Of a DNA stretch of 64,000 bases, positions 1 to 64,000 are shown piece by piece. This DNA is from Gammaproteobacteria bacterium. Lineage in GTDB: Bacteria; Pseudomonadota; Gammaproteobacteria; Natronospirales; REEB76. A program made the translations under genes and the position numbers. How positions within the stretch are numbered: the stretch's first letter is position 1; each line of letters opens with the position of its first letter. Where the stretch lies: contig DATEHU010000026.1 of the NCBI GenBank assembly GCA_035279405.1, positions 386,147-450,146 on the forward strand. The letters are read 5' to 3'. The notes below the pieces were generated by a model. That model did not search any database. It was not told the origin of the DNA and saw nothing but the letters and a program-made list of their open reading frames with translations.

Positions 1-361
1 ACGGCTGGCCGGCGAGCACGCCGCTCAGCAAGCGCATGCTGGTAGCGGAATTGCCGCAGTCCAGGGTGCGCGCAGGCATCCGCAGGCCCTCCACGCCCAC
101 GCCTTGTATCCGGACGTGGCCGGTGCGCGCATGGTCAATCGGTACGCCAAGCGTACGCAGCGCCTTCAGCGTGGCCAGACAATCCTGGCTTTCCAGAAAA
201 TTCGAAATCCGGGTCTCATCCTGCGCGAGCGCGCCGAGCAGCAGTGCGCGGTGGGATATGGATTTGTCGCCCGGAACCCGGATGCGACCCCGCACGGAGC
301 CGCCCGGCTGCAGCAGAAAATCGCAGCGCCCTGCGGATGGCAGGACCGTCGCGGAGCTCAC
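1..361 (-). CDS. aroA: 3-phosphoshikimate 1-carboxyvinyltransferase (EPSP synthase), N-terminal part; the 3' end lies outside the window
   Basis: Not in the ORF track because it is open at the window edge. My minus-strand translation from GTG at 361 reads VSSATVLPSAGRCDFLLQPGGSVRGRIRVPGDKSISHRALLLGALAQDETRISNFLESQDCLATLKALRTLGVPI...LDCGNSATSMRLLSGVLAGQP. It carries the PGDKSISHR and LDCGNS motifs of AroA. GTGA overlap with the hisC stop. Confidence 0.8.
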   Translation of the reverse strand, partial: MSSATVLPSAGRCDFLLQPGGSVRGRIRVPGDKSISHRALLLGALAQDETRISNFLESQDCLATLKALRTLGVPIDHARTGHVRIQGVGVEGLRMPARTLDCGNSATSMRLLSGVLAGQP

Positions 362-1491
362 GCGGCAAGCACCTGCTCAAGCGCCAGCAACAGGCGGTCG
401 TTTTGTTCCGGCAAACCGATGGTAATGCGCAGATGATGCGGCAGTCCGTAGTTGCCCAGCGGTCGCACGATGATGCCCTTGTGCAGCAAGGCGTCGTAAA
501 TGGGCCGCACCGGCCGGCCGAAATCCACGCTCAGGAAATTGCCGATCGATGGAATCCACTTCAACCCCAGTTCGCGCAGCCCCACCTGCAGCTGCTCGTG
601 GCCGGCATGGTTCAGTTCCGCGCTGCGCCGCACATGCGCCTCGTCGCCGAGCGCCGCCAACGCGCCCCGTTGGGCCAGATTGCTGGCATTGAACACCAGG
701 CGCATGCGATTCAACAGCTCGGCCACGCGCGCATGCGCCAGCGCGTATCCGCAGCGCAGCCCGGCCAGGCCGTAAATTTTCGAGAACGTGCGGGTAACGA
801 TCAGATTGGGAAATTCGGATAGCCACAGGGTGCAGTCTGGATAGTCGCCTTGCGCGACGTATTCGGCGTACGCCTCGTCCACCACTACCAGCACGCGCGC
901 CGGTACGCGTGTCAGGAAGGCGTGCAGCGCGCGCCGCTCGAGCCAGGTCCCGGTCGGATTATTGGGATTGGCGATGAATACCACGCGCGTGTCGGCGTTG
1001 ACCTGCGCCTGCAGCTTGTCGAGATCGTGGCCGTAGGGCGCGGTGGGATGCTCAGGCGCATTGGCTTCCGCGATGCGGCCCGCGGCCCCGACTGCCTGGG
1101 TGACGATGGGATATACGGCAAACGCATAGCGGGAAAACACCGCGTTCGTGCCGGGCTGCAGGAAGACGCGCGCGATGAGTTCCAGCACCTGTTCGGAGCC
1201 GTTGCCGACGGTGATACAGGCCGGCTCGACATGAAACTTTGTGGCCAGTGCCCGGCGCAGTTCATACGCCTGGGCATCGGGGTAAATTGCCATTCCGCCG
1301 AGCGTGGCACGCACCGCGGCCAATGCCTTGGGACTCGGTCCGAGCGGATTTTCATTCGACGCGAGCTTGATGACATCGCGCACCCCGAATTCGCGCTGCA
1401 GCTCGCTCACGGGCTTGCCGGGCTCATAGGGCTTGAGCGCCTTGACGCCGGGCGCGCAGATGTCCATGAGATCAAAACTGAAATCAGTCAT
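358..1491 (-). CDS. hisC: histidinol-phosphate / aromatic aminotransferase (class II)
   Basis: 377-aa ORF with KLASNENPLGPSP and RTFSKIYGLAGLRCGY (PLP-lysine region). It sits in a serC-hisC-aroA cluster. Confidence 0.9.
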   Translation of the reverse strand: MTDFSFDLMDICAPGVKALKPYEPGKPVSELQREFGVRDVIKLASNENPLGPSPKALAAVRATLGGMAIYPDAQAYELRRALATKFHVEPACITVGNGSEQVLELIARVFLQPGTNAVFSRYAFAVYPIVTQAVGAAGRIAEANAPEHPTAPYGHDLDKLQAQVNADTRVVFIANPNNPTGTWLERRALHAFLTRVPARVLVVVDEAYAEYVAQGDYPDCTLWLSEFPNLIVTRTFSKIYGLAGLRCGYALAHARVAELLNRMRLVFNASNLAQRGALAALGDEAHVRRSAELNHAGHEQLQVGLRELGLKWIPSIGNFLSVDFGRPVRPIYDALLHKGIIVRPLGNYGLPHHLRITIGLPEQNDRLLLALEQVLAA

Positions 1492-1506
1492 GGGCTCATC
1501 CCCGGC

Positions 1507-2610
1507 TCACCCGTGGCGTTGCGCGAACACGCGCATGAATTCCGCGAGCGTCGCGACCCCGGATTCCGGCATGGCATTGTAGATGCTGGCGCGGATGCCG
1601 CCGCGGCTGCGATGACCGGCAAGATTATTCAGGCCCGCCGCCGCGGCGTCCTGCAGGAATAGCGCCTCCAGCTTCTGGTCGCGCAGCTGGAACGGCACGT
1701 TCATCCATGAGCGCGCGGCTTTGTCTACCGGGCTCAGGTAAAAATCCGATGCGTCCAACACCGCATACAGCAGTTGCGCCTTGCGCTGGTTGCGCACGGC
1801 CATTGCGCCGACCCCGCCCTGCGATTTGGTCCACTTGAGCATCCGGCCGAGCACGTACCAGGCGAACACCGGCGGCGTGTTGGCCAGGGACCCGGCGTCC
1901 AGGCTCGTCCGATAATCCATCAGCGACGGCGTGCCGCGCGGCGGGGTGCGCAAGGCCGCGGGATTGAGGATCACCACGGTAATGCCGGCAATCCCCAGGT
2001 TTTTCTGCGCCGAGGCGTAAATCAGTGCGTGCCCGGATACCTTGACCGGCCGCGACAGCACCATCGAAGTCATGTCGGCCACCAGCGGCACAGCGTCGGA
2101 TGCAGGCGCGGAATGGAACTCCACGCCGGCGATGGTCTCGTTGACGGTGTAATGCACGTAGCCGGCGTCGCGCGGCAGCTGCCATTCATCGCGCGCCGGC
2201 ACGCGCGTGTAGCCGTCGGCTGTACCGTCCCACACGACCTGTCCGTGCGCAACGCGCTCGGCTTCGTGCCAGGCCTTGGCCGACCACTGCCCGGTCACCA
2301 GATACGCGCCGTGCCCGCCGAGATTCAGCGCTGCCAAGGCGAACTGCAGCGTGGCGCCGCCGTGCATGAACAGCACGGCGTACTCCGGGGGAATCGTCAT
2401 GAGTTCGCGCAGATCGCTCTCGGTCTCGCGCATCAACGCGCGGAACTCCGTGCTGCGATGTCCGAGCTCCAGGATGGAGACGCCGCTGGCGTCGAACTGC
2501 GGCAACTCCGCGCGGATTTCGGCGATCACTTCCGGGGGCAACATCGCCGGGCCGGCGCCGAAATGATAACTGCGCGCTGCTGTCGCACGCGTCGCGGCTT
2601 CAGTCCCCAT
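1507..2610 (-). CDS. serC: phosphoserine aminotransferase
   Basis: [15 protein letters not shown]-terminus and the [19 protein letters not shown]-lysine region. Start moved to the ATG at 2610 (M20 of the listed ORF), giving 367 aa. It overlaps the gyrA stop by 11 nt. Confidence 0.9.
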
Positions 2611-5143
2611 TACCGTTGCCGTCCTCGGCTTCGACGCGTTCCACGCCCACCAGCTGTTCACCTGCATCCAGGCGTATGAGGCGCACTCCCTGGGTGTTGC
2701 GACCGATAACCGACACGTCGGCCGCAGGTGTGCGCACCAGGGTGCCGTGACTGCTGATGAGCATGATCTCGGCGTCCGCGCCCACCTGGATGGCGCCCAC
2801 GACGCGCCCGTTGCGTTCGGTGGTCTGGATGGAAATCACGCCTTGGCCGCCGCGGCCCTGCAGCGGATAGTCCGCCACCGGCGTGCGCTTGCCGTAGCCG
2901 TTTTCGGTGGCGGTGAGGATGTCGCCGTCGCCGACCATCACCAGATCAATCACGTGCTCGCCCTTGGCGAGGTGGATGCCGCGCACGCCCGCGGCATTGC
3001 GCCGCATGGGACGCACGTCGGCCTCGCGGAAACGGATGGATTTGCCATTGCTGGCGAACAGCAGCACGTCACGCCGGCCGTCGGTGATAGCCACTCCCAC
3101 GAGCTCGTCGTTCGCCTGCAACTCGATGGCCAGAATGCCGCTCGCGCGCGGACGCGAAAAATTGTCGAGCGGGGTCTTCTTCACCGTGCCGCGGCGCGTG
3201 GCCATGAATACGAACTTATCGGCGGCGTATGCGCGCACCGGCATGAGCGCCGTGATGCGCTCGCCTTCGGAGAGCGGCAGCAGATTCACGACGGGTTTAC
3301 CGCGCGCGCCGCGCGCGGCATGCGGGAACTGATACACCTTGAGCCAATAGACCTTGCCGATGCTGGAAAAACACAGCACGGTATCGTGACTGCTGGCGAC
3401 GAACAGGTTATCAATAAAATCCTCGTCCTTGACCGCGGTGGCGCTCTTGCCGCGACCGCCGCGGCGCTGCGCGCGGTAGGTCGAAGCCGGCTGCGACTTC
3501 GCATAGCCGGCATGCGACAGCGTGACCACCACGTCCTCTTCCTCGATCAGGTCCTCGATGGTCAGATCTTCATGGTCGGAAACAATCTCGGTGCGCCGCG
3601 CATCGCCGTATTGGGTGCGCAGCGCGCTCAATTCACTGCGGATTACCTTGAGGAGTTTTTCGGGGCTGGCGAGGATGGCACGCAGGTCGACGATCAGGGT
3701 CAGCAGCTCCTGATATTCACCGACGATCTTGTCCTGTTCCAGTGCCGTCAGCCGCTGCAGTTTGAGATCCAGAATCGCCTGCGCCTGGATTTCCGACAGG
3801 CGATACTTGCCATTGCGCAGTCCCAACTCCGCCGCCAGATCTTCGGGGCGCGCAGCGTCGAGTCCGCGCCGCTGCAACATGTCGGTCACCACGCCGGGCT
3901 GCCAGTCGCGTCCCATCAACGCGGTCTTGGCCTCCGCCGGGCCCGGCGAGCGCTTGATGAGCGCGATCATGTCGTCAATGTTGGCCAGCGCCACGGCCAG
4001 GCCTTCGAGTACATGCGCGCGCTCCAGCGCCTTGCGCAGCTCGAACAGCGTGCGCCGCGTTACCACCTCACGGCGGTGGCGCACGAACGCCTCCAGCACC
4101 TGCTTGAGATTCAGCAGCCGCGGCTGGTTGTCCACCAGCGCCACCATGTTGATGCCGAATACGCTCTGCATGGCGGTGTGCTGATACAGGTTGTTCAAGA
4201 CAACCTTGACGTTCTCGCCGCGGCGCAGTTCGATTACCATGCGCATGCCGTCCTTGTCCGATTCGTCGCGCAGTTCAGTGATGCCCTCGAGTTTCTTGTC
4301 CTTGACCAGTTCGGCAATGCGCTCCAGCAGCTTGGCCTTGTTCACCATGTAGGGCAGTTCGGTCACGATGATGGATTGCTTGGCGCCCTCCGCACCTTCC
4401 ACTTGATTCTTGGCGCGCACGAACACCCGGCCGCGGCCGGTGAAGTACGCTTCATGAATGCCGCGCGTACCGCTGATCAGGCCCCCGGTGGGGAAATCCG
4501 GCCCCGGCAGGTGCTTGATCAATTCCTGGATGCTGATGGCGGGATTGTCAATCAGCGCGAGGCAGGCGGCGATCACTTCGCCAAGATTGTGCGGCGGAAT
4601 ATTCGTGGCCATGCCCACGGCAATGCCGGACGAGCCGTTGACCAGCAGGTTCGGGACGCGCGTCGGCAGCACCGTGGGTTCCTGCTCGGATTCGTCGTAG
4701 TTGGGGACGAAGTCCACCGTCTCCTTGTCGATGTCGGCGAGGATCTCGTGCGCGATCCTGGCCATGCGCACCTCGGTGTACCGCATGGCTGCAGGCGCAT
4801 CGCCGTCCACCGAACCGAAGTTGCCCTGCCCGTCCACCAGCACGTAGCGCATCGAGAACGGCTGCGCCATGCGCACGATGGTGTCGTATACCGCCACGTC
4901 GCCGTGCGGGTGGTATTTGCCGATCACGTCACCGACAATGCGTGCGGATTTCTTGTAGGGCTTGTTGTAGTCGTTGCCCAGTTCCCGCATTGCGTGGAGC
5001 ACGCGCCGGTGCACGGGTTTGAGTCCATCGCGTACGTCCGGCAGCGCCCGCCCCACGATTACGCTCATGGCGTAATCCAGGTAGGATTGCTTCATCTCCT
5101 CTTCGAGGCTGACGACGGTCAGTTCGCGGGCAATTTCGGCCAT
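2600..5143 (-). CDS. gyrA: DNA gyrase subunit A
   Basis: 847 aa with [29 protein letters not shown] and AAMRYTE (active-site Tyr region), plus C-terminal repeat domain. Confidence 0.97.
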
Positions 5144-5518
5144 GCGGTAAGCGCTTTTTCTAGGGGTTCTGGGCCGCCGGATGCGGGAGATTCAAAGCGG
5201 AAATTTTACCATAGGCATCATGCTTATCCCTCGCTTACACAGCGCCGGAATGTGCGCGCCGGTGCGAAATCCGGCTGCATCAAGTCTGTTATAGTGGATT
5301 CGCGTCACCAGCGTGCGCGCTTACTGTCAGTGAATGACCACATCGGCAAACTGCAATCCCGGGATGTCAGTGCGTGGCGAAATCGTTTTGGTGATGCCCG
5401 CCATGGGCGCAGGTCGCGCCCCGCTGCCGGTCGCCCGTCTGACGGCGGTCGCCTACTCAGCGGTCCCCAAGGAGGCAGGTGCCTGTTGAGTGAGCGCTTG
5501 CCGGATTAATCTATCCTA

Positions 5519-6847
5519 ATGACGACCCCTGCTGATCTTGCCATTCACGCGCGCTGGGTGATTCCCGTCGAGCCCGAGGGCGAGATCCTGGAACAGCACG
5601 CTATCGTGGTGCGTGACGGGCGCATTCTGGCGCTGCTGCCGAGTACCGAGGCCCGGCGCCAATTCCATGCCCACACCAGCGTCGAACTGCCCGACCACGT
5701 GCTCATTCCCGGTTTCGTGAACGCCCATACACACACCCCCATGTCGCTGCTACGGGGTGCGGCCGAGGATATGTCGCCCACGCTGCCACTGCCAGAGCTT
5801 GCATGGACAACGGAAAGCCGCTGGATGAGCGCCGAATTCGTGCGTGACGGCAGCGAATTGGCCATGGTCCGCATGCTGCGCAGCGGCACCACCTGTTTCA
5901 ATGACATGTACTTCTTTCCCGAGGTTACCGCCGAGGCCGCGCAGCGTTGTGGGCTGCGTGCCTGTCTGGGCATGATCGTTACCGACGTTCCTTCTGCCTG
6001 GGCCGGTGGAGCGCACGAATATCTTGCCAAAGGCACGGCGCTGCGTGACCAACACAAGGATGAACCGCTGCTGAGCTTCGCATTCGCACCCATCGCTCCC
6101 TGCGCCATGGCCACGTCGCGGTTGAAGGAAATCCGCACGCTGGCCGATGAATTGGATGTGCCGGTGCATGCAGAACTTAATGCCACGGCCGCAGAAATCC
6201 AACTTTGCCTGCAACAACATGCTGCGCGTCCGCTGGCGTACCTTGACGGGCTTGGATGGCTGACATCAAATCTCATCGCGGCGTACATGACGCTGCCGAC
6301 CGATTCCGAAATCGCCGGGCTGGCGCGCGCCGGCGTGCAGGTGGTGCACTGTCCGGAATCCAGTCTGGGACTCGCGCGCGGATTTTGCCCGGTAGCGAGG
6401 CTCCTGGCCGCGGGTGTAAACGTCGCGCTCGGCACCGGAGGCAGTGCGGTCGACATGCTCGCCGAGATGCGCTGTGCCGCATTGTTAGCCAAAGCCGTGG
6501 CGGGAGATGCGCAGGCGCTACCGCCCGCGAGCGTGCTGCGCATGGCCACGCTCAACGGTGCACGTGCGCTCGGACTCGATCACGCCACGGGTTCACTGCT
6601 GCCGGGGAAATGGGCGGACTTGGTGGCCGTGGACATGAATGTTCCCGAGTGCCGGCCGCTGTACGATCCGCTGTCGCAGCTGGTGTACAGCGCCAGCCGC
6701 AGCCAGGTAAGCGACGTCTGGGTGGCCGGCCGGCAGCTGTTGCGCGCAGGCGAACTCACTACGCTGGATCAGGATGCAATCCTCGCGCGCGCCACGCGCT
6801 GGCAGGAATCTGGCCACGATGCCACGCCCGAGGCCGCCAGCGCATGA
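5519..6847 (+). CDS. TRZ/ATZ-family amidohydrolase (MtaD-like 5-methylthioadenosine/SAH deaminase)
   Basis: 442 aa with the [17 protein letters not shown] metal-binding HxH motif. ATGA overlap into ubiG, which is the usual neighbour of mtaD-like genes. Confidence 0.8.
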
Positions 6848-7554
6848 GTTCCACGCATAGCAACCTGGACCGGCGCGAGATTTCCAAATTCGATGCGCTC
6901 GCGTCGCGCTGGTGGGACCCGCAGGGCGAATTCCGCACACTGCACCACATCAATCCGCTGCGGCTGGCCTACATTGAACAGCGCGCCGCGCTGAAAAACC
7001 GGCGTGTGCTCGACCTGGGCTGCGGCGGCGGTCTGCTCGCGGAAGCCATGGCAGAGCGAGGCGCCGAGGTCACCGGCATCGACATGGGCGATGAGGCGTT
7101 GGCCGTGGCGCGGTTGCATCTGCACGAGTCCGGCCTGCAGGTGCACTACCGCAAGATCAGCGCCGAAGCGCTGGCGGCGGAAGCGCCGGCGCAGTTCGAC
7201 GTGGTGACCTGCATGGAAATGCTGGAGCATGTGCCGCAGCCGGAATCCGTGGTGCACGCCTGCGCGACCCTGCTCAAACCCGGCGGCCAGGTGTTTTTCT
7301 CCACGCTCAATCGCAACCTGAAATCCTTCCTGCTGGCCATCGTCGGCGCCGAGTACGCGCTGCGGTTGCTGCCGCGCGGCACGCACGAATACGCCAAATT
7401 CATCCGCCCGTCCGAACTGGACGCCTGGGCGCGTGGCGCCGGACTGGAACTGCGCGGCAGCACCGGCCTGCACTACAACCCGGTAACCCGCGACTACCGT
7501 CTGGGCGGCCGCCTGGACGTGAATTACTTCCTGCACTACAGGCGACCGGATTGA
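6844..7554 (+). CDS. ubiG: bifunctional 3-demethylubiquinol / 2-polyprenyl-6-hydroxyphenol O-methyltransferase
   Basis: [20 protein letters not shown] and the [18 protein letters not shown] motif. The real start is ATG 6844 (M197 of listed ORF 6256..7554), overlapping the upstream stop. Confidence 0.9.
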
Positions 7555-7556
7555 GC

Positions 7557-8249
7557 ATGCAACTCATTTTGTTCGATCTCGACGGCACCTTGTTGGACAC
7601 GGCGCCCGACCTGGGCGCGGCGCTCAACACCTTGCGCGCGGGACACAACCTGCCGCCGCTGCCCGCCGCGCGCATCCGCCCGCTGGTGTCCCACGGGTCC
7701 CCGGCCCTGCTCAAGCTGGGCTTTGGCATCGAGCCGCAGGATTCACGCTATGCCGGCATGCGTGCGCAATTGCTGGATATTTACCGCAACTGCCTCAACC
7801 GCGAGACCCGATTTTTCCCAGGTATCGAAAGTCTGCTGGATGCACTTGAGCAACGCGCCCTGCGCTGGGGCATCGTCACCAACAAACCCGCGGCGCTCAC
7901 CCAGCCGCTGGTTGAGGCTTTTCATCTGCACACGCGTGCGGTTTGCGTGGTGAGCGGCGACAGCACGCCGCGGCGCAAGCCGCATCCCGATCAGTTGCTG
8001 CACGCCTGTGCGCTGGCCGGAGTCGAACCGCAAGCCGCCGCCTACGTCGGCGACGCCGAGCGCGATGTCGAGGCCGCGCACTCTGCGGGCATGCGTGCAG
8101 TGGTGGCCCTGTATGGCTACATCGGCGAGGACGAGCAGCCGCAAAACTGGCGGGCCGATGGATTGCTGGTCGCGCCCGCCGACCTGCTCGGCTGGCTCGA
8201 CCATCCAGCGATGGCAATCTCCAATATGCAGGAGGCTGACGGATGCTGA
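7557..8249 (+). CDS. HAD-family phosphatase (Gph/MupP-like)
   Basis: LILFDLDGTLLDT (HAD motif I), GIVTNKP, YVGDAERDVEAA. ATG 7557 is preferred over the TTG at 7551. Confidence 0.8.
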   Translation: MQLILFDLDGTLLDTAPDLGAALNTLRAGHNLPPLPAARIRPLVSHGSPALLKLGFGIEPQDSRYAGMRAQLLDIYRNCLNRETRFFPGIESLLDALEQRALRWGIVTNKPAALTQPLVEAFHLHTRAVCVVSGDSTPRRKPHPDQLLHACALAGVEPQAAAYVGDAERDVEAAHSAGMRAVVALYGYIGEDEQPQNWRADGLLVAPADLLGWLDHPAMAISNMQEADGC

Positions 8250-9454
8250 TCGGGTTCGTCGTCATTGCGCTCATCGCCGGGCTCGTCGTTGGCTACACGG
8301 TGGCGGCACTGCTGGAACATAAAAAAACCGGCGAGCTGCGTGTTGAGCTGGCTTCACTCCAGGCCAAGGCCGAGGTGCTCAACAGCACCCGCGAACAGAT
8401 GGAAAACACTTTCAAGGCACTGGCCGGCGATGCATTGCGCGCCACCAGCCAGTCGCTGCTGGAACTTGCGGGCCAGAACCTTGGCAAGTTCCAGGCTGAG
8501 GCCAAAGGTGATCTGGAGAAACGTCAGCAGGCTTTCGCAGAGCTGGTCAAGCCGATCGGCGAAACCCTGAGAAAAACCGAAGAACAAATCGGAGAAATCA
8601 AGAAGGATCACGGCAACATCAGTCGCTACCTCACCAGCATGCAGGAGGCCCAGACACAGTTGCAGTCGGAAACCCGCAATCTGGTGAATGCGCTGCGCCG
8701 TCCCGAAGTACGCGGCCGCTGGGGCGAGATGACGCTGCGGCGCCTGGCGGAGCTCGCCGGCATGGTGGAACGCTGTGACTTCGAGGAACAGGTACATACC
8801 GCGAGCGAAGACGGCGTGCTGCGCCCGGACATGGTGGTGCACTTGGCGGAGAACCGCACGCTGGTTGTGGATGCCAAAACTCCTTTGGACAGCTACATTG
8901 CGGCCCTCGAAGCGCGTACGCCTGAAGAACGCGAAACGCATCTTGTGCAGCATGCGCGCAAGGTACGTGAGCGCATCAAGGAATTGGCCAGCAAGCGTTA
9001 CTGGGATCAGTTCAAAAGCAGCCCGGACTTTGTAATTCTGTTCATTCCTGGTGACCAGTTCCTGGCAGCGGCTTTGGACAAGGAACACGAGCTGCAGGAA
9101 GACGCGCTGCGTCAAAAAGTGTTGTTGGCCACGCCTACCAGCCTCATGGCATTGCTCAAGGTCGTGGCCTACGGCTGGCGGCAGATAGCGCTGGCGGAAA
9201 ACGCGGAACAAATACGCGAGCTAGCCGAAACTCTGCACCAACGGTTGGCCACGTTTGCCGAACATGTGGACAGCATGGGTCGCGCTTTGGATCAGAGCGT
9301 GAAAAATTACAACAAAGCGGTCGGCTCACTGGAGCGTCAGGTGCTGCCGGCCGCGCGCCGCTTCACCGAGCTGGGGGTGCAGGCCAAAAAAGAGCTGCCG
9401 ATGCTCGATCCCGTGGAAACCGCACCGCGCCTCGGCAACGACGCCAAGGAATGA
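8243..9454 (+). CDS. rmuC: DNA recombination protein RmuC
   Basis: 403 aa with an N-terminal TM helix, a coiled coil, and an RmuC-type C-terminus (VVDAKTPL, DFVILFIPGDQF). Confidence 0.9.
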   Translation: MLIGFVVIALIAGLVVGYTVAALLEHKKTGELRVELASLQAKAEVLNSTREQMENTFKALAGDALRATSQSLLELAGQNLGKFQAEAKGDLEKRQQAFAELVKPIGETLRKTEEQIGEIKKDHGNISRYLTSMQEAQTQLQSETRNLVNALRRPEVRGRWGEMTLRRLAELAGMVERCDFEEQVHTASEDGVLRPDMVVHLAENRTLVVDAKTPLDSYIAALEARTPEERETHLVQHARKVRERIKELASKRYWDQFKSSPDFVILFIPGDQFLAAALDKEHELQEDALRQKVLLATPTSLMALLKVVAYGWRQIALAENAEQIRELAETLHQRLATFAEHVDSMGRALDQSVKNYNKAVGSLERQVLPAARRFTELGVQAKKELPMLDPVETAPRLGNDAKE

Positions 9455-10284
9455 ACCCCGCCGAAGAAGTGCGGTGCAAACTTGCCGCCGCGCCCGCCGA
9501 TCTGCGCTTTGCGGCGTTGTTCGCCCCGCGTGCACAACGCAGCGTGCTGACCGCGTTGTTCGCGCTGTATCTCGAAATTCGCGAGATCTTGCGCGAATGC
9601 TCCGATGCCGAAGTGGCACGCGCCAAACTGGAATGGTGGCGGGAGGAGATTGCGCGGCTTGCCGTGCATCGCCCGCGCCATCCGCTGAGCATCCGGCTCG
9701 ACCAGCAAACCCGCGACGCGGCCCTGCCAATGGAACCGCTGTACGCAATCATCGAGAGTGTCGCTAGAGATATCACCGCCACAGCGTTCCACGATTTCGA
9801 CGCCGTGGAGACATACTGCCGCCAACGCGGGGGCGCGCTCACGGAGCTGGCCGCTGCGCTTGCTGGAGCCCGCACCCCGGGCACTCTGGCAGCTGCACGC
9901 CTGCTCGGCCGGAGCTGGCAACTCGCGGACATTATTTTGAACGGACTGGCGTATGCCGAACACGGGCGCATTTACTTCGCGTCCGACGATTTACGCAAAC
10001 ACGGCATCGATCGTCACGTTTCCGGCGCAGCGCATTCCATTGCCGGTGTGCGGGCCTTGCTGGAGGATTACGCCGCGCGCGCACGCGCACTGCATTCCAC
10101 GGCGCTGGCGCAGACTGAAGTCACTTGGTCAGACCTGAGTGTGGGTCTCGTTCTGGGTGGATTGGCGCAGGCACGCCTGAAGAAATTTGCGCGCACCGGT
10201 TACCCCGAGGCAGCCGCGCCGGTAGAATTGCAGCCCTTTGCGCAACTGTGGACGGCGTGGCGCAGCGCCCGCCGTGCCCGCTGA
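9451..10284 (+). CDS. squalene/phytoene synthase family protein
   Basis: 277 aa, all-helical, with the ALFALYLEIREI and KLEWWREEI pattern typical of SQS/PSY-like (NDUFAF6-type) proteins. ATGA overlap with rmuC. Confidence 0.65.
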   Translation: MNPAEEVRCKLAAAPADLRFAALFAPRAQRSVLTALFALYLEIREILRECSDAEVARAKLEWWREEIARLAVHRPRHPLSIRLDQQTRDAALPMEPLYAIIESVARDITATAFHDFDAVETYCRQRGGALTELAAALAGARTPGTLAAARLLGRSWQLADIILNGLAYAEHGRIYFASDDLRKHGIDRHVSGAAHSIAGVRALLEDYAARARALHSTALAQTEVTWSDLSVGLVLGGLAQARLKKFARTGYPEAAAPVELQPFAQLWTAWRSARRAR

Positions 10285-10305
10285 CAACCCACGGCAACCT
10301 CATCC

Positions 10306-11064
10306 ATGACGACCTCCAGCATTCCCGTCGCTTATGCCCCGCCGAACGATCTGCTCAAGGATCGCGTGATTCTCGTTACCGGCGCGGGCGACGGCATTGG
10401 CCGCGCCGTAAGTCGCGGGCTTGCGGTCCACGGCGCCACCGTGGTGCTGCTGGGCAAGACCATCAAGAAACTGGAATCGGTGTACGACGAGATCATGCAG
10501 GCCGGCGGGCCGATGCCGGGCATTTATCCCATGGACCTGCGCGGTGCCACGTACAAGGACCATGAGGACCTGGCCACGGTGCTGAACAAGGAATACGGCC
10601 GGCTGGACGGTTTGCTGCACAACGCCGGCATGCTGGGCGAGCGCGCGCCCATCGAGCACCACGAGGTGGCAATCTGGCAACAGGTGATGCAGGTGAATCT
10701 CACCGCGCCCTTCATGCTCACCAAGGCCTGTCTGCCGTTGTTGTACAAATCGCCCGACGCTTGCGTGGTATTCACCGCCAGCAGCGTGGGCCGCAAACCG
10801 CGCGCCTACTGGGCGGCCTACGCCGTTTCCAAGGCCGGGCTCGAAGCGCTGTCCGCCATGCTCGCGGATGAAACCGAATTCCGCGGCACGCTGCGCATCA
10901 ACAGCCTCAATCCCGGCGCGGTGCGTACCGAGATGCGCCGCTTCGCGTTTCCAGCGGAAGACCGCAGCCAGTTGCGCACCCCGGAACAATTGCTGCCTGC
11001 CTACCTTTTCCTGCTTGGGCCCGATAGCCGCGGTCACACCGGGCAGCAATTCGACATCGCGTAG
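10306..11064 (+). CDS. short-chain dehydrogenase/reductase, YciK-like
   Basis: VTGAGDGIGRA Rossmann motif and the YAVSKAGLEAL YxxxK catalytic motif. Confidence 0.85.
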   Translation: MTTSSIPVAYAPPNDLLKDRVILVTGAGDGIGRAVSRGLAVHGATVVLLGKTIKKLESVYDEIMQAGGPMPGIYPMDLRGATYKDHEDLATVLNKEYGRLDGLLHNAGMLGERAPIEHHEVAIWQQVMQVNLTAPFMLTKACLPLLYKSPDACVVFTASSVGRKPRAYWAAYAVSKAGLEALSAMLADETEFRGTLRINSLNPGAVRTEMRRFAFPAEDRSQLRTPEQLLPAYLFLLGPDSRGHTGQQFDIA

Positions 11065-11171
11065 CCCAGCGGGCCAATGCGCAACGCACGCGCTCGCCGC
11101 GGGGCTAGCCGGACTGCGTCCGCTTGTGTACAGTCTAGCGCTCCAACCACACAGTCATCGGGAGACAGGAC

Positions 11172-11720
11172 ATGGAAAGGACCACCAAGCTCCTGGGGGG
11201 ATGGGGTTACATTCTGCTTATTGCCGGCAGCGTTCTCGGCTCGCTCACTTTCGTGTTTCACCTTGTAGCGCTCGCGGGCTGCATCTGTCTGCTGATTGCG
11301 TTTTATCGGGCGAGCAACGAATTGGGCCAGAGAAAAATCTGGCGCAACATACTCGTTGCTATCGTGCTGTATATCGTTGCGTCGCTGTTGCTGATCTTCG
11401 TGGTCGGCTCCGCGCTCATGGCTGCATTCCACGGCAGTGCCATGGGTACTTCCGCGTTCACCAGCGGAGTCATCGCCGGCGGACTCATTGCCTGGGTGCT
11501 GTGGATGATCGGCGCGTGGTTCTGGTACCAGGCTTCGATTCCTTTAGCTGAAAGCACCGGCACAAGCCTCTACAAGACCGGCGGCCTGCTGATTTTCATC
11601 GGTGCCATCACGCTGATTGTGTTTGGCCTGGGAGCCATCGTGGTGCTCATCGGTGAAATCATGCAGACCGTGGCGTTCTTCACCACCAGCGAGAAAATGC
11701 CGGCCAGTTCACCGGCCTGA
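11172..11720 (+). CDS. multi-pass membrane protein (DUF996-like)
   Basis: 182 aa with about five hydrophobic helices and an LGGWGYILLIAG N-terminus. A terminator follows. Confidence 0.55.
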   Translation: MERTTKLLGGWGYILLIAGSVLGSLTFVFHLVALAGCICLLIAFYRASNELGQRKIWRNILVAIVLYIVASLLLIFVVGSALMAAFHGSAMGTSAFTSGVIAGGLIAWVLWMIGAWFWYQASIPLAESTGTSLYKTGGLLIFIGAITLIVFGLGAIVVLIGEIMQTVAFFTTSEKMPASSPA

Positions 11721-11741
11721 CAATCTGTTTGACATACGCAA

Positions 11742-11776
11742 ACCGCCGCCGCCCTTCAGGGCGCGGCGGTTTTTTC
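11742..11776 (+). terminator. rho-independent terminator
   Basis: ACCGCCGCCGCCC-TTCA-GGGCGCGGCGGT stem (one bulge) followed by TTTTTT. Confidence 0.6.
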
Positions 11777-11880
11777 CTGTCGGGTTTTGTTGCAGATAGC
11801 TTGCAGAGTCCTGAGTCGCGGGCTCCGAGGTATCGGGCCAGCCTGCGCGATGCGCAGGTTAATTTACACAACCCACAACT

Positions 11881-12354
11881 TCACGTACGAGCCTGCGCCG
11901 GGTACGGCCGACCATCTTTGTGCACGAATCCGGGCGAGCCCGCGCGGATGGCAAGATCAATATCCGGGTAATCCACGCCATCGCCTTTGGGATTGCGCGT
12001 GCCGATTTCGAGAATCACGGCTTCCCGGCTGCCGCGATTCTGCAGATGATGGCCGTCCGGGTCGCCCGCCTTGAACCCGGCGCAGTCGCCGGCGCGCAGG
12101 ATTTCCTCGCCGCTGTTCGTGACCAGCACTACCTCGCCCTCCAGCACCCAGACAAACTCGTCCTCGGTTTCATGCCAATGACGCTGACTCGACCAGGCGC
12201 CGGGCGGCAGGCGCAACAGGTTGACACCGAACTGCGTGAGGCCGGCGGCATTGCCCAGTCGCCAGCGCGTGCGGTTGCGACAAGGTTGGTCGTAGGGTTC
12301 GGGATAACCGCTGCCATGCCGGACCGGCGCGCTTTCAATCTTGATCTTTTTCAT
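11881..12354 (-). CDS. cupin domain protein
   Basis: Start trimmed to ATG 12354 (M59 of the listed ORF), preceded by a GGAGGAGGAG SD. It carries the QRHWHETEDEFVWVLEGEVVL cupin motif. 157 aa. Confidence 0.75.
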   Translation of the reverse strand: MKKIKIESAPVRHGSGYPEPYDQPCRNRTRWRLGNAAGLTQFGVNLLRLPPGAWSSQRHWHETEDEFVWVLEGEVVLVTNSGEEILRAGDCAGFKAGDPDGHHLQNRGSREAVILEIGTRNPKGDGVDYPDIDLAIRAGSPGFVHKDGRPYPAQART

Positions 12355-13147
12355 GACTCCTCCTCCGGACTCGAGTGCGGCCTTGGTGATTGCGTGCAGT
12401 GGACGCCGATGCGTGAGATGCCGCTGCCGGTGGATTGGTTCCCGCCAGTGCTCGCAAAGCCTGCAATTCGTCGTCCGTCGCTTCACGCCAGGCACCGCGC
12501 GGCAGTTGGCGCGGCAGGGCAACCGCACCGTAGCGCACGCGGATCAAGCGGCTCACGGTCACGCCTACCGCTTCCCACAGACGCCGCACTTCGCGCTTAC
12601 GGCCTTCGCGCAGCAGCACGTGATACCAATGATTGGCGCCGTCGCCGCCCGCATCGCGCAGCGCATCAAATTTCGCTATGCCGTCGTCGAGGCGCACGCC
12701 GCTGGTCAGGGCGCTTAGCTGCAGCTCCGTGATTTTGCCCAGCACGCGCACCGCATACTCACGTTCGATTTCCTGCGCTGGGTGCATCAGGCGGTTGGCG
12801 AGTTCGCCGTCATTGGTGAACAGCAACAGCCCGGAGGTGTTGAAATCCAGTCGGCCGATGCTGACCCAGCGGCTGCGGCGCAGGCGCGGCAACGCCTCGA
12901 ACACCGTCGGCCGCCCCTCGGGATCCTTGCGCGTGGTGAGTTCGCCTTCCGGCTTGTGATACAGAATCACGCGCTGGCGCTCGGTTGCGGCGCGCTCCAG
13001 CCGCAGCGGCCGCCTGTCCAGTGCCACGCGATCGGCCGTGCTGATGCGCTCGCCGAGCCGGGCCACGCGGCCATTGACGCTAAGGCGACCGGCGGAAATC
13101 CAGCCTTCGATTTCACGCCGTGAACCGAAACCGGCGGCCGCCAACAC
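12335..13147 (-). CDS. rluB: 23S rRNA pseudouridine synthase RluB
   Basis: GFGSRREIEGWISAGRLSVNG (S4 domain), GRLDFNTSGLLLFTNDGELANRLMHP (catalytic Asp motif). Start uncertain; see the scpB/rluB finding. Confidence 0.9.
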   Translation of the reverse strand: MLAAAGFGSRREIEGWISAGRLSVNGRVARLGERISTADRVALDRRPLRLERAATERQRVILYHKPEGELTTRKDPEGRPTVFEALPRLRRSRWVSIGRLDFNTSGLLLFTNDGELANRLMHPAQEIEREYAVRVLGKITELQLSALTSGVRLDDGIAKFDALRDAGGDGANHWYHVLLREGRKREVRRLWEAVGVTVSRLIRVRYGAVALPRQLPRGAWREATDDELQALRALAGTNPPAAASHASASTARNHQGRTRVRRRSHEKDQD

Positions 13148-13204
13148 TTTCTGGATGCGTTCCGCCCCGGCGGCAACCTTGTCAGCGCTGGGTTTGATGT
13201 CGGC

Positions 13205-13840
13205 TCACTCCGCTTCTGCTTCCCTGGCCGGAGTCTCGGGCGGCGCGTCCGCGTGCGCGATCTGCACAGGTGCTGCGCCATCGAAGTCGAGTTCCGCTTC
13301 CAGGCTGGTGATGTCGCGAATGTCGGCGAGCGTCGGCAGTTCATCCAGACTGCGCAGGTTGAAGTAATCGAGGAACTCGCGCGTGGTGGCCAGCATTTCC
13401 GGATGTCCGGGGACGTCGCGGTGTCCGACCACGCGAATCCAGCCGCGTTCTTCCAGGGTGCGAACGATGTGCGGGCTGACCGTGACGCCGCGCACCACTT
13501 CGATCTCGCCGCGCGTGATCGGCTGGCGGTAAGCGATGAGCGACAAGGTCTCGAGCAGCGCGCGCGAATAGCGCGCCGGGCGTTCTTCCCACAGGCGTGC
13601 CATCCACGGCGCCAGCTCGGCCTTTACCTGGATGCGGAATCCGCCGCCAACTTCCTTGAGTTCGATGCCGCGTCCGGCAAAGCCGCTTTGCAGCTCATCC
13701 AGCGCCTTGCGAATCTGATTGCGGGCCGGCCGGTCCGCGTCGTCGAACAGCGCCATGAGTTCGTCCAGATTGAGCGGCCGCCCGGCGGCCAGCAGCGCCG
13801 CTTCCAGGATGTTTCTGAGCTGTGGCGATTCCCGGGTCAT
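13205..13840 (-). CDS. scpB: SMC-Scp complex subunit ScpB
   Basis: 211 aa with ALLETLSLIAYRQPITRGEIEVVRGV winged-helix repeats. Overlaps the scpA stop. Confidence 0.9.
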   Translation of the reverse strand: MTRESPQLRNILEAALLAAGRPLNLDELMALFDDADRPARNQIRKALDELQSGFAGRGIELKEVGGGFRIQVKAELAPWMARLWEERPARYSRALLETLSLIAYRQPITRGEIEVVRGVTVSPHIVRTLEERGWIRVVGHRDVPGHPEMLATTREFLDYFNLRSLDELPTLADIRDITSLEAELDFDGAAPVQIAHADAPPETPAREAEAE

Positions 13841-14721
13841 GGCTCTTCTCCCTTGATGCGCACCAGCGACAAATCCGGATGTGACGCTCCCGTAGCGCGC
13901 ACGTGAATGGCGCCAAAACTTTCGGCCTGCACCAGTTCGATGAGCGCCTGCTTGAGCAGCTCCAGCAGCGCCAGGAAGGTCACCACTACGCCGCGGCGGC
14001 CTTCCTGGGGTGTGAACAGCGCGCTGAACTCGCGGAACTCTCCCGCCTGCAGTCCTGCCAGCAGCTCGGACATGCGCTGGCGCACCGACAGGGGTTCGAG
14101 TTGCACGTGATGATGGGAATACATCGCGGCGCGCTGCAGCACATCCTTGAAGGCCAGAAGCAGCTCCTGCATGTTGACATCCGGTACCAGGCGCACCACT
14201 TTGTGCCCGCCCATTTCCGCGGCGGCCGGATGCACGTCCCGGCCCACGCGCGGCAGCGCGTCCAGATCCTCGGCCGCCTGCTTGTAACGTTCGTACTCCT
14301 GCAGCCGGCGTATCAGTTCGGCGCGCGGGTCCTGCTCTTCGCCTTCGGCGAGCGGCGGGCGCGGCAGCAGCATGCGGGATTTGATCTCGGCGAGCATCGC
14401 GGCCATTACCAGATACTCGGCCGCGAGCTCCAGACGCAGCTCCTTCATCAGATCTATGTATTCCATGTACTGGCGCGTGATCTCGGCAATCGGGATATTG
14501 AGGATGTCGAGATTCTGCCGGCGGATCAGGTACAGCAGCAGATCCAGCGGACCCTCGAAGGCCTCGAGAAACACCTCGAGCGCATCCGGCGGAATGTAGA
14601 GATCGCGCGGCAGGCTGGTGACCGGTTCACCCTGGACGATGGCGAACGGCATTTCCGCCTGCTGCGGTACAGGCTCGGCGGATTCGCCGGGATTCAAAGG
14701 CGGTTGCATCGGCGATCTCAC
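13837..14721 (-). CDS. scpA: segregation and condensation protein A
   Basis: 294 aa with FEGPLDLLLYLIRRQNLDILNIPIAEITRQY, a typical ScpA N-terminus. Confidence 0.9.
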   Translation of the reverse strand: MRSPMQPPLNPGESAEPVPQQAEMPFAIVQGEPVTSLPRDLYIPPDALEVFLEAFEGPLDLLLYLIRRQNLDILNIPIAEITRQYMEYIDLMKELRLELAAEYLVMAAMLAEIKSRMLLPRPPLAEGEEQDPRAELIRRLQEYERYKQAAEDLDALPRVGRDVHPAAAEMGGHKVVRLVPDVNMQELLLAFKDVLQRAAMYSHHHVQLEPLSVRQRMSELLAGLQAGEFREFSALFTPQEGRRGVVVTFLALLELLKQALIELVQAESFGAIHVRATGASHPDLSLVRIKGEEP

Positions 14722-15935
14722 CGGTACTTCAGGCCCATGGCCTGACGCACTTCATCCAGGGTGTCACGCGCCACGCCGCGCGCCGCGTCGCTGCCCTGGC
14801 TCACGACGCTGCGCAGCATCTCCGGATTGGCCTCGATCTCGGCCGCACGTTCGCGGATCGGCTTGAGTTCCTTGAGCACCGACTCGATCACCGGTTGTTT
14901 GCATTCCAGGCAGCCGATGCCGGCCGTGGTGCAGCCCTTCCATACCCAGTCGCGTGTTGCCTGATCGGAATAGATCTTGTGAAACTCCCACACCGGACAT
15001 TTCTCCGGATTGCCGGGGTCGCTGCGACGCACGCGTGCGGGATCGGTCGGCATGGTGCGGATCTTGTGCTCGATGTCCGCAGGGTCTTCGCGCAGGCTGA
15101 TGGTATTGGCATAGGATTTCGACATCTTGCGGCCGTCCAGCCCCGGCATGCGTGCCGCCGCGGTCAGCAACGGCTTCGGCTCGGCAAGAATCACGCGCCC
15201 CAGGCCTTCGAGAAATCCCAACAGCCGCTCACGGTCGCCGAGCGGCAGGTTCTGGTTTTCGGCGATGAGCGCATGCGCGGTTTGCAGGGCCTCCTGATCT
15301 CCCTGTTCCTGATATTGCTTGCGCAGCTCGCGGTACAGCTTGGCATTGCGTTTGCCGAGCTTTTTGATCGCACTTTCCACCCTGACTTCGAAATCCGGCT
15401 CGCGGCCGTAGGTGAAATTGAATCGTCGTGCAATCTCGCGCGTCAGCTCGACATGCGGCACCTGATCCTCGCCCACCGGCACCCAGCCGGCCTTGTAGAT
15501 CAATATATCGGCCGCCTGCAGCACCGGATAGCCGAGGAAGCCGTAAGTCGAAAGGTCGCGGTCCCGGATCTGCTCAAGCTGCTCCTTATAGGTGGGCACA
15601 CGCTCCAGCCAGCCAAGCGGCGTCACCATGGAAAGCAGCAGCTGCAGCTCCGCGTGTTCGGGAACATGCGACTGGATGAAGATACGTGCCTTGCCGGGAT
15701 CCACACCCACGGCCAGCCAGTCCACCAGCATTTCCCACATCGCGGGTTCAATTTCGCGCGCCTGTTCGTAATGCGTGGTAAGCGCGTGCCAGTCGGCCAC
15801 GAAGAAAAAACACTCGTACTCATGCTGCAGCTTGAGCCAGTTGTTGAGCACGCCGTGCAAATGACCAAGGTGCATGCGCCCCGTGGGCCGCATGCCGGAC
15901 AGCACACGCAAGTTGTCAGCACCCGTGGTAGCCAT
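14718..15935 (-). CDS. trpS: tryptophan--tRNA ligase (long form)
   Basis: 405 aa with the MRPTGRMHLGHLHG (HIGH-type) and KMSKS motifs. Confidence 0.93.
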   Translation of the reverse strand: MATTGADNLRVLSGMRPTGRMHLGHLHGVLNNWLKLQHEYECFFFVADWHALTTHYEQAREIEPAMWEMLVDWLAVGVDPGKARIFIQSHVPEHAELQLLLSMVTPLGWLERVPTYKEQLEQIRDRDLSTYGFLGYPVLQAADILIYKAGWVPVGEDQVPHVELTREIARRFNFTYGREPDFEVRVESAIKKLGKRNAKLYRELRKQYQEQGDQEALQTAHALIAENQNLPLGDRERLLGFLEGLGRVILAEPKPLLTAAARMPGLDGRKMSKSYANTISLREDPADIEHKIRTMPTDPARVRRSDPGNPEKCPVWEFHKIYSDQATRDWVWKGCTTAGIGCLECKQPVIESVLKELKPIRERAAEIEANPEMLRSVVSQGSDAARGVARDTLDEVRQAMGLKYR

Positions 15936-15953
15936 GCGTCAACCCCTGTTCCG

Positions 15954-16616
15954 CTATGCGCCCAGCAACAGCTGCGACAGCCAGGCGATGGGCGGGCCCA
16001 GAACCGAGGACAGCAGCCTGGGGAATACGAACAGCAGCAACATGAGCACGGCCAGGGGAATGAAAGGCCCGAAGCGTTCGATGCTGTCCACCTTGTTGGC
16101 CAGATTGCGCGGCAGAATGCCCACCAGCACCCGCCCGCCGTCGAGCGGCGGTATGGGAATGAGGTTGAATATGAACAGCGCCACGTTGATGAGCACACCG
16201 GCCACGCCCATGTAGGCCAGTGGCGAGATCCAGGGCAGCGCGGGTACCAACAAGGCCGCGGCGTGGGAAATCAATGCCCAGATCACCGCCATGATCAGGT
16301 TGGCCACCGGCCCGGCCACCGCCACGATGGCCATGTCGCGGCGCGGATTCTTGAAATTGCGCGGCGAGATCGGCACCGGCTTGGCCCAGCCGAGGATGAA
16401 GGGCGAGTGCAACAGCAGCAGCACGGCCGGCGCAATCACGGTTCCGATCGGATCAATGTGTTTGAGCGGATTGACCGTCAGCCGCCCCAGCATCATGGCG
16501 GTCGGGTCCCCCAGACGGCGCGCCACCCAGCCGTGCGCCACTTCGTGCAGCGTGATGGCAAACAATACCGGCGGGGCCCAGATGATGATGAGCTGGATGA
16601 GGTTGAACTGACCCAT
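15954..16616 (-). CDS. site-2 protease family (M50) membrane metalloprotease
   Basis: HEVAHG zinc motif in a TM helix. Start trimmed to MGQFNLIQ (M16 of the listed ORF). Confidence 0.8.
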   Translation of the reverse strand: MGQFNLIQLIIIWAPPVLFAITLHEVAHGWVARRLGDPTAMMLGRLTVNPLKHIDPIGTVIAPAVLLLLHSPFILGWAKPVPISPRNFKNPRRDMAIVAVAGPVANLIMAVIWALISHAAALLVPALPWISPLAYMGVAGVLINVALFIFNLIPIPPLDGGRVLVGILPRNLANKVDSIERFGPFIPLAVLMLLLFVFPRLLSSVLGPPIAWLSQLLLGA

Positions 16617-16657
16617 CGACACATTATACAGAGTCCGTTCGCGGCACCGCCCGGGCT

Positions 16658-17287
16658 TCAATGCAAACGACTGAACGGCACCGGGTTGCCGCGCCCGATG
16701 CGCACCACCACCGGTGCATCTCCGGACATATCCACCACCGTGGTGGGTTCGAAACCGCAGGGCCCGCCGTCAATCACCAGATCCACGGCATGCTCGAGCC
16801 GCGTGCGCATGTCCTGCGGATCGGTGAGCGGCTGGGCTTCGCCCGGCAGCATCAGCGTGGAACTCATGATCGGTTCGCGCAGCTCGGTGAGTATCGCCTG
16901 GGTAATCGGATGCGCGGGCACGCGGATGCCGATGGTCTTGCGCTTCGGATGTTGCAGGCGCCTCGGCACCTCGTGCGTGGCGGGAAGAATAAAGGTATAG
17001 GGGCCGGGCGTGTGCGCCTTGAGCAGGCGGAAGGTGGGATTGTCCACGCGCGCGTAGGTGGCGATTTCGGACAGGTCCCGGCACACCAAGGTAAAGTTGT
17101 GTCCCGGACCGGCGCCGCGAATGTTGCGGATACGCTGCATGGCGGTTTTGTCGCCCAGCATGCAACCCAGGGCGTAGCAGGAATCGGTGGGATAGATGAT
17201 GACCCCTCCGGCCTTGAGAATTGCCACGCTGCGGCGCACAAGCCGCAGTTGCGGCGTCTGTGGATGGATGCTGAAAAACTGGCTCAT
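16658..17287 (-). CDS. yciO: YciO / L-threonylcarbamoyladenylate synthase-family protein
   Basis: MSQFFSIHPQTPQLRL...GGVIIYPTDSCYALGC...GHNFTLVCRDLSE closely parallels E. coli YciO as I recall it. Confidence 0.85.
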   Translation of the reverse strand: MSQFFSIHPQTPQLRLVRRSVAILKAGGVIIYPTDSCYALGCMLGDKTAMQRIRNIRGAGPGHNFTLVCRDLSEIATYARVDNPTFRLLKAHTPGPYTFILPATHEVPRRLQHPKRKTIGIRVPAHPITQAILTELREPIMSSTLMLPGEAQPLTDPQDMRTRLEHAVDLVIDGGPCGFEPTTVVDMSGDAPVVVRIGRGNPVPFSRLH

Positions 17288-17369
17288 GTTCCCCGGTCCA
17301 TGCAGACGTCCGGCGGCAGCCCGGCGTGCGAATGCGTTATGATATCGAACCTTGGCCGTGCAACGCCGT

Positions 17370-17906
17370 ATGTCCGCCGTACTGGAATTCCTGCTGCTCG
17401 CTGCGTTCTTTGCAAGCTACCTGTGGAAAGGCATTTTCTTCGCCACCGGCGTGCTCATGGCCGGCAGCGTGCTGGTGCTGGCGATCTCCTGGTGGCACAG
17501 CCGCAAATTCGAAGCGCTGCCACTCGCGGTCACGATTCTGGCGCTGGTGCTGGGCTCTGTGACCCTGGTGTTTCACGATGCCGTGTTCATCAAATGGAAA
17601 TTCTCCATCGTCGAATGGCTGTTCGGCGTGGTATTTCTGGTGACGCAATTCATGCGCCAGACCCTGATCGAGCGCATGCTCGGGGCACAGATACGCGTGC
17701 CGGCCGGAATCTGGCGCCGGCTGAATCTGCTGTGGGCGGCTTTTTTCATAGTGCTCGGCAGCGTCAATGTTTACGTCATTTATCATTACGACACCGCTGC
17801 CTGGGTAAATTTCAAGGTATGGTGGTCCATGGGCGCGACGCTGGTTTTCGTGATTGCGCAAGCGCTGTACATGAGTCGCCACGTGCAGGTACAGAAGGCT
17901 TCCTGA
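17370..17906 (+). CDS. yciB: intracellular septation protein A
   Basis: Five-TM protein with FIKWKFSIVEWLFGVVFL and LNLLWAAFFIVLGSVNVYV. Start trimmed to MSAVLEF. Confidence 0.85.
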   Translation: MSAVLEFLLLAAFFASYLWKGIFFATGVLMAGSVLVLAISWWHSRKFEALPLAVTILALVLGSVTLVFHDAVFIKWKFSIVEWLFGVVFLVTQFMRQTLIERMLGAQIRVPAGIWRRLNLLWAAFFIVLGSVNVYVIYHYDTAAWVNFKVWWSMGATLVFVIAQALYMSRHVQVQKAS

Positions 17907-18205
17907 TGTGGTACGCGATCCTTTCGGAGGACGTAAACGGCAGCCTCGCGCGGCGCGGTCCGGCTCGATCTGCGCATGTGCAGCGACTCGAGACGCTCAA
18001 GCAACAGGGCCGGCTGCTGGTCGCCGGGCCGCATCCGGCCATTGACGCGCCCGCGCCAGGTCCGGCGGGTTATTCCGGCAGTCTGGTGATCGCCGATTTT
18101 GCCTCGCTCGGCGAGGCGCAAGCCTGGGCGGACACCGATCCGTATGTGGCGGCCGGCGTTTACGCCAAGGTTGCCGTCAAACCGTTTCTCAAGACCCTGC
18201 CGTGA
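17906..18205 (+). CDS. YciI-like protein
   Basis: Only the last 99 codons of listed ORF 16661..18205 are used: MWYAILSEDV...RLETLKQQGRLLVAGP...DPYVAAGVY. The TGATG junction abuts the yciB stop. Confidence 0.8.
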   Translation: MWYAILSEDVNGSLARRGPARSAHVQRLETLKQQGRLLVAGPHPAIDAPAPGPAGYSGSLVIADFASLGEAQAWADTDPYVAAGVYAKVAVKPFLKTLP

Positions 18206-18495
18206 GCACCGCCGTGGATACCGCGCCTCTGGACCCGCGCATGCATTATCTGCACACGCACGTGCAGGCTGAATTCCGGCCCTCGCAGCTGGAAATCCGC
18301 GATGAGGGCGCACAGCATGCAGGTCATGCGCATGCCGGTCGCGGCCACTATTCCATGCGCATCGTGGCCGCCGCATTTGCCGGCAAGGACCGCCTGCAGC
18401 GCCACCGCATGATTTACGCGGCGCTCGGCAATCTGCAGCAGGCCGATATTCACGCACTCAGCATTCAGGCGTTCGCGCCCGACGAATCTCATTGA
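18202..18495 (+). CDS. bolA: BolA family protein
   Basis: 97 aa with SQLEIRDEGAQHAGH...HYSMRIVAAAFAGKDRLQRHRMIY..IHALSIQA. GTGA overlap with the upstream stop. Confidence 0.8.
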   Translation: MSTAVDTAPLDPRMHYLHTHVQAEFRPSQLEIRDEGAQHAGHAHAGRGHYSMRIVAAAFAGKDRLQRHRMIYAALGNLQQADIHALSIQAFAPDESH

Positions 18496-18520
18496 TGTTT
18501 TTCACCCACGAGGACTCTCC

Positions 18521-19399
18521 ATGCGTATTGCACTTCGTTCCCTGACATTGATTGCCGCCGTCGTGATATTGGCCGCCTGTGGCGGCCAGCAGAATTCGGC
18601 GGACACTTCCACGGTGCTGGCCACCGTCAACGGCGTGCCGATCACCAACGACATGTTCCGCGCCTACGTGCGCAGCCTGGCGGGCGGCCAGGAGCCGCAA
18701 CTCGACGCCCAGCGCCACCAGTTGGTGCTCAACCGCCTGATCGACATGCAGGTACTGGCGCAGGCCGCACAGAAATCCGGCCTGGAGAAACAGGCGACCG
18801 TGGCAGCGGATCTGAAGATCCAGCGCACCGGCCTGCTTGCCCAGCAACTCGTGCAGCAGTACCTGACCCAGCATCCGGTCACCGAAGATCAGATCAAGTC
18901 GGAATACGCGGCGCGCACCAAGTCCATGCCCGGTACCGAGTACCGCGCACGCCACATCCTGGTAGCCAGCGAGCAGCAGGCCAAGGACATCGTCAACCAG
19001 TTGAACCACGGCGCCAACTTCGCCACGCTCGCGAAGAAATATTCCACGGACGCCAGTGGCAAACAGGGCGGCGAGCTCGGCTGGTTCAGTCCGGATCAAA
19101 TGGTACCGGCATTCTCCGCCGCGGTTGCCAAGCTCAAGAAGGGTGAATACACCCGGGAGCCGGTGCACACCCAGTACGGTTGGCACGTGATCCAGCTGGA
19201 GGACACCCGCAGCATGCCGCCGCCGAGCCTGGATTCCGTGCGCGATCAGCTCACCAACGGCCTCGAAGGCCAGGAAGTCGAGGCCTACGTGAACAAATTG
19301 CGTCAGGATGCCAAGGTCGTCGTGACTACGACCAGCGCAGCCAGCAATGCTCCGGCACCGAGCGCGACGCGCGCACCTGCCGCGGGAACCAAGCACTGA
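18521..19399 (+). CDS. parvulin-type peptidyl-prolyl isomerase lipoprotein
   Basis: Lipobox VILAAC after a signal peptide. PpiC domain (YRARHILV...GGELGWFSPDQMVPAFS...GWHVIQLED). Confidence 0.85.
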   Translation: MRIALRSLTLIAAVVILAACGGQQNSADTSTVLATVNGVPITNDMFRAYVRSLAGGQEPQLDAQRHQLVLNRLIDMQVLAQAAQKSGLEKQATVAADLKIQRTGLLAQQLVQQYLTQHPVTEDQIKSEYAARTKSMPGTEYRARHILVASEQQAKDIVNQLNHGANFATLAKKYSTDASGKQGGELGWFSPDQMVPAFSAAVAKLKKGEYTREPVHTQYGWHVIQLEDTRSMPPPSLDSVRDQLTNGLEGQEVEAYVNKLRQDAKVVVTTTSAASNAPAPSATRAPAAGTKH

Positions 19400-19427
19400 T
19401 CTCAGGCGCTTGGCATCAAGCAGATGG

Positions 19428-19453
19428 AAACGGCCAGCGCAAGCTGGCCGTTT
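19428..19453. terminator. bidirectional stem-loop terminator between convergent genes
   Basis: AAACGGCCAGC-GCAA-GCTGGCCGTTT, a perfect 11-bp stem flanked by A/T runs on both sides. Confidence 0.55.
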
Positions 19454-19471
19454 CATTTGTGCGCCGGGCGA

Positions 19472-19969
19472 TCAGTGCTGTTGCTGGAGTTTTTCGAATG
19501 CCGCGCGTATCTGTTCCAGTCGCGCGCGATTGGCGCCCACGTCGAACAAGCCGAGCTGAGCGATGGAACGGAGTTCAATCACGCGGCGTTCCGGCACCAG
19601 GTAAAACTCTACGTCATCTACCGCATTCGCGGGCTGATAGTAATACTGCGCGGCGCGCTCCGCGGGATTGCTGATGGGATATTCGACACGCAGATAGTTA
19701 CGGTGGTTGGACACGATGCGTGCCTGGCCCACTGCATTGATGGCTTGCAGCAGGTCGGCGCTCGCCTGGGCGCGGGTGCTCGTATACGTCAGCGGCGCGA
19801 TGTGCAAGGCGGGATCGGTGTCGCCGGACGACACGCAATCGCGGTTGGACGGACAGGGCGCCAGTTGTCCCTCGCGCACGCCATACATGGGCGTGAGGAT
19901 GGCGGTGCATGACGCCAACAGCAGTGCCACTATCAGCAATGGAATGTTCGCGCCCGCGCGCACTTTCAA
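19472..19969 (-). CDS. DUF1499-family lipoprotein
   Basis: Signal peptide with lipobox LLASC. CPSNRDCVSS and RVEYPISNP patterns resemble DUF1499. Confidence 0.65.
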   Translation of the reverse strand: MKVRAGANIPLLIVALLLASCTAILTPMYGVREGQLAPCPSNRDCVSSGDTDPALHIAPLTYTSTRAQASADLLQAINAVGQARIVSNHRNYLRVEYPISNPAERAAQYYYQPANAVDDVEFYLVPERRVIELRSIAQLGLFDVGANRARLEQIRAAFEKLQQQH

Positions 19970-20033
19970 TCTCCGATAACTTCACCGCGCAAAATTGCGG
20001 GGATCATTCTATATCCAGGTCACGCATCCGGCA

Positions 20034-22840
<2,807 letters not shown>

Positions 22841-22841
22841 C

Positions 22842-25800
22842 TTACATGGCCGCGATGCGCACCGCTTCGTCCACGTCCACGTCCACGAGCCGCGATACCC
22901 CCGGCTCGCTCATGGTCACGCCGATGAGCTGATTGGCCATCTCCATGGTCGTCTTGTTGTGCGTAATGAACACGAATTGCACGCGATCGGACATGCCGCG
23001 CACCAGATCGCCAAAACGGCCGATGTTGGCCTCGTCCAGCGGCGCGTCCACTTCGTCGAGCAGACAGAACGGCGCCGGATTCAATTCGAAAATGGCGAAT
23101 ACCAGCGCCACGGCGGTGAGCGCCTTCTCGCCGCCGGACAACAGGTGAATGGTGCTGTTGCGCTTGCCGGGCGGGCGCGCCATGACGGTCACGCCCGCGT
23201 CCAGCAGCTCCTCACCGGTCAGCTCCAGATAGGCATGGCCGCCGCCGAACAGTTTCGGAAAACTGCTCTGCAATCCGGTATTCACCTTGTCGAAGGTTTC
23301 CTGGAAGCGTGTGCGGGTCTCACGATCGATTTTGCGGATCGCCGCCTGCAGCGTTTCCAGTGCCTGGTTCAAATCCGTGAGTTGTGAGTCCAGGTATTGC
23401 TTGCGCTGCGCCTGCTCGCTGTATTCCTGGATTGCCGCCAGATTGATCGGGCCGAGGCGTTCGATGCGTTGATTGGCCGCGGCCAGCTTTTCGGTCCAAT
23501 CCGCAATGCCCGCACCGCCAGCCAGACCGGACAGCAGCGGCGCGAGCTCATAGCCGTCGGCACGCAACTGTTCCTCCAGTGTGCTGCGGCGCACGCGCGC
23601 TTCCTGGATACCGAGCTGCAATTGCTGCAGCTGTTCGCGCAGTTCCTCGGCGCGATGCTCACTTACCTGGCGCAGCTGTTCGAGTTTGCGCACCTGGTCG
23701 GCCATGGACTCAACCTGAGCACGCGCCGCGGCCAGTTCACTATCCATGTCCGTACGCCGCCGCAGCAGGCTTTGCAGTTCGCTCTCCTGCTGACCCGCGG
23801 GCGCGGCTGCATCCTGGATGGCTTGCCGTAATGCCGTGGCGCGCGTATCCATCTGCGCAAGCTGTGCCTGCATGCGCTCCAGATTCTGGCGCGTGGAATC
23901 ACGCGTGGAGCGCTGCGCCTCGAACTTGAGCGCCAGGCCATGCCGGGTTTCGGCATCCTGCAGGGCGCGCGCGCGTGCTTCCTCGGTGCGGCGGCGCAGT
24001 GCATCGCGTTCGGTCTGCAGTGGTGTGCGCTGCGACTCCAGCGCCTGCACCCCGTCCTGTGCCGCGTGCAAGTCGGTGCGCGCAGCCTGCAATTCGGCTG
24101 CAACCGTTTCCAGTTGCCGGTTCAAATCGGCGAGTTCGACATCCAGTTGCACAGTGCGCTGTTCCAGATGCTGCAACCGTTCCCTGGCGCCCTGGTGTTG
24201 TGCGCGCAGGTCCGCCTGCTCGCCGGCGGCTTGATTGAGGCTGTCCTGCAGCTCCTCGCGCTGCGCCTCGAGTTCCCGCATGCGGCGGCGCGCGCTTTCC
24301 TGGCGCGCAGCCTTACCGGTCACTTCGCGTTCGATGTTGGCGAGCTGCGTCTGGTGCTGCTTGAGTTCCTGGGCGCGTGCCAGCACACCCGCGCGTTCAT
24401 CCTCGCCGCGAATGACCCGCAACCAGTGGCGCCCGAGCCAGAGACCGTCGCGCGTAATGACCGATTCGCGCGCGGACAGTCTGGCGCGCATCACGAGCGC
24501 GGCCTCAAGGTTCTCCGCCGTGCGCACGCTCCCCAGCCAATCGCTCAGATCGAGCGGACCTTCGACTTTGCCGAGCAGGCTGTCGCGATCGCCGGAGCCG
24601 GCCTTGCCGGCCTTTTCCACAAATGAGAGCGAGCCTCCGGTGAGGCTGGCCAGTTTCGCGGCGTCGTCCGCAAACTGCTCCACGCATATTGCTTCCAGGT
24701 GGTAGCCGAGCACGGTTTCCACCGCCCGCTCCCAGCCGGGCGCCACATTGATGAGCTCCGCCAGGCGCGGTTGTCCATCGAGTTTGCGCTGCCTGAGCCA
24801 ATCGGAAACCTGGGCGCGGCTCTTGCCGAGCGCCGCCTGTTGCAGCGCGTCGAGCGCGGCGAGGCGCCCACGGCGATCTTCGAGCTGAGTGCGCAGGGCA
24901 TGCAGTTCGGTGCTGAGCTGCTGGTCGCTTTCCCGCAACCCGTCGAGCTCGCGGGTCGCCTGTTCGAGTTCGGTTTGCAGGCGCGTGCGCGTGGCTTCCG
25001 CCTGCTGGATGGCTTCATCCAGTTCCTCGATGCCCGCTTGGCCTGCATCCGCGGACAGTCCGGTGCGTTCGCCCTCCAATTTGTCGCGCCGCTGCAGGCC
25101 CTGAGCGTGCTGGCGCTCGAGGTGCTGGATGCGCGTGCGCGCGACTTCCGCGGCCTGCGCCTTGTCGCCGGCCTCACGGTTGAACGCTTCCCAACGTTCC
25201 TGCCACAGCTGCAGCGCACGCTCGGCCTCTGCCAACGACTGCGTGGAGCACCGTTCCCCGGCCAATGCCTGATCGCGCGCCGGCTCGAACGACGCCAGCG
25301 CGGCATCCGCACGCGCGATCTGTTCGCGGTCACGGTCTATATGACCTTCAATTTCCTGACGGCTGGCTTGCAGACCGTCGAGATCCTGCTCGTGCTGACT
25401 GCGGGCCTCGCGCAGGTGCTGCAACGACTGTTCCAGCCTGGCGGTGGCAGTCGCCAACTCGTAGGAACGCGCCTGCACCCGGGTCAGGCCGTCGCCGGCT
25501 TGGGTGTGCTGCTCCCGGGCCTTCTCCAGCCCGCTCTCGATGCCGCGCTGTTCGGCAATCGCGGCCTCCAGGCGGGTTTCATGTTCACGGATAATGCCTT
25601 CCTGGCCGCCTACTTGCTCGTCCAACTCGCGCCAGTGCAGCACCTTGAGTTCGGCCTCCAGGCGGCGCTTGTCCTCGTTCAGGGATTTATAACGTTCGGC
25701 GGCCCGCGCCTGCCGGTGCAGGTGCTCGATCTGCTTGCTGACCTCGTCCAGCACGTCGTTCAGGCGTTCGATGTTCTCGCGCGTCGCGTGCATGCGGCTC

Positions 25801-26342
25801 TCGGTCTCGCGGCGCCTTTCCTTGTAGCGGGAAATCCCGGCCGCCTCTTCCAGAAACACGCGCAGTTCCTCCGGCTTGGATTCCACCAGGCGCGTGATCG
25901 TGCCCTGCTCGATGATGGCATAGCTGCGCGGCCCGAGCCCGGTGCCCAGGAACAGGTCGGTGACGTCGCGGCGGCGGCAGCGTGTGTTGTTGAGAAAATA
26001 GTTGGAGGTGCCGTCGCGCACCACCTCGCGCCGCACAGAGATCTCCGCGTAGTTGGCGAACTGGCCGCCGATGGCGCCGTCGGAGTTGTCGAACAGCAAT
26101 TCGATGGACGCCGCGCTTACCGGCTTACGGGCACTGGAGCCGTTGAAAATCACGTCCGCCATGGAGTCGCCGCGCAGCTGTTTGGCGGAGAGTTCGCCCA
26201 TGACCCAGCGTACGGCATCGATGATGTTGGTCTTGCCGCAGCCGTTGGGGCCGACTATGCCCACCAGGTTGCTGGGCAGGTGGATGATGGTCGGGTCCAC
26301 GAAGGATTTGAAACCCGACAGTTTTATTTTGCTGAGCCGCAT
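22842..26342 (-). CDS. smc: chromosome segregation protein SMC
   Basis: Start trimmed to MRLSKIKLSGFKSF (M32 of the listed ORF). Walker A GPNGCGKTNIIDA, long coiled coils, signature LSGGEKALTAVA, Walker B FCLLDEVDAPLD. Confidence 0.95.
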   Translation of the reverse strand: MRLSKIKLSGFKSFVDPTIIHLPSNLVGIVGPNGCGKTNIIDAVRWVMGELSAKQLRGDSMADVIFNGSSARKPVSAASIELLFDNSDGAIGGQFANYAEISVRREVVRDGTSNYFLNNTRCRRRDVTDLFLGTGLGPRSYAIIEQGTITRLVESKPEELRVFLEEAAGISRYKERRRETESRMHATRENIERLNDVLDEVSKQIEHLHRQARAAERYKSLNEDKRRLEAELKVLHWRELDEQVGGQEGIIREHETRLEAAIAEQRGIESGLEKAREQHTQAGDGLTRVQARSYELATATARLEQSLQHLREARSQHEQDLDGLQASRQEIEGHIDRDREQIARADAALASFEPARDQALAGERCSTQSLAEAERALQLWQERWEAFNREAGDKAQAAEVARTRIQHLERQHAQGLQRRDKLEGERTGLSADAGQAGIEELDEAIQQAEATRTRLQTELEQATRELDGLRESDQQLSTELHALRTQLEDRRGRLAALDALQQAALGKSRAQVSDWLRQRKLDGQPRLAELINVAPGWERAVETVLGYHLEAICVEQFADDAAKLASLTGGSLSFVEKAGKAGSGDRDSLLGKVEGPLDLSDWLGSVRTAENLEAALVMRARLSARESVITRDGLWLGRHWLRVIRGEDERAGVLARAQELKQHQTQLANIEREVTGKAARQESARRRMRELEAQREELQDSLNQAAGEQADLRAQHQGARERLQHLEQRTVQLDVELADLNRQLETVAAELQAARTDLHAAQDGVQALESQRTPLQTERDALRRRTEEARARALQDAETRHGLALKFEAQRSTRDSTRQNLERMQAQLAQMDTRATALRQAIQDAAAPAGQQESELQSLLRRRTDMDSELAAARAQVESMADQVRKLEQLRQVSEHRAEELREQLQQLQLGIQEARVRRSTLEEQLRADGYELAPLLSGLAGGAGIADWTEKLAAANQRIERLGPINLAAIQEYSEQAQRKQYLDSQLTDLNQALETLQAAIRKIDRETRTRFQETFDKVNTGLQSSFPKLFGGGHAYLELTGEELLDAGVTVMARPPGKRNSTIHLLSGGEKALTAVALVFAIFELNPAPFCLLDEVDAPLDEANIGRFGDLVRGMSDRVQFVFITHNKTTMEMANQLIGVTMSEPGVSRLVDVDVDEAVRIAAM

Positions 26343-26422
26343 GCTGAATGGTGCCGCCGCGCGCGCTGCCGATCCTGGCCGCGTAGTGTAAAGTATTGGC
26401 GCCTGAAAACGCAGTAGCCGAC

Positions 26423-26812
26423 ATGCCCGCCGCACCCAGCAAAAATCTCGAGACTTTTGCCAATCCGCATCCGGAGCGCGACTACACGATCCGTATCCGC
26501 ATCCCTGAATTCACCTGCCTGTGCCCGCGCACCGGCCAGCCGGATTTTGCCGAGTTGCTGCTGGAATACGTGCCCGGGCAGGCTTGCGTGGAGCTCAAGG
26601 CGCTGAAACTCTACATTTGGAGTTACCGCGATCAGGGCGCGTTTCACGAGGACGTCGCCAACCGTATTCTCGGCGATTTGGTTGCGATGCTGAGCCCTCG
26701 TTTCATGCGCCTTACGGCACAATTCAACGTGCGTGGCGGCCTGTACACCACGGTGGTCGCGGAGCACCGCCAGCCCGGCTGGCAGTGCCCGGCGCCTGTG
26801 GCCCTGCCCTGA
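26423..26812 (+). CDS. queF: NADPH-dependent 7-cyano-7-deazaguanine reductase (type I)
   Basis: [14 protein letters not shown] catalytic-Cys motif and [19 protein letters not shown] 26423 is preferred over TTG 26396. Confidence 0.9.
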
Positions 26813-26819
26813 CGGCGCC

Positions 26820-27560
26820 GTGTTCGAGGAATTCGCCCACGGCGCGCGCTGCCTGTTTCAGGGTTTCACCTGGCTGACCCGCCCCGGTGTGCGGCGCTAT
26901 GTAATCCTGCCGCTGCTCATCAACCTGCTGCTGTTCGCCGCGGCCATTGCCCTCGGTGCGCGCTATTTTGACGCCTGGTTGGTTCACTGGATTTCGGGTC
27001 TGCCGCACTGGCTGGCGTGGCTCACTGCAGTGCTGTGGGTAGTGTTTGCACTGGCCGCGGCCGTGGTGCTGTTTTATGCCTTCTCGTTGCTCGCCACCCT
27101 CATTGCCGCACCCCTGGATATTTTCCTGGCCATGCGCATCGAGGCCATGATTACCGGTCGCCGCCCCGAGACCGGCCGCAGTCTCGTCATGGACATCGTC
27201 GTGGGGCTGCGCAGCCAGCTCCAGCGGCTCCTATATCTCGTGTGGCGCATGCTCCTGATTGCGGTGGTGGGACTGGTGTTGCTCTTTGTGCCGCTGTTCG
27301 GCGCACTCACGCCCCTGCTGTGGTTTGTGTTCACCGCCTGGACTCTGGCCATCGTGTATTCGGATTTCCCGCTCAGCAACCGGGGCGTAACGTTTATCGA
27401 ACAACGGCGCTTGTTCAGGCAAAAGCGTGCGCGCATGTTCGGCTTCGGTGCGGCCGCAGCGCTGTGCACCATGGTGCCGGTGGTGAATTTCATCATCATG
27501 CCCGCGGCAGTCGCCGGCGCCACGGTTTTATGGACAGAATCACCGGCGCCGAACTCCTGA
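26820..27560 (+). CDS. cysZ: sulfate transporter CysZ
   Basis: [27 protein letters not shown] is a typical CysZ N-terminus. Start set to in-frame GTG 26820, just after the queF stop. 246 aa. Confidence 0.78.
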
Positions 27561-27675
27561 AGCGGGTCGCAAGCCGAATGCGGCCGGGCGATTTTTCGCC
27601 GGATGCAACTTGCCTCGCACGGCGCAATCCGGTATAAACTGCGCCGCTTTATCTCAGGGTCAACGGGAGTTTTGC

Positions 27676-28224
27676 ATGCCGGCCAGGACCAAAGCCGCGA
27701 TTTCATCCAAAGCTGCAAGAAAGCCAGCCGGCAAGGCCGTATCCAAGGCCAGCCTCAAGAAAGTCACCGCCAAACCCGCTGCCCGCTCGCATCGCCGCCG
27801 CTCCGCGGCCGACGGCTTTATGGGATTCACGCCCTATCCGCTCAAGAAGGGCGAGCCCTACATGAATGAAAACCAGCGGATGCATTTCCGCAACATTCTG
27901 CTGGGCTGGAAACGCGAGCTGATGGAAGAAGTAGACCGCACCGTGCACCACATGCAGAACGAGGCAGCCAACTTCCCGGACCCGAATGATCGCGCCACCC
28001 AGGAGTCCGAATTCAGTCTGGAGTTGCGCACCCGCGACCGCGAACGCAAGCTCATCAAGAAAATCGACGAGGCACTGGCCGCGGTGGAAGCCGGCGAGTA
28101 TGGGTATTGCGATTCCTGCGGAGTGGAAATCGGCATCCGCAGGCTGGAAGCGCGCCCCACCGCCACCCAGTGCATAGACTGCAAGACCCTGGACGAAATC
28201 CGCGAAAAGCAGATGACGGGCTGA
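27676..28224 (+). CDS. dksA: RNA polymerase-binding transcription factor DksA, with a basic N-terminal extension
   Basis: [12 protein letters not shown] coiled-coil tip and Zn finger [28 protein letters not shown] 27676 is preceded by a GGGAG SD. Confidence 0.9.
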
Positions 28225-28230
28225 GAAGAT

Positions 28231-28459
28231 GTGAGGGGTGAGGGCTGAGGGAGTGAGGAGGGAGGGGTAAGAGGAAGGCATAAATTCATTTGTTTACCGA
28301 TTATTCCATTCCACGACGCACGTTGAATCTCAGTTTCACCCGATTGGCACGTGTCCCGGCGCCAAACTTGCGGGCTGTTCTTTCTTAACTCCTCACCCCC
28401 AACACCTCGCTCATCAGCTCTTTTGAACTCCTCACCCCTCACGCCTCACTCCTCACCTT
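28231..28459. repeat. inverted arrays of degenerate GTGAGGG heptads (G-rich arm 28231-28278, C-rich arm 28388-28459) flanking an AT-richer core
   Basis: Read directly from the sequence. 28231-28243 GTGAGGGGTGAGG is the exact reverse complement of 28430-28442 CCTCACCCCTCAC. Confidence 0.7.
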
Positions 28460-29358
28460 ACATCGGCCGATTTGCACCCTCGCCCACCGGACCGCTGCAT
28501 TTCGGCTCGCTGGTGGCCGCGCTCGGGAGTTTTCTCGACGCGCGTGCTCACGGCGGTCGGTGGCTGCTGCGCGTTGAGGATCTGGACCCGCCCCGGGAGC
28601 AAATTGGCGCCGCTGACAATATCCTGCGCAGCCTGGAAATCCATGGGCTGCATTGGGACGGGCAGGTGCTGTATCAGCATGCGCGGCTGGCTGAATATAA
28701 GGCTGCCGCCGCCAAACTTCAGACCGAGGGCTGGGCATATCCCTGTGCCTGCAGCCGGCGGGAAATTGCGGACAGTGGGGTGCGCGGCCTGGAAGGACCG
28801 ATCTACCCAGGAACCTGCCGCCAGGGCGTACCCGCCGGCAAACCGGCACGCGCACTTCGTATCCGCGTGCCCGACGGTGAGACGCTGTCCTTCGAGGATC
28901 GCCTGCAGGGAGTCGTGCACCAGTCGCTGGCCCGGGAAATCGGTGATTTCGTGATTCGCCGCGCCGACGGTTGCTTTGCGTATCAATTGGCGGTGGTGGT
29001 GGACGATGCCTTTCAGGAGATCTCCCACGTGGTGCGCGGCGTCGACCTCTTGCTGTCCACGCCCCGGCAGATGTGGCTACAGCGCCGGTTGCGCTTGCCG
29101 ACACCTTCTTATATGCATCTGCCCGTGGCGCTGACTGCGGCTGGCGAGAAACTGAGCAAGCAAACCGGCGCCCAACCCCTGAATGACGCTCGGCCCGGCG
29201 CAAATATCTTCAGGGTGCTGGAATTCCTGCGCCAGGCTCCGGTGAAAGATCTGAGGGGCGCCCCGCCGAGTGAACTTGCGGCATGGGCCATCAGGAATTG
29301 GCAGCCCAACCGGTTGCGCGGTATATTGAGCCACGAAATAGCACCAGAAAGCACATGA
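28423..29358 (+). CDS. gluQ: tRNA glutamyl-Q(34) synthetase
   Basis: YIGRFAPSPTGPLHFGSL (class I HIGH region) and KLSKQ. Conserved dksA-gluQ synteny. Start uncertain: TTG 28423 is the nearest start codon upstream of the conserved region, and GTG 28351 is the alternative. Confidence 0.85.
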   Translation: MNSSPLTPHSSPYIGRFAPSPTGPLHFGSLVAALGSFLDARAHGGRWLLRVEDLDPPREQIGAADNILRSLEIHGLHWDGQVLYQHARLAEYKAAAAKLQTEGWAYPCACSRREIADSGVRGLEGPIYPGTCRQGVPAGKPARALRIRVPDGETLSFEDRLQGVVHQSLAREIGDFVIRRADGCFAYQLAVVVDDAFQEISHVVRGVDLLLSTPRQMWLQRRLRLPTPSYMHLPVALTAAGEKLSKQTGAQPLNDARPGANIFRVLEFLRQAPVKDLRGAPPSELAAWAIRNWQPNRLRGILSHEIAPEST

Positions 29359-29376
29359 ATAATAATACATAAGATA

Positions 29377-30417
29377 TTGATAATAATGAATAAAGGCATG
29401 ACATTAAGCGCAGAATTAAGGCCAGAAATCGCGCAACACAATGGCAGTGGAAAAGTCATTCCCAGCGCATTCAAACCCAGCCACCTGCTCCGCAACCGTC
29501 ACCTGCAGACCATTTTCCCCAATATCGTGTACCCCGGTGCACGCCCGCCGCTGCGGCGCGAGCGCCTGGAGCTGTCGGACGGCGATTTCATCGACGTGGA
29601 CTGGACGCTGGGCGGTAGCGGCCCCATCGTCATCGTGCTGCACGGTCTGGAAGGATCGATCAAGTCGCATTATGCCGCACGCATCATGCGTCGCATCCGG
29701 TGCCTCGGCTGGCGCGGAGCGCTGCTGAACTTCCGCGGCTGCAGCGGCCAACCCAACCGGCTACCCATCGGTTACCACTCGGGATTCACCCAGGATCTGG
29801 AATATTTCACCCGCCTGCTCAAACAGCGCGAACCCGCCACGCCCCTCGCGGCGGTAGGCTATTCGCTAGGCGGCAGTGTGCTCCTCAAATGGCTCGGTGA
29901 AACTCCGCACAGCGGCCGCCTGCTCACGGCGGTCGCCATATCGGTGCCCTTCGATCTCACCGAGGCTTCCAATACCGTTGAGCACGGCGTCTCGCGAATC
30001 TACAAATGGAGCCTTCTCGGCAGGATGCGGCGTTCGACGGCACGTAAATTCAAGCTGGTCAAGGCGCCGTTCCCGCTCCCCAAGGTACGCACGCTGCGCA
30101 GTTTCAGGGCTTTCGACAACGCGCTGACCGCACCACTGCACGGCTTCCGCGATGCGGATGATTATTACGCCACCTGCAGCAGCCGTCAGTATCTGAAGAA
30201 CATCACGGTACCGACGCTGGTCCTGCATTCCAGCGACGATCCCTTGATGACGCCGGCTTCAGTGCCCAGCGAACCGGAACTTTCGCCCGCGGTGACGCTC
30301 GAACTTAGCCACAAGGGCGGCCACGTGGGTTTCGTGAACGGATCGCTGCTGCGGCCCAACATGTGGCTGGCGGAACGCATCAGCCGGCATTTGATCCAGA
30401 CTCTGCCCCACGCTTGA
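29377..30417 (+). CDS. alpha/beta hydrolase, YheT-like
   Basis: NRHLQTIFP N-terminal motif, nucleophile elbow VGYSLGGSV, and a C-terminal GGHVGF. Start ambiguous (TTG 29377, ATG 29386 or ATG 29398). Confidence 0.8.
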   Translation: MIIMNKGMTLSAELRPEIAQHNGSGKVIPSAFKPSHLLRNRHLQTIFPNIVYPGARPPLRRERLELSDGDFIDVDWTLGGSGPIVIVLHGLEGSIKSHYAARIMRRIRCLGWRGALLNFRGCSGQPNRLPIGYHSGFTQDLEYFTRLLKQREPATPLAAVGYSLGGSVLLKWLGETPHSGRLLTAVAISVPFDLTEASNTVEHGVSRIYKWSLLGRMRRSTARKFKLVKAPFPLPKVRTLRSFRAFDNALTAPLHGFRDADDYYATCSSRQYLKNITVPTLVLHSSDDPLMTPASVPSEPELSPAVTLELSHKGGHVGFVNGSLLRPNMWLAERISRHLIQTLPHA

Positions 30418-30434
30418 GCGTCATGGGAGGATTT

Positions 30435-32042
30435 ATGGGATTGCATTGCACTCGTACGCTTTCACTGGTGCTGTTCCTGGCGCTGTGCGCAACTTCATCG
30501 GGGTCATGGGCTGGCAGCCCTGCGCAAACCTTAGTGCCTGCCGTGCCACTCGATCAGGCCTCCATCGCCGAACTGCATCAGCGGCTGTTTGACGGCTCTA
30601 TCAATGTACAGGAGCTGACCCAGTATTTTCTGGATCGCATCGCCAAGCTCGATCAGGCCGGCCCGCACGTGAATTCGGTCATCGAGGTCAACCCCGACGC
30701 GCTCGAGATCGCACGCCAACTGGACGCAGAGCCGAGGAGTCTGGCGCGCAGCCAGCCGCTCTATGGCATACCCATCCTGCTGAAAGACAACATTGACACC
30801 GGCGATCGCATGCTGACCACCGCGGGTTCGCTCGCGCTGATGGGCGCGCCCGCAGCGCGGGACGCCACGCTGGTCGCCAAACTGCGCAAGGCGGGTGCCG
30901 TGATTCTCGGCAAGACCAATCTCAGCGAATGGGCCAATTTCCGCTCCGAGCACTCGACCAGCGGCTGGAGCGGCGAAGGCGGCCTGACCCACAATCCCTA
31001 CATCCTTGACCGCAACGCCTGCGGTTCCAGCTCGGGATCGGCGGCCGCGGTAGCGGCCGGCTTCACCACCGTCGCCATCGGTACCGAAACCGACGGCTCC
31101 ATCGTCTGCCCCTCCGCCGTCAACGGCGTGGTCGGCATCAAGCCGAGTCTCGGGCTGGTGAGCCGCGCCGGCATCATTCCCATCAGCCACAACCAGGACA
31201 CCGCCGGGCCCATCGCGCGCAGCGTGGCCGATGCCGCGGCGGTGCTCACGGTCATTTCCGGCAGCGATCCGCGGGATCCCTATACCAAGAAAGCCAATCC
31301 GCACGTCAAAGGCTACAGCCGGTTTTTGACAGCAGGCGCACTCAAAGGCAAGCGCATCGGCGTGGTGCGCGCGCTGGCCGGTTACGACCCCAACGTCGAC
31401 CAGATCCTGGACCATACTGTCGCGGTACTGCGAGCGCAGGGCACCGTCGTGATTGATCCGGTCGTCATTCCGCATCTCGACGATTACGGCAAATCTGAAC
31501 AGACCGTGCTGCTCTATGATTTCAAGCACGATCTCAATGCCTACCTCGCCACGCGCAAAGGTCTGGCCGTGCACAATCTCGCGGAGCTGATTGCATTCGA
31601 CAAGGCCCACGCCGCACAGGAAATGCAGTGGTTTGGCCAGGACGAATTCATCGCTGCGGAAGCCAAAGGTCCGTTGACTACCAAGGCTTACCGTGACGCG
31701 CTTGCCAAGGACAAGCGGCTGTCCGGCCCCGAAGGCATTGATGCGGCCATGAAGAAATACCAGCTGGATGCCCTGCTCGCGCCCACTACCGGCCCCGCCT
31801 GGACCACCGATCTGGTCAACGGCGACCACGTGACCGGCGGCAGTTCCTCCCCGGCGGCGGTGGCCGGCTATCCCGACATCACCGTACCCGCAGGTTTTGT
31901 CCACTGCCTGCCGGTCGGCATAAGCTTCTTCGCAGGCAAATGGAGCGAACCCAAGCTGATCGGCATCACCTACGCCTTCGAACGGGCCACGCACGCGTAT
32001 CGGCCGCCGCAGTTTCTGGCGAGTGTTACAGACTGCAAATAG
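30435..32042 (+). CDS. secreted amidase (amidase-signature family)
   Basis: Start at ATG 30435 after a GGGAGGA SD. Signal peptide LFLALCATSSGSWA. AS motif CGSSSGSAAAVAAGFTTVAIGTETDGSIVCPS. Confidence 0.85.
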   Translation: MGLHCTRTLSLVLFLALCATSSGSWAGSPAQTLVPAVPLDQASIAELHQRLFDGSINVQELTQYFLDRIAKLDQAGPHVNSVIEVNPDALEIARQLDAEPRSLARSQPLYGIPILLKDNIDTGDRMLTTAGSLALMGAPAARDATLVAKLRKAGAVILGKTNLSEWANFRSEHSTSGWSGEGGLTHNPYILDRNACGSSSGSAAAVAAGFTTVAIGTETDGSIVCPSAVNGVVGIKPSLGLVSRAGIIPISHNQDTAGPIARSVADAAAVLTVISGSDPRDPYTKKANPHVKGYSRFLTAGALKGKRIGVVRALAGYDPNVDQILDHTVAVLRAQGTVVIDPVVIPHLDDYGKSEQTVLLYDFKHDLNAYLATRKGLAVHNLAELIAFDKAHAAQEMQWFGQDEFIAAEAKGPLTTKAYRDALAKDKRLSGPEGIDAAMKKYQLDALLAPTTGPAWTTDLVNGDHVTGGSSSPAAVAGYPDITVPAGFVHCLPVGISFFAGKWSEPKLIGITYAFERATHAYRPPQFLASVTDCK

Positions 32043-32223
32043 TCCGCGAGAAAATGATCACGAGATAGGCCGAAAACGCAAACTTCTACCGTCTCTTAAC
32101 CCTCTGTCCATGAAACCGGGGCTGCTTCAAACACTTCCTCACGCAGGATGTGCCTATCTGGGTGTCCGTTAAATCAGGGGCAGTTCAACCTGACCCCTAT
32201 TTTGTTGCAAAGGTGACGGATCG

Positions 32224-34323
32224 TCACTTCCAGTTAGATAGCGCGAAGATCGCGATAGTGTCGCCGTAGGGATAGCTCATCTGAAAATTACCACCGGCCG
32301 CAACGGCAATATACTCCTTGCCAGCGACTTCATAAGCAATTGGAGGCGCATTGACACCAGCACCAAGGTTGAACCTCCACAACTTTTTGCCAGTCGTAGC
32401 ATCAAAGGCATCGAACCATCCTTGGCCTTCACCAGTGAACGCTAAGTTGCCGGCGGTCACCAGCGCACCACCCATCATTGGTTGTGGTAGGCGTTGATTC
32501 CAAACGATCTTGCCAGTATTGACGTCAATTGCAGTAAAAGTTCCATCCTGAAGTCCGCCCGGAACGTTCTTAAACGTGCTTCCAAGACGTATCATTCCCG
32601 GCATCGGCGGTGGCGAATCCTTGTCTGTGGTGAAGGTCATGAGTTGGTTCATACCGAGCACATAGACCATCCGGGTTAGTGGCGAGTAGGCTGGTGTTGA
32701 CCATTCAGAACCACCGTTGGCGCCCGGAAGCATCTGAACACCTTCGGTAGTTGGTTGCGCGAACATATTCTTCTGCTGATCGAACGGCTCCGACTTGCGA
32801 ATTAGCTTGCCGGTCTCGCGGTTGACAATGTAGAAAACCGCGGTCTTGCCCGCCTCGCCAGCGGCGGGTATAAGCTTGCCGTGGTCCATGGCATAGAAGA
32901 GTACAACCGGGCTCGCCGCGTCATAGTCCCATACGTCGTGGGGGACTTCCTGATAATACCAGGCCAGCTTACCTGTCTTGGCATGCAGCGCGACGATTGA
33001 ATCGGTGTACAGATTGTCGCCCAAGCGACCCGCACCGTTGAGATCCGGGTTAGGGTTACCGACGGAGAAAATTAACAGTTGGAGCTTCGGGTCAATAGCC
33101 GGCGTTGTCCAGATAGGGCCGCCACCATATTTCCACGAATCACCCGACCACGTAGAGGGGCTGTCGGTGCTGTGCCACTTCCATAGCTCCTTGCCGTTGC
33201 TTGCGTCGTATGCAGCGACGAAGCCAGCAATCGGCCATTCTCCACCGGAACTGCCGATGATGACCATGCCGTTGTAAAACGTTGGCGCCATAGTTTCGGA
33301 GTAGCCAGCCTGTGCGTTGGAGACTTCTGTGATCCAGTCTTGTTTGCCGGTCTTGGCATCGACTGCGACGAGATGGTCATCGATGGTTAGGAAAAAAACC
33401 GCACCGTTTCCAGCCGTCGCGCCCCGATTAACCGGACCACAACAGATCTGATTGAAGCCGTTGCTATACTCATATTTCCAGATAGTTTCACCGGTGACTG
33501 CGTTGAGCGCGATCAAGGCCTGTTTTTTGTCGACCATTGGAGTGGTCGCATACATTATCCCATTGACTACCAGCGGAGTGGTCTCGAAACTTGCGGTATA
33601 GCCAGTCTGCACGATCGCTACAGGCCTTAAATTCTCCACATTGTGTATGTTGATTTGGTTCAGCGGAGAAAATCGCTGGTTGTCATAGGTGCGGCCGCTT
33701 ACCAGCCAGTTGGACTTGTCTAAAACCGCGTTAGTCAGCATCGACTGCGAGACGTTGACGTCAACCATGACGCTGCTCTGAATCTCGATTTTTTGTCCAC
33801 CAGTTTCTGATCCGGATGCCTGAATTCCACTGACATGTGTCGGAGTCACCGCGGGCGCCCCACCCACCGCGGCGGTAGATACCATGGTGCCTACTCCTGG
33901 ATAGGGAAGCATCGAAATGCACGCCACGCTGTCGTAACTCAATATTTTGTCGCCACTCTTATAGCCATTGACATGCAGGATGTAGGCGAAAATCTTTGTG
34001 TATTCATTTGGCTTCAGACTCCCCGGAGCTTGGTACGGCATTTGCGATTTCATGAAAGTCAATAGCTGCTGCGCCGAGATCTTCGAGAAATTGAGGTACG
34101 ATTCGAAATCGTGCCCGTAGAGAGCAGGTCCAGAGTTTCCTTTCAGATCAGCGCTATGGCACATGGCACAGTTGGCCATGTAAAGATTCTTGCCTTCCAT
34201 TGCCTGCGCGGTTGTGTATGCGCCCTGACCTACAGGGCAACTCGCAGCACTGCCCATCATGGGAAGTGACAGGCCAATGAACGTGGGCAAAATGTAACGG
34301 AAAAGGCGGATAGTGTGGATCAT
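32224..34323 (-). CDS. PQQ-dependent quinohemoprotein dehydrogenase with N-terminal cytochrome c domain
   Basis: 699 aa. Signal peptide, then CAMCH heme-binding motif plus a downstream SQMPY Met ligand candidate, a Gly/Ala/Thr linker, then a PQQ beta-propeller (RTYDNQRFSPLNQIN, vicinal-Cys NQICCGPVNRG). GGAGA SD upstream. AT-richer than its flanks. Confidence 0.85.
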   Translation of the reverse strand: MIHTIRLFRYILPTFIGLSLPMMGSAASCPVGQGAYTTAQAMEGKNLYMANCAMCHSADLKGNSGPALYGHDFESYLNFSKISAQQLLTFMKSQMPYQAPGSLKPNEYTKIFAYILHVNGYKSGDKILSYDSVACISMLPYPGVGTMVSTAAVGGAPAVTPTHVSGIQASGSETGGQKIEIQSSVMVDVNVSQSMLTNAVLDKSNWLVSGRTYDNQRFSPLNQINIHNVENLRPVAIVQTGYTASFETTPLVVNGIMYATTPMVDKKQALIALNAVTGETIWKYEYSNGFNQICCGPVNRGATAGNGAVFFLTIDDHLVAVDAKTGKQDWITEVSNAQAGYSETMAPTFYNGMVIIGSSGGEWPIAGFVAAYDASNGKELWKWHSTDSPSTWSGDSWKYGGGPIWTTPAIDPKLQLLIFSVGNPNPDLNGAGRLGDNLYTDSIVALHAKTGKLAWYYQEVPHDVWDYDAASPVVLFYAMDHGKLIPAAGEAGKTAVFYIVNRETGKLIRKSEPFDQQKNMFAQPTTEGVQMLPGANGGSEWSTPAYSPLTRMVYVLGMNQLMTFTTDKDSPPPMPGMIRLGSTFKNVPGGLQDGTFTAIDVNTGKIVWNQRLPQPMMGGALVTAGNLAFTGEGQGWFDAFDATTGKKLWRFNLGAGVNAPPIAYEVAGKEYIAVAAGGNFQMSYPYGDTIAIFALSNWK

Positions 34324-34338
34324 GAGCTTTCTCCACTA

Positions 34339-34365
34339 TAAAAAAACCCAGAAGATTCTTCTGGT
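34339..34365 (-). terminator. rho-independent terminator downstream of the tnpA remnant, just upstream of the PQQ gene
   Basis: Minus strand: CCAGAAG-AAT-CTTCTGG followed by GTTTTTTTA. Confidence 0.5.
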
Positions 34366-34564
34366 CAGGTTTATCAGGACCGTGCAAGGGTCGCACGACC
34401 ATTCCAGAATGCAAGATCAGATCACGGCCAGGTAGCGCATCACGCCTAGAGTATAGCCGCTCTTAAATCTATAAGTGCGTTACTTTCCTGTCTGACACCT
34501 ATCATTGAGGCAAAATAAGTCTAGTTGACATAGATTCCCTCGGCTAAAACCGGGGTCCTTACCG

Positions 34565-34882
34565 TTACAGTTCCATTCGGAACTGACCTGAATCCTGACG
34601 GCCTTGGTGCTCGACATACCGATTGATTGTCATCTCGTCTATCCCTATGCTGCTGACGAAGTAGCCCGGCGACCACACGATGGTCACTTTCCAGTACACC
34701 TTCTTCAACCACCCAAATGTCTTCCTCACGTGTGACGACGATTGGCTTTTTAGCTGCCCCATTACGGCCGCAATGCTGTACCGAGGCGGTATGTCTATCA
34801 CCATGTGCAGGTGATTCTGGTCAAAGCCAATCATCTCAATCACCACGCCGGGCGTACTTCGCAGCAGCTTTAGCACGTTCAT
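34565..34882 (-). mobile_element. tnpA: IS200/IS605-family Y1 transposase TnpA, 5'-truncated remnant
   Basis: VVIEMIGFDQNHLHMVIDIPPRYSIAAVMGQLKSQSS (HUH motif) and WSPGYFVSSIG..INRYVEHQ (catalytic Tyr region). About 45 N-terminal residues (YHxVxxxKYRR region) are missing. The frame upstream hits a stop and shows no homology. Confidence 0.8.
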
Positions 34883-35395
34883 TGGTTTCGGCCTGCATCG
34901 CCGCTTCGCTCGGTTGGTGCGTCAAGTGCCCCGCCAAGACTGCGCGCGCTTCAGCCAAATCTGTCAGGACAGTAGGAGTGCCGGGATGGATCGGATGGAC
35001 GAGAGAGAAAATCCTCCCCGGCCCTCCTTTTCCAAAGGAGGGGGCGAAGCTCAGTGCCGCGGGCGACTCGCGGAGCGCCGATGGGGGAGCGTCCTGAGTC
35101 CAGGACAACCGCGCGAGCCCCTTTACAAGGCAGGCTGGCCTCTATCAACGGTACGGGATTGAGCGCTCCGCCGACGAATTCGGCGTCGGCGGCGCTGTGG
35201 GGGCGGCCACCCTGAAACGGACACCGCGACATTCCCGTCGGTGCGCTCGCCCCTCCCCGTATCAAATTTTAGGGCCACGCCCCGCGCTCCCCCGGTACGC
35301 ATGCCCGCCGCCGCCACGCCTCTGGAACAACTCCAAGCCCTGCGGCAGCAATTGATTCATCCACACTGAATACAACGGACCGGGGAAAAGAGGCT

Positions 35396-35425
35396 GAAAT
35401 TAAAAGAGGGCCTCGCGGCCCTCTC
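35396..35425 (-). terminator. pnp rho-independent terminator
   Basis: Minus strand: AGAGGGCC-GCGA-GGCCCTCT followed by TTTAATTT, about 25 nt after the pnp stop. Confidence 0.75.
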
Positions 35426-35449
35426 GTTATTTCCAATCACTAGCCTTAA

Positions 35450-37537
35450 TCAGGCCGCGTCTACGGCCTTCATGCTGAGGCGGATGCGGCCCTGCTTGTC
35501 CACTTCCAGCACCTTGACGTTGATGAGGTCGCCCTCATGCAGCTTGTCGCTCACGCGCTCGACGCGCTCCTCGGATATCTGTGAGATGTGCACCAGGCCG
35601 TCGCGCCCCGGCAAAATGGTGACGAACGCGCCGAAGTCCATGAGCTTGACGACCTTGCCGCGATACACGTGACCGACCTCGACATCGGCGGTGATTTCCT
35701 CGATGCGGTGCTTGGCTCTTTCGCCGGCGGCCTTGTCCACCGAGGCGATCTTCACCGTGCCGTCGTCCTCGATATCTATAGTGGTGCCGGTTTCTTCGGT
35801 TAGCGCACGGATCACCGCGCCGCCCTTGCCGATCACATCGCGGATCTTGTCCGGATGAATCTTGATGGTGATGATGCGCGGCGCGTATTCGGACAGCTCG
35901 GCACGCGGCTGGGCGATCACGGCATTCATCTTGCCGAGAATGTGCAGCCGGCCGTCGTGCGCCTGCGCGAGCGCCTGCTGCATGATCTCTTTGGTGATGC
36001 CGTCAATCTTGATGTCCATTTGCAGCGCCGTGATGCCCTCGCTGGTGCCGGCCACCTTGAAATCCATGTCGCCCAGATGATCTTCGTCGCCGAGGATATC
36101 GGTGAGCACGGCGAACTTTCCGCCTTCCTTGATGAGGCCCATGGCCACGCCGGCCACGGGCGCCTTGAGCGGCACGCCCGCGTCCATGAGCGACAGGCTG
36201 GTGCCGCAGACGCTCGCCATGGAACTCGAGCCGTTGGATTCGGTGATTTCCGAAACCACGCGGATCACGTACGGATAGGTCGCCATATCCGGCATCACCG
36301 CCTGGATGCCGCGCTTGGCGAGGCGGCCGTGGCCGATCTCGCGGCGCTTGGGTGAGCCCATCATCCCGACTTCACCGACCGAATACGGCGGGAAGTTGTA
36401 GTGCAGCATGAAGGGTTGCTTGTACTCGCCCTCGATGGCGTCAATGATCTGCGCATCGCGACCGGTGCCGAGCGTGGTCACCACCAGCGCCTGGGTTTCG
36501 CCGCGGGTGAACAATGCGGAACCGTGGGTGCGCGGCAGCACACCTACTTTTACCGTGATGGGGCGCACGGTCTTGGTGTCGCGACCGTCTATGCGTGGCT
36601 GGCCTTCGAGGATGCGGCCGCGCACGATTTTCTTTTCCAGGTCCATGAACGCGTTGCCTACGAGATTCTGCGTCCATCGCGGCGCATCGCCGGCGGCAAA
36701 TTTCGCCAGCGCGGCGTCGCGGATCTCCTCGATACGTGCGTAGCGGGTCTGCTTTTCGGCGATCTGGTAGGCCGCGCGCAGGGGCTTCTCGGCTTCGGCG
36801 GCCAGCGCCTCGGCCAAACCCTTGTCCTTCTCGGCCGGTTTCCAGTCCCAGGCGGGTTTACCGGCTTCCTTGGCGAGTTCCCGGATGACTTTGATGGCCG
36901 CCTGCAACTGTTCGTGGCCGAACATCACCGCGCCCAGCATCACGTCCTCGGGCAGGCATTCCGCTTCCGATTCCACCATGAGCACGGCCTTGTCGGTGCC
37001 GGCGACCACCAAATCCAGATCCGAACTGAGCAACTGGGTTTTGGTGGGATTCAACAGATATTGGCCGTTCTGGTAACCGACGCGCGCGGCCCCGATCGGT
37101 CCCATGAACGGCAGGCCGGAAATCGCGAGCGCCGCCGACGCTCCCAACAGCGCCGGCACGTCCGGGTCCACTTCCGGGTTCACGGACATCACCGTGGCGA
37201 CGACCTGGACTTCGTTGTAAAAGCTCTTGGGAAACAATGGACGGAGGGGGCGATCGATGAGGCGGGAGGTGAGCGTTTCTTTCTCACTGGGTCGGCCTTC
37301 GCGCTTGAAGAACCCGCCCGGGATTTTGCCGGCGGCGTAGGTCTTCTCCTGGTAATTGACCGTGAGTGGAAAGAAGTCCCGGCCTTCAACCGCGGATTTC
37401 GAACCCACCGCGGTCACCAGCACCACGCTATCCGCCATGGTCACGAGTACCGCTCCGTCCGCCTGGCGGGCGATCTCGCCCGTCTCCAGCGTCACGGTGT
37501 GGGCGCCGAACTGAAAGCTCTTTTTGATGACTGTCAC
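35450..37537 (-). CDS. pnp: polyribonucleotide nucleotidyltransferase (PNPase)
   Basis: 695 aa with two RNase PH domains, a KH domain ([15 protein letters not shown]) and an S1 domain ([19 protein letters not shown]). Confidence 0.97.
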
Positions 37538-37597
37538 GTTGAACCCTTCATAAGCTGCGTTGTTGCGCGCGGCAACAGGAACGGGGAAAACCGAAAC

Positions 37598-37867
37598 TCA
37601 GCGGCGCAGGCCGAGACGCTCGATCAGAGTCTCGTAGCGCGCCTGGTCGCAGTGCCGGAGATAATCCAGCAGCTTGCGGCGCTGGTTCAGCATCTTGAGC
37701 AATCCGCGGCGGGAATGAAAATCCTGCTTGTGCTGGTCGAAATGCGGGCCCAGGCCGTCAATGCGGGCGGACAGCAATGCCACCTGTACTTCGGGTGAGC
37801 CGGTATCCGTGGGATCGCGCCGGTAGGCGGCGATGATTTCCTGCTTTTTTTCAGCGGTAAACGTCAT
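37598..37867 (-). CDS. rpsO: 30S ribosomal protein S15
   Basis: [15 protein letters not shown]...[29 protein letters not shown]. 89 aa from M3 of the listed ORF. Confidence 0.95.
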
Positions 37868-37975
37868 AAACACTCAACTCCAACGATTTTCACCTTGATT
37901 TCAGGCGCGTATTGTAGCCGCCCGCCCGGGTACGAACAAGCAAAAATCCAATGAAATCAGCGACCCGCCCGGACT

Positions 37976-38932
37976 TCAGGCGATGTTCAGCAAGCGCCGC
38001 GGAGCGATGCGCCCGTCGTCGAGCACTTCACCTACGCCCAAAAACCTGTCGGGTACATACACGCGTACCCGGCCGTGCGCGGGAGCACCCGGCGCGGTCA
38101 CCGCGTGACCACGCGTGAAATACCAGGTGGCATCTGTGCCCAAGCTGACTACGGGCCAATGACCAATCGCGGAGTCCGCGGGCAGCAGCAGCGCATCGAG
38201 TGCCACATCCGCGCTGGGGTGCTGTTGCAGCGCCTCGAGCGTATGCATCGGGAACGTACTGCCATACGGTCCGAGTGCCAGCCTGCGCAGCGCGCTTACA
38301 TGACCGCAACTGCCCAGGCCCTGCGCAATGTCCTCCACCAGAGTGCGGATGTAAGTGCCTTTGGAGCAGCGTACCGCCAGCGTCAGAGAGGCCGCATCCC
38401 GGGACTTCAAGGCAAGCGCATGGATGGTCACGCGACGCGGTGCGCGCACGACTTCGACGCCGTCGCGCGCCAGATCGTAGAGCCGCTGGCCCTGGTGCTT
38501 GAGCGCGGAGTACATGGGCGGGACCTGGTCAATCTCGCCACGGAATTTCCCGAGTGTGGCTTCAATGTCGGCACGCGTCAGCGTGGGAACTGCGCACTGC
38601 TCGGTCACCACACCTTCCGCATCGCCGGTGGCGGTGCGCAGGCCCAGCCGGCCGGTGACCAGATATTCCTTGTCCGCACCCAGCAGGAAAGCCGACAGTT
38701 TGGTGGCTTCGCCAAAACAGATCGGCAGCAGGCCGCTCGCGAGGGGGTCGAGGCTGCCGGTGTGCCCCGCCTTGCGTGCATTGAACAAGCGCTTTACGGC
38801 CTGCAGCGCCTGATTGGAAGTCATGCGCACCGGCTTGTCGAGCAGCAGGATGCCGTGCACGGCGCGTCGCGCCGTCTTGTGCCCGGCCGGCGCGGCGCCG
38901 CGTGCCGGGTGCGCAACCGTTGCCGGCATCAT
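37976..38932 (-). CDS. truB: tRNA pseudouridine(55) synthase
   Basis: [15 protein letters not shown] and [23 protein letters not shown] (catalytic Asp). Overlaps the rbfA stop. Confidence 0.93.
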
Positions 38933-39303
38933 TTGGGTTTGCCGGTGCCGGGAGCGGGCGCATTCGCGCGCGCAATCAGCGCTTCGAGGCGCGCGGAACG
39001 ATCCAGGCTTTCATCGTAGCTGAAACGCAGCTCGGGAATGGCGCGCAACCTCACGCGCTGGCCAAGCGCGTGACGCAGAAAACCCGCAGCATGATTCAGT
39101 GCCTGCACGACTTCGGCCTGCGGACCTTCGGCGCCCAAGACCGAAACCAGCACCTTGGCGTGCGCCAGGTCCGGCGACACATCCACCTCGGTCACGGTCA
39201 CGTGCTGCACGCGCGGATCCTTGACCTCGCGCCGGATCAGTTCGGCCAGCTCGTGCTGCAGGAGCTCACCAATACGCAGTTTGCGTGGATAGGCGTGCGG
39301 CAT
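38929..39303 (-). CDS. rbfA: ribosome-binding factor A
   Basis: 124 aa with [40 protein letters not shown]. Confidence 0.9.
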
Positions 39304-39318
39304 GCGATGCAGCCGGGA

Positions 39319-41823
39319 TTAACCCGGAACGGTACGCGCCACTTCGACGCGTTCGTAGCACTCGATCTGGTCGCCGGGCTTCACGTCGTTGTAGTCCTTG
39401 ACGCCGATGCCGCATTCGGTGCCGGCGCGCACTTCACCGACATCGTCCTTGAAACGCCGTAGCGACTCCAGCTGTCCCTCGAAGATCACCACGTTGTCGC
39501 GCAGCACACGGATCGGCAAATTGCGTTTGACGTAGCCGTCCACCACCAGGCAGCCGGCAATGGCGCCGAGCTTGGAGGAACGGAACACCTCGCGCACTTC
39601 CGCCAGGCCCACGATCTGCTCGCGCAGCTCGGGTTTGAGCATCCCCCCGAGCGCCTGCCTCACGTCATCGATGGCCTGATAGATGATGCTGTAATAGCGC
39701 ACATCCAGCCCGGACTCGCTGATCAGCCGGCGCGCACCGGCGTCCGCGCGCGCGTTAAATCCGATTATTACCGCCTTGGAGGCCAGCGCCAGGTTCACGT
39801 CGGATTCCGTGATGCCGCCCACGCTGCTGCCGATGACCTTGACCTTGACTTCATCGGTGGACAGTGCGCCCAACGCATCACGCAGCGCCTCGGCGCTACC
39901 CTGCACGTCGGATTTGATCAGCAGGTTGAGGCCCTTCTGCTCGCCTTCCTGCATCTGCTGGAAGGCATCGTCGAGTTTGGTGGTCTGGCGCGCCAGTTTG
40001 ACGTCGCGCAGCTTGCTCTGGCGGTAGAGCGCCACTTCGCGCGCCCTGCGCTCGTCCGCGACCACGACCGCGTCGTCGCCGGCATTCGGGGTGCCGGACA
40101 AACCCAGCACCAATGCCGGCGTGGCCGGGCCGGCTTCCTGCAGCTGCTTGCCGTCCTCGTCGAACATGGCACGCACGCGGCCGAACTCCTGACCGGTGAG
40201 CAGGATGTCGCCCGGCTTCAACAGCCCGCGCTGCACCAGTACCGTGGCCACCGGGCCGCGGCCCTTCTCGAGGCTGGACTCCAGCACGAAACCGGAAGCC
40301 GGACCGCTGGCCACGGACTTGAGTTCCAGCACTTCGGCCTGCACCAGGATGGAATCCAGAAGCTTGTCTACACCCTCGCCGGTCTTGGAGGAAACGCCCA
40401 CAAAAATGTTCTCGCCACCCCATTCCTCGGAAATGATCTCGTGCTTGGCAAGGTCGCTGCGCACGCGTTCCAGGTCGGCTTCGGGCTTGTCGATCTTGGT
40501 GATCGCCACCACGATGGGCGCCTTGGCGGCACGTGCGTGCTCGATGGCCTCGACGGTCTGCGGCATGACGCCGTCATCCGCCGCCACCACCAGTACCACG
40601 ATGTCGGCCACGTTGGCGCCGCGCGCGCGCATGGCCGTGAACGCCGCGTGTCCGGGCGTGTCCAAGAAGGTAATTACGCCCTTCTTGGTTTCCACGCGGT
40701 AGGCGCCGATGTGCTGGGTGATGCCGCCGGCTTCGCCTGCCGCGACGCGCGTGCTGCGGATGTAATCCAGCAGCGAGGTCTTGCCGTGATCCACGTGACC
40801 GACGATGGTGACCACCGGCGGACGGGTGATCTCGTCACCCTCGGACACCACTTGCACGACCTGGTCTTCCAGATCGCTATCCTTGAGCAGCCTGGCCTTG
40901 TGGCCCATCTCGTCCACGACGATGGCCGCGGTTTCCTGGTCAATCACCTGATTGATGGTGGCCATGGAGCCCATCTTCATCATTACTTTGATGACTTCGG
41001 TGGCCTTGACCGCCATGCGCTGCGCCAGCTCTCCCACGCTGATGGTTTCGGGTATCGGCACTTCCCGCACCTGCGGCGCCACCGGCTTCTCGAAGCCATG
41101 CTTGGTCTCGACCTGCACGTTCACCGCGGCCCTGGCCTTGGCGGGCCGCTTCTTGCGCCGCGTGGACAGCTCGTGGCCGACGTGCAGTTCGGCACGCCCG
41201 TACTTGGTGTGCTTGTCATCCGCCGCAGCCGGTTTGCTGTGCGGTGTGGCGGCGCGCATGCGCCGGTCTTCCTCTTCGGCCTCACGCCGTGCTTCGGCTT
41301 CGGCCTTGCGGCGCTCGGCATCGGCACGCGCGGCGGCATCCGCTTCCTGCTTGCGCAACGTTTCTTCAGCCTCTTTCTTGTGGCGCTCCTCTTGCTCAGC
41401 CGCAAGTTTTTGCGTGCGCACCGCCGACAAGCGCGCCTCTTCCGCGCGCTGACGGTCCAGCTCGGCCTGCTGCACGGCTTCTTCCTCAGCCCGGCGCTTG
41501 GTTTCTTCCTCGATCACCGCGCTGCGCTTGACGTAGGTACGCTTCTTGCGCACCTCCACGCTCACGGTCTTGGCGCGGCCTTGTGCCCCGCTCAGCCTGA
41601 TCTCGGACACGCTGCGCCGCTTGAGAGTGATCCGGCGCGGCTCGCCGCCGGCGCCCTCGCCATGACTGTGTCGCAGATGCGTCAGCAGCTGCAGTTTCTG
41701 GTCGTCGCTGATGGCGATATCAGCATCGGCAATCGGAATACCGGCCTCGGCGAGTTGCGTGAGCAGGCGCTCCACCGGCGTGCCCACCACTTCCGCAAAT
41801 TGTCTGACTGTGACTTCCGCCAT
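39319..41823 (-). CDS. infB: translation initiation factor IF-2
   Basis: 834 aa with G-domain motifs [17 protein letters not shown] and TKIDK, and a charged N-terminal region. Confidence 0.97.
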
Positions 41824-41841
41824 GGCGTGTTCCTCGCAGGA

Positions 41842-43347
41842 TTACTTTGCTTGCGTCTCTGCGGCGGCAAACCAGGGCGCGCGCGCCGCGAGAATGAGTT
41901 CCGCGGCCTTGGTCTCGTCCAGGCCCTCGATGTCCTTGATGTCGTCCACGGCCTGCTCGGCCAGGTTTTCCTGGGTGACGATGCCACGGCCTGCCAGGCG
42001 GAAGGCCAGAGCGCGATCCATGCCGGTGAGGTTCAGCAGATCCTCCGCTGGTTCGGCTTCGCCCAGCTGCTCTTCGCTGGCGATCGCCTGGGTGAGCAGC
42101 ACGTCGCGGGCACGGCCGCGCAGTTCTTCCACCATGGATTCGTCAAACTCCTCCACCGACTGGAGCTCGGAAGCCGGCACATAGGCGATTTCCTCGATGC
42201 TCGAGAAGCCTTCCTGCACCAGGATCGCGGCCATGTCCTCGTCCACGTCCAGCTGCTCCATGAACAGTTTCTGCAGCGTCTGCACCTCGGCCTCGCTCTT
42301 CTGCGTGGCCTGCTCCTGCGTCATGACGTTCAGTTCCCAACCGCTCAACTGGGTGGCGAGGCGCACGTTCTGGCCGCCGCGGCCGATGGCCTTGGCAAGA
42401 TTGTCCTCGTTCACCGCGATGTCCATGCTGTGGGATTCCTCGTCCATGACGATGGCCTGGACTTCGGCCGGCGACATGGCGTTGATCACGAACTGCGCGG
42501 GATTGTCGTTCCAGGGAACGATGTCCACGCGCTCGCCAGAAAGTTCATTGGACACCGCCTGCACGCGCGAGCCGCGCATGCCCACGCAGGCGCCCACCGG
42601 ATCGATGCGCGAATCGTTGCTCTTGACCGCCACCTTGGCGCGCACGCCGGGATCGCGGGCCGCGCCCTTGATCTCGATCAGCCCCTGCCCGACTTCCGGC
42701 ACTTCCAGTTTGAACAGCTCGATGAGGAATTGCGGTGAGGTGCGCGTCACGAACAGCTGCGGGCCGCGCGGCTCGGGACGCACTTCGCGCAGATAGCCGC
42801 GGATGCGGTCGTTGGTGCGCACCGCCTCGCGCGGGATCATTTCCTCGCGCGCAATAAAGGCCTCGGCGTTGTTGCCGAGATCAATGTAAACGTTGCCGCG
42901 TTCCACGCGTTTGACCACGCCGGTCACCAGTTCGCCCACGCGGTCCTTGTAGGCTTCGACCACCTGCGCACGTTCGGCCTCGCGCACCTTCTGCACGATG
43001 ACCTGCTTGGCGGTCTGCGCCGCGATGCGGCCGAACACCACCGATTCCATGGGTTCCTCGATGTACTCCCCCAACTGGATGTCGGGCTTGATGTCCACGG
43101 CATCCATGAGCCGCAGCTCGCGCTCGGGCGATTCCAGCGGTTCCTCGTCGGCGCGCACCAGCCAGCGGCGAAAGGTCTCGTAATCGCCGGTTTCGCGGTT
43201 GATGGCCACGCGCGCGTCAATCTCGCCGCCGTGCTTCTTGCGCGTGGCCGAAGCCAGCGCCGCCTCCAGCGCCTCGAAAATGATTTCCTTGGCAACGCCT
43301 TTCTCGTTGGAAACCGCGTCCACCACCAGCAATATCTCTTTGTTCAT
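41842..43347 (-). CDS. nusA: transcription termination/antitermination factor NusA
   Basis: Start trimmed to [18 protein letters not shown] (M11). S1 domain, two KH domains and C-terminal acidic repeats. Confidence 0.95.
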
Positions 43348-43373
43348 GTGCTCACATCCACAACTGTTGTGAT

Positions 43374-43808
43374 TCAAAACTCCGGCGCCAGCCGCGCCTT
43401 GGCAATCTGCGCGAACGGCAAACGGAACATGGCGCCATCCACCTCGATCAACACCTCGGCGTTTTCCAGCCCGCGCAGCGTGCCGGAGAAACGCCGGCGG
43501 CCGTTGAGCGGCAAGTTCAGCTCGATACGCGCGCGCTTGCCGGACTGCGCGCTGAAGTCCTCAGGCTTGCGCAGCGGCCGATCCAGGCCCGGCGACGAGA
43601 CTTCCAGGGTATAGGCCCCGGGAATCGGGTCCGCCACGTCCAGCACCGCGCTGATCTGGCGGCTGACCTTCTCGCAGTCGTCCAGCGTCACGCCCTGCGG
43701 CTGGTCTATGTAAAGCCGCAGCAGCTTGCCTTGGAACTCCAATTCCACGAGCTCGTAGCCCAGACCATTCAAGGCCGGCTCGATGATCCTCAGCAGCGTT
43801 TCGCGCAT
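43374..43808 (-). CDS. rimP: ribosome maturation factor RimP
   Basis: Start trimmed to [25 protein letters not shown] (M42 of the listed ORF). [14 protein letters not shown] motif. Confidence 0.85.
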
Positions 43809-43819
43809 ACACCGCCACA

Positions 43820-43846
43820 AACAAAAAATGGGCCCAAGGCCCATTC
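43820..43846 (-). terminator. stem-loop terminator/attenuator between the initiator tRNA and rimP
   Basis: Minus strand: AATGGGCC-TTG-GGCCCATT followed by TTTTTGTTTG. It ends about 12 nt before the rimP ATG. Confidence 0.55.
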
Positions 43847-43968
43847 CACACGCCCCGCGGAACGGCGAGGCCCAAAAACGTCGCCCCGCAACCCAGGGCC
43901 CTTTCCCGCGCGGGCGGTCGCCAGCGGGCATTAAAAAGCCCCTGTGCGGGGCCCTGTCTCCAAGATCT

Positions 43969-44045
43969 TGGTAGCGGGGGCAGGATTTGAACCTGCGACC
44001 TTCGGGTTATGAGCCCGACGAGCTGCCAGACTGCTCCACCCCGCA
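43969..44045 (-). tRNA. metY: initiator tRNA-fMet (CAU)
   Basis: Manual cloverleaf: TGCGGGG-TG-GAGC-AGTCTGGCA-GCTC-G-TCGGG-CTCATAA-CCCGA-AGGTC-GCAGG-TTCAAAT-CCTGC-CCCCGCT-ACCA. Three G:C pairs close the anticodon stem, A11:U24 is present, and positions 1:72 are unpaired. It lies upstream of rimP-nusA-infB, as E. coli metY does. Confidence 0.9.
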
Positions 44046-44059
44046 CCCGGCAGCCGCGA

Positions 44060-44088
44060 AATATATAGGTTTAAGCGCCTTTTTTCAA
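44060..44088 (-). promoter_or_regulatory. candidate sigma70 promoter for the initiator tRNA / rimP-nusA-infB operon
   Basis: Minus strand: TTGAAA, a 17-nt spacer, then TATATT. The -10 element ends 14 nt upstream of the mature tRNA 5' end. Confidence 0.45.
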
Positions 44089-44171
44089 GCCAAACCGGGG
44101 CTTGAACCGCTCATTTCGTGCTCATTCTTGCGTGCTGGCGCCGGCCGTTCATGGCCGCAGCACACCCGGAG

Positions 44172-45614
44172 TCAGAACGTAATCACGTGGGCGCAGAGCG
44201 CCATGAGCGGCCCCGGCAGAATGCCGAGCGCCAGCACGGCGATGCCATTCGCGGACAGCAGCCAGCGCATCTCCAGCGGGCAGCGGATCGGCTTGGCGTC
44301 CTCGGGGGGCTTGTCGAAGTACATGAGCTTGATGACTTTGAGGTAATACCAGGCGCTGATCACCGCGAACACCACCGCCACCACCGCCAGCCACACCATG
44401 TGCACGTCAATCACCGCGCGCAGCACGTAGAGCTTGGCGAAGAATCCCACGAACGGCGGTACACCCGCCATGCCGAACATCACGAACATCATCATCCATG
44501 CGAACCACGGGCTGCGGTCGTTCAGGCCGCGGAAATCCTCGAGCCGGTCGGCTTCGAAGCCCTTGCGCGCCAGCAGGATGATCATGCCGAAGGCCGCCGC
44601 TGCCATGATCACGTAGGTAATCACGTAGAACATGGCTGCACGGTAGCCTTCGGTTGTGCCCGCGAGTATCCCGAGCAGGATGAAGCCCACATGCGACACG
44701 TTCGAATAGGCCAGCATGCGCTTGAGATTGGACTGCATCAGCGCCACGATGCTGCCCACGCCCATGGAAAGCACCGCCAGCACCGTGAGGATCAGATGCC
44801 ATTCGAGTTTCAGCCCTCCCAAGCCCTCAACCAGCAGGCGGATGAACAGCGCAAAGATCGCGATCTTGGGCAACGCGCCCACATACAGCGTTACCGGCGT
44901 GATCGCGCCTTCGTAAACGTCCGGCAGCCACATGTGAAACGGCACGGCTTCGAGTTCAAAACACAGGCCCACGATCACGAAGCCGAGTGACAGCATGATG
45001 CCGATATTCACCAGCGAGGATTCCGCGATGTGCATGCCGAGCGCCGTGAGATCCAGCGTGCCCGAGGCGCCGTACAGCAGCGAGAACCCGTAGAGCAGCG
45101 TGCCCGAGGCGATGGCGCCCAGCACGAAGTACTTGATGGCCGCCTCCGAGCCGATCGGCGAATCGCGGTCCATCGCCACCATGGCGAACAGGCACAGCGC
45201 CAGCAGTTCCAGCCCCAGGTAGATGGTGATGAAATTGTGCGCAGAAATGATCACCATCATGCCAAGCATGCCGAACAGGCCGAGCACGTAGAATTCGCCC
45301 TTGAACAGACTGCGGTCGCGCAGGTAGCCGCGCGAGTACACGAACGTGACCGCCACCATCAGGTACACGAACAGCTTGAGCACGTTGCCCATACGGTCGT
45401 TCACGAACATGTCGTGGAAAGTCAGCAGCGGCGCATTGGCGGCTACCGCGAACGTCAGCCACGCGGTCGCGACCACGGTGGCGATCGACAGCCAATGGGT
45501 GATATCGCGCCACCGGTCATTGAGGAACACGTCCACGACCAGGATGAAGCACGCCATGCCGGCCACGAAGATCTCCGGCACGATGGGGGCGAATGAAGGC
45601 AACGTGGACATCAT
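44172..45614 (-). CDS. nuoN: NADH-quinone oxidoreductase subunit N
   Basis: 480 aa, about 14 TM helices, antiporter-like subunit. Last gene of the nuo operon. Confidence 0.93.
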   Translation of the reverse strand: MMSTLPSFAPIVPEIFVAGMACFILVVDVFLNDRWRDITHWLSIATVVATAWLTFAVAANAPLLTFHDMFVNDRMGNVLKLFVYLMVAVTFVYSRGYLRDRSLFKGEFYVLGLFGMLGMMVIISAHNFITIYLGLELLALCLFAMVAMDRDSPIGSEAAIKYFVLGAIASGTLLYGFSLLYGASGTLDLTALGMHIAESSLVNIGIMLSLGFVIVGLCFELEAVPFHMWLPDVYEGAITPVTLYVGALPKIAIFALFIRLLVEGLGGLKLEWHLILTVLAVLSMGVGSIVALMQSNLKRMLAYSNVSHVGFILLGILAGTTEGYRAAMFYVITYVIMAAAAFGMIILLARKGFEADRLEDFRGLNDRSPWFAWMMMFVMFGMAGVPPFVGFFAKLYVLRAVIDVHMVWLAVVAVVFAVISAWYYLKVIKLMYFDKPPEDAKPIRCPLEMRWLLSANGIAVLALGILPGPLMALCAHVITF

Positions 45615-45627
45615 GCTTTGCCAGCCC

Positions 45628-47142
45628 TTAGAGTTTCGAGATCGTGGCCTGGTGGATCAGGTTGGTCACCGAGACGTGCATGACGTTGAGCAAGGGCTCG
45701 GGATACACGCCCAACCAGATCACCGCCACTGCCAGCAGGCCCAGCACCACGAATTCGCGCTTGTTCAGGTCCTGCATCTTCGCCACGTGCTCGTTGCCCA
45801 CCGGCCCGAACAGCACGCGCTTGATGAGCCACAGGGTGAAGGCCGCGGCCAGGAACAGCGTAAAGGCCGCGCCGAATGCAATCCAGAAATTCGCATGCAT
45901 GGCGGCCAGGATCACCATCCATTCGCCGACGAAACCCGAGGTTCCCGGCAGCGCCACATTGGCCATGGCGAACAGCACGAAGAAGAAGGCAAACGCCGGC
46001 ATGAGATTGATTACGCCGCCGTAGGCGCTGATTTCGCGCGTGTGCAGGCGGTCGTACATCACGCCGATGCACAGGAACATCGCGCCGGAGACGAAGCCGT
46101 GCGAGATCACCTGCACCATGCCGCCTTCCATGCCCATGGCGGCGGCGTCCTGATTCGCAGTGCGCGCGAGGATGAGGAAGATGATGAAGAACCCGAGCGT
46201 GCAGAAACCCATGTGCGCGACCGAGGAATACGCGACCAGCTTCTTCATGTCGGTCTGCACGATGCTCACAAAGCCGATGTAGATGATCGCGACCAGCGAC
46301 AACCCGATCATCAGCCACATGAGTGCATGACTGGCATTGGGCGCGATCGGCAGGCTGAAACGCAGGAAGCCGTAGGTACCCATCTTCAGCAGGATCGCAG
46401 CCAGGATCACCGAGCCGCCGGTGGGCGCTTCCACGTGCGCCGCCGGCAGCCAGGTGTGCACCGGCCACATCGGCACCTTGACGCCGAAGGCCACGAGGAA
46501 CGCAATGAAAATCAGTACCTGCGCGGTCATGCCGAGCGGCATCTGCTGGAAGGCCGCGATGCTGAAGCTGCCCGCCTGCAGGTACAGATAGATGATCGCG
46601 ACCAGCATCAGCACTGAGCCGAAAAATGTGTAGAGAAAGAACTTGAGCGTGGCATAGATGCGCCGCGGCCCACCCCAGATGCCGATGATGATGAACATCG
46701 GGATGAGCATGCCTTCCCACAGCACGTAGAACAGCAGCGCGTCCATGGCCGCGAACACGCCGTTCATCAGCCCCGCCATGATCAGGAACGAGGCCATGTA
46801 TTGCGCGAGCTTGTAGTGGATGACTTCCCAGCCCGCGATCACCACCAGCACGGTCATGAAATTGGTGAGCAGGATCAGCGGCATGGAGATGCCGTCCACG
46901 CCCAGGCTGTAGTGGACGTTGAAGGCGCCGATCCAGTTGGCGCTCTCCACGAACTGCATGGCCGCGGTGTGGGTGTTGAACTCGCTCCACAGCGGAATGC
47001 TCATGGCGAACACCACCACCGAGAACAGCAGCGCCAGCCAGCGCACCGACGCCGGCCACACGCGCCCGGCCAGCAGCACCACGCAGCCACCGATGATCGG
47101 CAGCCACAACATGGCACTCAGGATGGGAAAATGCGCGGGCAT
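45628..47142 (-). CDS. nuoM: NADH-quinone oxidoreductase subunit M
   Basis: 504 aa antiporter-like subunit (FGVKVPMWPVHTWLPAAHVEAPTGGSVILA). Confidence 0.95.
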   Translation of the reverse strand: MPAHFPILSAMLWLPIIGGCVVLLAGRVWPASVRWLALLFSVVVFAMSIPLWSEFNTHTAAMQFVESANWIGAFNVHYSLGVDGISMPLILLTNFMTVLVVIAGWEVIHYKLAQYMASFLIMAGLMNGVFAAMDALLFYVLWEGMLIPMFIIIGIWGGPRRIYATLKFFLYTFFGSVLMLVAIIYLYLQAGSFSIAAFQQMPLGMTAQVLIFIAFLVAFGVKVPMWPVHTWLPAAHVEAPTGGSVILAAILLKMGTYGFLRFSLPIAPNASHALMWLMIGLSLVAIIYIGFVSIVQTDMKKLVAYSSVAHMGFCTLGFFIIFLILARTANQDAAAMGMEGGMVQVISHGFVSGAMFLCIGVMYDRLHTREISAYGGVINLMPAFAFFFVLFAMANVALPGTSGFVGEWMVILAAMHANFWIAFGAAFTLFLAAAFTLWLIKRVLFGPVGNEHVAKMQDLNKREFVVLGLLAVAVIWLGVYPEPLLNVMHVSVTNLIHQATISKL

Positions 47143-47158
47143 CGGCTATTCCTTGTTA

Positions 47159-49168
47159 TCAGCGCAGCAACAGCCAGCCCAGCAGCACGCACAGGCCGAT
47201 GATCATCACGAACGCGTAGTGATACAGATACCCCGTCTGGCCGCGGCGCAGGACGCGCGAGAACCAGCCCACGGCCTTGGCGCTGCCGTCCACGAGCACG
47301 CCGTCAATCACCGCGCCGTCACCGCCGATCCACAGCCAGCGGCCAAGCATGCGCGAGCCCGCCTCGACGAACAACGCGTAGGCCTCGTCGAAATAGAACT
47401 TGTGCACCAGCAACTGGTAAAGCGGATTGAATGCTTTGGCCAGCACCGCCGGCCAGGCCGGCTTGTAGATATAGAAAATCCAGGCTACCACCAGCCCAGC
47501 GATTGCCAGCCACAATGTAGGCGTCGCCACGCTCGCCGCCACCATGGCGCCGGCGCCGTGAAATTCCTCCGCCAGCTTCTGCATTACGTGGTGCTCGGGC
47601 GCCACGTAAATCGAGCTGCCGAAGAAGCCGCCGTACAGCAGCGGCTTGATCGTCAGCCAGCCGATGACCACCGAGGCGATGCCGAGCAGCATGAGCGGCA
47701 CGGTCACCACCCAAGGCGACTCGCGCGGCGCGTGCGGCAGATGCCCGGGCGCCAACTCCTCGTGGCCGCCGTGGCCGGCGCCCTGCTCGACCACGAAGCG
47801 CTCCTTGCCGTGGAAGGTCATGAACACGCAGCGGAAGGTGTACAGGCCGGTGACGAAGGCGCCGAGCAGCACGCACCAATAGGCGAACACCGCGCCGCTG
47901 CGCTGCGAGTCATGCACCGCGTCAATGATGGAGTCCTTGGAAAAGAACCCGGCAAATCCCGGGAATGCGATGAGCGCCAGCGAACCCGCGAGAAAGGTGA
48001 AATACGTGATCGGCATGTACTTGCGCAGACCGCCCATGTTGCGCATGTCCTGGTCGTGGTGCATGGCCATGATCACCGAGCCGGAGCCGAGAAACAGCAG
48101 CGCCTTGAAGAAGGCATGCGTCATCAAGTGGAAAATGCCGGCCGCATAGGCCGACGCACCGAGTGCGGCCGCCATGTAGCCCAGTTGTGAAATGGTGGAA
48201 TACGCGATCACGCGCTTGATGTCGTTCTGCACGATGCCCACGAGCCCGAGGAAGAACGCCGTGATCGCGCCGACGATCATCACCGCCGAGAGCGCGGTGT
48301 CGGAAAGCTCGAACAGCGGTGACAGGCGTGCCACCATGAAGATGCCGGCGGTCACCATGGTGGCAGCGTGGATCAGGGCGGAAATCGGCGTCGGGCCCTC
48401 CATGGAGTCCGGCAACCACACATGCAGCGGCACCTGCGCGGATTTTCCCACCGCGCCCACGAACAGCAGGATGCAGATCACCGTCGGCACCGACCAGACC
48501 AGGCCGGAGAACAGTTCGATGTGCTGGCCGGCGAGCGCGGGGGCGTGCGCGAACACCTGGCTGTAATCCAGACTGCCGGAAGAGCTGAGCACCAGCGCGA
48601 TGCCGAGGATGAAGCCGAAATCGCCCACGCGATTCACGATGAAGGCCTTGAGGCCGGCGCGAATCGCCGTGGGGCGCGTGTACCAGAAGCCGATCAGCAG
48701 GTAGGACACCAGGCCGACCAGCTCCCAGCCGATGAACAGCTGCAGGAAGTTGTTGGCCATCACCAGTATCAGCATGGAAAACGTGAACAGCGAGATGTAA
48801 CTGAAGAACCTCTTGTAGCCAGGGTCCTCCGCCATGTAGCCGATGGTGTAGATGTGCACCATCAATGACACGAAGCTCACCACCGTCATCATGAGCGCGC
48901 TCAGCCGGTCAATCATGAAGCCGATGCTGAAATGGATATTGCCGATGCTGCCCCAATCGTAGAGATTGATGTCGTAGCTGCCCAGGCCCGCGAACACCAT
49001 CTGCCACAGCACCCAGGCGGACAGCGCGGTGGACAGCGCCACGGCAAGAATGGTGAGTACGTGTGCGCTCCAGCGCAGGATGAAACGCATGCCACAGCCC
49101 ACAATGACCGCGGCGGTCAGCGGAGCCAGCACGATGGCGACAAGCATCATGGGCAGGAATGCGCTCAT
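47159..49168 (-). CDS. nuoL: NADH-quinone oxidoreductase subunit L
   Basis: 669 aa (GKSAQVPLHVWLPDSMEGPTPISALIHAATMVTAG) with a long C-terminal amphipathic extension. Confidence 0.95.
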   Translation of the reverse strand: MSAFLPMMLVAIVLAPLTAAVIVGCGMRFILRWSAHVLTILAVALSTALSAWVLWQMVFAGLGSYDINLYDWGSIGNIHFSIGFMIDRLSALMMTVVSFVSLMVHIYTIGYMAEDPGYKRFFSYISLFTFSMLILVMANNFLQLFIGWELVGLVSYLLIGFWYTRPTAIRAGLKAFIVNRVGDFGFILGIALVLSSSGSLDYSQVFAHAPALAGQHIELFSGLVWSVPTVICILLFVGAVGKSAQVPLHVWLPDSMEGPTPISALIHAATMVTAGIFMVARLSPLFELSDTALSAVMIVGAITAFFLGLVGIVQNDIKRVIAYSTISQLGYMAAALGASAYAAGIFHLMTHAFFKALLFLGSGSVIMAMHHDQDMRNMGGLRKYMPITYFTFLAGSLALIAFPGFAGFFSKDSIIDAVHDSQRSGAVFAYWCVLLGAFVTGLYTFRCVFMTFHGKERFVVEQGAGHGGHEELAPGHLPHAPRESPWVVTVPLMLLGIASVVIGWLTIKPLLYGGFFGSSIYVAPEHHVMQKLAEEFHGAGAMVAASVATPTLWLAIAGLVVAWIFYIYKPAWPAVLAKAFNPLYQLLVHKFYFDEAYALFVEAGSRMLGRWLWIGGDGAVIDGVLVDGSAKAVGWFSRVLRRGQTGYLYHYAFVMIIGLCVLLGWLLLR

Positions 49169-49169
49169 G

Positions 49170-49475
49170 TCAGTGTTTCAGGCTGTCAATGTCGTCGACG
49201 TTGATGCTGCTGCGGTTGCGGAACACCACCACCACGATGGCCAGGCCGATGGAAGCTTCCGCGGCCGCCACCGTGAGGATGAAAAACACGAATACCTGGC
49301 CGGAAATGTCGTTCAGGTAGCGTGAGAATGCGATGAAATTAAAATTCGCGGCCAGCAGCAGCAGCTCCACGCACATCAGCAGCAGGATCACGTTCTTGCG
49401 GTTGAGGAAAATACCCGCCAAGCCGATGGCGAACAGCGCGCCGCTCAGGGCGAGAAAGTCGAACAGCGTGATCAC
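49170..49475 (-). CDS. nuoK: NADH-quinone oxidoreductase subunit K
   Basis: 101 aa, 3 TM helices, with [20 protein letters not shown] and [13 protein letters not shown]. Confidence 0.93.
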
Positions 49476-50089
49476 GGGTTCTTCTCCGGGGTGCGGGGCT
49501 CAGACGGCATCTTCACGATGCGCAGGCGTCCGTGTTTGGCGCTGACCCGCACTTGTTTGGAGATGTTCTGGTGGCGCACACCCGGTCGCCGGCGCAAGGT
49601 AAGCATGATGGCCGCGACGATACCGACCAACAGCACCACGGCGGCAAGCTCGAACGGGAAGGCGTAGGCGGTGTAAATCGTCTCGCCCAGGGCACGCGTG
49701 TTACTGAAGTCGGCAGCATGCGGCAAGGGCGTGCCGAAGCTCACCCCCAGCTCGCGGCTGTACACCACGTAGCCGATTTCGGCGAACACGATCAGCGCCA
49801 CCACCACGCCGAGCGGCGCATAGCGCACCAATCCGTGGCGCAGCGACTGGCTATCGGTATCCAGCATCATCACGATGAACAGGAACAGCACCATCACCGC
49901 GCCCACGTACACCAGCACCAGCACCAGCGCCAGGAACTCGGCGTGCAGCAGCAACCACAGGCCGGCGCTGGCCACGAAGGTCATGACCAGAAACAGCGCC
50001 GCATGCACCGTGTGGCGCGCGGTAATTACGCCCAGCGCTGACCCGATGGTCAGCGCTGCGAGCACGATAAATACGATTTGCTGGATCAA
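49472..50089 (-). CDS. nuoJ: NADH-quinone oxidoreductase subunit J
   Basis: 205 aa with [28 protein letters not shown]. Operon position supports the call. Confidence 0.9.
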
Positions 50090-50100
50090 AGGTGCCTCGT

Positions 50101-50601
50101 TCAGCGGTAAGGGGCATCCGCGGCGCGATCCGCCGCGATCTGGGCCTCGTAGTTGTCACCCAAGGCCAGCATCATCTCCTTGGTATAGATCTGCTCACCG
50201 CGTTTCTCGAAATGAAAGTCCGTAACCGCGGTCAGCACGATGGAATCCACCGGGCAGGCCTCTTCGCACAGGCCGCAATAGATGCACTTGAAAAGATCAA
50301 TGTCGTAGCGCGTGGTGCGGCGCGTACCGTCCTCGCGCATCTCGGAATCAATGGTGATGGCGAGCGCCGGGCACACTGCTTCGCAGAGCTTGCAGGCAAT
50401 GCAGCGCTCCTCGCCGTTCGCATAGCGGCGCAGCGCATGCAGGCCGCGGTAGCGCGGAGATTTGGGCGTGTGCTCCTCGGGATAGCGCACCGTGAACTTG
50501 TGGGCGAAGAACAGCCGACCGGTCAGGGCCAGGCCCTCGAACAGCTCAACCAGCAGCAAACCCCGCACCCAACGCACTAGCGCATGCATGACGTCACGCA
50601 A
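50101..50601 (-). CDS. nuoI: NADH-quinone oxidoreductase subunit I
   Basis: Two 4Fe-4S ferredoxin motifs: [12 protein letters not shown] and [12 protein letters not shown]. Confidence 0.95.
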
Positions 50602-51667
50602 ACCACGGTGGAACCTTGAACACTACGGCAATGCTTTCCAGCACCAGCCACACGATGGTGATCGGTATGAACACCTTCCAGCCGAGCCGCATGATCTGGT
50701 CATAGCGGTAGCGCGGGAACGTGGCCCGGAACCACAGGAAGCAGTACAGAAAGAAACACACCTTGAGTGCGAACCAGATGAAGCTCGTGGCGGTGAGGAA
50801 TCCGAGCGGGCTCGCGGCCAGCGCCTGCCAGCCCTGAAACGGTGACAGCCAGCCGCCGCAAAACATCACGGTGGCGAGCGCCGACACCAGGATCATGTTG
50901 GCGTATTCGGCAAGAAAAAACGCCGCGAACGCGGTGCCGGAATACTCCACGTGAAATCCGGCCACGATCTCGGACTCGCCCTCGGCCACGTCGAACGGCA
51001 GGCGGTTGGTTTCGGCCACGCCCGAGATGAAATACACGAAGAACAGCGGCAGCAGCGGCCAGGCATACCAGTGCCCGATGTTGCCGCTCTGGCCCAGCAC
51101 GATTTCGTTTAGATTCAGGCTGCGGCCGGCGAGCAGCACGCCCACGAGCGCGAAACCCATGGCGATCTCGTAGGCCACCATCTGCGCGGCCGAACGCATG
51201 GCGCCCAGAAACGCGTAACGCGAGTTCGAGGCCCAGCCCGACAGGATGATGCCGTACACGCCGAAGGAACTCACCGCCAGCAGATACAGCAGCCCGGCGT
51301 TGGCGTTCGACAAAATCACGCCGTTGCTGAACGGAATCACCGCCCAGGCCACGAGTGCGGTGGTGATGGAGATGACCGGCGCCACGAGAAACAGAAAGCG
51401 GTTGGCGTTCGTGGGCAGCACCACTTCCTTGAACACCAGCTTGAAGACGTCGGCGAACGGCTGCAGCAGCCCCCATGGGCCCACGCGGTTGGGTCCCATG
51501 CGCACCTGCATGAAGCCGATGACGCGCCGCTCGGCGTACGTCATGTACGCCACCGCCAGCACCAGGCAGATGATGAGGATGATGATGAACACGATCGAAC
51601 GGATGGTGAGCTGCAGGTCGGGCGGCAGCGAATTCCAGTAACTCACCAGGCTGTGCAGCGTGCCCAT
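50594..51667 (-). CDS. nuoH: NADH-quinone oxidoreductase subunit H
   Basis: 357 aa with [29 protein letters not shown] and [21 protein letters not shown]. Confidence 0.95.
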
Positions 51668-54102
51668 CAGCCCTTCTCCACTGTCACGGCGGCGGTGAGC
51701 GGCGCAAACGCCGCGGTGACTGCGATGCCCGCGGGCCAGACCACTTCACCCGCCTGCACGCTTCTGTCCAGTTTCACCGGCAGTGAAACTGCGCTGCCGT
51801 TGTATTTGACCCTGGCTTGGCCGCCATCAACGAGTTTCAACCTTTCGGCATCCTCGGGAGACAGGCGCAACCATGCAGCATCGGCATCCCGCGTCTGCTG
51901 CAGCGGCCCGGCGCGGCGCACCAGCATGTCGGCCGCATACAACGGCACCTCGGCGAAACTTTGCAAGCCCGGACTTGTGGATTCCTGCGCGCTCACGATC
52001 CGGGAGCCACGAAAGCTGTTGTCCGGCTTGATCTCGCGGAGCTGCGCCTTGAGTTCGTCGCACACCTCTTCGGACGACTGATAGTCGAACCCATCCACCT
52101 GGCAGGCATTGCCCAGCACCCGCAGAATTTTCCACGCCGGCCGCGCTTCACCCAGCGGCTTGACCATGCCGGTGAAACTCTGCCAGCGGCCTTCGGCATT
52201 CACAAAAGTGCCCGAGGTTTCACCGAAGGTCGCGGCCGGCAGCAGCACCGAGGCATAACCCAGCATGCGTTCGGTCACATAGGGCGTGACGGATACGACC
52301 GCGCTCGCCGACTTGAACGCAGCCATGGCGTACGCGCCGTCCCAGCAATCGAGTTCAGGCTCCACGCCCATGAGCAGATACGCGCGGCGCGGCTGGGCGA
52401 ACATGCCTTTGGCATCCAGGCCCCGGATCGCGGCACTCTTCCCGCCCGGCAGACGATGCGGCACCGCGCCCGCGAGCCAGGCGCCCGCGCTGTTGGCGCC
52501 CTCGCTGATGTAACCAAGCTGCGCACCGGTGGCCTGCGCCAGGGCCGCGGCCAGTGCGCGCAGGTCCGCATAGTACGGATGCTGCAGCGCCAGATGTCCG
52601 AGCAGCACGGACTTGCGGCCATCCTCACGCAGCTTGGCCGCAATCGTTTTATGTATCTCGGTGGGTTTTTGCGCCTTGACAATATCCTGCAGATGCGTGG
52701 GCGCCGCTCCGCCCTGCAACGCAGCTTTCAGTATGGCCGCGAGATTCGCCGGCATGCCGCGCGTGCCGGCATTCACATACGCGGCCATCGGGAACAGGAA
52801 TTCATATTCGCGCGGATTGAGGAACATGACTTTGGCGCCGTGTGCGCCCGCCATCTGCTCGGTGTGCGCCATGAGCTGGTAGGTATAGCTGTCACTGCCC
52901 GCCTGGTTGCCGCGCATCGCCGCCATGCGCAGGCGATGCGCCAGCATCGGCGCCTCCTTGCGCGTATTGGAACCGATCACCAGCACCGCATCGAGCTGCG
53001 CCAGGTCTTCGAGCGACTGACCGAGCCACGGGAACAGCGGCTCGAACTCGTCGTCGCGGAAGTCCGCCTGCCGCAGGCGCGTATCCACACTGTGGATGCC
53101 GAGCGCGCGTACCAGTTTCTGCAGCAGGTACAGCTCTTCGAGCGTTGAATTCGGCGAGGCCAGCGCCGCGGCATCGCCGCGCACCGACTGCAGCGCCGTC
53201 GCGGCAGCCGTGAGCGCGGTTTGCCAGTCGGTCTCGCGCCACGCGCCGTCCTGCTTGATCCGCGGGCGCAGCAGGCGTTCCTGCGAATCAATCCCGGTGT
53301 AGCTGAAACGGTCGCGATCGGATATCCAGGCCTCGTTCACCGCTTCGTTGGCCCGCGACACCACGCGCATGACCTTGCCGCGCAGCACGTGACCGTAAAG
53401 ATTCGAGCCTACGCAATCGTGCGGCGAGACGCCCTCGATCTGGGTCATCTCCCAACCACGGCCGTGCATCTTGAAGGGCTTGGAATTGAGTGCGCCCACC
53501 GGACAGATGTCAATCACGTTGCCGGAGAGTTCGCTGTCCACGCTGCGCGCCACGTAGGTGCCCACCAGCGAGTGCTCGCCGCGCCCGGTATCGCCGAGTT
53601 CCTGGATGCCGCCGATTTCCTGCAGAAAGCGGATGCAGCGCGTGCAGTAAATGCAGCGCGTCATGAATGTCTGGATGAGCGGGCCGATATCGTTGTCCTT
53701 GACCGCGCGCTTGCGCTCGGAAAACCGCGCGATGTGGCGGCCGTAGCCCATGGAGAGATCCTGCAATTCGCACTCGCCGCCTTGGTCGCAGATCGGGCAG
53801 TCCAGCGGATGGTTGATGAGCAGGAACTCCATGGTGCCGCGCTGCGCGTCGAGGGCGCGCTGCGAGCGCGTGAGTACCTTCATGCCCTCGGCTACCGGCG
53901 TGGCGCAGGCCACCAGGGGCTTCGGCGCCTTCTCCACTTCCACCAGGCACATGCGGCAGTTCGCGGCTACCGAAAGTTTTTCGTGATAGCAGAAGCGCGG
54001 GATGTAAATACCCTCGCGATCCGCGGCGCAGATGATCATCTCACCCTTGTGCGCCTTGATCGGCTTGCCATCAATCTCGATGTTGACGAACGCTTCAGCC
54101 AT
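51667..54102 (-). CDS. nuoG: NADH-quinone oxidoreductase subunit G
   Basis: 811 aa with 2Fe-2[34 protein letters not shown], and a molybdopterin-like domain. Confidence 0.95.
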
Positions 54103-54125
54103 GATTCAGCAGTCTCACTTCAATC

Positions 54126-55430
54126 TCAGGCGGCCTGGCGTTTGGCGCCGGGGCCGACCAGGCAGCAGCCGTGGTCAATGTGGTATTGGAATTCGTCGCG
54201 GAAATGGCGGATGAAACCCTGTACCGGCCAGGCCGCCGCATCGCCGAAAGCGCAAATCGTATGGCCCTCGATGTGTTTGGACACGTCCACCACCATGTCG
54301 AGGTCCTGCGGCCGGCCCTGGCCGTGCTCGATGCGCGAGATCACGCGGTGCATCCAGCCGGTGCCTTCGCGGCAGGGCGTGCATTGCCCGCAGGATTCGG
54401 AGTAAAAGAAACGCGAAATCACTTCCAGCGCGCGCACCATGCAGGTGTCCTCATCCATGACCACGATCGCGCCCGAACCGAGCATCGAGCCGGCCTTGCG
54501 CAGCGAGTCGAAATCCATGTCGCAGGCCAGCATGGTGTCGGCGGGCAACACCGGCGCCGAGACCCCACCCGGAATCACGGCTTTCAGGCGCTTGCCCTTC
54601 CACACGCCGCCGGCCAGGGCGAGTAATTCCCTGAACGGCGTCCCCATCGGCACTTCGAAATTGCCGGGTTTGTCCACGTGGCCGGTGACCGAGAAAATCT
54701 TGGTGCCGCTGTTGTTAGGCTTGCCGAAGGCGGCGAACCATTTGGCGCCGTTGAGCATGATGCTCGGCACCGAAGCGAAGGTCTCGGTGTTGTTGACCGT
54801 GGTCGGGCGACCGAACACGCCGAAGTTCGCGGGAAACGGCGGCTTGAACCGCGGCCAACCTTTCTTGCCTTCAAGCGAATCCAGGAGCGCGGTTTCCTCG
54901 CCGCAGATGTAGGCGCCCGCACCGAGGTGCGAGTGGATATCCACGCGCACGCCGGATTTCAGAATGTTCTCGCCCAGCAATCCCTGCTCATAGGCTTCCT
55001 TGAGCGCCTGCTCGAAGCGCCGGTAGGGCTCGTCCGAAAATTCGCCGCGCATGTAGTTATATCCAACCTCGGCGCGCATGGCGTAGCACCCGATCGCCAT
55101 GCCTTCGACCACGGCATGCGGATTGAACCGCAGGATGTCGCGGTCCTTGCAGGTTCCGGGTTCGGATTCGTCGGAGTTGCACACCACGTAGGACGGACCG
55201 GTGGGCGTGCGCGGCATGAAGCTCCATTTCACGCCGGTGGGAAATCCCGCGCCGCCGCGCCCGCGCAGGCCCGAAGCCTTCACTTCTTCGACCACCTGTT
55301 CGGGCGGAATCTTGTCCTTGAGGATCTTCCGCCACGCCTTGTAGCCGCCCACTTTGAGATAGTTCTCGAACGTCCACGGCTGATCGAACTGCAGGGTGTT
55401 GTGGCAGACCTGATCCAGCGGAATGCTCAT
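54126..55430 (-). CDS. nuoF: NADH-quinone oxidoreductase subunit F
   Basis: Start trimmed to MSIPLDQ (M77 of the listed ORF), overlapping the nuoE stop. [10 protein letters not shown] (FMN/NADH site) and [12 protein letters not shown] (4Fe-4S). Confidence 0.95.
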
Positions 55431-55930
55431 TTCAGGCCCTCCAGGATCTTGTCCACCTTTTCCGGCGTGAGATTCTCGTAATACTTGTGATCCACCATCA
55501 TCATGGGCGCGCCGGCGCAAGCCGCCAGGCACTCCTCTTCGCGTTTCAGGTAACAGCGCCCGTCGGAGGTGCTCTCGCCGGTTTTCACGCCGAGCTTCTT
55601 TTCGATGTGCGCCACGATGTCGTCGGCACCGCGCAACATGCAGGATATATTGGTGCACACCGCGATGCTGTGCCGGCCCACGGGCTTGGTCTCGAAATTC
55701 GAGTAGAAGCTCGCGACCTCGTACACCATGATGGGCTGGAGCTTGAGATACGCGGCCACCGCATCCATCAGCTCCACGCTCAGATAGCCGCCGTTCTCGT
55801 GCTGCGCCTCGCGCAAGGCGACGAATACCGCGGAACGCAGGCGGCCGTCCGGGTATTTCTTAACGGCCTCGTCAGTCGCTTCACGCACGTGCTTCGACAG
55901 GCCCGCGGTTTTCACGGCGGTGGCGGTCAC
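55427..55930 (-). CDS. nuoE: NADH-quinone oxidoreductase subunit E
   Basis: GTG start in a GTGA overlap with the nuoD stop. 167 aa. 2Fe-2S ligands [10 protein letters not shown]...[10 protein letters not shown]. Confidence 0.9.
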
Positions 55931-57180
55931 CGGTCCACCTCGCCGAACACCAGATCCTGGGTGCCGATGATGGCCACCAGATCCTGCAGCATGTGGCCAC
56001 GCACCATCTCGTCCAGCGCCGCAAGATGCGCAAACCCGGCGGCGCGGATTTTCACGCGGAACGGTTTGTTGGCGCCGTCGGAAATCATGTAGATGCCGAA
56101 TTCGCCTTTGGGGTGCTCGATGGCTACATACGCCTCGCCTTCCGGCACGCAGTAGCCTTCGGTCATGTACTTGAAGTGGTGGATCAGGGATTCCATGTCG
56201 GATTTCATCTCTTCGCGCAGCGGCGGCGTGACCTTGTGATCCTCCAGCCACACGGGTCCGGGGTTGGCCCGCAGCCACTGGATGCACTGTTGCACGATGC
56301 GGTTCGACTGGCGCATTTCCTCGATACGCACCAGATAACGGTCGTAGCAATCGCCGTTCACGCCCACGGGGATGTCGAAATCCATCCGGTCGTAAACCGC
56401 GTAGGGCTGCTTCCGGCGCAAATCCCACTCGATGCCCGAGCCGCGCAGCATCGGTCCGGAAAATCCGAGCTGCAGCGCGCGCTCCGGTGAGACCACGCCG
56501 ATGCCGACGGTGCGCTGCTTCCAGATGCGGTTGTCGGTGAGCAGCGTCTCGTACTCGTCCACCAGTTTGGGAAAGCGCCGCGTGAAGTCCTCGATGAAAT
56601 CCAGCAGCGAGCCCTCGCGTGGCCGGTTCATGCGGCGCATGTCCCCCTGGCTGCGGAAGCGCGACTTCTGGTATTGCGGCATGTAATCGGGGAGATCGCG
56701 ATACACGCCACCGGGGCGGTAGTAAAAGGCATGCATGCGCGCCCCCGACACCGCCTCGTACATGTCCATGATGTCTTCGCGCTCACGGAAGCAATACAGG
56801 AACACCGTGAGCGCGCCGATATCCATGGCGTGCGATCCCAGCCACAGCAGGTGATTGGTGATGCGCGTCAGTTCGTCGTACAGGGTGCGGATGTATTGCG
56901 CGCGCACCGGCGGCTCGATGCCCATGAGCTTCTCGATGGCGAGCACGTAGGCGTGCTCGTTGCACATCATGGACACGTAATCCAGCCGGTCCATATAGCC
57001 GATGCTCTGGTGGTAGATCTTGCTTTCCATGAGTTTTTCGGTGGCGCGGTGCAACAGCCCGATGTGCGGGTCCGCCTTGGTGACCACTTCGCCGTCCATC
57101 TCCAGGATCAGGCGCAGCACGCCGTGCGCGGACGGATGCTGCGGTCCGAAGTTCATGGTGTAGTTGCGGATCTCAGGCAT
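55927..57180 (-). CDS. nuoD: NADH-quinone oxidoreductase subunit D
   Basis: Start trimmed to [24 protein letters not shown] (M14). 417 aa. Confidence 0.95.
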
Positions 57181-57865
57181 CTTTCGGCAAATCCTTGAAC
57201 GCTGGCACGTAGCGCGCATCCTGCCGGATCACGCGCGGCACCAGCACGCGGCGGTCAATGACCACCGGCTCGTACACCACGCGCTTTTTCTCCGGGTCAT
57301 AGCGCACTTCGACATTGCCGGAAAGCGGGAAATCCTTGCGGAACGGATGGCCCACGAAACCATAATCGGTGAGAATGCGACGCAGATCGGGATGCCCGTT
57401 GAACAGGATGCCGAAAAAGTCGAAGGCTTCACGTTCGAACCAGTTGGCCGAAGCCCAGATGTCGGTGACCGAGTCCATCATGGGCGGGTCGTCCGGACAA
57501 TAGGCGCGCAGCCGCAGGCGCTGGTTGTGCCGGATCGAGAGCAGGTGATAAACTACGGCAAAGCGCGGAGTTTTGCGCGCCTCGATGTCCCAGGTCCGGC
57601 GGTTGGCGCCGCGTGCAAATCCGGTGGCCGTGGCGTGCTGCGTGAGCCACTCATCCTCGCCGTAACCGAGGTAATCCACCCCGCATACATCCATGAGCTG
57701 TTCGAACTGGAACGGCTCCTCGTCGCGCAACGCCCGGCAGATATCGCGCACATCGGCCGCGGGCAATTCGCAGGTCAACTGGTCCACGCTCGACGGCACC
57801 TGCGTCAGCTTCTTCCCGAAGCGCGCTTCGAGTGCGCCGGCGAGTTTGTCGGTGGCCATGCTCAT
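57173..57865 (-). CDS. nuoC: NADH-quinone oxidoreductase subunit C
   Basis: 230 aa, 30-kDa subunit family ([26 protein letters not shown]). Confidence 0.93.
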
Positions 57866-57877
57866 GAATTCATCCGG

Positions 57878-58357
57878 CTAACGCGCAATCGTGTTGGTGC
57901 GCTTGATCTTCTTCTGCAGCTGAATGATGCCGTACAGAAGCTGCTCGGCGCTCGGCGGGCAGCCGGGGACGTACACGTCCACCGGCACGATGCGGTCGCA
58001 ACCGCGCACCACCGCATAGGAATAGTGATAGTAGCCGCCGCCGTTGGCGCACGAGCCCATGGAAATCACCCAGCGCGGCTCGGGCATCTGGTCGTACACC
58101 TTGCGCAGCGGCGGCGCCATCTTGTTGACCAGCGTGCCGGCCACGATCATCACGTCGGATTGGCGCGGACTGGGACGGAAGATCACGCCAAAGCGGTCCA
58201 GGTCGTAACGCGCGGCGCCCGCGTGCATCATTTCCACGGCGCAGCACGCCAGGCCGAAGGTCATGGGCCAGAGCGACCCGGTGCGCGCCCAGTTGACCAC
58301 CGCATCCACACTGGTGGTGACGAAACCGCCCTGCTCGCTGCGCGGCCCTACTCCCAT
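57878..58357 (-). CDS. nuoB: NADH-quinone oxidoreductase subunit B
   Basis: Start trimmed to [15 protein letters not shown] (M74). Cluster N2 ligands [20 protein letters not shown] and VPGCPP. 159 aa. Confidence 0.93.
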
Positions 58358-58716
58358 TCCAGCGCTCCCTTCTTCCACTCGTAGATAAAGCCGACCACCA
58401 GAATGCCGAGGAAGATCATCATGGCGTAGAAGCCGAACAGGTCCATGCCGTGCAGCGTCACTGCCCAGGGAAACAGGAAGGCGATTTCGAGATCGAAGAT
58501 GATGAACAGGATCGCGACCAGGTAGTAGCGCACGTCGAATTTTGCGCGGCTGTCCGCGAAAGGCTCGAAGCCGCACTCGTAAGGAGAGTCTTTCTCGCTG
58601 TCGGGGCGGCGATTGCGCAACAACGTGCTGGCCACGAACCCGGCGCCCACCAGCACGCAGCCAAAAAGGCCGCCCAGGATCAGGAACAGCAAGATGGGAA
58701 CGTAATTCTGGAGCAT
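58348..58716 (-). CDS. nuoA: NADH-quinone oxidoreductase subunit A
   Basis: 122 aa, 3 TM helices, YECGFEPF motif. GGTAGGAGAG SD upstream. Confidence 0.93.
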
Positions 58717-58772
58717 GCTCTCCTACCGGATACTGCGGCGATCCCCCTGCACAACCGGTCGCCGCGAGGGGC

Positions 58773-58857
58773 TGGTGCCGACGGGGAGACTCGAACTCCC
58801 ACGGTTTTACCCACTACCACCTCAAAGTAGCGTGTCTACCAATTCCACCACGTCGGC
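58773..58857 (-). tRNA. leuU: tRNA-Leu (GAG)
   Basis: Minus strand: GCCGACGTGGTGGAATTGGTAGACACGCTACTTTGAGGTGGTAGTGGGTAAAACCGTGGGAGTTCGAGTCTCCCCGTCGGCACCA. Anticodon loop TTGAGGT, long variable arm. It lies downstream of secG, as E. coli secG-leuU does. Confidence 0.9.
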
Positions 58858-58952
58858 AATGTGGGTTGCAGGTACCGGCGCGTTTGCCAGTCGTCCACAG
58901 AGGCAGGCAATTTTAACGTATCGCAACGCCAAAAGGCGATGCGCGGGTCACG

Positions 58953-59348
58953 TCATCGACCGCCGGGAGGTTTGGCCGGCGGCTTGGTCACGGCTGCGGG
59001 CGGCCCGGAAGCCCCCGAAGATGGCTTGGCTATCGGCGGTTGCTGTACGGCCGGCTGTGAAGTTGCGGCCTGCTGCTGCGCGGCACGCTCCACGACGCTT
59101 TGCGGCGTCGCGGTGGTGTGATGCGACAGGTACGCCATGGCCAAAGCCAGGATGAAAAACGCCGTGGCCAGGATGGCCGTGGCGTGGCTGAGAAAATTGG
59201 CCGAGCCGCCCGCGCCGAATACCGTGCCGGAGGAACCGCTGCCGAACGCGGCGCCCGCATCCGCACCCTTGCCCTGCTGCAGCAGAATCAATGCAATCAG
59301 GGCCACCGCGACGAACACCAGGATGATTTCAAGGATCGTGTACAGCAT
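58953..59348 (-). CDS. secG: preprotein translocase subunit SecG (Pro/Ala/Gln-rich C-terminal tail)
   Basis: MLYTILEIILVFVAVALIALILLQQGKGADAGAAFGSG is a typical SecG N-terminus. 131 aa. Confidence 0.9.
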   Translation of the reverse strand: MLYTILEIILVFVAVALIALILLQQGKGADAGAAFGSGSSGTVFGAGGSANFLSHATAILATAFFILALAMAYLSHHTTATPQSVVERAAQQQAATSQPAVQQPPIAKPSSGASGPPAAVTKPPAKPPGGR

Positions 59349-59378
59349 GCAAACACTCTGAACTATAAGGTAGATGAA

Positions 59379-60134
59379 TCAAGTTGCCGCCCGGCAGATC
59401 GCCACAAACTCGGGTGCTTCCAGAGAGGCCCCACCGGCCAGGGCGCCGTCAATGTCAGGCATGTGGAACAGGTCGCCGGCGTTGGACGACTTGACGCTGC
59501 CGCCATAGATCACGCGTAAATCCGTGGCTATTTTAGCATCATCCCGCGCGATTCTTGCCCGGATCAGCGCGTGCACCTCCTGGGCTTCGGTCGGCGTTGC
59601 CATCTTGCCCGTGCCGATGGCCCACACCGGTTCGTAGGCCACCACCGCCTTGGCAAACGCGGCAATGCCGGAGGTGGCAAGCACCGCCTCGAGCTGGCGC
59701 AACACCACGACATGAGTCTCACCCCGCTCACGTTCCGCGAGCGTTTCGCCCACACACACGATAGGTATGAGCCCGGCCGTCAGCGCCGCCGCAAACTTGC
59801 GCGCCACCAGCTCGTCGCTCTCGTTATAAAAGGTACGCCGTTCGGAATGGCCGACAATCACGTATTGGCAACCGCAGTCGCGCAGCATCCCGGCCGAAAT
59901 CTCGCCGGTGTAGGCGCCGTCGGACGCAACGTCACAGACATCCTGCGCGCCGAGGCCCACCGCAGTTCCGTGCAGGACCACCGCAACCTCGGCCAAGTGT
60001 ACGTAGGGCGGACATAGCACCACGTTCGCTCGCACATCTTTTGCCACGCCCTGAACGACCGCCCCGGCCAGGCTGCGGGCGCCCTCGCGCGTGCCATGCA
60101 TCTTCCAGTTGCCGGCTATCAGTCGTTTGCGCAT
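59379..60134 (-). CDS. tpiA: triose-phosphate isomerase
   Basis: AGNWKMHG, VGHSERR and YEPVWAIGTG motifs. Confidence 0.95.
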   Translation of the reverse strand: MRKRLIAGNWKMHGTREGARSLAGAVVQGVAKDVRANVVLCPPYVHLAEVAVVLHGTAVGLGAQDVCDVASDGAYTGEISAGMLRDCGCQYVIVGHSERRTFYNESDELVARKFAAALTAGLIPIVCVGETLAERERGETHVVVLRQLEAVLATSGIAAFAKAVVAYEPVWAIGTGKMATPTEAQEVHALIRARIARDDAKIATDLRVIYGGSVKSSNAGDLFHMPDIDGALAGGASLEAPEFVAICRAAT

Positions 60135-60233
60135 GGGATCGCGCCAGTGGCTTATGCAAAAAGGTGTGAGAGCTTAGCGGTGGATTGCGTCGGAATCAAC
60201 CTTTCGGGTGGGTTAAACGTCGGGGGCACTTAC

Positions 60234-60545
60234 CTAGGGTAAATTTACCGGGGAACCCCGCATGGCATTTGGTACTGATTGCAGGAAATAAGCCAGCAAC
60301 TCGCCGTTGGCGTTGTACGCATAGCTGTTACTGCCAAAGGTCAGCAGCCGATCCTGGTTGTCGTAGGTCGCAATCATCGCCGCGTTCACGCTCACACGGT
60401 TGTCATTCTGGTCAAAACTGCAACTCGCTATCGGATCGGGCTTCTTGGTCACGCGTCGAGGCGGCCATCCTGATCGTAGCCGTCGGTCACCAGACTTTAG
60501 CCGACCACCGTCATCTGCATCCTCCGCCCTACGACATCGTGACAG
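60234..60545 (-). pseudogene. decayed YD/RHS-repeat fragment with frameshifts and in-frame stops
   Basis: My translation finds YD repeats split over three frames: ..DADDGGRLKS / VTDGYDQDGRLDA(stop) / VTKKPDPIASCSFDQNDNRVSVNAAMIATYDNQDRLLTFGSNSYAYNANGELL. Similarity is then lost. Confidence 0.7.
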
Positions 60546-60571
60546 CAGCTTATTTCCGCAGGAGTCATAGT

Positions 60572-60895
60572 CTATTCTGTGTTTGGCGCTCCGCTGAAGC
60601 GATTACTAAGCGTTTCCAATAAACGTCGCCCATGAATCACGGCAAGGATATGCAGCCTGTCGCCTTGTATCTCGTAGATAAGACGGTAACTGTAAAGAAA
60701 TCGTTCGCGCACGTGCTCATCGTTCAGTTCTGGCACCACGCGTCCAAGCTTTGGTTGCTCGACAACCGCTTCGGCAATCGTGAAGAATTCTTGGGTTACC
60801 CGGCGGGCATGGTAGGAGGAATCGCGACTGATGTATTCGGCAATGGCAGAAACATCGTTAAGCGCTTCGTTCGACCAAATCAGTCTTGCAGCCAT
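60572..60895 (-). CDS. type II toxin, ParE/RelE family
   Basis: 107 aa with WSNEALNDVSAIAEYI.. and ..FLYSYRLIYEIQGDRLHILAVIHGRRLL, a typical ParE/RelE fold signature. 16-nt overlap with the upstream small ORF. Confidence 0.85.
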   Translation of the reverse strand: MAARLIWSNEALNDVSAIAEYISRDSSYHARRVTQEFFTIAEAVVEQPKLGRVVPELNDEHVRERFLYSYRLIYEIQGDRLHILAVIHGRRLLETLSNRFSGAPNTE

Positions 60896-61080
60896 TTTCG
60901 TAACCGCTCCTTGGCCTCTTCGTGGGTGTGGCTGTGCCCCGCCACAATGTCTGCCTGACCCCGCTTGATTTTCTCCAGCACGTACACATGATATTGAATA
61001 TCCTCCAACGTGCTGTTTTCCGGCAGATGGCCCAGGAGCTTTTCTACTTCCTGCTTGGGTGTAAGTACAGTCGCGCTCAT
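60880..61080 (-). CDS. putative cognate antitoxin
   Basis: 66 aa from MSATVLTPKQ (M17 of the listed ORF). LEDIQYHVYVLEKIKRGQADIVAGHSHTHEEAKERLRKWL resembles antitoxins found upstream of ParE-family toxins. The position and overlap also fit. Confidence 0.6.
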   Translation of the reverse strand: MSATVLTPKQEVEKLLGHLPENSTLEDIQYHVYVLEKIKRGQADIVAGHSHTHEEAKERLRKWLQD

Positions 61081-61396
61081 AACGGAATCCCTGGAAATAC
61101 TATGGTGTGATTGTAAGCCCTCCGCCATGATTTCTTCTATCGTGGCGGCGCCAGTTACTGGCAGTGATTAAGGCCAAATCGGCTAAGGCTGCGTGACTGG
61201 TAACCGCGAAGCCACCACGGTGTCCACGGCCGCGCATCACCCAACCGCCATACGTGACCCCCATGGTCGCCATAGCGTGGAGCGGCTTGCTGCATTGCGC
61301 GGGGATACGCGACCTACGGGCATTAACCAGGATTTCCATGGCGTACGGGTCCGATACAAAATAGATCTTTGGCGATTCATCTGGCAACATCCAAGT

Positions 61397-61714
61397 CTAT
61401 ATATGTGATGCAGAATCAACTCTCAGTGACCCGAACGGTTGAAACCCCGGATTGCTGTCCGAGGTGACATTGCCCCAAGCATCGTAGGTAATCTGCTCTG
61501 CGACGGCGCCGGTCGAAGCGTTCACGATCAACACCGGACTCCCGGCTTGATCGGCAACAACGCGATACTCCACTCCACCCTTCATGATGTAATCCGGCAC
61601 GTTCGGGCGGGTACCGTACACAAATTGCTCGACGACGTTGCCGGAGCCGTCAAATTCCGCCACTGGTTCCAATTGGCCATCGCATAGGAGCCACTTGGTA
61701 AACGTATCGATCAC
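61397..61714 (-). pseudogene. orphan YD/RHS core-tip fragment lacking a toxin domain
   Basis: [84 protein letters not shown] matches 76 of 84 residues of 62864-63115. It then diverges (SLRVDSASHI, stop). It begins 3 nt after the upstream immunity stop, with no SD. Confidence 0.75.
61430..61681 (-). repeat. copy B of the 252-nt RHS core-tip repeat
   Basis: Manual codon-by-codon alignment to 62864-63115 gives about 201 of 252 nt identical. Most differences are synonymous. Confidence 0.8.
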
Positions 61715-61717
61715 GTC

Positions 61718-62233
61718 TTACGCTTGCTTATTAAACTGCGGGCACTTTGACCGTAGCTCTGCTACCATTTGATCAAAGTCTTCAAATAATCCACTAATTA
61801 ACAGTCGTTTGTTACCACGTGTATGTATGATCAGTTGATTGTCTCGGTCCGAATGCCCTTTTGTCGTAATTGTGCTGATATCACGAAACTCAATCCGGTG
61901 CTCTCTGAGTCCAATATATGTTATGGATTCCTTATTTATTATTACGCGAGCTTTCCGTATGTAAATTGCCGCCACCATTGCCACCACGAAAGCGGGGCAC
62001 AAAGCAACCTCGACGGGCAGAAGGTTATCCCGCCTTGGCAGGAACAAAATCACGATAATAAGCACAGCGCAAATTAGAGAGAAAATATACAGAAACCAGT
62101 ACCACGGTGGCGGATATCTATAGGTGCTGAAACCATGCGCTTCCTTGTGATGAAACAAGCCCCCCAAAATCAATAACACAGTGATACCAACTGCAGCACC
62201 GATATATGCTATACCGACGTTCGCACCGGTCAT
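61718..62233 (-). CDS. putative immunity protein: 3-TM N-terminus plus PH-like C-terminal domain
   Basis: The ATG abuts the TAG of the upstream toxin ORF (TAGATG). Three hydrophobic helices (about aa 6-27, 44-66, 75-92), then a beta-rich tail KESITYIGLREHRIEFRDISTITTKG..LIIHTRGNKRLLISG reminiscent of bacterial PH (DUF304-like) domains. AT-rich. Confidence 0.6.
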   Translation of the reverse strand: MTGANVGIAYIGAAVGITVLLILGGLFHHKEAHGFSTYRYPPPWYWFLYIFSLICAVLIIVILFLPRRDNLLPVEVALCPAFVVAMVAAIYIRKARVIINKESITYIGLREHRIEFRDISTITTKGHSDRDNQLIIHTRGNKRLLISGLFEDFDQMVAELRSKCPQFNKQA

Positions 62234-63214
62234 CTATGGTCTCTGTGAGGAACTGTTTGCGGCTGCCGGGATCTTCCCTACCGCTGGCAAGCCTTGGCTT
62301 ACCCCAAAATTGATGTTTTCCGCTTCACGATAGAAAAATCCCGCCTGATCCTGCGCGGCTTGCTTTATTGATACCCCTGCGCCCAAGCCAGCAACTTCGC
62401 TGAATCCGCTCAGTAACCCCGCCGCCAGTACCTCTCTACCGTTCACACAGCCATAATTTGACTGCTCCCGGAGTGCTTCAATACCCGCAGTCGCAAGCCC
62501 ACGCCCAGCAATGCCAGCTCCCTCGACAAGCAGGGAACCACCGAATGTGAGGCCAGCGAGCGCACCCGTTGCCGCACCGGCGCCAAAGTCTCTGTCTAGA
62601 GCCCAACCACGATCACCGTTTAAATAGCCACTTGCGAGCTCCAACCCACCTCCTATAAGTCCGCCGACAACTGCCAATACGGGTCCACGACCATTAGCGT
62701 CGAAATCGTTGATTGGATCATCGAGCACGTATCCGTAGAGGTTACTGTCTCCACCCGCAAACAGAATCGGATCGCGGCTGATCCACCTCCCCGTCTGCGG
62801 GTCATAATCCCGCGTTCCAAAATGCACGAACCCGGTATCACGATCATACAACCCGCCCGCAAACCCAAATGGCTGAAATCCCGGATTTGAGTCGGACGTG
62901 ACATTGCCCCAAGCGTCGTAACTGATCTGCTCGGCGACGGCGCCGGTCGAGGCATTCACAATCAGCACCGGACTGCCGACCTGGTCGCTAATCACCCGAT
63001 ATTCCGCCCCGCCCTTCATGATGTAATCCGGCACGTTCGGGCGAGTGCCGTACACGAACTGCTCGACAATGTTGCCGGAGCCATCCAGCATCGCAACGGG
63101 CTCAAGCTGCCCGTCGTACAGGAAACCCTGGACCAACGTGCCGTTCACTTCCTTGCCCACCAAACGGTTCTGACCATTATAGTTGGCGTGAATGTTCTTA
63201 CTCTCCGCCGCCAC
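62234..63214 (-). CDS. orphan YD/RHS core tip fused to a glycine-zipper-rich C-terminal toxin domain
   Basis: Teneurin-like core end [77 protein letters not shown], then a 151-aa Gly/Ala-rich hydrophobic tail. No SD or ATG; the listed start is a GTG inside the core homology. Confidence 0.75.
62864..63115 (-). repeat. copy A of the 252-nt RHS core-tip repeat
   Basis: See copy B. Both copies are in direct orientation on the minus strand. Confidence 0.8.
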
Positions 63215-63258
63215 ATCCGTGACGACCCCCCAAGTCCCCGTAGATTCAGCCTGCGTGC

Positions 63259-63783
63259 CTAACCATCGAAGGACTGAAGATAATACTTAGTATCCTGTAG
63301 TAATTCGCGCTGGTGGATGTCCAACGAGAGACGACGACGTGTTACGCGCACGTTGTTGAAATCAATTTTTACAATATACGCTTCCGCAGCATCGCCCACC
63401 CAGAAAATGAGTGCCAATTGCTGATTTCCATTGTCCGTAACAAGCATGCCGCGATCCAGGTCGGCAAGGTCGCAAAAGACTGATCGTGGGACAAATATGT
63501 TTTTCCCGTTAACCGATATGGTAACGTTATCCACCACGCTACAAGGCACCCTACTATTTGTGCAACTTGTAAATTTAGTCGCCGTGGTGTCTATGTGACT
63601 CGGGGTTCCATTCTGAATTTCATGTGTTTTAATTGTTACAACTACATTGACATTTTTAATAGTGGTACTAATGATTGTATTACCTTTAGGAAGTATTTTA
63701 ACTGCGTCTAGGAAATTCTGTGCTTGCGCTGTTAGCGCAACGAAAAGACAAGCACCCCCTAGCGAAACCAGAGTACGCCTCAT
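63259..63783 (-). CDS. putative periplasmic immunity protein (signal peptide)
   Basis: 174 aa with [23 protein letters not shown], a Sec signal with an AQA cleavage site. ATGA overlap with the upstream toxin stop. Very AT-rich: 18 G+C in the 60 nt at 63601-63660. Confidence 0.6.
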
Positions 63784-64000
63784 GGCACCACCTGCAATAT
63801 ATCATCGGGTGGACTGTTACGCATGCTTGCCACCAGCTTACGCAGCCGACGATCGGATACGATGCAGCCGTTAGATGAAGTTTTACCTGTATCGTTACGC
63901 TTGGGCCCATGCCAGAAGAAGCCGCTCCGCCCATGCATTTCATTCCCAGAAAACGGTGTGAGCGGCAAGGCATATTGCAATACATGACCTTCATTGGTCA
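63780..64000 (-). CDS. C-terminal end of a larger toxin ORF (open at the window edge) with a Tlde1/DUF2778-like L,D-transpeptidase-fold motif
   Basis: The frame is open to base 64000: ..TNEGHVLQYALPLTPFSGNEMHGRSGFFWHGPKRNDTGKTSSNGCIVSDRRLRKLVASM... The GRSGF-x-HG...S-x-GCI spacing matches the His/Cys catalytic pattern of the YkuD-like Tlde1 effector family as I recall it. Confidence 0.5.
   Translation of the reverse strand, partial: TNEGHVLQYALPLTPFSGNEMHGRSGFFWHGPKRNDTGKTSSNGCIVSDRRLRKLVASMRNSPPDDILQVVP

Follow-up and report, generated by a model that had tools for sequence, protein, structure and literature searches.

The locus lies at the end of the window (the whole 64,000-nt stretch of DNA that was analyzed), which comes from an uncultured soil gammaproteobacterium. 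The source contig, L086, is 100% identical to the window at positions 52234-64000 and continues past the window edge, where it reaches a glmM-like gene. Between glmM and tpiA lies a low-GC island of 12.5 kb, of which the array in the window is the tpiA-proximal 3.9 kb; in 17 related loci or genomes, glmM and tpiA are neighbors at a spacing of 67-228 nt. Windowed GC is 0.60-0.66 in the nuo-tpiA region, the 10 kb that precede the island, and 0.44-0.58 in the locus itself, and the island ranges from 43 to 60% GC versus 62-64% in its flanks (64% in tpiA). Spot counts of 18/60 at 63601-63660 and 41/60 at 59581-59640 (in tpiA), given in the initial annotation, were reproduced exactly. At third codon positions, GC is highest in tpiA (75%) and in the cores (69-72%), falls to 49% in the toxin tails, and is lowest in the immunity genes (42-46%). 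In composition, the locus is foreign. Scans of the locus for promoters and terminators returned hits at chance level only.

All seven minus-strand elements of the initial annotation were recovered in place. Read from the window edge toward tpiA, the features are as follows.

L086 1-582, outside the window: glmM-like gene with PGM_PMM domains, one island boundary
63780-64000, minus strand: 3' end of the module 1 toxin (last 72 codons and stop of a 498-aa ORF)
63259-63783, minus strand: module 1 immunity candidate of 174 aa, start overlapping the toxin stop (ATGA), Sec-type signal peptide
62690-63253, minus strand: module 2 core fragment, last ~188 aa of the YD shell plus core
62234-62689, minus strand: module 2 toxin tail of 151 aa, following the core-ending motif
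61718-62233, minus strand: module 2 immunity candidate of 171 aa, start abutting the toxin stop (TAGATG)
61700-62800, minus strand: exchanged cassette block of 1.1 kb (last ~100 nt of the core, module 2 tail, and immunity gene)
61397-61717, minus strand: module 3 remnant, a core-tip copy beginning 3 nt past the stop of the 171-aa ORF
61129-61428, minus strand: filler of 300 nt between the cut-off module 3 and the toxin-antitoxin pair
60880-61128, minus strand: putative antitoxin (66-82 aa) with a 16-nt overlap with parE
60572-60895, minus strand: ParE/RelE-family toxin of 107 aa (PF05016, 62.7 bits; cutoff, 23)
60234-60530, minus strand: module 4 remnant, YD repeats from a position higher in the shell, frameshifted and lacking the 3' part
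59379-60134, minus strand: tpiA (PF00121, TIM), the other island boundary

As had been proposed, the frame at the window edge belongs to an RHS polymorphic toxin. Read whole on L086 (7939-9435), this ORF encodes 498 aa: a partial YD shell, an RHS core tip (..YAYVVNDPVDLDDQMGL), and, at the C terminus, a Tlde1-type domain of ~137 aa. The TEN_YD-shell profile scores 102 bits on it and is matched at positions 597-871 of 909, which is the last third of the shell; the ORF is itself 5'-truncated, contrary to the initial view of the window as holding the 3' part of a locus with its main gene upstream. Because the toxin domain extends past the window edge, its membership became clear only once the whole domain was read: the tail is of the Tlde1 type, a characterized family, and has an L,D-transpeptidase fold. 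It scores 46-47 bits on the Pfam model Tlde1_dom (cutoff, 30.1), the top 14 PDB matches of its AF2 model (pLDDT, 93) all have the L,D-transpeptidase fold, and His95, Gly109, and Cys110 show no variation across 21 homologues. The N terminus of the 174-aa ORF behind it resembles a signal peptide, and the gene has a GC content of 43.8%; no relative was found in Pfam, NCBIfam, or the PDB. A 174-aa homologue (55% identity) in L093 and L094 has the same ATGA overlap, there with a Tlde1 tail that is 71% identical, and ORFs behind the Tlde1 modules of L087 are weakly similar (26-30% identity). Judging from its family and fold, the module 1 toxin would attack peptidoglycan in the periplasm, and its partner would be a Sec-exported immunity protein.

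The module 2 frame, with its stop at 62234, is open from 63286 and contains no ATG start; the earliest possible start is a GTG at 63214, 44 nt past the stop of the 174-aa ORF. Its core lies above the cutoff on both TIGR03696 Rhs_assc_core (70.6 bits; cutoff, 32.5) and the YD-shell profile PF25023 TEN_YD-shell (56.7 bits; cutoff, 50) and is 75% identical to residues 187-372 of the module 1 ORF. GC3 is 69% in this core versus 49% in the tail. The unrelated tail behind the core motif is exactly 151 aa long, as first described, and is rich in Gly (20%) and Ala (17%), and 10 GxxxG motifs are present. The tail has no match in Pfam or the PDB, so that the earlier claim that both toxin tails lack a characterized family, wrong for module 1, is upheld for module 2. 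Only 19 relatives at an E value of <1e-3 were found among 1.84 billion representatives, and several of these are C termini of RHS proteins, including the 1822-aa P0138. An AF2 model (mean pLDDT, 55.7) has five helices, with a first hairpin at pLDDT 83-90 and a low-scoring remainder; the conserved part of the tail is N-terminal and the variable part C-terminal. This tail is a rare glycine-zipper-rich helical domain without a family name. It is predicted to be membrane active, a prediction drawn from its composition and the low-confidence AF2 model, and may insert into and depolarize the inner membrane.

By hydropathy analysis, the 171-aa ORF has three transmembrane segments and, at its C terminus, a small soluble domain; the gene has a GC content of 44.6%, and its product gives subthreshold matches only (DUF6560, DUF986, and bPH_1). 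Identical copies occur in four further metagenome contigs, and L091 carries a 74%-identical copy behind an 84%-identical module 2 toxin. Both genes of module 2 are under purifying selection (dN/dS, 0.07 for the tail relative to its L091 homologue and 0.14 for the immunity candidate).

Module 3 is cut off by an indel carrying the ParE toxin-antitoxin pair. Its tip shares 78% DNA identity with that of module 2 over 289 nt and leaves the family sequence after ..PGFQPFG, with homology ending at 61429 and a stop 10 codons on. The same module is intact in L002 (a 292-aa ORF and then a 145-aa ORF), and homology to L002 stops at window position 61429. The 96-aa ORF of the filler and the putative antitoxin have no family match in Pfam or NCBIfam, and the filler has neither a match in the plasmid collection nor informative repeats. 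Of the fourth module, all that is left is a frameshifted piece, which is 69% identical (~60290-60530) to residues 116-176 of the module 1 ORF and has 78.5% DNA identity to the 5' part of a 427-aa module of L002.

Comparison with relatives shows that cassette exchange is recent, because the 1.1-kb block matches L002, L003, and L005 at 97-100% identity while the YD-core DNA on either side is only 73-90% identical. The L002 array contains at least seven modules, and L092 shares the head junction seen here but carries another tail, with a Sel1 immunity gene. The locus is thus variable between strains, with a mosaic pattern of identity, and, in keeping with the initial annotation, the region is neither invariant nor, by its windowed GC, of ordinary composition. 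Diverged toxins and immunity genes co-occur as pairs (84%/74% identity for module 2 in L091 and 71%/55% for module 1 in L093). Because the truncation points of 116 database relatives are spread continuously over main-gene coordinates 1763-2070, the fragments have no defined N terminus; the 240 best database relatives have a length ceiling of 602 aa. In its YD part, the module 1 ORF shares its truncation junction with module 1 of L092 (dS, ~0.9; dN/dS, 0.09). For a remnant that is not translated, a dN/dS of 0.09 across a shared junction is surprising, unless functional copies have acted on it by gene conversion.

We consider that the region is probably a "headless" array, made up of C-terminal fragments from a polymorphic-toxin gene of the teneurin-like RHS/YD type. 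A module would begin with a shell/core piece that varies in length and finishes at the RHS core motif; a variable toxin tail would come next, and then an immunity gene with its start at the toxin stop. The proposal of promoterless orphan RHS/YD core-tip/toxin/immunity modules is borne out by the anatomy and by the family scores. Such a pattern would be expected from C-terminal displacement, in which newly arriving tip-toxin-immunity cassettes enter by recombination in the conserved core and shift the older ones downstream. The module 3 toxin would have been lost to the indel that brought the ParE pair, and module 4 is a frameshifted scrap.

The initial annotation had anticipated a full-length YD/RHS gene and delivery genes past position 64000, such that the visible part would be the 3' end of an RHS locus that is intact and active. 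The core tip and toxin tail of the edge ORF fit this arrangement, which is also that of relatives such as L089 (a 2474-aa main gene, an immunity gene, and orphan modules), but we find it scarcely credible here: the edge ORF has only 498 aa, it is preceded on L086 by unrelated ORFs of 827, 248, 177, 245, and 838 aa without YD, PAAR, or VgrG domains, and the island stops at glmM, 7.4 kb further upstream, with no intact RHS gene, PAAR, VgrG, or other delivery gene in that distance. For the L086 contig, an intact locus past the edge is refuted, unless the contig is misassembled at position ~7900. An opposite view, that the array is a decaying, functionless RHS remnant whose ORFs are intact only for lack of elapsed time, would account for the missing head, the cut-off module 3, the frameshifted module 4, and the toxin-antitoxin pair at the site of lost modules. 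We regard it as unlikely, given that both immunity genes and both tails are intact, that the module 2 tail and immunity gene are kept elsewhere as an intact, diverged pair at a dN/dS of 0.07-0.14, and that the module 1 toxin and immunity gene also recur in this way; moreover, a near-identical cassette in diverged backgrounds points to recent acquisition and not to slow decay.

Two further readings assign the fragments a function of their own. Main and orphan Rhs of Salmonella have internal promoters and behave like toxin-antitoxin systems (PMC7043789), and the modules could by analogy be internal toxin-antitoxin pairs, with the immunity proteins restraining truncated toxins that arise from internal starts; GTG and TTG starts are present in the module 1 and module 2 frames, and the tails and immunity genes are intact and under purifying selection. 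This is quite improbable, however: a Tlde1-type toxin has its target, peptidoglycan, in the periplasm, and the module 1 tail has no export signal, while the exported 174-aa protein could not neutralize a toxin in the cytoplasm. A related teneurin-like membrane toxin is harmless without a signal peptide (PMC13018210), and comparison of L086 with L092 shows no conserved start codon. The short YD-tip modules might instead be functional themselves, either as C-terminal subunits that complete a separate shell (TcC/TcB-like) or as self-mobile cassettes. The 602-aa ceiling and the low dN/dS across the shared truncation junction are in favor of this idea, as is the absence of an adjoining full-length gene in close relatives over the visible upstream context (10 kb each in L086, L095, and L096, 4 kb in L090, and only ~400 nt in L091 and L093). 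Yet the N termini are continuously spread without a common boundary, start codons and leader peptides are not conserved, the lengths are explicable by short metagenome contigs and by orphans outnumbering main genes, and gene conversion, given the mosaic pattern, can explain the low dN/dS; we consider such self-sufficient modules very improbable.

On the preferred reading of a headless array, the toxins are not launchable from the island, because it contains neither an intact RHS gene nor a delivery gene. The search for a head covered the island and the L086 contig, and a main gene elsewhere in the genome is putative. The locus would now provide immunity, through the 174-aa and 171-aa genes, against the toxins of neighbors, and, should the genome have a full-length gene at another site, it may also act as a reservoir of cassettes that recombine with that gene. 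The locus is of a familiar kind, with one rare, unnamed toxin type aboard.

Its closest counterparts are the orphan rhs-CT/rhsI modules, whose likely role is that of immunity repertoires (Poole et al. 2011, PMC3150448), together with the C-terminal displacement model of Jackson et al. 2009, as cited in PMC3150448 and PMC13018210. As in these and in cdiA-CT/cdiI modules, the fragments start in the conserved core and pass the core-ending motif into a variable tail. Further features shared with both are the immunity gene at once behind the tail, the tandem arrangement without clear initiation signals, the AT-rich tails behind a GC-rich core, and the variation between strains. Unlike them, the array has no full-length gene at its head or anywhere in the island, and a ParE toxin-antitoxin pair replaces part of it; the core, unlike that of enterobacterial Rhs proteins linked to type VI secretion (T6SS), is of the teneurin-like YD type.

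Bacterial teneurin-like proteins (TLPs) are polymorphic toxins that adopt a TTR/FN-plug/NHL/YD-shell superfold and have their immunity gene downstream, and the one TLP tail tested was toxic only when exported (PMC13018210, Nat Commun 2026); orphan modules are not mentioned there (0 occurrences). The nearest full-length relatives of the cores (L089 and L088) have the TLP architecture and a signal peptide, and the main gene of L089 that precedes its immunity gene and orphan modules is teneurin-like. The tails described here resemble those of TLPs in being polymorphic, ~15 kDa in size, followed directly by an immunity gene, and predicted, in both cases, to act outside the cytoplasm, but only the last third of the shell onward is present.

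With respect to the tails themselves, Tlde1/Tldi1 of Salmonella is a T6SS L,D-transpeptidase-like effector with a periplasmic immunity protein (PMC9638812). Module 1 matches Tlde1 in the above-cutoff Pfam domain, the fold, and the conserved His...Gly-Cys catalytic positions, and its immunity candidate has a signal peptide, as does Tldi1. It departs from Tlde1 in being a tail fused to an RHS core and not a stand-alone T6SS effector, and in having S-N-G-C in place of (S/T)-H-G-C, at a position that varies within the subfamily (H, E, Q, N, R, and T); the immunity candidate, unlike Tldi1, has no detectable relative among solved structures. For module 2, the comparison is with membrane-depolarizing tails, namely, Tse5-CT (Rhs), the EC93-type CdiA-CT ionophores (PMC11630599), and EsxX (PMC12744356). 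The module 2 tail differs from these in having no detectable sequence relationship to them, in its conserved N-terminal and variable C-terminal parts, and in that its membrane activity is only predicted, but it is likewise small, predicted to be all helical, and glycine-zipper rich; its five modeled helices, of low confidence beyond the first hairpin, equal in number those in the bundles of the contact-dependent inhibition (CDI) ionophores, and its partner, like theirs, is an integral-membrane immunity candidate.

The low-GC region next to tpiA is an RHS/YD orphan toxin-immunity array of a known kind. Each of the seven elements described in the initial annotation is present at the position it gave; they are listed here in minus-strand order, starting at the window edge.

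Stop at 63780-63782, minus strand: (a), toxin frame of module 1, crossing the window edge; stop codon shared in part (ATGA) with the start of (b)
63259-63783, minus strand: (b), 174-aa ORF with a signal-peptide-like N-terminus, immunity candidate of module 1
First possible start GTG 63214, minus strand: (c), YD/RHS core fragment of module 2, passing into a 151-aa tail
Directly abutting (c) as TAGATG, minus strand: (d), 171-aa ORF with three hydrophobic segments, immunity candidate of module 2
3 nt after (d), minus strand: (e), second core-tip copy (module 3), departing from the family sequence after ..PFG
After (e), minus strand: (f), ParE toxin (PF05016, 62.7 bits; cut-off, 23), overlapped by 16 nt by a small upstream partner ORF
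Downstream of (f), minus strand: (g), frameshifted YD repeats (module 4)

Modules 1 and 2 have the layout of orphan rhs-CT/rhsI units, in which a frame starts inside the core with no clear initiation signal and a small ORF comes after the tail. Frame (c) has no ATG, the only possible starts in the (a) and (c) frames being GTG 63214 and TTG, and the start codons of (b) and (d) touch the stops of the preceding toxin frames. The core of (c) scores 70.6 bits on the TIGR03696 RHS core (cut-off, 32.5) and 56.7 bits on the PF25023 TEN_YD-shell (cut-off, 50). The core-ending ..DPxxxxDxxG(L/R) motif is present in both (c) and (a), and conserved Asp-containing motifs, relevant to a possible autoproteolytic release of the tail, can be read in the sequence. 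Element (e), which shares 78% DNA identity with the core tip of (c) over 289 nt, ends short of the core-ending motif and scores 17.6 bits on the YD-shell profile, under the cut-off. The combination of a ParE-fold toxin with a small overlapping upstream gene makes (f) a ParE/RelE type II TA pair, and the upstream partner has no family match in Pfam or NCBIfam.

The spot GC counts previously quoted for the region were reproduced exactly, and windowed GC falls from 0.60-0.66 outside to 0.44-0.58 within it. Promoter and terminator scans of the region gave hits at chance level only, and a tandem-repeat scan of 59000-64000 gave none. An Rfam scan of the whole window returned two tRNAs only, both outside the region (58776-58857 and 43972-44045). 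The former, a tRNA-Leu(GAG) gene, has secG and nuoA as its neighbours and belongs to the usual gene order (glmM-tpiA-secG-tRNA-nuo), which the island breaks up.

The initial annotation took the region for the 3' part of an intact locus and the ORF leaving the window for an RHS/YD protein. To follow this ORF, we used the source contig recovered by exact-protein look-up (L086; ENA ERZ27257070, 204,668 nt), which is 100% identical to window 52234-64000. The second of these claims holds, in that (a), 498 aa in total, carries both RHS/YD shell and core (PF25023, 102 bits; PF05593, 57 bits). It spans positions 597-871 of the 909-position YD-shell profile, making it the longest fragment in the island, and its core tip reads ..YAYVVNDPVDLDDQMGL, followed by a C-terminal Tlde1_dom domain. 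The first claim fails. Upstream of (a) on the source contig lie five translationally coupled ORFs (838, 245, 177, 248, and 827 aa) that contain Ig-like domains or no recognised domains, with YD, PAAR, and VgrG domains absent from all five, and beyond them is the 3' end of a glmM-like gene. Among the island ORFs up to glmM there is no full-length rhs main gene and no N-terminal delivery or anchoring region (PAAR, VgrG-linked, or signal peptide plus TTR/FN-plug/NHL). On this contig the array is therefore headless, and the inference of an intact locus is unsupported.

In 17 related gammaproteobacterial loci, glmM and tpiA are only 67-228 nt apart, and thus the array is the tpiA-proximal part of a 12.5-kb insertion, across which GC is 43-60%, whereas it is 62-64% in the flanks. 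No border repeats, integrase, or tRNA were found at the island edges. The best match to tpiA among GTDB species representatives is only 62% identical, so these representatives include no close genomes, although the loci still showed glmM-tpiA adjacency. Wider glmM-tpiA gaps occur in MAGs of Frateuria (2.7 kb; L013 7311-10001), Thiobacillaceae (6.4 kb; L029 3558-10001), and Lysobacterales (0.9 kb; L077 9097-10001), and, compared with the 17 compact loci, they raise the possibility that this site is a recurrent insertion point.

The five-gene run itself (L086 885-7856, 1.4-8.3 kb past the window edge) makes up the remainder of the island, and its genes are joined by ATGA start/stop overlaps. Its first gene encodes an 838-aa secreted protein with many Ig-like domains (Big_13, Big_6, and Glucodextran_B), and after it come two paralogous pairs, one of 245 and 164-177 aa and the other of 248 and 827 aa. 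The 177-aa ORF duplicates, in truncated form, the N-terminus of the 827-aa protein. The latter carries a signal peptide, and searches of Pfam, NCBIfam, and the PDB gave no relative; a resemblance to zinc phospholipase C was dropped because none of these databases supported it. The run could be a second duplicated secreted-protein system.

The nearest full-length relatives of the cores are teneurin-like proteins. In one such locus (L089), the main gene product has 2474 aa, a signal peptide, and PKD, TTR_TEN1-4, TEN_NHL, and YD-shell domains; its last 350 aa are 55% identical to (a). This gene is followed by an immunity-sized ORF and then by three orphan modules. Another (L088) has the same type of architecture, split by frameshifts.

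Comparison with related arrays reveals the variability between strains that had been anticipated, in the form of mosaic identity and of module content that differs from the window in both L002 and L092. A farmland-soil contig (L002) that carries an identical d has an array that continues for at least five further modules, and in it module 3 is intact (a 292-aa ORF plus a 145-aa ORF). Its homology to the window ends at 61429, and the module 4 scrap in the window has its counterpart in the 5' portion of a module further along in L002, which indicates that, compared with an array like that of L002, about 4 kb has gone from the window and filler and the ParE pair have been added. Between the truncated module 3 and this pair are 300 nt (61129-61428) with no homologue, family match, or repeats, and searches bearing on the origin of the TA insertion found no terminal repeats, no plasmid match, and no repeats at the island borders.

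The mosaic is seen in a 1.1-kb block (61700-62800) that takes in ~100 nt from the end of the core together with the tail and the immunity gene. It is 97-100% identical to three other arrays (L002, L003, and L005), whereas the YD DNA flanking it on both sides is only 73-90% identical to them. Such a pattern marks a recent exchange of cassettes through recombination in the repeated core tips, which the established model predicts (PMC3150448). GC3 follows the same logic, at 69-72% in the cores, 49% in the tails, and 42-46% in the immunity genes (tpiA, 75%). A further array of more than 21 kb (L087 1-21038, on the 3.6-Mb contig ERZ25039480) contains short YD-shell ORFs, at least 12 in number and two of them Tlde1 modules, and several Peptidase_S26/S24-domain ORFs at positions expected for immunity genes.

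It had been proposed that both visible tails lack a characterised family, which proves wrong for (a) and right for (c). The tail of (a) is, on the evidence of its profile matches and model, a toxin of the characterised Tlde1 type. The 72 aa inside the window score 20.8 bits on Tlde1_dom (PF10908), and the complete domain scores 47.2 and 46.1 bits (cut-off, 30.1). Its AlphaFold model (mean pLDDT, 93.2) adopts the YkuD-like fold of L,D-transpeptidases, including the catalytic His and Cys, and its 14 highest-ranking PDB matches are without exception L,D-transpeptidases or carboxypeptidases, e.g., LdtMt1, Bd1075, Pgp2, and DpaA (probability, 0.63-1.00, with the first 12 at ≥0.97; TM, 0.46-0.58). 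In an alignment with 20 homologous tails, His95, Gly109, and Cys110 are invariant, and the sequence profile aligns the HG...S-x-GC motif to 4lpq (E = 0.019). The motif reads S-N-G-C in (a) but (S/T)-H-G-C in Tlde1a (PMC9638812), a position that is variable across this Tlde1 subfamily.

Protein b is, from its sequence and position, likely the exported immunity partner of this tail. Tlde1-family toxins are defined in part by a peptidoglycan carboxypeptidase or exchange activity that a periplasmic immunity protein neutralises, and b would be such a protein. It has no named relatives in Pfam, NCBIfam, or PDB searches, and a metagenome scan found no match. In two related loci (L093 and L094), a 174-aa homologue (55% identity) comes after a 71%-identical Tlde1 tail with the same ATGA overlap, and weaker relatives come after the Tlde1 modules of L087.

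The 151-aa tail of (c) has no Pfam relative and no meaningful PDB match. Only 19 matches at E < 1e-3 were found among 1.84 billion cluster representatives, several of them at RHS C-termini. The same type of tail ends a full-length RHS protein (P0138, 1822 aa) and, in a 550-aa protein (P0135), comes after a longer run of YD repeats. For the Tlde1 tail of (a), the relatives listed are all 498 aa or shorter. A word-indexed homology search with the tail returned a single protein (P0068), and a metagenome scan with the tail alignment returned a single locus (L090), which ends before any immunity gene. Toxin and immunity gene diverge together: a diverged c/d pair (L091; toxin 84% and immunity 74% identical) is present behind a different truncation point, and the dN/dS values are 0.07 (tail) and 0.14 (immunity gene d).

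Glycine makes up 20% of the tail, which contains ten GxxxG motifs. Its AlphaFold model consists of five helices, of which the first hairpin is confident and the remainder is not (mean pLDDT, 55.7), and other members of the family have only sub-threshold matches to Gly-zipper and Tim17-like models. Its partner d is a 3-TM protein. We infer by analogy that (c) may be a membrane-depolarising toxin. The analogy is to Tse5-CT and the CDI ionophores (PMC11630599) and to EsxX (PMC12744356), and it concerns activity and not family membership, as no profile or sequence relation to Tse5-CT or the CDI ionophore families was found. Together, the tail and d constitute one candidate new toxin-immunity family.

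An alternative, which we consider improbable, is that the short YD-tip modules are maintained, translated units, acting either as interchangeable C-terminal subunits that complete a separate teneurin-like shell (modelled on TcC completing TcB) or as cassettes able to move and persist on their own, with no main gene next to them. Were it true, (c) and the 3-TM d would additionally represent a new toxin-immunity family directed at the membrane. Room for this alternative is left by the fact that no full-length gene lies beside close relatives with visible upstream context. One module (L095 3288-9863) comes directly after methyltransferase and ResIII-helicase genes of restriction-modification type, another (L096 1209-9393) after IS3, IS481, and ISL3 transposase genes, that of L090 after a tyrosine recombinase, and that of L093 after an acs-like gene. 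The settings of L095 and L096 suggest that the cassettes travel with mobile or defence-island DNA.

Further room is left by a head junction that (a) shares with module 1 of L092, which has a different tail. A leader of ~110 nt is alignable between L086 7857-7990 and L092 1-124 (67% identity; score of 14 against a shuffle mean of 4.3 and maximum of 12 in 300 shuffles), and the YD parts of the two modules differ at a dS of about 0.9 with a dN/dS of 0.09. So low a dN/dS is unexpected for an untranslated remnant and gives a slight probability that fragments of this kind undergo translation and selection, but gene conversion from functional copies, in keeping with the mosaic pattern, can explain it. 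No start codon is conserved between the two modules, and the head junction is seen no further in the contigs of P0142, a database protein, which begin 21-28 nt upstream of its ORF. L092 (GCA_035278105.1, DATEJI010000081.1) belongs, according to its record, to a Candidatus Saccharimonadales MAG. With ~82% DNA identity to the gammaproteobacterial array and a head junction in common with it, this contig is probably mis-binned.

The lengths of the relatives also bear on this alternative. None of the best 240 database relatives exceeds 602 aa. Projected onto the main gene, their N-termini form an unbroken spread from coordinate 1763 to 2070, so that no defined protein start emerges. A defined "mini-RHS" protein of ~500-600 aa was rejected as the main reading, given these continuous N-termini and the lack of a conserved start codon.

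We retain the reading of a headless orphan array. Under it, the toxins would be undeliverable from this locus, b and d would be kept as immunity against the toxins of neighbours, and the tails would act as a recombination reservoir, with tail (c) presumably depolarising membranes. Both tails appear to act on the cell envelope, which fits the idea that teneurin-like toxins deliver only to the target's periplasm.

A recent paper describes teneurin-like toxins of bacteria, which have an immunity gene downstream and no known delivery route; it makes no mention of orphan modules (PMC13018210). Current understanding is not overturned by the array, which offers a clean natural case of cassette exchange, with a 1.1-kb toxin-immunity block near-identical inside diverged arrays, and a single candidate for a new toxin-immunity pair, in which the toxin tail is of a rare glycine-zipper type and the immunity protein has 3 TM segments. 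The orphan-cassette layout, well known from Rhs and CDI loci, is here extended to teneurin-like YD toxins of uncultured soil bacteria.

Follow-up and report, generated by a model that had tools for sequence, protein, structure and literature searches.

An orphan Rhs/YD cassette couples a rare glycine-zipper tail, probably a membrane-active toxin, to a candidate membrane immunity protein

Near one end of a 64,000-nucleotide stretch of DNA from an uncultured gammaproteobacterium (hereafter the window) lies a two-gene cassette that we read, with a probability of roughly 0.6, as an orphan Rhs/YD toxin-immunity pair in which the toxin tail is membrane-active, probably pore-forming, and is matched by a membrane immunity protein. 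Judging from its sequence and from analogy with known toxins, the tail most likely acts by damaging the inner membrane of rivals.

Results

The cassette is an orphan Rhs fragment in an eroded array

A reverse-strand ORF of 326 aa (62234..63214), labelled by NCBI as 'RHS repeat-associated core domain-containing protein' (HKV96971.1), ends in a 151-aa tail, and its TAG stop (62234-62236) is followed immediately by the ATG of a second ORF, the candidate immunity gene (Table 1). A preliminary description of the window had singled out this tail and quoted three segments from it; the coordinates match, and all three segments are present verbatim in the ORF. Directly before the variable tail, residues 99-175 match the Rhs-associated core (TIGR03696 Rhs_assc_core, E=5.9e-20), and a match to the YD shell was also found (PF25023 TEN_YD-shell, E=1.9e-15). 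Among PDB sequences the bacterial teneurin-like proteins 9pt5/9ifo are closest to this core (E about 1e-31), and the Tse5 shell (8cp6_B) aligns with it at E=1.5e-10. The junction of core and tail carries an aspartyl-protease-type motif with two Asp (DPxxxx...DPxx) and then RGPV, a putative autocleavage site read from the sequence, and this region aligns with the end of the Tse5 shell (8cp6_B residues 1023-1120).

Both a full YD shell and an N-terminal delivery domain are absent from the 326-aa ORF, which starts right after an upstream immunity-like gene. The ORF is therefore an orphan fragment and not a deployable effector, so that the present copy is undeployable as it stands. The main Rhs gene is situated past the window end, and the cassette belongs to an eroded array of orphan cassettes; both the orphan status of the ORF and this array had been missed in the preliminary description.

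Table 1. Features of the cassette and the adjoining array, in window coordinates
Feature	Position	Strand	Remarks
Upstream gene, 3' end	63780..64000	-	Tlde1-like, L,D-transpeptidase-type motif HG...SSNGCIV; runs off the window
Signal-peptide ORF, 174 aa; candidate periplasmic immunity protein for the upstream toxin	63259..63783	-	assigned from position alone
Rhs/YD-shell C-terminal core fragment, orphan	62690..63214	-	residues 1-175 of the 326-aa ORF; GTG start
C-terminal toxin domain, 151 aa	62237..62689	-	predicted glycine-zipper hairpin, amphipathic helix, variable tail
Candidate cognate immunity gene, 171 aa	61718..62233	-	three predicted TM helices and PH-like domain
Second orphan Rhs-core fragment	61397..61714	-	PF25023, E=0.001; 105-aa ORF ending ...FQPFGSLRVDSASHI
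Small antitoxin-like ORF overlapping the ParE gene	60880..61128	-	inside the eroded orphan array
ParE toxin	60572..60895	-	PF05016 ParE_toxin, E=5.1e-17; annotated RelE/ParE
Remnant of a further orphan Rhs gene	60237..60452	-	tblastn to metagenome contig L001

At the window edge, the upstream gene end presumably represents the C-terminal toxin of the main Rhs/YD gene; over a fragment of only 72 aa it matches PF10908 Tlde1_dom at E=5.4e-4 (20.8 bits, below the 30.1-bit cut-off). The start of the neighbouring 174-aa ORF overlaps the upstream stop (ATGA); this ORF is the sole member of its 90% cluster and had no family match in Pfam or NCBIfam. On the other side of the cassette, the array can be followed by comparison with the metagenome contig L001, which holds the same cassette and then five further orphan Rhs-CT/immunity cassettes. 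The second orphan Rhs-core fragment of the window aligns with an intact 292-aa orphan of L001 up to a breakpoint at about 61420. For the more distant remnant, which has no Pfam match, tblastn aligns 53 aa with the beginning of the fifth orphan Rhs on L001 (5961..6119; 79% identity, E=1e-24).

The tail belongs to a very rare family

An exhaustive phmmer search of 1.84 billion protein representatives returned 19 hits, about 15 of which are true relatives of the tail. Every relative whose N-terminal side is visible comes after an Rhs/YD core, one being a full-length protein of 1822 aa. In the full-length homologue P0023 a Sec signal peptide, Big_5 and DUF6531 are present, and its precomputed Pfam hits include neither PAAR nor a VgrG family. 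Excluded from the family were P0006 (5768 aa, 22 stretches, E=1e-27), a repeat-amplified artefact in an E/Q-rich giant protein for which BLASTP finds nothing, and P0019 and P0021, which proved to be repeat proteins on reading their sequences. The family surfaced by the exhaustive search; a word-indexed homology search picked up a single relative of the tail and a few of the immunity protein, a single-protein metagenome scan found nothing, and narrower-alignment scans of genomes and metagenomes gave at least one locus per collection.

Pfam, NCBIfam and PDB sequences held nothing meaningful for the tail, whether queried with the single sequence or with a 17-sequence profile, and we rejected the PDB matches of the profile (designed armadillo proteins and a thiol peroxidase) as helical low-complexity noise. 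In the same three libraries no enzymatic family matched the tail, nor did any colicin-type or other curated pore-forming domain. The preliminary description had recognised no nuclease, deaminase or ADP-ribosyltransferase motif in the tail and had suggested an undescribed family, and this is borne out; by the evidence of these sequence searches, the tail is a real but very rare family held by no curated library. Its sub-threshold similarities were all to glycine-zipper membrane proteins (Tim17, Romo1, Gly-zipper_YMGG, DUF883_C and YiaD). PF13488, PF05433, PF13441 and PF13436 gave no match to the window tail at E<=10, so the comparison with the first two, which the preliminary description had proposed, came back empty; PF13441 alone turned up, at E=0.53 and without a gathering-score match, in 2 of the 17 tail-family members.

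Two glycine zippers are conserved across the family

Gly and Ala make up 20.5% and 16.6% of the 151-aa tail, respectively. GxxxG occurs 10 times in this single sequence, compared with 6.0+/-2.0 in composition-preserving shuffles (p about 0.04), and the pattern [GAS]xxx[GAS]xxx[GAS] is not enriched (9 vs 11.8 in shuffles); the single-sequence zipper signal is only marginally above composition. Family-wide conservation of Gly is stronger evidence than these motif counts. In the 17-sequence alignment, Gly is found in at least 94% of sequences at tail positions 9, 13, 21, 25, 28, 38, 42, 46 and 50, while position 17 is Gly in 13 of 16 relatives and Glu in the window copy. Together, the conserved glycines form two i+4 zippers, G9-13-17-21-25 and G38-42-46-50. 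GxxxG-type spacing had at first been ascribed to all three segments: two of them stand as zippers throughout the family, but the third is less zipper-like (A90 invariant, G91 in 14/17, G97 in 12/16 and G101 in 11/16).

Within the 151-aa domain lie a predicted double-zipper hairpin (residues 2-23 and 29-48), the conserved polar loop NGDRG and an amphipathic helix that bears R63/E71/R74/N78/C81; a segment AG..S.FGD..G and a variable end complete it. Its invariant positions are nearly all Gly and not catalytic-type residues, a pattern that would fit a membrane-active, non-enzymatic toxin. E71 is the sole near-invariant charged residue in the family, and conserved charges (D26, R27 and D34) are also found in the loop of the hairpin and where helix 2 begins.

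The hairpin is the best conserved part of the tail and the last 40-50 residues vary most. This gradient, along with the conserved polar residues outside the hairpin, would also suit a quite unlikely alternative in which the zipper hairpin is an entry or translocation module for residues ~55-151, and these exert a different toxicity in the cytoplasm. Such a role has precedents in Agrobacterium Tde1, with its N-terminal glycine zipper, and in the CdiA-CT entry domains; Ali et al. 2023 is cited for glycine zippers that serve membrane translocation instead of killing. Against a separate cytoplasmic toxin, the remainder of the tail is short, Gly/Ala-rich, helical at low confidence and devoid of any enzyme-like match.

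The AlphaFold model of the tail places the two zippers in a helical hairpin (pLDDT 85-92), with the other two thirds below a pLDDT of 50. Foldseek gave no match to this model below E=3 and none that was significant; the AhlB/SmhB pores scored E > 5 with a probability of at most 0.05. The zipper segments are marginally hydrophobic, at +3.3 to +5.4 kcal/mol on a position-independent Hessa-scale sum (Kyte-Doolittle maxima of the tail, 1.4-1.5), and the TM helices of the immunity protein range from -5.8 to +2.3 kcal/mol on the same sum. Such marginal hydrophobicity could point to a toxin that is membrane-associated without forming pores and that poisons a specific inner-membrane target (a transporter, lipid II/undecaprenyl carrier, or a Tim17-like protein-conducting or respiratory component), with the immunity protein as a decoy or shield. 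The conserved polar loop NGYxSGDRG...D resembles a recognition surface, and the neighbouring upstream toxin, being Tlde1-like, is of an envelope-targeting kind. We regard this alternative as rather improbable: no particular target is supported, and both helices carry conserved i+4 glycine ladders, which are typical of helix-helix self-association.

The candidate immunity protein is predicted to join transmembrane helices to a PH-like domain

Kyte-Doolittle peaks and the AlphaFold model place helices of the candidate immunity protein at residues 3-24, 42-64 and 69-94, followed in the model by a C-terminal domain of six strands (96-147) and a helix (153-163). The overall pLDDT was 72.6, with a shallow 7-sequence alignment as input. 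Foldseek of the C-terminal domain returned many PH domains at probability 1.00 (best E=1.1e-3, ~74 columns aligned), and the protein is accordingly modelled as a PH-like fold behind a TM hairpin, its PH-like domain probably being cytoplasmic. Hydropathy, model and structural search therefore agree with the preliminary description, in which the abutting ORF had three TM helices and a beta-rich C-terminal domain, and the model supports its proposal of a two-domain partner.

Pfam matches of the ORF were sub-threshold (DUF6560, 17.5 bits with a cut-off of 27.8; DUF986, 16.7 with 23.6; bPH_1, 12.2 with 27.7), and the best weak profile matches of the immunity family were to DUF6560 (1.3e-5 among members) and DUF986 (5.5e-4). 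Membrane-anchored bacterial PH proteins (DUF986/YobD, DUF6560, bPH) share the arrangement of TM hairpin, PH-like beta-sandwich and C-terminal helix; we found no description of the DUF6560, DUF986 or bPH families as immunity proteins in the literature searched.

A soluble, probably cytoplasmic PH-like domain could neutralise a cytoplasm-exposed part of the toxin, which would suit an entry-module tail, but an immunity protein embedded in the membrane suits a membrane-resident toxin.

Toxin and immunity genes are linked, under purifying selection and transferred together

In 11/11 distinct loci with visible downstream DNA, the next gene after the toxin encodes a homologous TM and PH-like protein, and these proteins share 20-25% identity across loci (immunity homologues lie directly 3' of toxin homologues in L005-L012, L014 and L015). 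The pairing is conserved across divergent loci, and the view of the two ORFs as a pair of toxin/immunity type is supported. That the immunity proteins are homologous in all loci also argues for one conserved target surface, and not for swappable toxin modules.

Both genes are under purifying selection (dN/dS of 0.07 for the toxin, compared with L005, and 0.135 for the immunity gene; dS > 1). The cassette is 99.8% identical to the metagenome copy on L001 whereas the flanks are 78-89% identical, and near-identical copies occur on four more metagenome contigs, L001-L004; on these sequence comparisons, the cassette has recently been exchanged as a unit.

These data bear on a further alternative, that the cassette is no more than a relic, functionless and in decay, within an eroded Rhs array. 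The ORF is fragmentary, the next orphan is truncated, the array is interrupted by a ParDE module and unrelated DNA, and a scan for promoters and terminators gave no signal above chance. Yet both reading frames are intact, the near-identical copies and recent exchange as a unit speak against decay, and the immunity gene would be useful alone; with a pseudogene rejected on dN/dS, we consider a relic very improbable.

Comparison with known membrane-depolarising systems

Tse5/Tsi5 is among the closest known systems, and we read the tail as a toxin that probably works in a Tse5-like manner and apparently lies outside that family. Like Tse5-CT of Pseudomonas aeruginosa (Tse5-CT/Tsi5, PA2684/PA2683), the tail is a ~150-aa non-enzymatic Rhs C-terminus behind an aspartyl-protease core motif, and like Tsi5, the candidate immunity protein is a predicted integral membrane protein encoded directly downstream. 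Tse5-CT forms cation-selective pores that depolarise cells (PMC9637101), and the pores are attributed to TM and amphipathic helices (PMC9637101, PMC10684867). The preliminary description had taken Tse5 to carry a glycine-zipper C-terminus countered by a small membrane immunity protein; the latter is right, but the term 'glycine zipper' occurs 0 times in these two primary papers. At E<=10 the tail matched no PDB sequence by sequence or profile, in a library that holds the Tse5 shell and for which the presence of the Tse5-CT chain is unconfirmed. The systems differ in that Tsi5 is a small two-TM protein without the PH-like domain predicted for the window protein, and in that Tse5 is a PAAR-like/VgrG-linked T6SS effector, whereas a full-length homologue here has a Sec signal peptide.

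The YD shell most similar to the window Rhs core is that of BiTLP, the Bacillus inaquosorum teneurin-like protein (9pt5/9ifo, E=8e-32). Its C-terminal domain is short and hydrophobic, permeabilises E. coli solely when exported to the periplasm, and is followed by an immunity gene (PMC13018210). The two tails have no detectable similarity, the 2237-aa BiTLP chain being unmatched beyond residue 2143, and BiTLP-CTD consists of 94 aa with one predicted TM segment.

In the Staphylococcus aureus T7SS, the membrane-depolarising toxins EsxX and TspA have a glycine zipper as their active region and are neutralised by membrane-bound immunity proteins that bind the zipper (PMC12744356). Their carrier is an LXG protein of a Gram-positive T7SS, and we detected no sequence relation to the tail. 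EsxX requires two immunity families, one cytoplasmic and one in the membrane, while in the window protein a TM and a soluble portion would be combined. The ionophore toxins of CDI systems (CdiA-CT EC93-type groups) are small and helical with a putative glycine zipper helix and have polytopic membrane CdiI proteins (PMC11630599). Like the window pair they are polymorphic C-terminal cassettes, a likeness by description and not by direct sequence comparison; their delivery relies on CdiA, whose entry domain is receptor-dependent (e.g. AcrB-dependent), whereas the context in the window is Rhs/YD.

Discussion

If the tail is indeed a membrane-active toxin, it would, on a full-length Rhs/YD protein, be encapsulated in the shell and freed by the aspartyl-protease motif of the core. 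Once delivered to the periplasm of a neighbour, it would partition into the cytoplasmic membrane and self-associate via its small-residue helix faces, and the resulting ion-conducting pores or lesions would dissipate the membrane potential. The immunity protein, with its TM hairpin and probably cytoplasmic PH-like domain, would reside in the inner membrane of the producer, bind the toxin in or at the bilayer and block its oligomerisation. The orphan cassette itself would probably serve as a stock from which recombination could replace the tip of the main gene, and also as a standing immunity gene.

We also entertain, tentatively and as an unlikely elaboration, that the pair represents a new family borne mainly by Sec-exported or teneurin-like YD-shell carriers and not by T6SS Rhs proteins, in which a bifunctional immunity protein neutralises the double-zipper hairpin. 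Its TM hairpin would then block the toxin inside the bilayer, and on the cytoplasmic face the PH-like domain would bind either the conserved polar loop of the hairpin (NGYxSGDRG...D) or the tail.

Only a small share of Rhs, T6SS and polymorphic toxins depolarise membranes, and this group is poorly understood; a large survey of effectors remarked on the rarity of pore-forming activity. If its function were confirmed, the pair would extend the catalogue modestly but genuinely, solving no open problem. To that small group it adds an uncurated family with a simple, mutable signature, the two glycine ladders, and a small set of natural toxin-immunity variants usable for specificity mapping. The predicted immunity architecture of TM hairpin and PH-like domain had no earlier link to immunity in the literature searched, and the cassette is a clean case of a toxin-immunity module swapped whole between diverged orphan arrays. 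Should the bifunctional reading prove true, this would be the first toxin-immunity role for bacterial PH domains, and one protein would cover what EsxX splits between two immunity families.

The orphan Rhs tail abuts a gene for a membrane protein

The 326-aa ORF that carries the tail was matched by the Rhs-associated core model TIGR03696 (residues 99-175; E=5.9e-20) and by PF25023 (TEN_YD-shell). It starts with GTG 44 nt past the stop of the upstream gene, its YD shell consists of the last 175 residues only, and it is an orphan fragment. An exact-sequence look-up found it annotated as HKV96971.1 in a metagenome-assembled contig of an uncultured 'Gammaproteobacteria bacterium'. The tail begins after ...[10 protein letters not shown] and contains, verbatim and in place, the three Gly/Ala-rich segments quoted in the preliminary description. 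The TAG stop of this ORF directly abuts the ATG of the candidate immunity gene.

Features of the orphan Rhs array and its surroundings, by window position
Feature	Position	Strand	Remarks
3' end of upstream gene	63780..64000	-	leaves the window; Tlde1-like L,D-transpeptidase-type motif FFWHG...SSNGCIV
Signal-peptide ORF, 174 aa	63259..63783	-	its start and the stop of the upstream gene share ATGA
Orphan Rhs ORF	62234..63214	-	326 aa
Tail	62237..62689	-	151 aa
Candidate immunity gene	61718..62233	-	171 aa
Second orphan Rhs fragment	breaks off at ~61420	-	downstream of the cassette
ORF without assignment, 96 aa	61100..61390	-	after second orphan
ParE toxin and small overlapping antitoxin-like ORF	60572..61128	-	interrupts the array
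Rhs remnant, 72 aa	60237..60452	-	79% identical over 53 aa to the beginning of L001's fifth orphan Rhs
tRNA-Leu(GAG)	58773..58857	-	between secG and nuoA
tpiA, secG, tRNA-Leu, nuo operon			housekeeping genes beyond the array, in this order

The tail defines a rare family with a conserved glycine signature

Neither the tail alone nor its family profile matched Pfam, NCBIfam or PDB sequences, and the proposal of a potentially undescribed family holds in that the family was absent from every curated library searched. The PDB library searched includes the shell of Tse5 (8cp6_B) and a Bacillus teneurin-like protein over its full 2237 aa (9pt5_A); the core matched both, the tail neither. A word-indexed search of 5.8 billion clusters returned one tail relative (P0001, 84% identity), likewise an orphan, and exhaustive phmmer against 1.84 billion representatives returned 19 matches, of which ~15 were genuine, making the family very rare. 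One match, P0006, was dismissed as a repeat-amplified artefact. Every genuine relative with a visible N-terminal side was preceded by an Rhs/YD core ending ...DPxG. One of these, P0023 (L008 3311..9318), is a full-length 1822-aa carrier with a Sec-type signal peptide, Big_5, CarboxypepD_reg, DUF6531 and YD repeats, and with neither a PAAR nor a VgrG family among its precomputed Pfam matches; this domain architecture hints at delivery of the tail family by a route other than the T6SS. The P0023 gene is preceded by that of an 807-aa TIG-domain protein.

Glycine and alanine make up 20.5% and 16.6% of the tail, respectively. In this single sequence GxxxG occurred 10 times (6.0±2.0 in shuffles, p ~0.04), and the looser small-xxx-small ladder showed no enrichment over shuffles. 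In the 17-sequence family alignment, Gly9, 13, 21, 25, 28, 38, 42, 46 and 50 were retained in at least 94% of sequences and Gly17 in 13/16, and thus the family signature consists of two i+4 glycine ladders with a polar loop between them (GxxxGxxxGxxxGYxxGDRG...D.GAGAxTGxLAGLTxG). Further conserved positions were D26, L31, D34, T41, R63, E71, R74, N78, C81 and A90. At zipper position 17 (codon 62639..62641) the window and its closest relative P0001 have Glu (GGGLELASG), as opposed to the Gly of 13 of 16 family members (GGxWGLxNG).

In the AlphaFold2 model of the tail, residues 2-23 and 29-48 form a helical hairpin (pLDDT 85-92), and the remainder is helical at pLDDT <50. Foldseek gave no significant match to this model; the best, all non-significant, were Tim22/Tim23, complex-I B14.7 and SlyB, and the HMM matches, all sub-threshold, were Tim17, Romo1, Gly-zipper_YMGG, DUF883_C and YiaD, with no others. 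Each of these weak matches is either a glycine-zipper or a small helical membrane protein. On the Hessa scale the tail segments summed to +3.3 to +5.4, compared with -5.8 to +2.3 for the transmembrane (TM) helices of the immunity protein, and are therefore only marginally hydrophobic. This counts against a simple TM hairpin, although marginal hydrophobicity is expected of a toxin that has to remain soluble inside a shell.

A TM and PH-like protein is linked to the tail

The proposal that the partner has three TM helices and a beta-rich C-terminal domain was borne out by its Kyte-Doolittle profile, with three hydrophobic helices followed by a polar C-terminal half, and by its AlphaFold2 model (pLDDT 72.6; helices 3-24, 42-64 and 69-94, a short strand 36-39, six strands over 96-147 and a helix 153-163). 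By Foldseek, the C-terminal domain matched dozens of PH domains (probability 1.00, best E=1.1e-3); HMM matches to DUF6560, DUF986 and bPH families were every one below threshold. Two homologues (the second copy of L009, and L015) lack the first helix, and the core of the partner therefore comprises a TM hairpin and a PH-like domain. Since basic residues follow the last helix and the inter-helix loops are neutral or acidic, the PH-like domain is predicted, by the positive-inside rule, to be cytoplasmic.

Wherever the DNA downstream of the tail can be seen, the gene directly after it encodes a homologous TM and PH-like protein. This holds for the window with L001-L004 (one pair), L005, L006 (Nitrosomonadales MAG JACPYR010000018.1), L007, L008 (where it follows the full-length protein), L009, L011 and L015, and for L010, L012 and L014 (partial). 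The linked homologues are ~20-25% identical to the window protein, and a search with the immunity family profile found only 7 clusters, so the pair is very rare. L009 (345..3185) carries two tandem cassettes of this tail family, and an apparent frameshift interrupts the second tail. Each cassette has a divergent immunity gene of its own, one encoding 163 aa and the other 145 aa with only two TM helices. In L006 (103..2402) the Rhs ORF stops early (…RYAYVGGIR*) and the tail resumes in another frame as P0010; this break at the core/tail junction is a frameshift or an assembly error.

In the comparison of the window with L005, the tail had a dN/dS of 0.07 and the immunity gene one of 0.135 (dS >1). 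These values indicate that both are functional genes, not debris, and contradict the alternative, still retained, that the cassette is a relic.

A membrane-active mode of action is favored

We favor a membrane-active toxin, the pore mechanism included, paired with a membrane immunity protein (probability roughly 0.6). A non-enzymatic toxin would be enclosed in a full-length YD shell, freed by the core's aspartyl-protease motif, and enter the target's inner membrane from the periplasmic side, where self-association via the glycine ladders could form an ion-conducting pore; the immunity protein would catch it within the bilayer. Tse5-CT/Tsi5 provides a precedent (PMC9637101). The closest solved relative of the window's Rhs core is the BiTLP shell (E=8e-32), and the hydrophobic C-terminal domain of BiTLP is toxic from the periplasm only (PMC13018210). 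The neighboring Tlde1-like toxin would likewise be envelope-directed, consistent with a carrier that gets no further than the periplasm. Two less probable alternatives stand beside the membrane-active reading: the hairpin may be an entry module serving another activity, as in Tde1, or the toxin may act on a specific membrane target with no pore.

The cassette moved as a unit and lies in an eroded array

The same cassette is found in L001, an 8.5-kb farmland metagenome contig, where five further orphan Rhs-CT/immunity cassettes come after it. Window 62755..61656 is 99.8% identical to L001 in nucleotides; this span takes in the core end, the tail, the immunity gene and the next orphan's first 60 nt. 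The Rhs-core DNA flanking this span is only 78-89% identical, which makes a sharp mosaic; therefore, the cassette moved as a unit via recombination within core repeats.

The array over 60237..61420 is eroded; relative to L001, ~4.3 kb appears to have been exchanged for ~1 kb with a ParDE module. Upstream, the Tlde1-like end (PF10908, E=5e-4, below the cut-off on a 72-aa fragment) is likely to represent the main Rhs/YD gene's tip. The signal-peptide ORF, for which neither a family match nor cluster-mates were found, is probably its periplasmic immunity protein, and together they probably form a further toxin/immunity pair. The Rhs island lies upstream of tpiA-secG-tRNA-Leu-nuo, and the GC content of the immunity genes (0.44-0.45) is below that of the nuo operon (0.63).

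Relation to known systems

The preliminary description took Tse5 to be reported with a glycine zipper, a term with 0 occurrences in its two primary papers (PMC9637101, PMC10684867). Glycine zippers have been proposed for EsxX/TspA (PMC12744356), for CDI ionophores (PMC11630599) and for Tse4 and Tde1. Of the suggested functional analogue of Tse5, the two-domain immunity stands: the TM and PH-like partner differs from Tsi5 in architecture. Single-sequence and profile searches of PDB sequences detected no similarity of the tail to Tse5-CT. The likeness in mode of action is by analogy and somewhat probable. Rhs-borne membrane toxins with membrane immunity are an already known kind, and what would be new is the toxin family and the immunity design; the literature searched held no link between a TM and PH-like design and immunity. 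That polymorphic toxin tails are endlessly diverse moderates the significance of this predicted toxin and its partner. In its favor are a well-delimited family, an easily tested signature and an unusual TM and PH-like immunity protein.

Follow-up and report, generated by a model that had tools for sequence, protein, structure and literature searches.

The window, i.e. the whole stretch of 64,000 nucleotides analysed here, runs out within a polymorphic-toxin cassette, in which a Tlde1-family (DUF2778) domain lies fused behind an RHS core and is followed by the gene of a Sec-exported immunity protein; the cassette is now probably orphan and silent. The toxin domain, predicted to adopt a YkuD-like L,D-transpeptidase fold, appears to be translationally coupled to the immunity protein through an ATGA overlap and, as judged by homology, would have its site of action in a target cell's periplasm. 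In this genome the cassette heads a series of progressively shorter RHS fragments, which ends at tpiA.

Recovery of the complete toxin ORF

The minus-strand frame 63780..63998(-) translates to 72 residues, exactly as quoted in the first-pass annotation, followed by a stop codon, and is open to the window edge. The part of the ORF within the window (P0060, RHS-fragment/Tlde1; 63780..64000, minus strand) comprises its last 73 codons, stop included. The missing toxin sequence was supplied by two public contigs, both 100% identical to the window. The first, L001, is a 1,472-bp Logan contig, reached by an exact-sequence look-up of the immunity protein (100% identity over 851 bp). The second, L015, was found by look-up of a 326-aa neighbour protein and derives from a 204,668-bp ENA contig; it matches the window at 100% identity for 11,767 bp and adds 9,214 bp past position 64000. 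Positions in L015 were converted to window coordinates by subtraction from 73215 (L015 position x corresponds to 73215 - x). The immunity protein (HKV96972.1) and the neighbour (HKV96971.1) are proteins of "MAG TPA: Gammaproteobacteria bacterium".

The full toxin ORF is 498 aa long (L015 7939..9435) and reaches extended coordinate 65276; the NCBI and ENA gene calls both give this length, and the NCBI name is "RHS repeat-associated core domain-containing protein". It is made up of a partial YD/RHS shell, an RHS core and the Tlde1 domain, Pfam identifying TEN_YD-shell (profile positions 597-871 of 909), RHS repeats and Tlde1_dom. The RHS core (NCBIfam TIGR03696, E 2e-21, 76.3 bits, cut-off 32.5) lies directly 5' of the toxin domain, which starts at extended coordinate 64190. 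At the junction, the core ends in DPVDLDDQMGL and the toxin domain begins with HWEYSQSTG. The DPxGL motif, canonical in relatives, is degenerate here (DQMGL). In the alignment, stand-alone homologs start exactly at M-x-W-x-Y-SQSTG, matching this junction. An RHS core directly before a variable C-terminal domain is the arrangement of RHS/YD-repeat polymorphic toxins.

The toxin domain belongs to the Tlde1 family

The first-pass annotation had proposed a Tlde1-like domain with a His...Cys motif, and had named a PF10908 profile search and a comparison with L,D-transpeptidase folds as checks; both came out in its favour. Against the curated gathering cut-off of PF10908 (Tlde1_dom), 30.1 bits, the recovered toxin sequences score well above the threshold: 46.1 bits for the full ORF from L015 (E 7.8e-12) and 47.2 bits for the 234-aa L001 product (E 3.5e-12). 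The 72 window-encoded residues alone also match the profile, with 20.8 bits (E 5.4e-4), a score under the cut-off, as the window contains no more than profile positions 69-100 of 120. Given this last E-value, the His...Cys motif exceeds, at the level of sequence, what chance would give.

The predicted catalytic His is that of FFWHG (codon 63909..63911, minus strand; toxin-domain residue 94, ORF residue 456), while the His of EMHGR, in the same quoted stretch, is variable. His94-Gly95 is invariant in an alignment of 20 homologs, and Arg88 nearly so. The predicted catalytic Cys, in SSNGC, is encoded at 63864..63866 (minus strand; toxin-domain residue 109, ORF residue 471), and the S-x-G-C motif (S106, G108, C109) is kept in 19 of the 20. 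The order typical of Tlde1, a catalytic His and then (S/T)-x-G-C, is therefore present in the window itself.

A phmmer search of the toxin domain against the PDB returned nothing significant, and Salmonella Tlde1a (7UMA) was matched neither by sequence nor by family-profile PDB searches; the toxin-family profile aligned its HG...SxGC to an ErfK/YbiS (YkuD-type) protein, 4LPQ, with a marginal E-value of 0.026. The fold was assessed on an AF2 model (pLDDT 82.5) of the homolog P0001, which is 49% identical to the toxin and has the same insertion pattern. Foldseek found 32 PDB matches to this model at E<=1e-3, L,D-transpeptidases being ranked at the top (LdtMt1 4JMN, 6e-5; LdtMt2; YkuD 1Y7M), so that the YkuD-like fold is observed on the model of a homolog of 49% identity and not on the window protein itself. 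By tblastn against plasmids, "tlde1 domain-containing protein" genes of Burkholderia and Pantoea were retrieved at 33-45% identity, the Pantoea gene adjoining tssD. Membership of the Tlde1 family is established at the sequence level and supported at the fold level.

The closest characterized system is Tlde1a/Tae5-STM (Salmonella Typhimurium STM14_0336, PDB 7UMA), which belongs to the same Pfam family, PF10908. Both toxins have the catalytic His, the Cys of S-x-G-C and an Arg six residues before the His (R115/H121 in Tlde1a, R88/H94 here), whereas the His-to-Cys spacing is 15 residues in the window toxin versus 10 in Tlde1a. In Salmonella, Tlde1 exerts its toxicity only from the periplasm, depends on H121 and C131, and cleaves mDAP-D-Ala within tetrapeptide stems (bioRxiv 10.1101/2020.02.18.954545). 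By analogy, periplasmic L,D-carboxypeptidase activity and D-amino-acid exchange on peptidoglycan stems would be expected here as well: the His/Cys pair would trim or exchange the terminal D-Ala of tetrapeptide stems, and this would block cross-linking and lead to division failure and lysis. The fold and the HG...S-x-G-C signature are shared with YkuD-type enzymes (LdtMt1 4JMN, LdtMt2, B. subtilis YkuD 1Y7M, 4LPQ), at about 12-17% identity to the toxin. Canonical enzymes of this type differ from it in having a signal peptide and peptidoglycan-binding domains and in making 3-3 cross-links for their own cell.

The immunity protein and its family

The immunity gene (63259..63783, minus strand) encodes a protein of 174 aa, annotated as hypothetical. 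Window positions 63780..63783 read tcat, so that the TGA ending the toxin ORF and the ATG opening the immunity ORF share the tetranucleotide ATGA, as the first-pass annotation had noted. Its reading of a Sec signal peptide on the downstream protein was borne out as well: the signal peptide has 21 residues (63721..63783, minus strand), with predicted cleavage after AQA and before QNF, and a simple hydropathy and charge check found a Sec-type N-terminus in 31 of 33 members of the family, the two without a signal being truncated gene calls. In some members a lipobox replaces the Sec signal peptide. In the mature domain Cys74 and Cys81 are invariant, and Cys104 is mostly conserved. An AF2 model of the immunity protein is all-beta (pLDDT 84) and found no match among PDB folds (best E 0.18). 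In the periplasm this protein would bind the toxin and presumably neutralise it.

Neither the 174-aa protein, at a threshold as loose as E<=10, nor any of 33 diverse relatives matched a Pfam or NCBIfam model; the Pfam models of the Tlde1 immunity types Tldi1a (DUF2195), Imm16/DUF2750 and Imm57 were not matched. No match was present in the plasmid collection, and a scan of the genome-contig collection, from which this MAG was absent, returned no relatives. The family is nevertheless large, with 1,087 representatives of 50%-identity clusters at E<=1e-3, of which 133 at E<=1e-30. The lack of annotation is not surprising in itself, because Tai6 and Tai7, two immunity proteins already known, have no annotated domain (bioRxiv 10.1101/2020.02.18.954545).

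In 8 of the 9 distinct loci examined, the gene immediately downstream of a Tlde1 gene encodes an immunity homolog. Besides the window/L015 locus, where the gene directly follows the Tlde1 ORF, homologs follow a Tlde1 protein of at least 2,203 aa (L003), a 120-aa stand-alone Tlde1 with an adjoining IS200-type transposase (L004), an RHS-Tlde1 protein of at least 581 aa (L005), a 2,770-aa Tlde1 protein (L019-L024) and, directly, a Tlde1-domain gene in L023; in L006 the pair is 79% (toxin) and 63% (immunity protein) identical to that of the window. The exception is L002, where the immunity gene stands alone. More distant Tlde1 genes (L009, L016) have partners unrelated to the 174-aa family. Adjacency, export signal and co-occurrence with the Tlde1 family are the features of a generic effector-immunity pair, as far as sequence can tell, and by the same evidence the immunity family is widespread, unannotated and tightly linked to Tlde1 domains.

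Full-length relatives and the truncated carrier

Full-length carriers of the toxin-immunity pair are teneurin-like proteins of 2,200-2,770 aa. The L003 protein contains Big_13, Glucodextran_B, Big_6, TTR_TEN1-4, FN-plug, NHL, YD-shell and Tlde1 domains, and the 2,770-aa protein of L024 five He_PIG, Big_9, cadherin-like, TTR_TEN1-4, YD-shell and Tlde1. In these relatives the toxin domain lies inside the YD shell of the teneurin-like protein, and would presumably be freed by autoproteolysis of the core between GL and HW. No T6SS genes were seen within 10 kb of L024, the only full-length relative with 10 kb of flanking sequence.

The RHS-type scaffold suggested by the first-pass annotation as the means of delivery stood in one respect, the toxin being fused directly behind an RHS core, and failed in the other: the carrier is truncated, with 498 aa, a TTG start and unrelated genes upstream. 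When the 2,203-aa L003 protein was compared with L015 by tblastn, its residues 1708-2203 matched the toxin ORF (64% identity), while its Ig domains matched a separate upstream gene. The start codon lies 30 nt after the frame opens (L015 7909), with AAAGG as a possible Shine-Dalgarno sequence 9 nt ahead of the TTG; 5' of the frame are a stop codon, a gap of 83 nt and an unrelated 827-aa gene. Since the frame opens just before the TTG, after the stop and the gap, all that this genome retains of the shell is its last ~360 residues, about one third. The complete shell and the N-terminal delivery/plug region of a full-length RHS protein are missing from the 498-aa ORF, in which no secretion signal, PAAR domain or adaptor domain was detected.

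The upstream ORFs in L015 encode an 831-aa secreted Ig-domain protein with its own export signal, two paralogous lipoproteins of 245 and 248 aa, and the 827-aa secreted protein together with a truncated paralog. The possibility that these five ORFs are frameshifted pieces of one giant RHS gene was considered and rejected, because each carries its own signal peptide or lipobox, because they include two paralogous pairs, and because none of them resembles the middle part of the L003 protein. By eye, the 827-aa protein had a likeness to zinc phospholipase C (HLLEDMAQPQHVRND); Pfam, NCBIfam and PDB searches were unsupportive, and no claim is made.

The RHS array beside tpiA

Downstream of the toxin-immunity pair, the RHS fragments continue in series, with lengths of 498, 326, 105 and 72 aa, the first two each followed by a further gene. 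The second orphan cassette (HKV96971.1, 326 aa; 62234..63214, minus strand) contains an RHS core of ~175 aa (TIGR03696, E 5.9e-20) and a Gly-rich C-terminal domain without a family match. Its putative immunity gene (61718..62233, minus strand) encodes 171 aa with three hydrophobic helices, recognized by eye; no NCBI source of this protein was present in the protein collection. The third fragment (105 aa; 61397..61714, minus strand) ends inside the core, where FQPFG is followed by SLRVDSASHI and a stop. The island ends beside tpiA (59379..60134) with a distal RHS-repeat remnant of 72 aa (60234..60483, minus strand), which has 80% DNA identity to a stretch within the toxin ORF (extended coordinates 64782..64972); secG, tRNA-Leu and the nuo operon lie past tpiA. 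Inserted in the decayed array is a gene for a ParE-type toxin (PF05016, E 5e-17; 60572..60895, minus strand), with a putative 82-aa antitoxin upstream (60880..61128, minus strand), the pair spanning 60572..61128.

The core repeats of the array are 78-82% identical at the DNA level, and the GC content is 0.46-0.50 in the cassettes, with 0.46-0.49 in that of the toxin, vs 0.60-0.65 in core genes. In a related strain (L011) five further fragment/immunity pairs were found, with fragments of 292, 277, 363, 427 and 126 aa. The fragments are 5'-truncated, keep core sequence and are arranged in tandem, the first two with their own C-terminal domain and a downstream immunity or putative immunity gene: the anatomy of the locus is that of an orphan rhs-CT/immunity array, as described in Salmonella and E. 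coli (PMC3150448, PMC3967940), where tandem 5'-truncated fragments likewise keep part of the core and have their own immunity genes. Unlike in those arrays, no full-length rhs lies immediately upstream in the window genome, the core repeats are only 78-82% identical and the first fragment is unusually long (498 aa).

Orphan cassette or functional effector

With only the last third of the shell, a TTG start, unrelated genes upstream and a series of fragments, the cassette is therefore most likely orphan and silent. The part still at work would then be the immunity gene, as a defence against Tlde1-armed neighbours, and the toxin module could be a reserve for recombination. Against these readings, the 498-codon ORF is intact and all the conserved toxin residues are kept, which is unexpected for a long-dead relic, and core repeats at 78-82% DNA identity are a poor recombination substrate.

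The intact frame, with its possible AAAGG ribosome-binding site, leaves some room for the short RHS-Tlde1 protein being an autonomous, expressed effector, exported with a partner encoded elsewhere, either a separate N-terminal shell/adaptor (as TcB complements TcC) or a T6SS spike protein; this is regarded as rather unlikely. In its favour, two other short proteins start at the same shell position as the 498-aa ORF, so that three lineages have one boundary: P0061, which shows 85% identity in its RHS part but carries another C-terminal domain and lies in an array in L025, and P0139, which is 58% identical, carries a Tlde1 C-terminal domain, begins with ATG and is present in at least 11 contigs, with no full-length RHS within 10 kb. 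L015 and L025 also have partial similarity at ~100 nt upstream of the ORF, and every one of the 120 best-ranked homologs of the RHS part has a length of 340-625 aa. These features hint that short RHS-CT units starting at one shell position (P0061, P0139) may be maintained. Against it, N-terminal positions spread across some 150 residues in the wider alignment, and the lengths of array fragments vary in the window, in L011 and in L025 (496 and 585 aa), as random truncation would give. The ORF has none of the export or adaptor features mentioned above, a promoter/terminator scan around the cassette gave nothing above shuffled expectation, in particular no promoter-like site above chance, and no partner gene was seen within 9 kb upstream or 60 kb downstream. 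Short RHS proteins of ~500 aa are not supported overall as a fixed-size functional class, since the N-termini scatter and the array fragments range from 72 to 585 aa. Because of the same scatter, and of the variable fragment sizes within arrays, orphan cassettes are favoured as the likely interpretation, autonomous short effectors being given a low probability. A broader proposal is equally tentative: the 174-aa family may be a large unnamed immunity family for RHS/teneurin-borne Tlde1, with the short RHS-CT genes as maintained, exchangeable units that complement a separate carrier outside the T6SS.

A complete T6SS-type RHS effector carrying Tlde1, cut merely by the window edge, is highly improbable. 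The RHS core directly upstream of the toxin would suit such an effector, and Rhs-DUF2778 proteins near PAAR genes are known in enterobacteria (bioRxiv 10.1101/2020.02.18.954545). This is already contradicted by L015, in which the frame opens only 1.5 kb upstream, after the stop and the 83-nt gap that separate it from the 827-aa gene, and by the agreement of the NCBI and ENA calls on 498 aa; an assembly error shared by L015 and the MAG near ~65300 would be needed to rescue it. Moreover, PAAR, VgrG, Hcp and Tss were absent from the scanned ORFs of the 64-kb window, and T6SS genes from the called genes of the 9.2 kb past it, so that neither fusion, neighbourhood nor cluster connects the toxin with a T6SS over this span.

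It is just as improbable that the pair works inside the cell as a toxin-antitoxin or stress module, a role proposed for orphan Rhs in Salmonella, and not in competition between bacteria. One report (PMC7043789) describes a delivery-less orphan rhs acting like a type II TA module, and a ParE TA pair is present in the same island. The toxin here has no signal peptide, and its homolog, toxic solely in the periplasm, does no harm in the cytoplasm, whereas the immunity protein is exported; the toxin and its antidote would therefore be in different compartments of the producer.

Least probable of all is a fragment of a housekeeping L,D-transpeptidase/carboxypeptidase with no toxin function, which would share the fold and catalytic motif of YkuD enzymes, but the best-matching family is Tlde1_dom and not YkuD, the domain is fused to an RHS core with neither signal peptide nor peptidoglycan-binding domain, and it sits beside a polymorphic secreted partner in a low-GC array of orphan cassettes.

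Relation to known toxins and significance

Tlde1a is a stand-alone 173-aa Hcp cargo within a T6SS cluster, unlike the window domain, which is C-terminal on an RHS fragment. The Tlde1a/Tldi1a pair resembles the present one in the adjacent immunity protein with a Sec signal; unlike Tldi1a, the window immunity protein is not DUF2195, and its gene is downstream of the toxin instead of upstream. More similar in architecture are the Rhs-DUF2778 fusions (Tae7/Tlde1c family), which have Tlde1 at the C-terminus, directly after the RHS core, with the immunity gene downstream. These were reported in 387 of 3,510 Tae7-family genomes (11%), an example being Shigella sonnei WP_052983304.1 (bioRxiv 10.1101/2020.02.18.954545), and L,D-peptidase polymorphic toxins on Rhs had been predicted by Zhang et al. 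2012. Differences are that Rhs-DUF2778 proteins are full-length and near PAAR genes, while the window ORF keeps about one third of the shell; that the full-length relatives of the window toxin are teneurin-like (Ig/He_PIG/TTR/NHL/YD-shell); and that the immunity types of Rhs-DUF2778 (TM-containing Tai7, Imm16, Imm57) are not matched by the window immunity protein.

Since Rhs-DUF2778 fusions were reported in 2020, the kind of toxin found here is already known, and, with both the toxin type and the RHS fusion documented, the main value of the finding is to confirm that 73 codons can be enough for a Tlde1 domain to be recognized from sequence alone. The new elements are the size of the immunity family and its tight link to teneurin-like carriers. 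The family would merit a new Pfam entry, and could serve structural studies of the way in which toxins of the L,D-transpeptidase fold are blocked. The intact short RHS-CT genes with a common shell start in three lineages are likewise of use to the field. For soil bacteria, the results point to a peptidoglycan toxin that rides giant, Ig-containing teneurin-like YD proteins and not T6SS PAAR-Rhs, and such carriage raises the question of the route by which a shell-encapsulated toxin would reach the periplasm of a neighbour.

Cassettes of the decayed RHS array

Within the window, the series of truncated RHS cassettes downstream of the Tlde1 locus includes a second orphan cassette gene (62234..63214, minus strand), in which an RHS core is followed by a C-terminal domain of about 150 aa. 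This domain is Gly/Ala-rich, with stretches of 13 and 16 residues (not shown), and no family match was found for it. The next gene (61718..62233, minus strand) codes for a 171-aa protein, in which three hydrophobic helices were recognized by eye and which weakly matches a bacterial PH-domain. Taken together, the two genes suggest a toxin that targets membranes, paired with an immunity protein residing in the membrane. For the 171-aa gene, the protein collection lists no NCBI source; it may thus be unannotated in the MAG record.

The array also contains a ParE toxin gene (PF05016, E 5e-17) and an overlapping gene for an 82-aa putative antitoxin (60572..61128, minus strand), the latter without a family match. 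No match was found for a 96-aa ORF (61100..61390) located just upstream of the pair. The remaining window is core chromosome, with gyrA, smc, ligA, pnp, infB, nusA and the nuo operon; tRNA-Met(CAT) (43969..44045) lies upstream of nusA and tRNA-Leu(GAG) (58773..58857) between secG and nuoA, both on the minus strand.

Low-GC island beyond the window

Just past the window end, the overlapping contig L015 carries a low-GC island (906..7856, GC 0.43-0.53), corresponding to extended window coordinates of about 65359..72309. It codes for an 831-aa secreted Ig-domain protein, followed by two lipoprotein plus secreted-protein repeats. The lipoproteins (245 and 248 aa) are paralogs; one copy of the secreted protein is truncated, and the other is 827 aa long, starting ...AYEPGTHQRLS. 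This longer copy had no match in Pfam, NCBIfam or PDB; by eye, it contains an H..D..H stretch resembling zinc phospholipase C. The island may be a second effector/immunity system.

Carriers of toxin domains

Intact short RHS-CT genes are found in different lineages, at L015 7939 (498 aa), L025 107 (496 aa) and L016 10001 (484 aa). All three open at one common position within the YD shell (...YDxDGLLTxAG...), and two of them have partial upstream similarity in common. The best 120 homologs of the RHS part of the 498-aa ORF all measure 340-625 aa.

The Tlde1 domain is also carried by giant bacterial teneurin-like proteins (L024 1692..10004; L003 3..6614), together with TTR_TEN1-4, FN-plug, NHL, YD-shell and numerous Ig/He_PIG domains. 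No T6SS genes lie in the 10 kb around the L024 carrier gene, and the called N-terminus of its protein shows no obvious signal peptide.

Toxin and immunity genes at other loci

An orphan immunity gene is present at L002 10001..10594: this homolog of the immunity protein (44% identity) stands alone on a 1.87-Mb contig, surrounded by metabolic genes and without a Tlde1 gene in its vicinity. At L004 1382..3278, an IS200-type Y1 transposase gene is directly followed by a Tlde1 gene of the stand-alone type (120 aa) with its immunity gene, and then by an RHS fragment; this arrangement suggests transposon-associated movement of the cassette. Between the window locus (63780..64000) and L006 1195..1605, the toxin domain is 79% identical and the immunity protein only 63%, a difference that fits immunity proteins diverging faster than the toxin domain.
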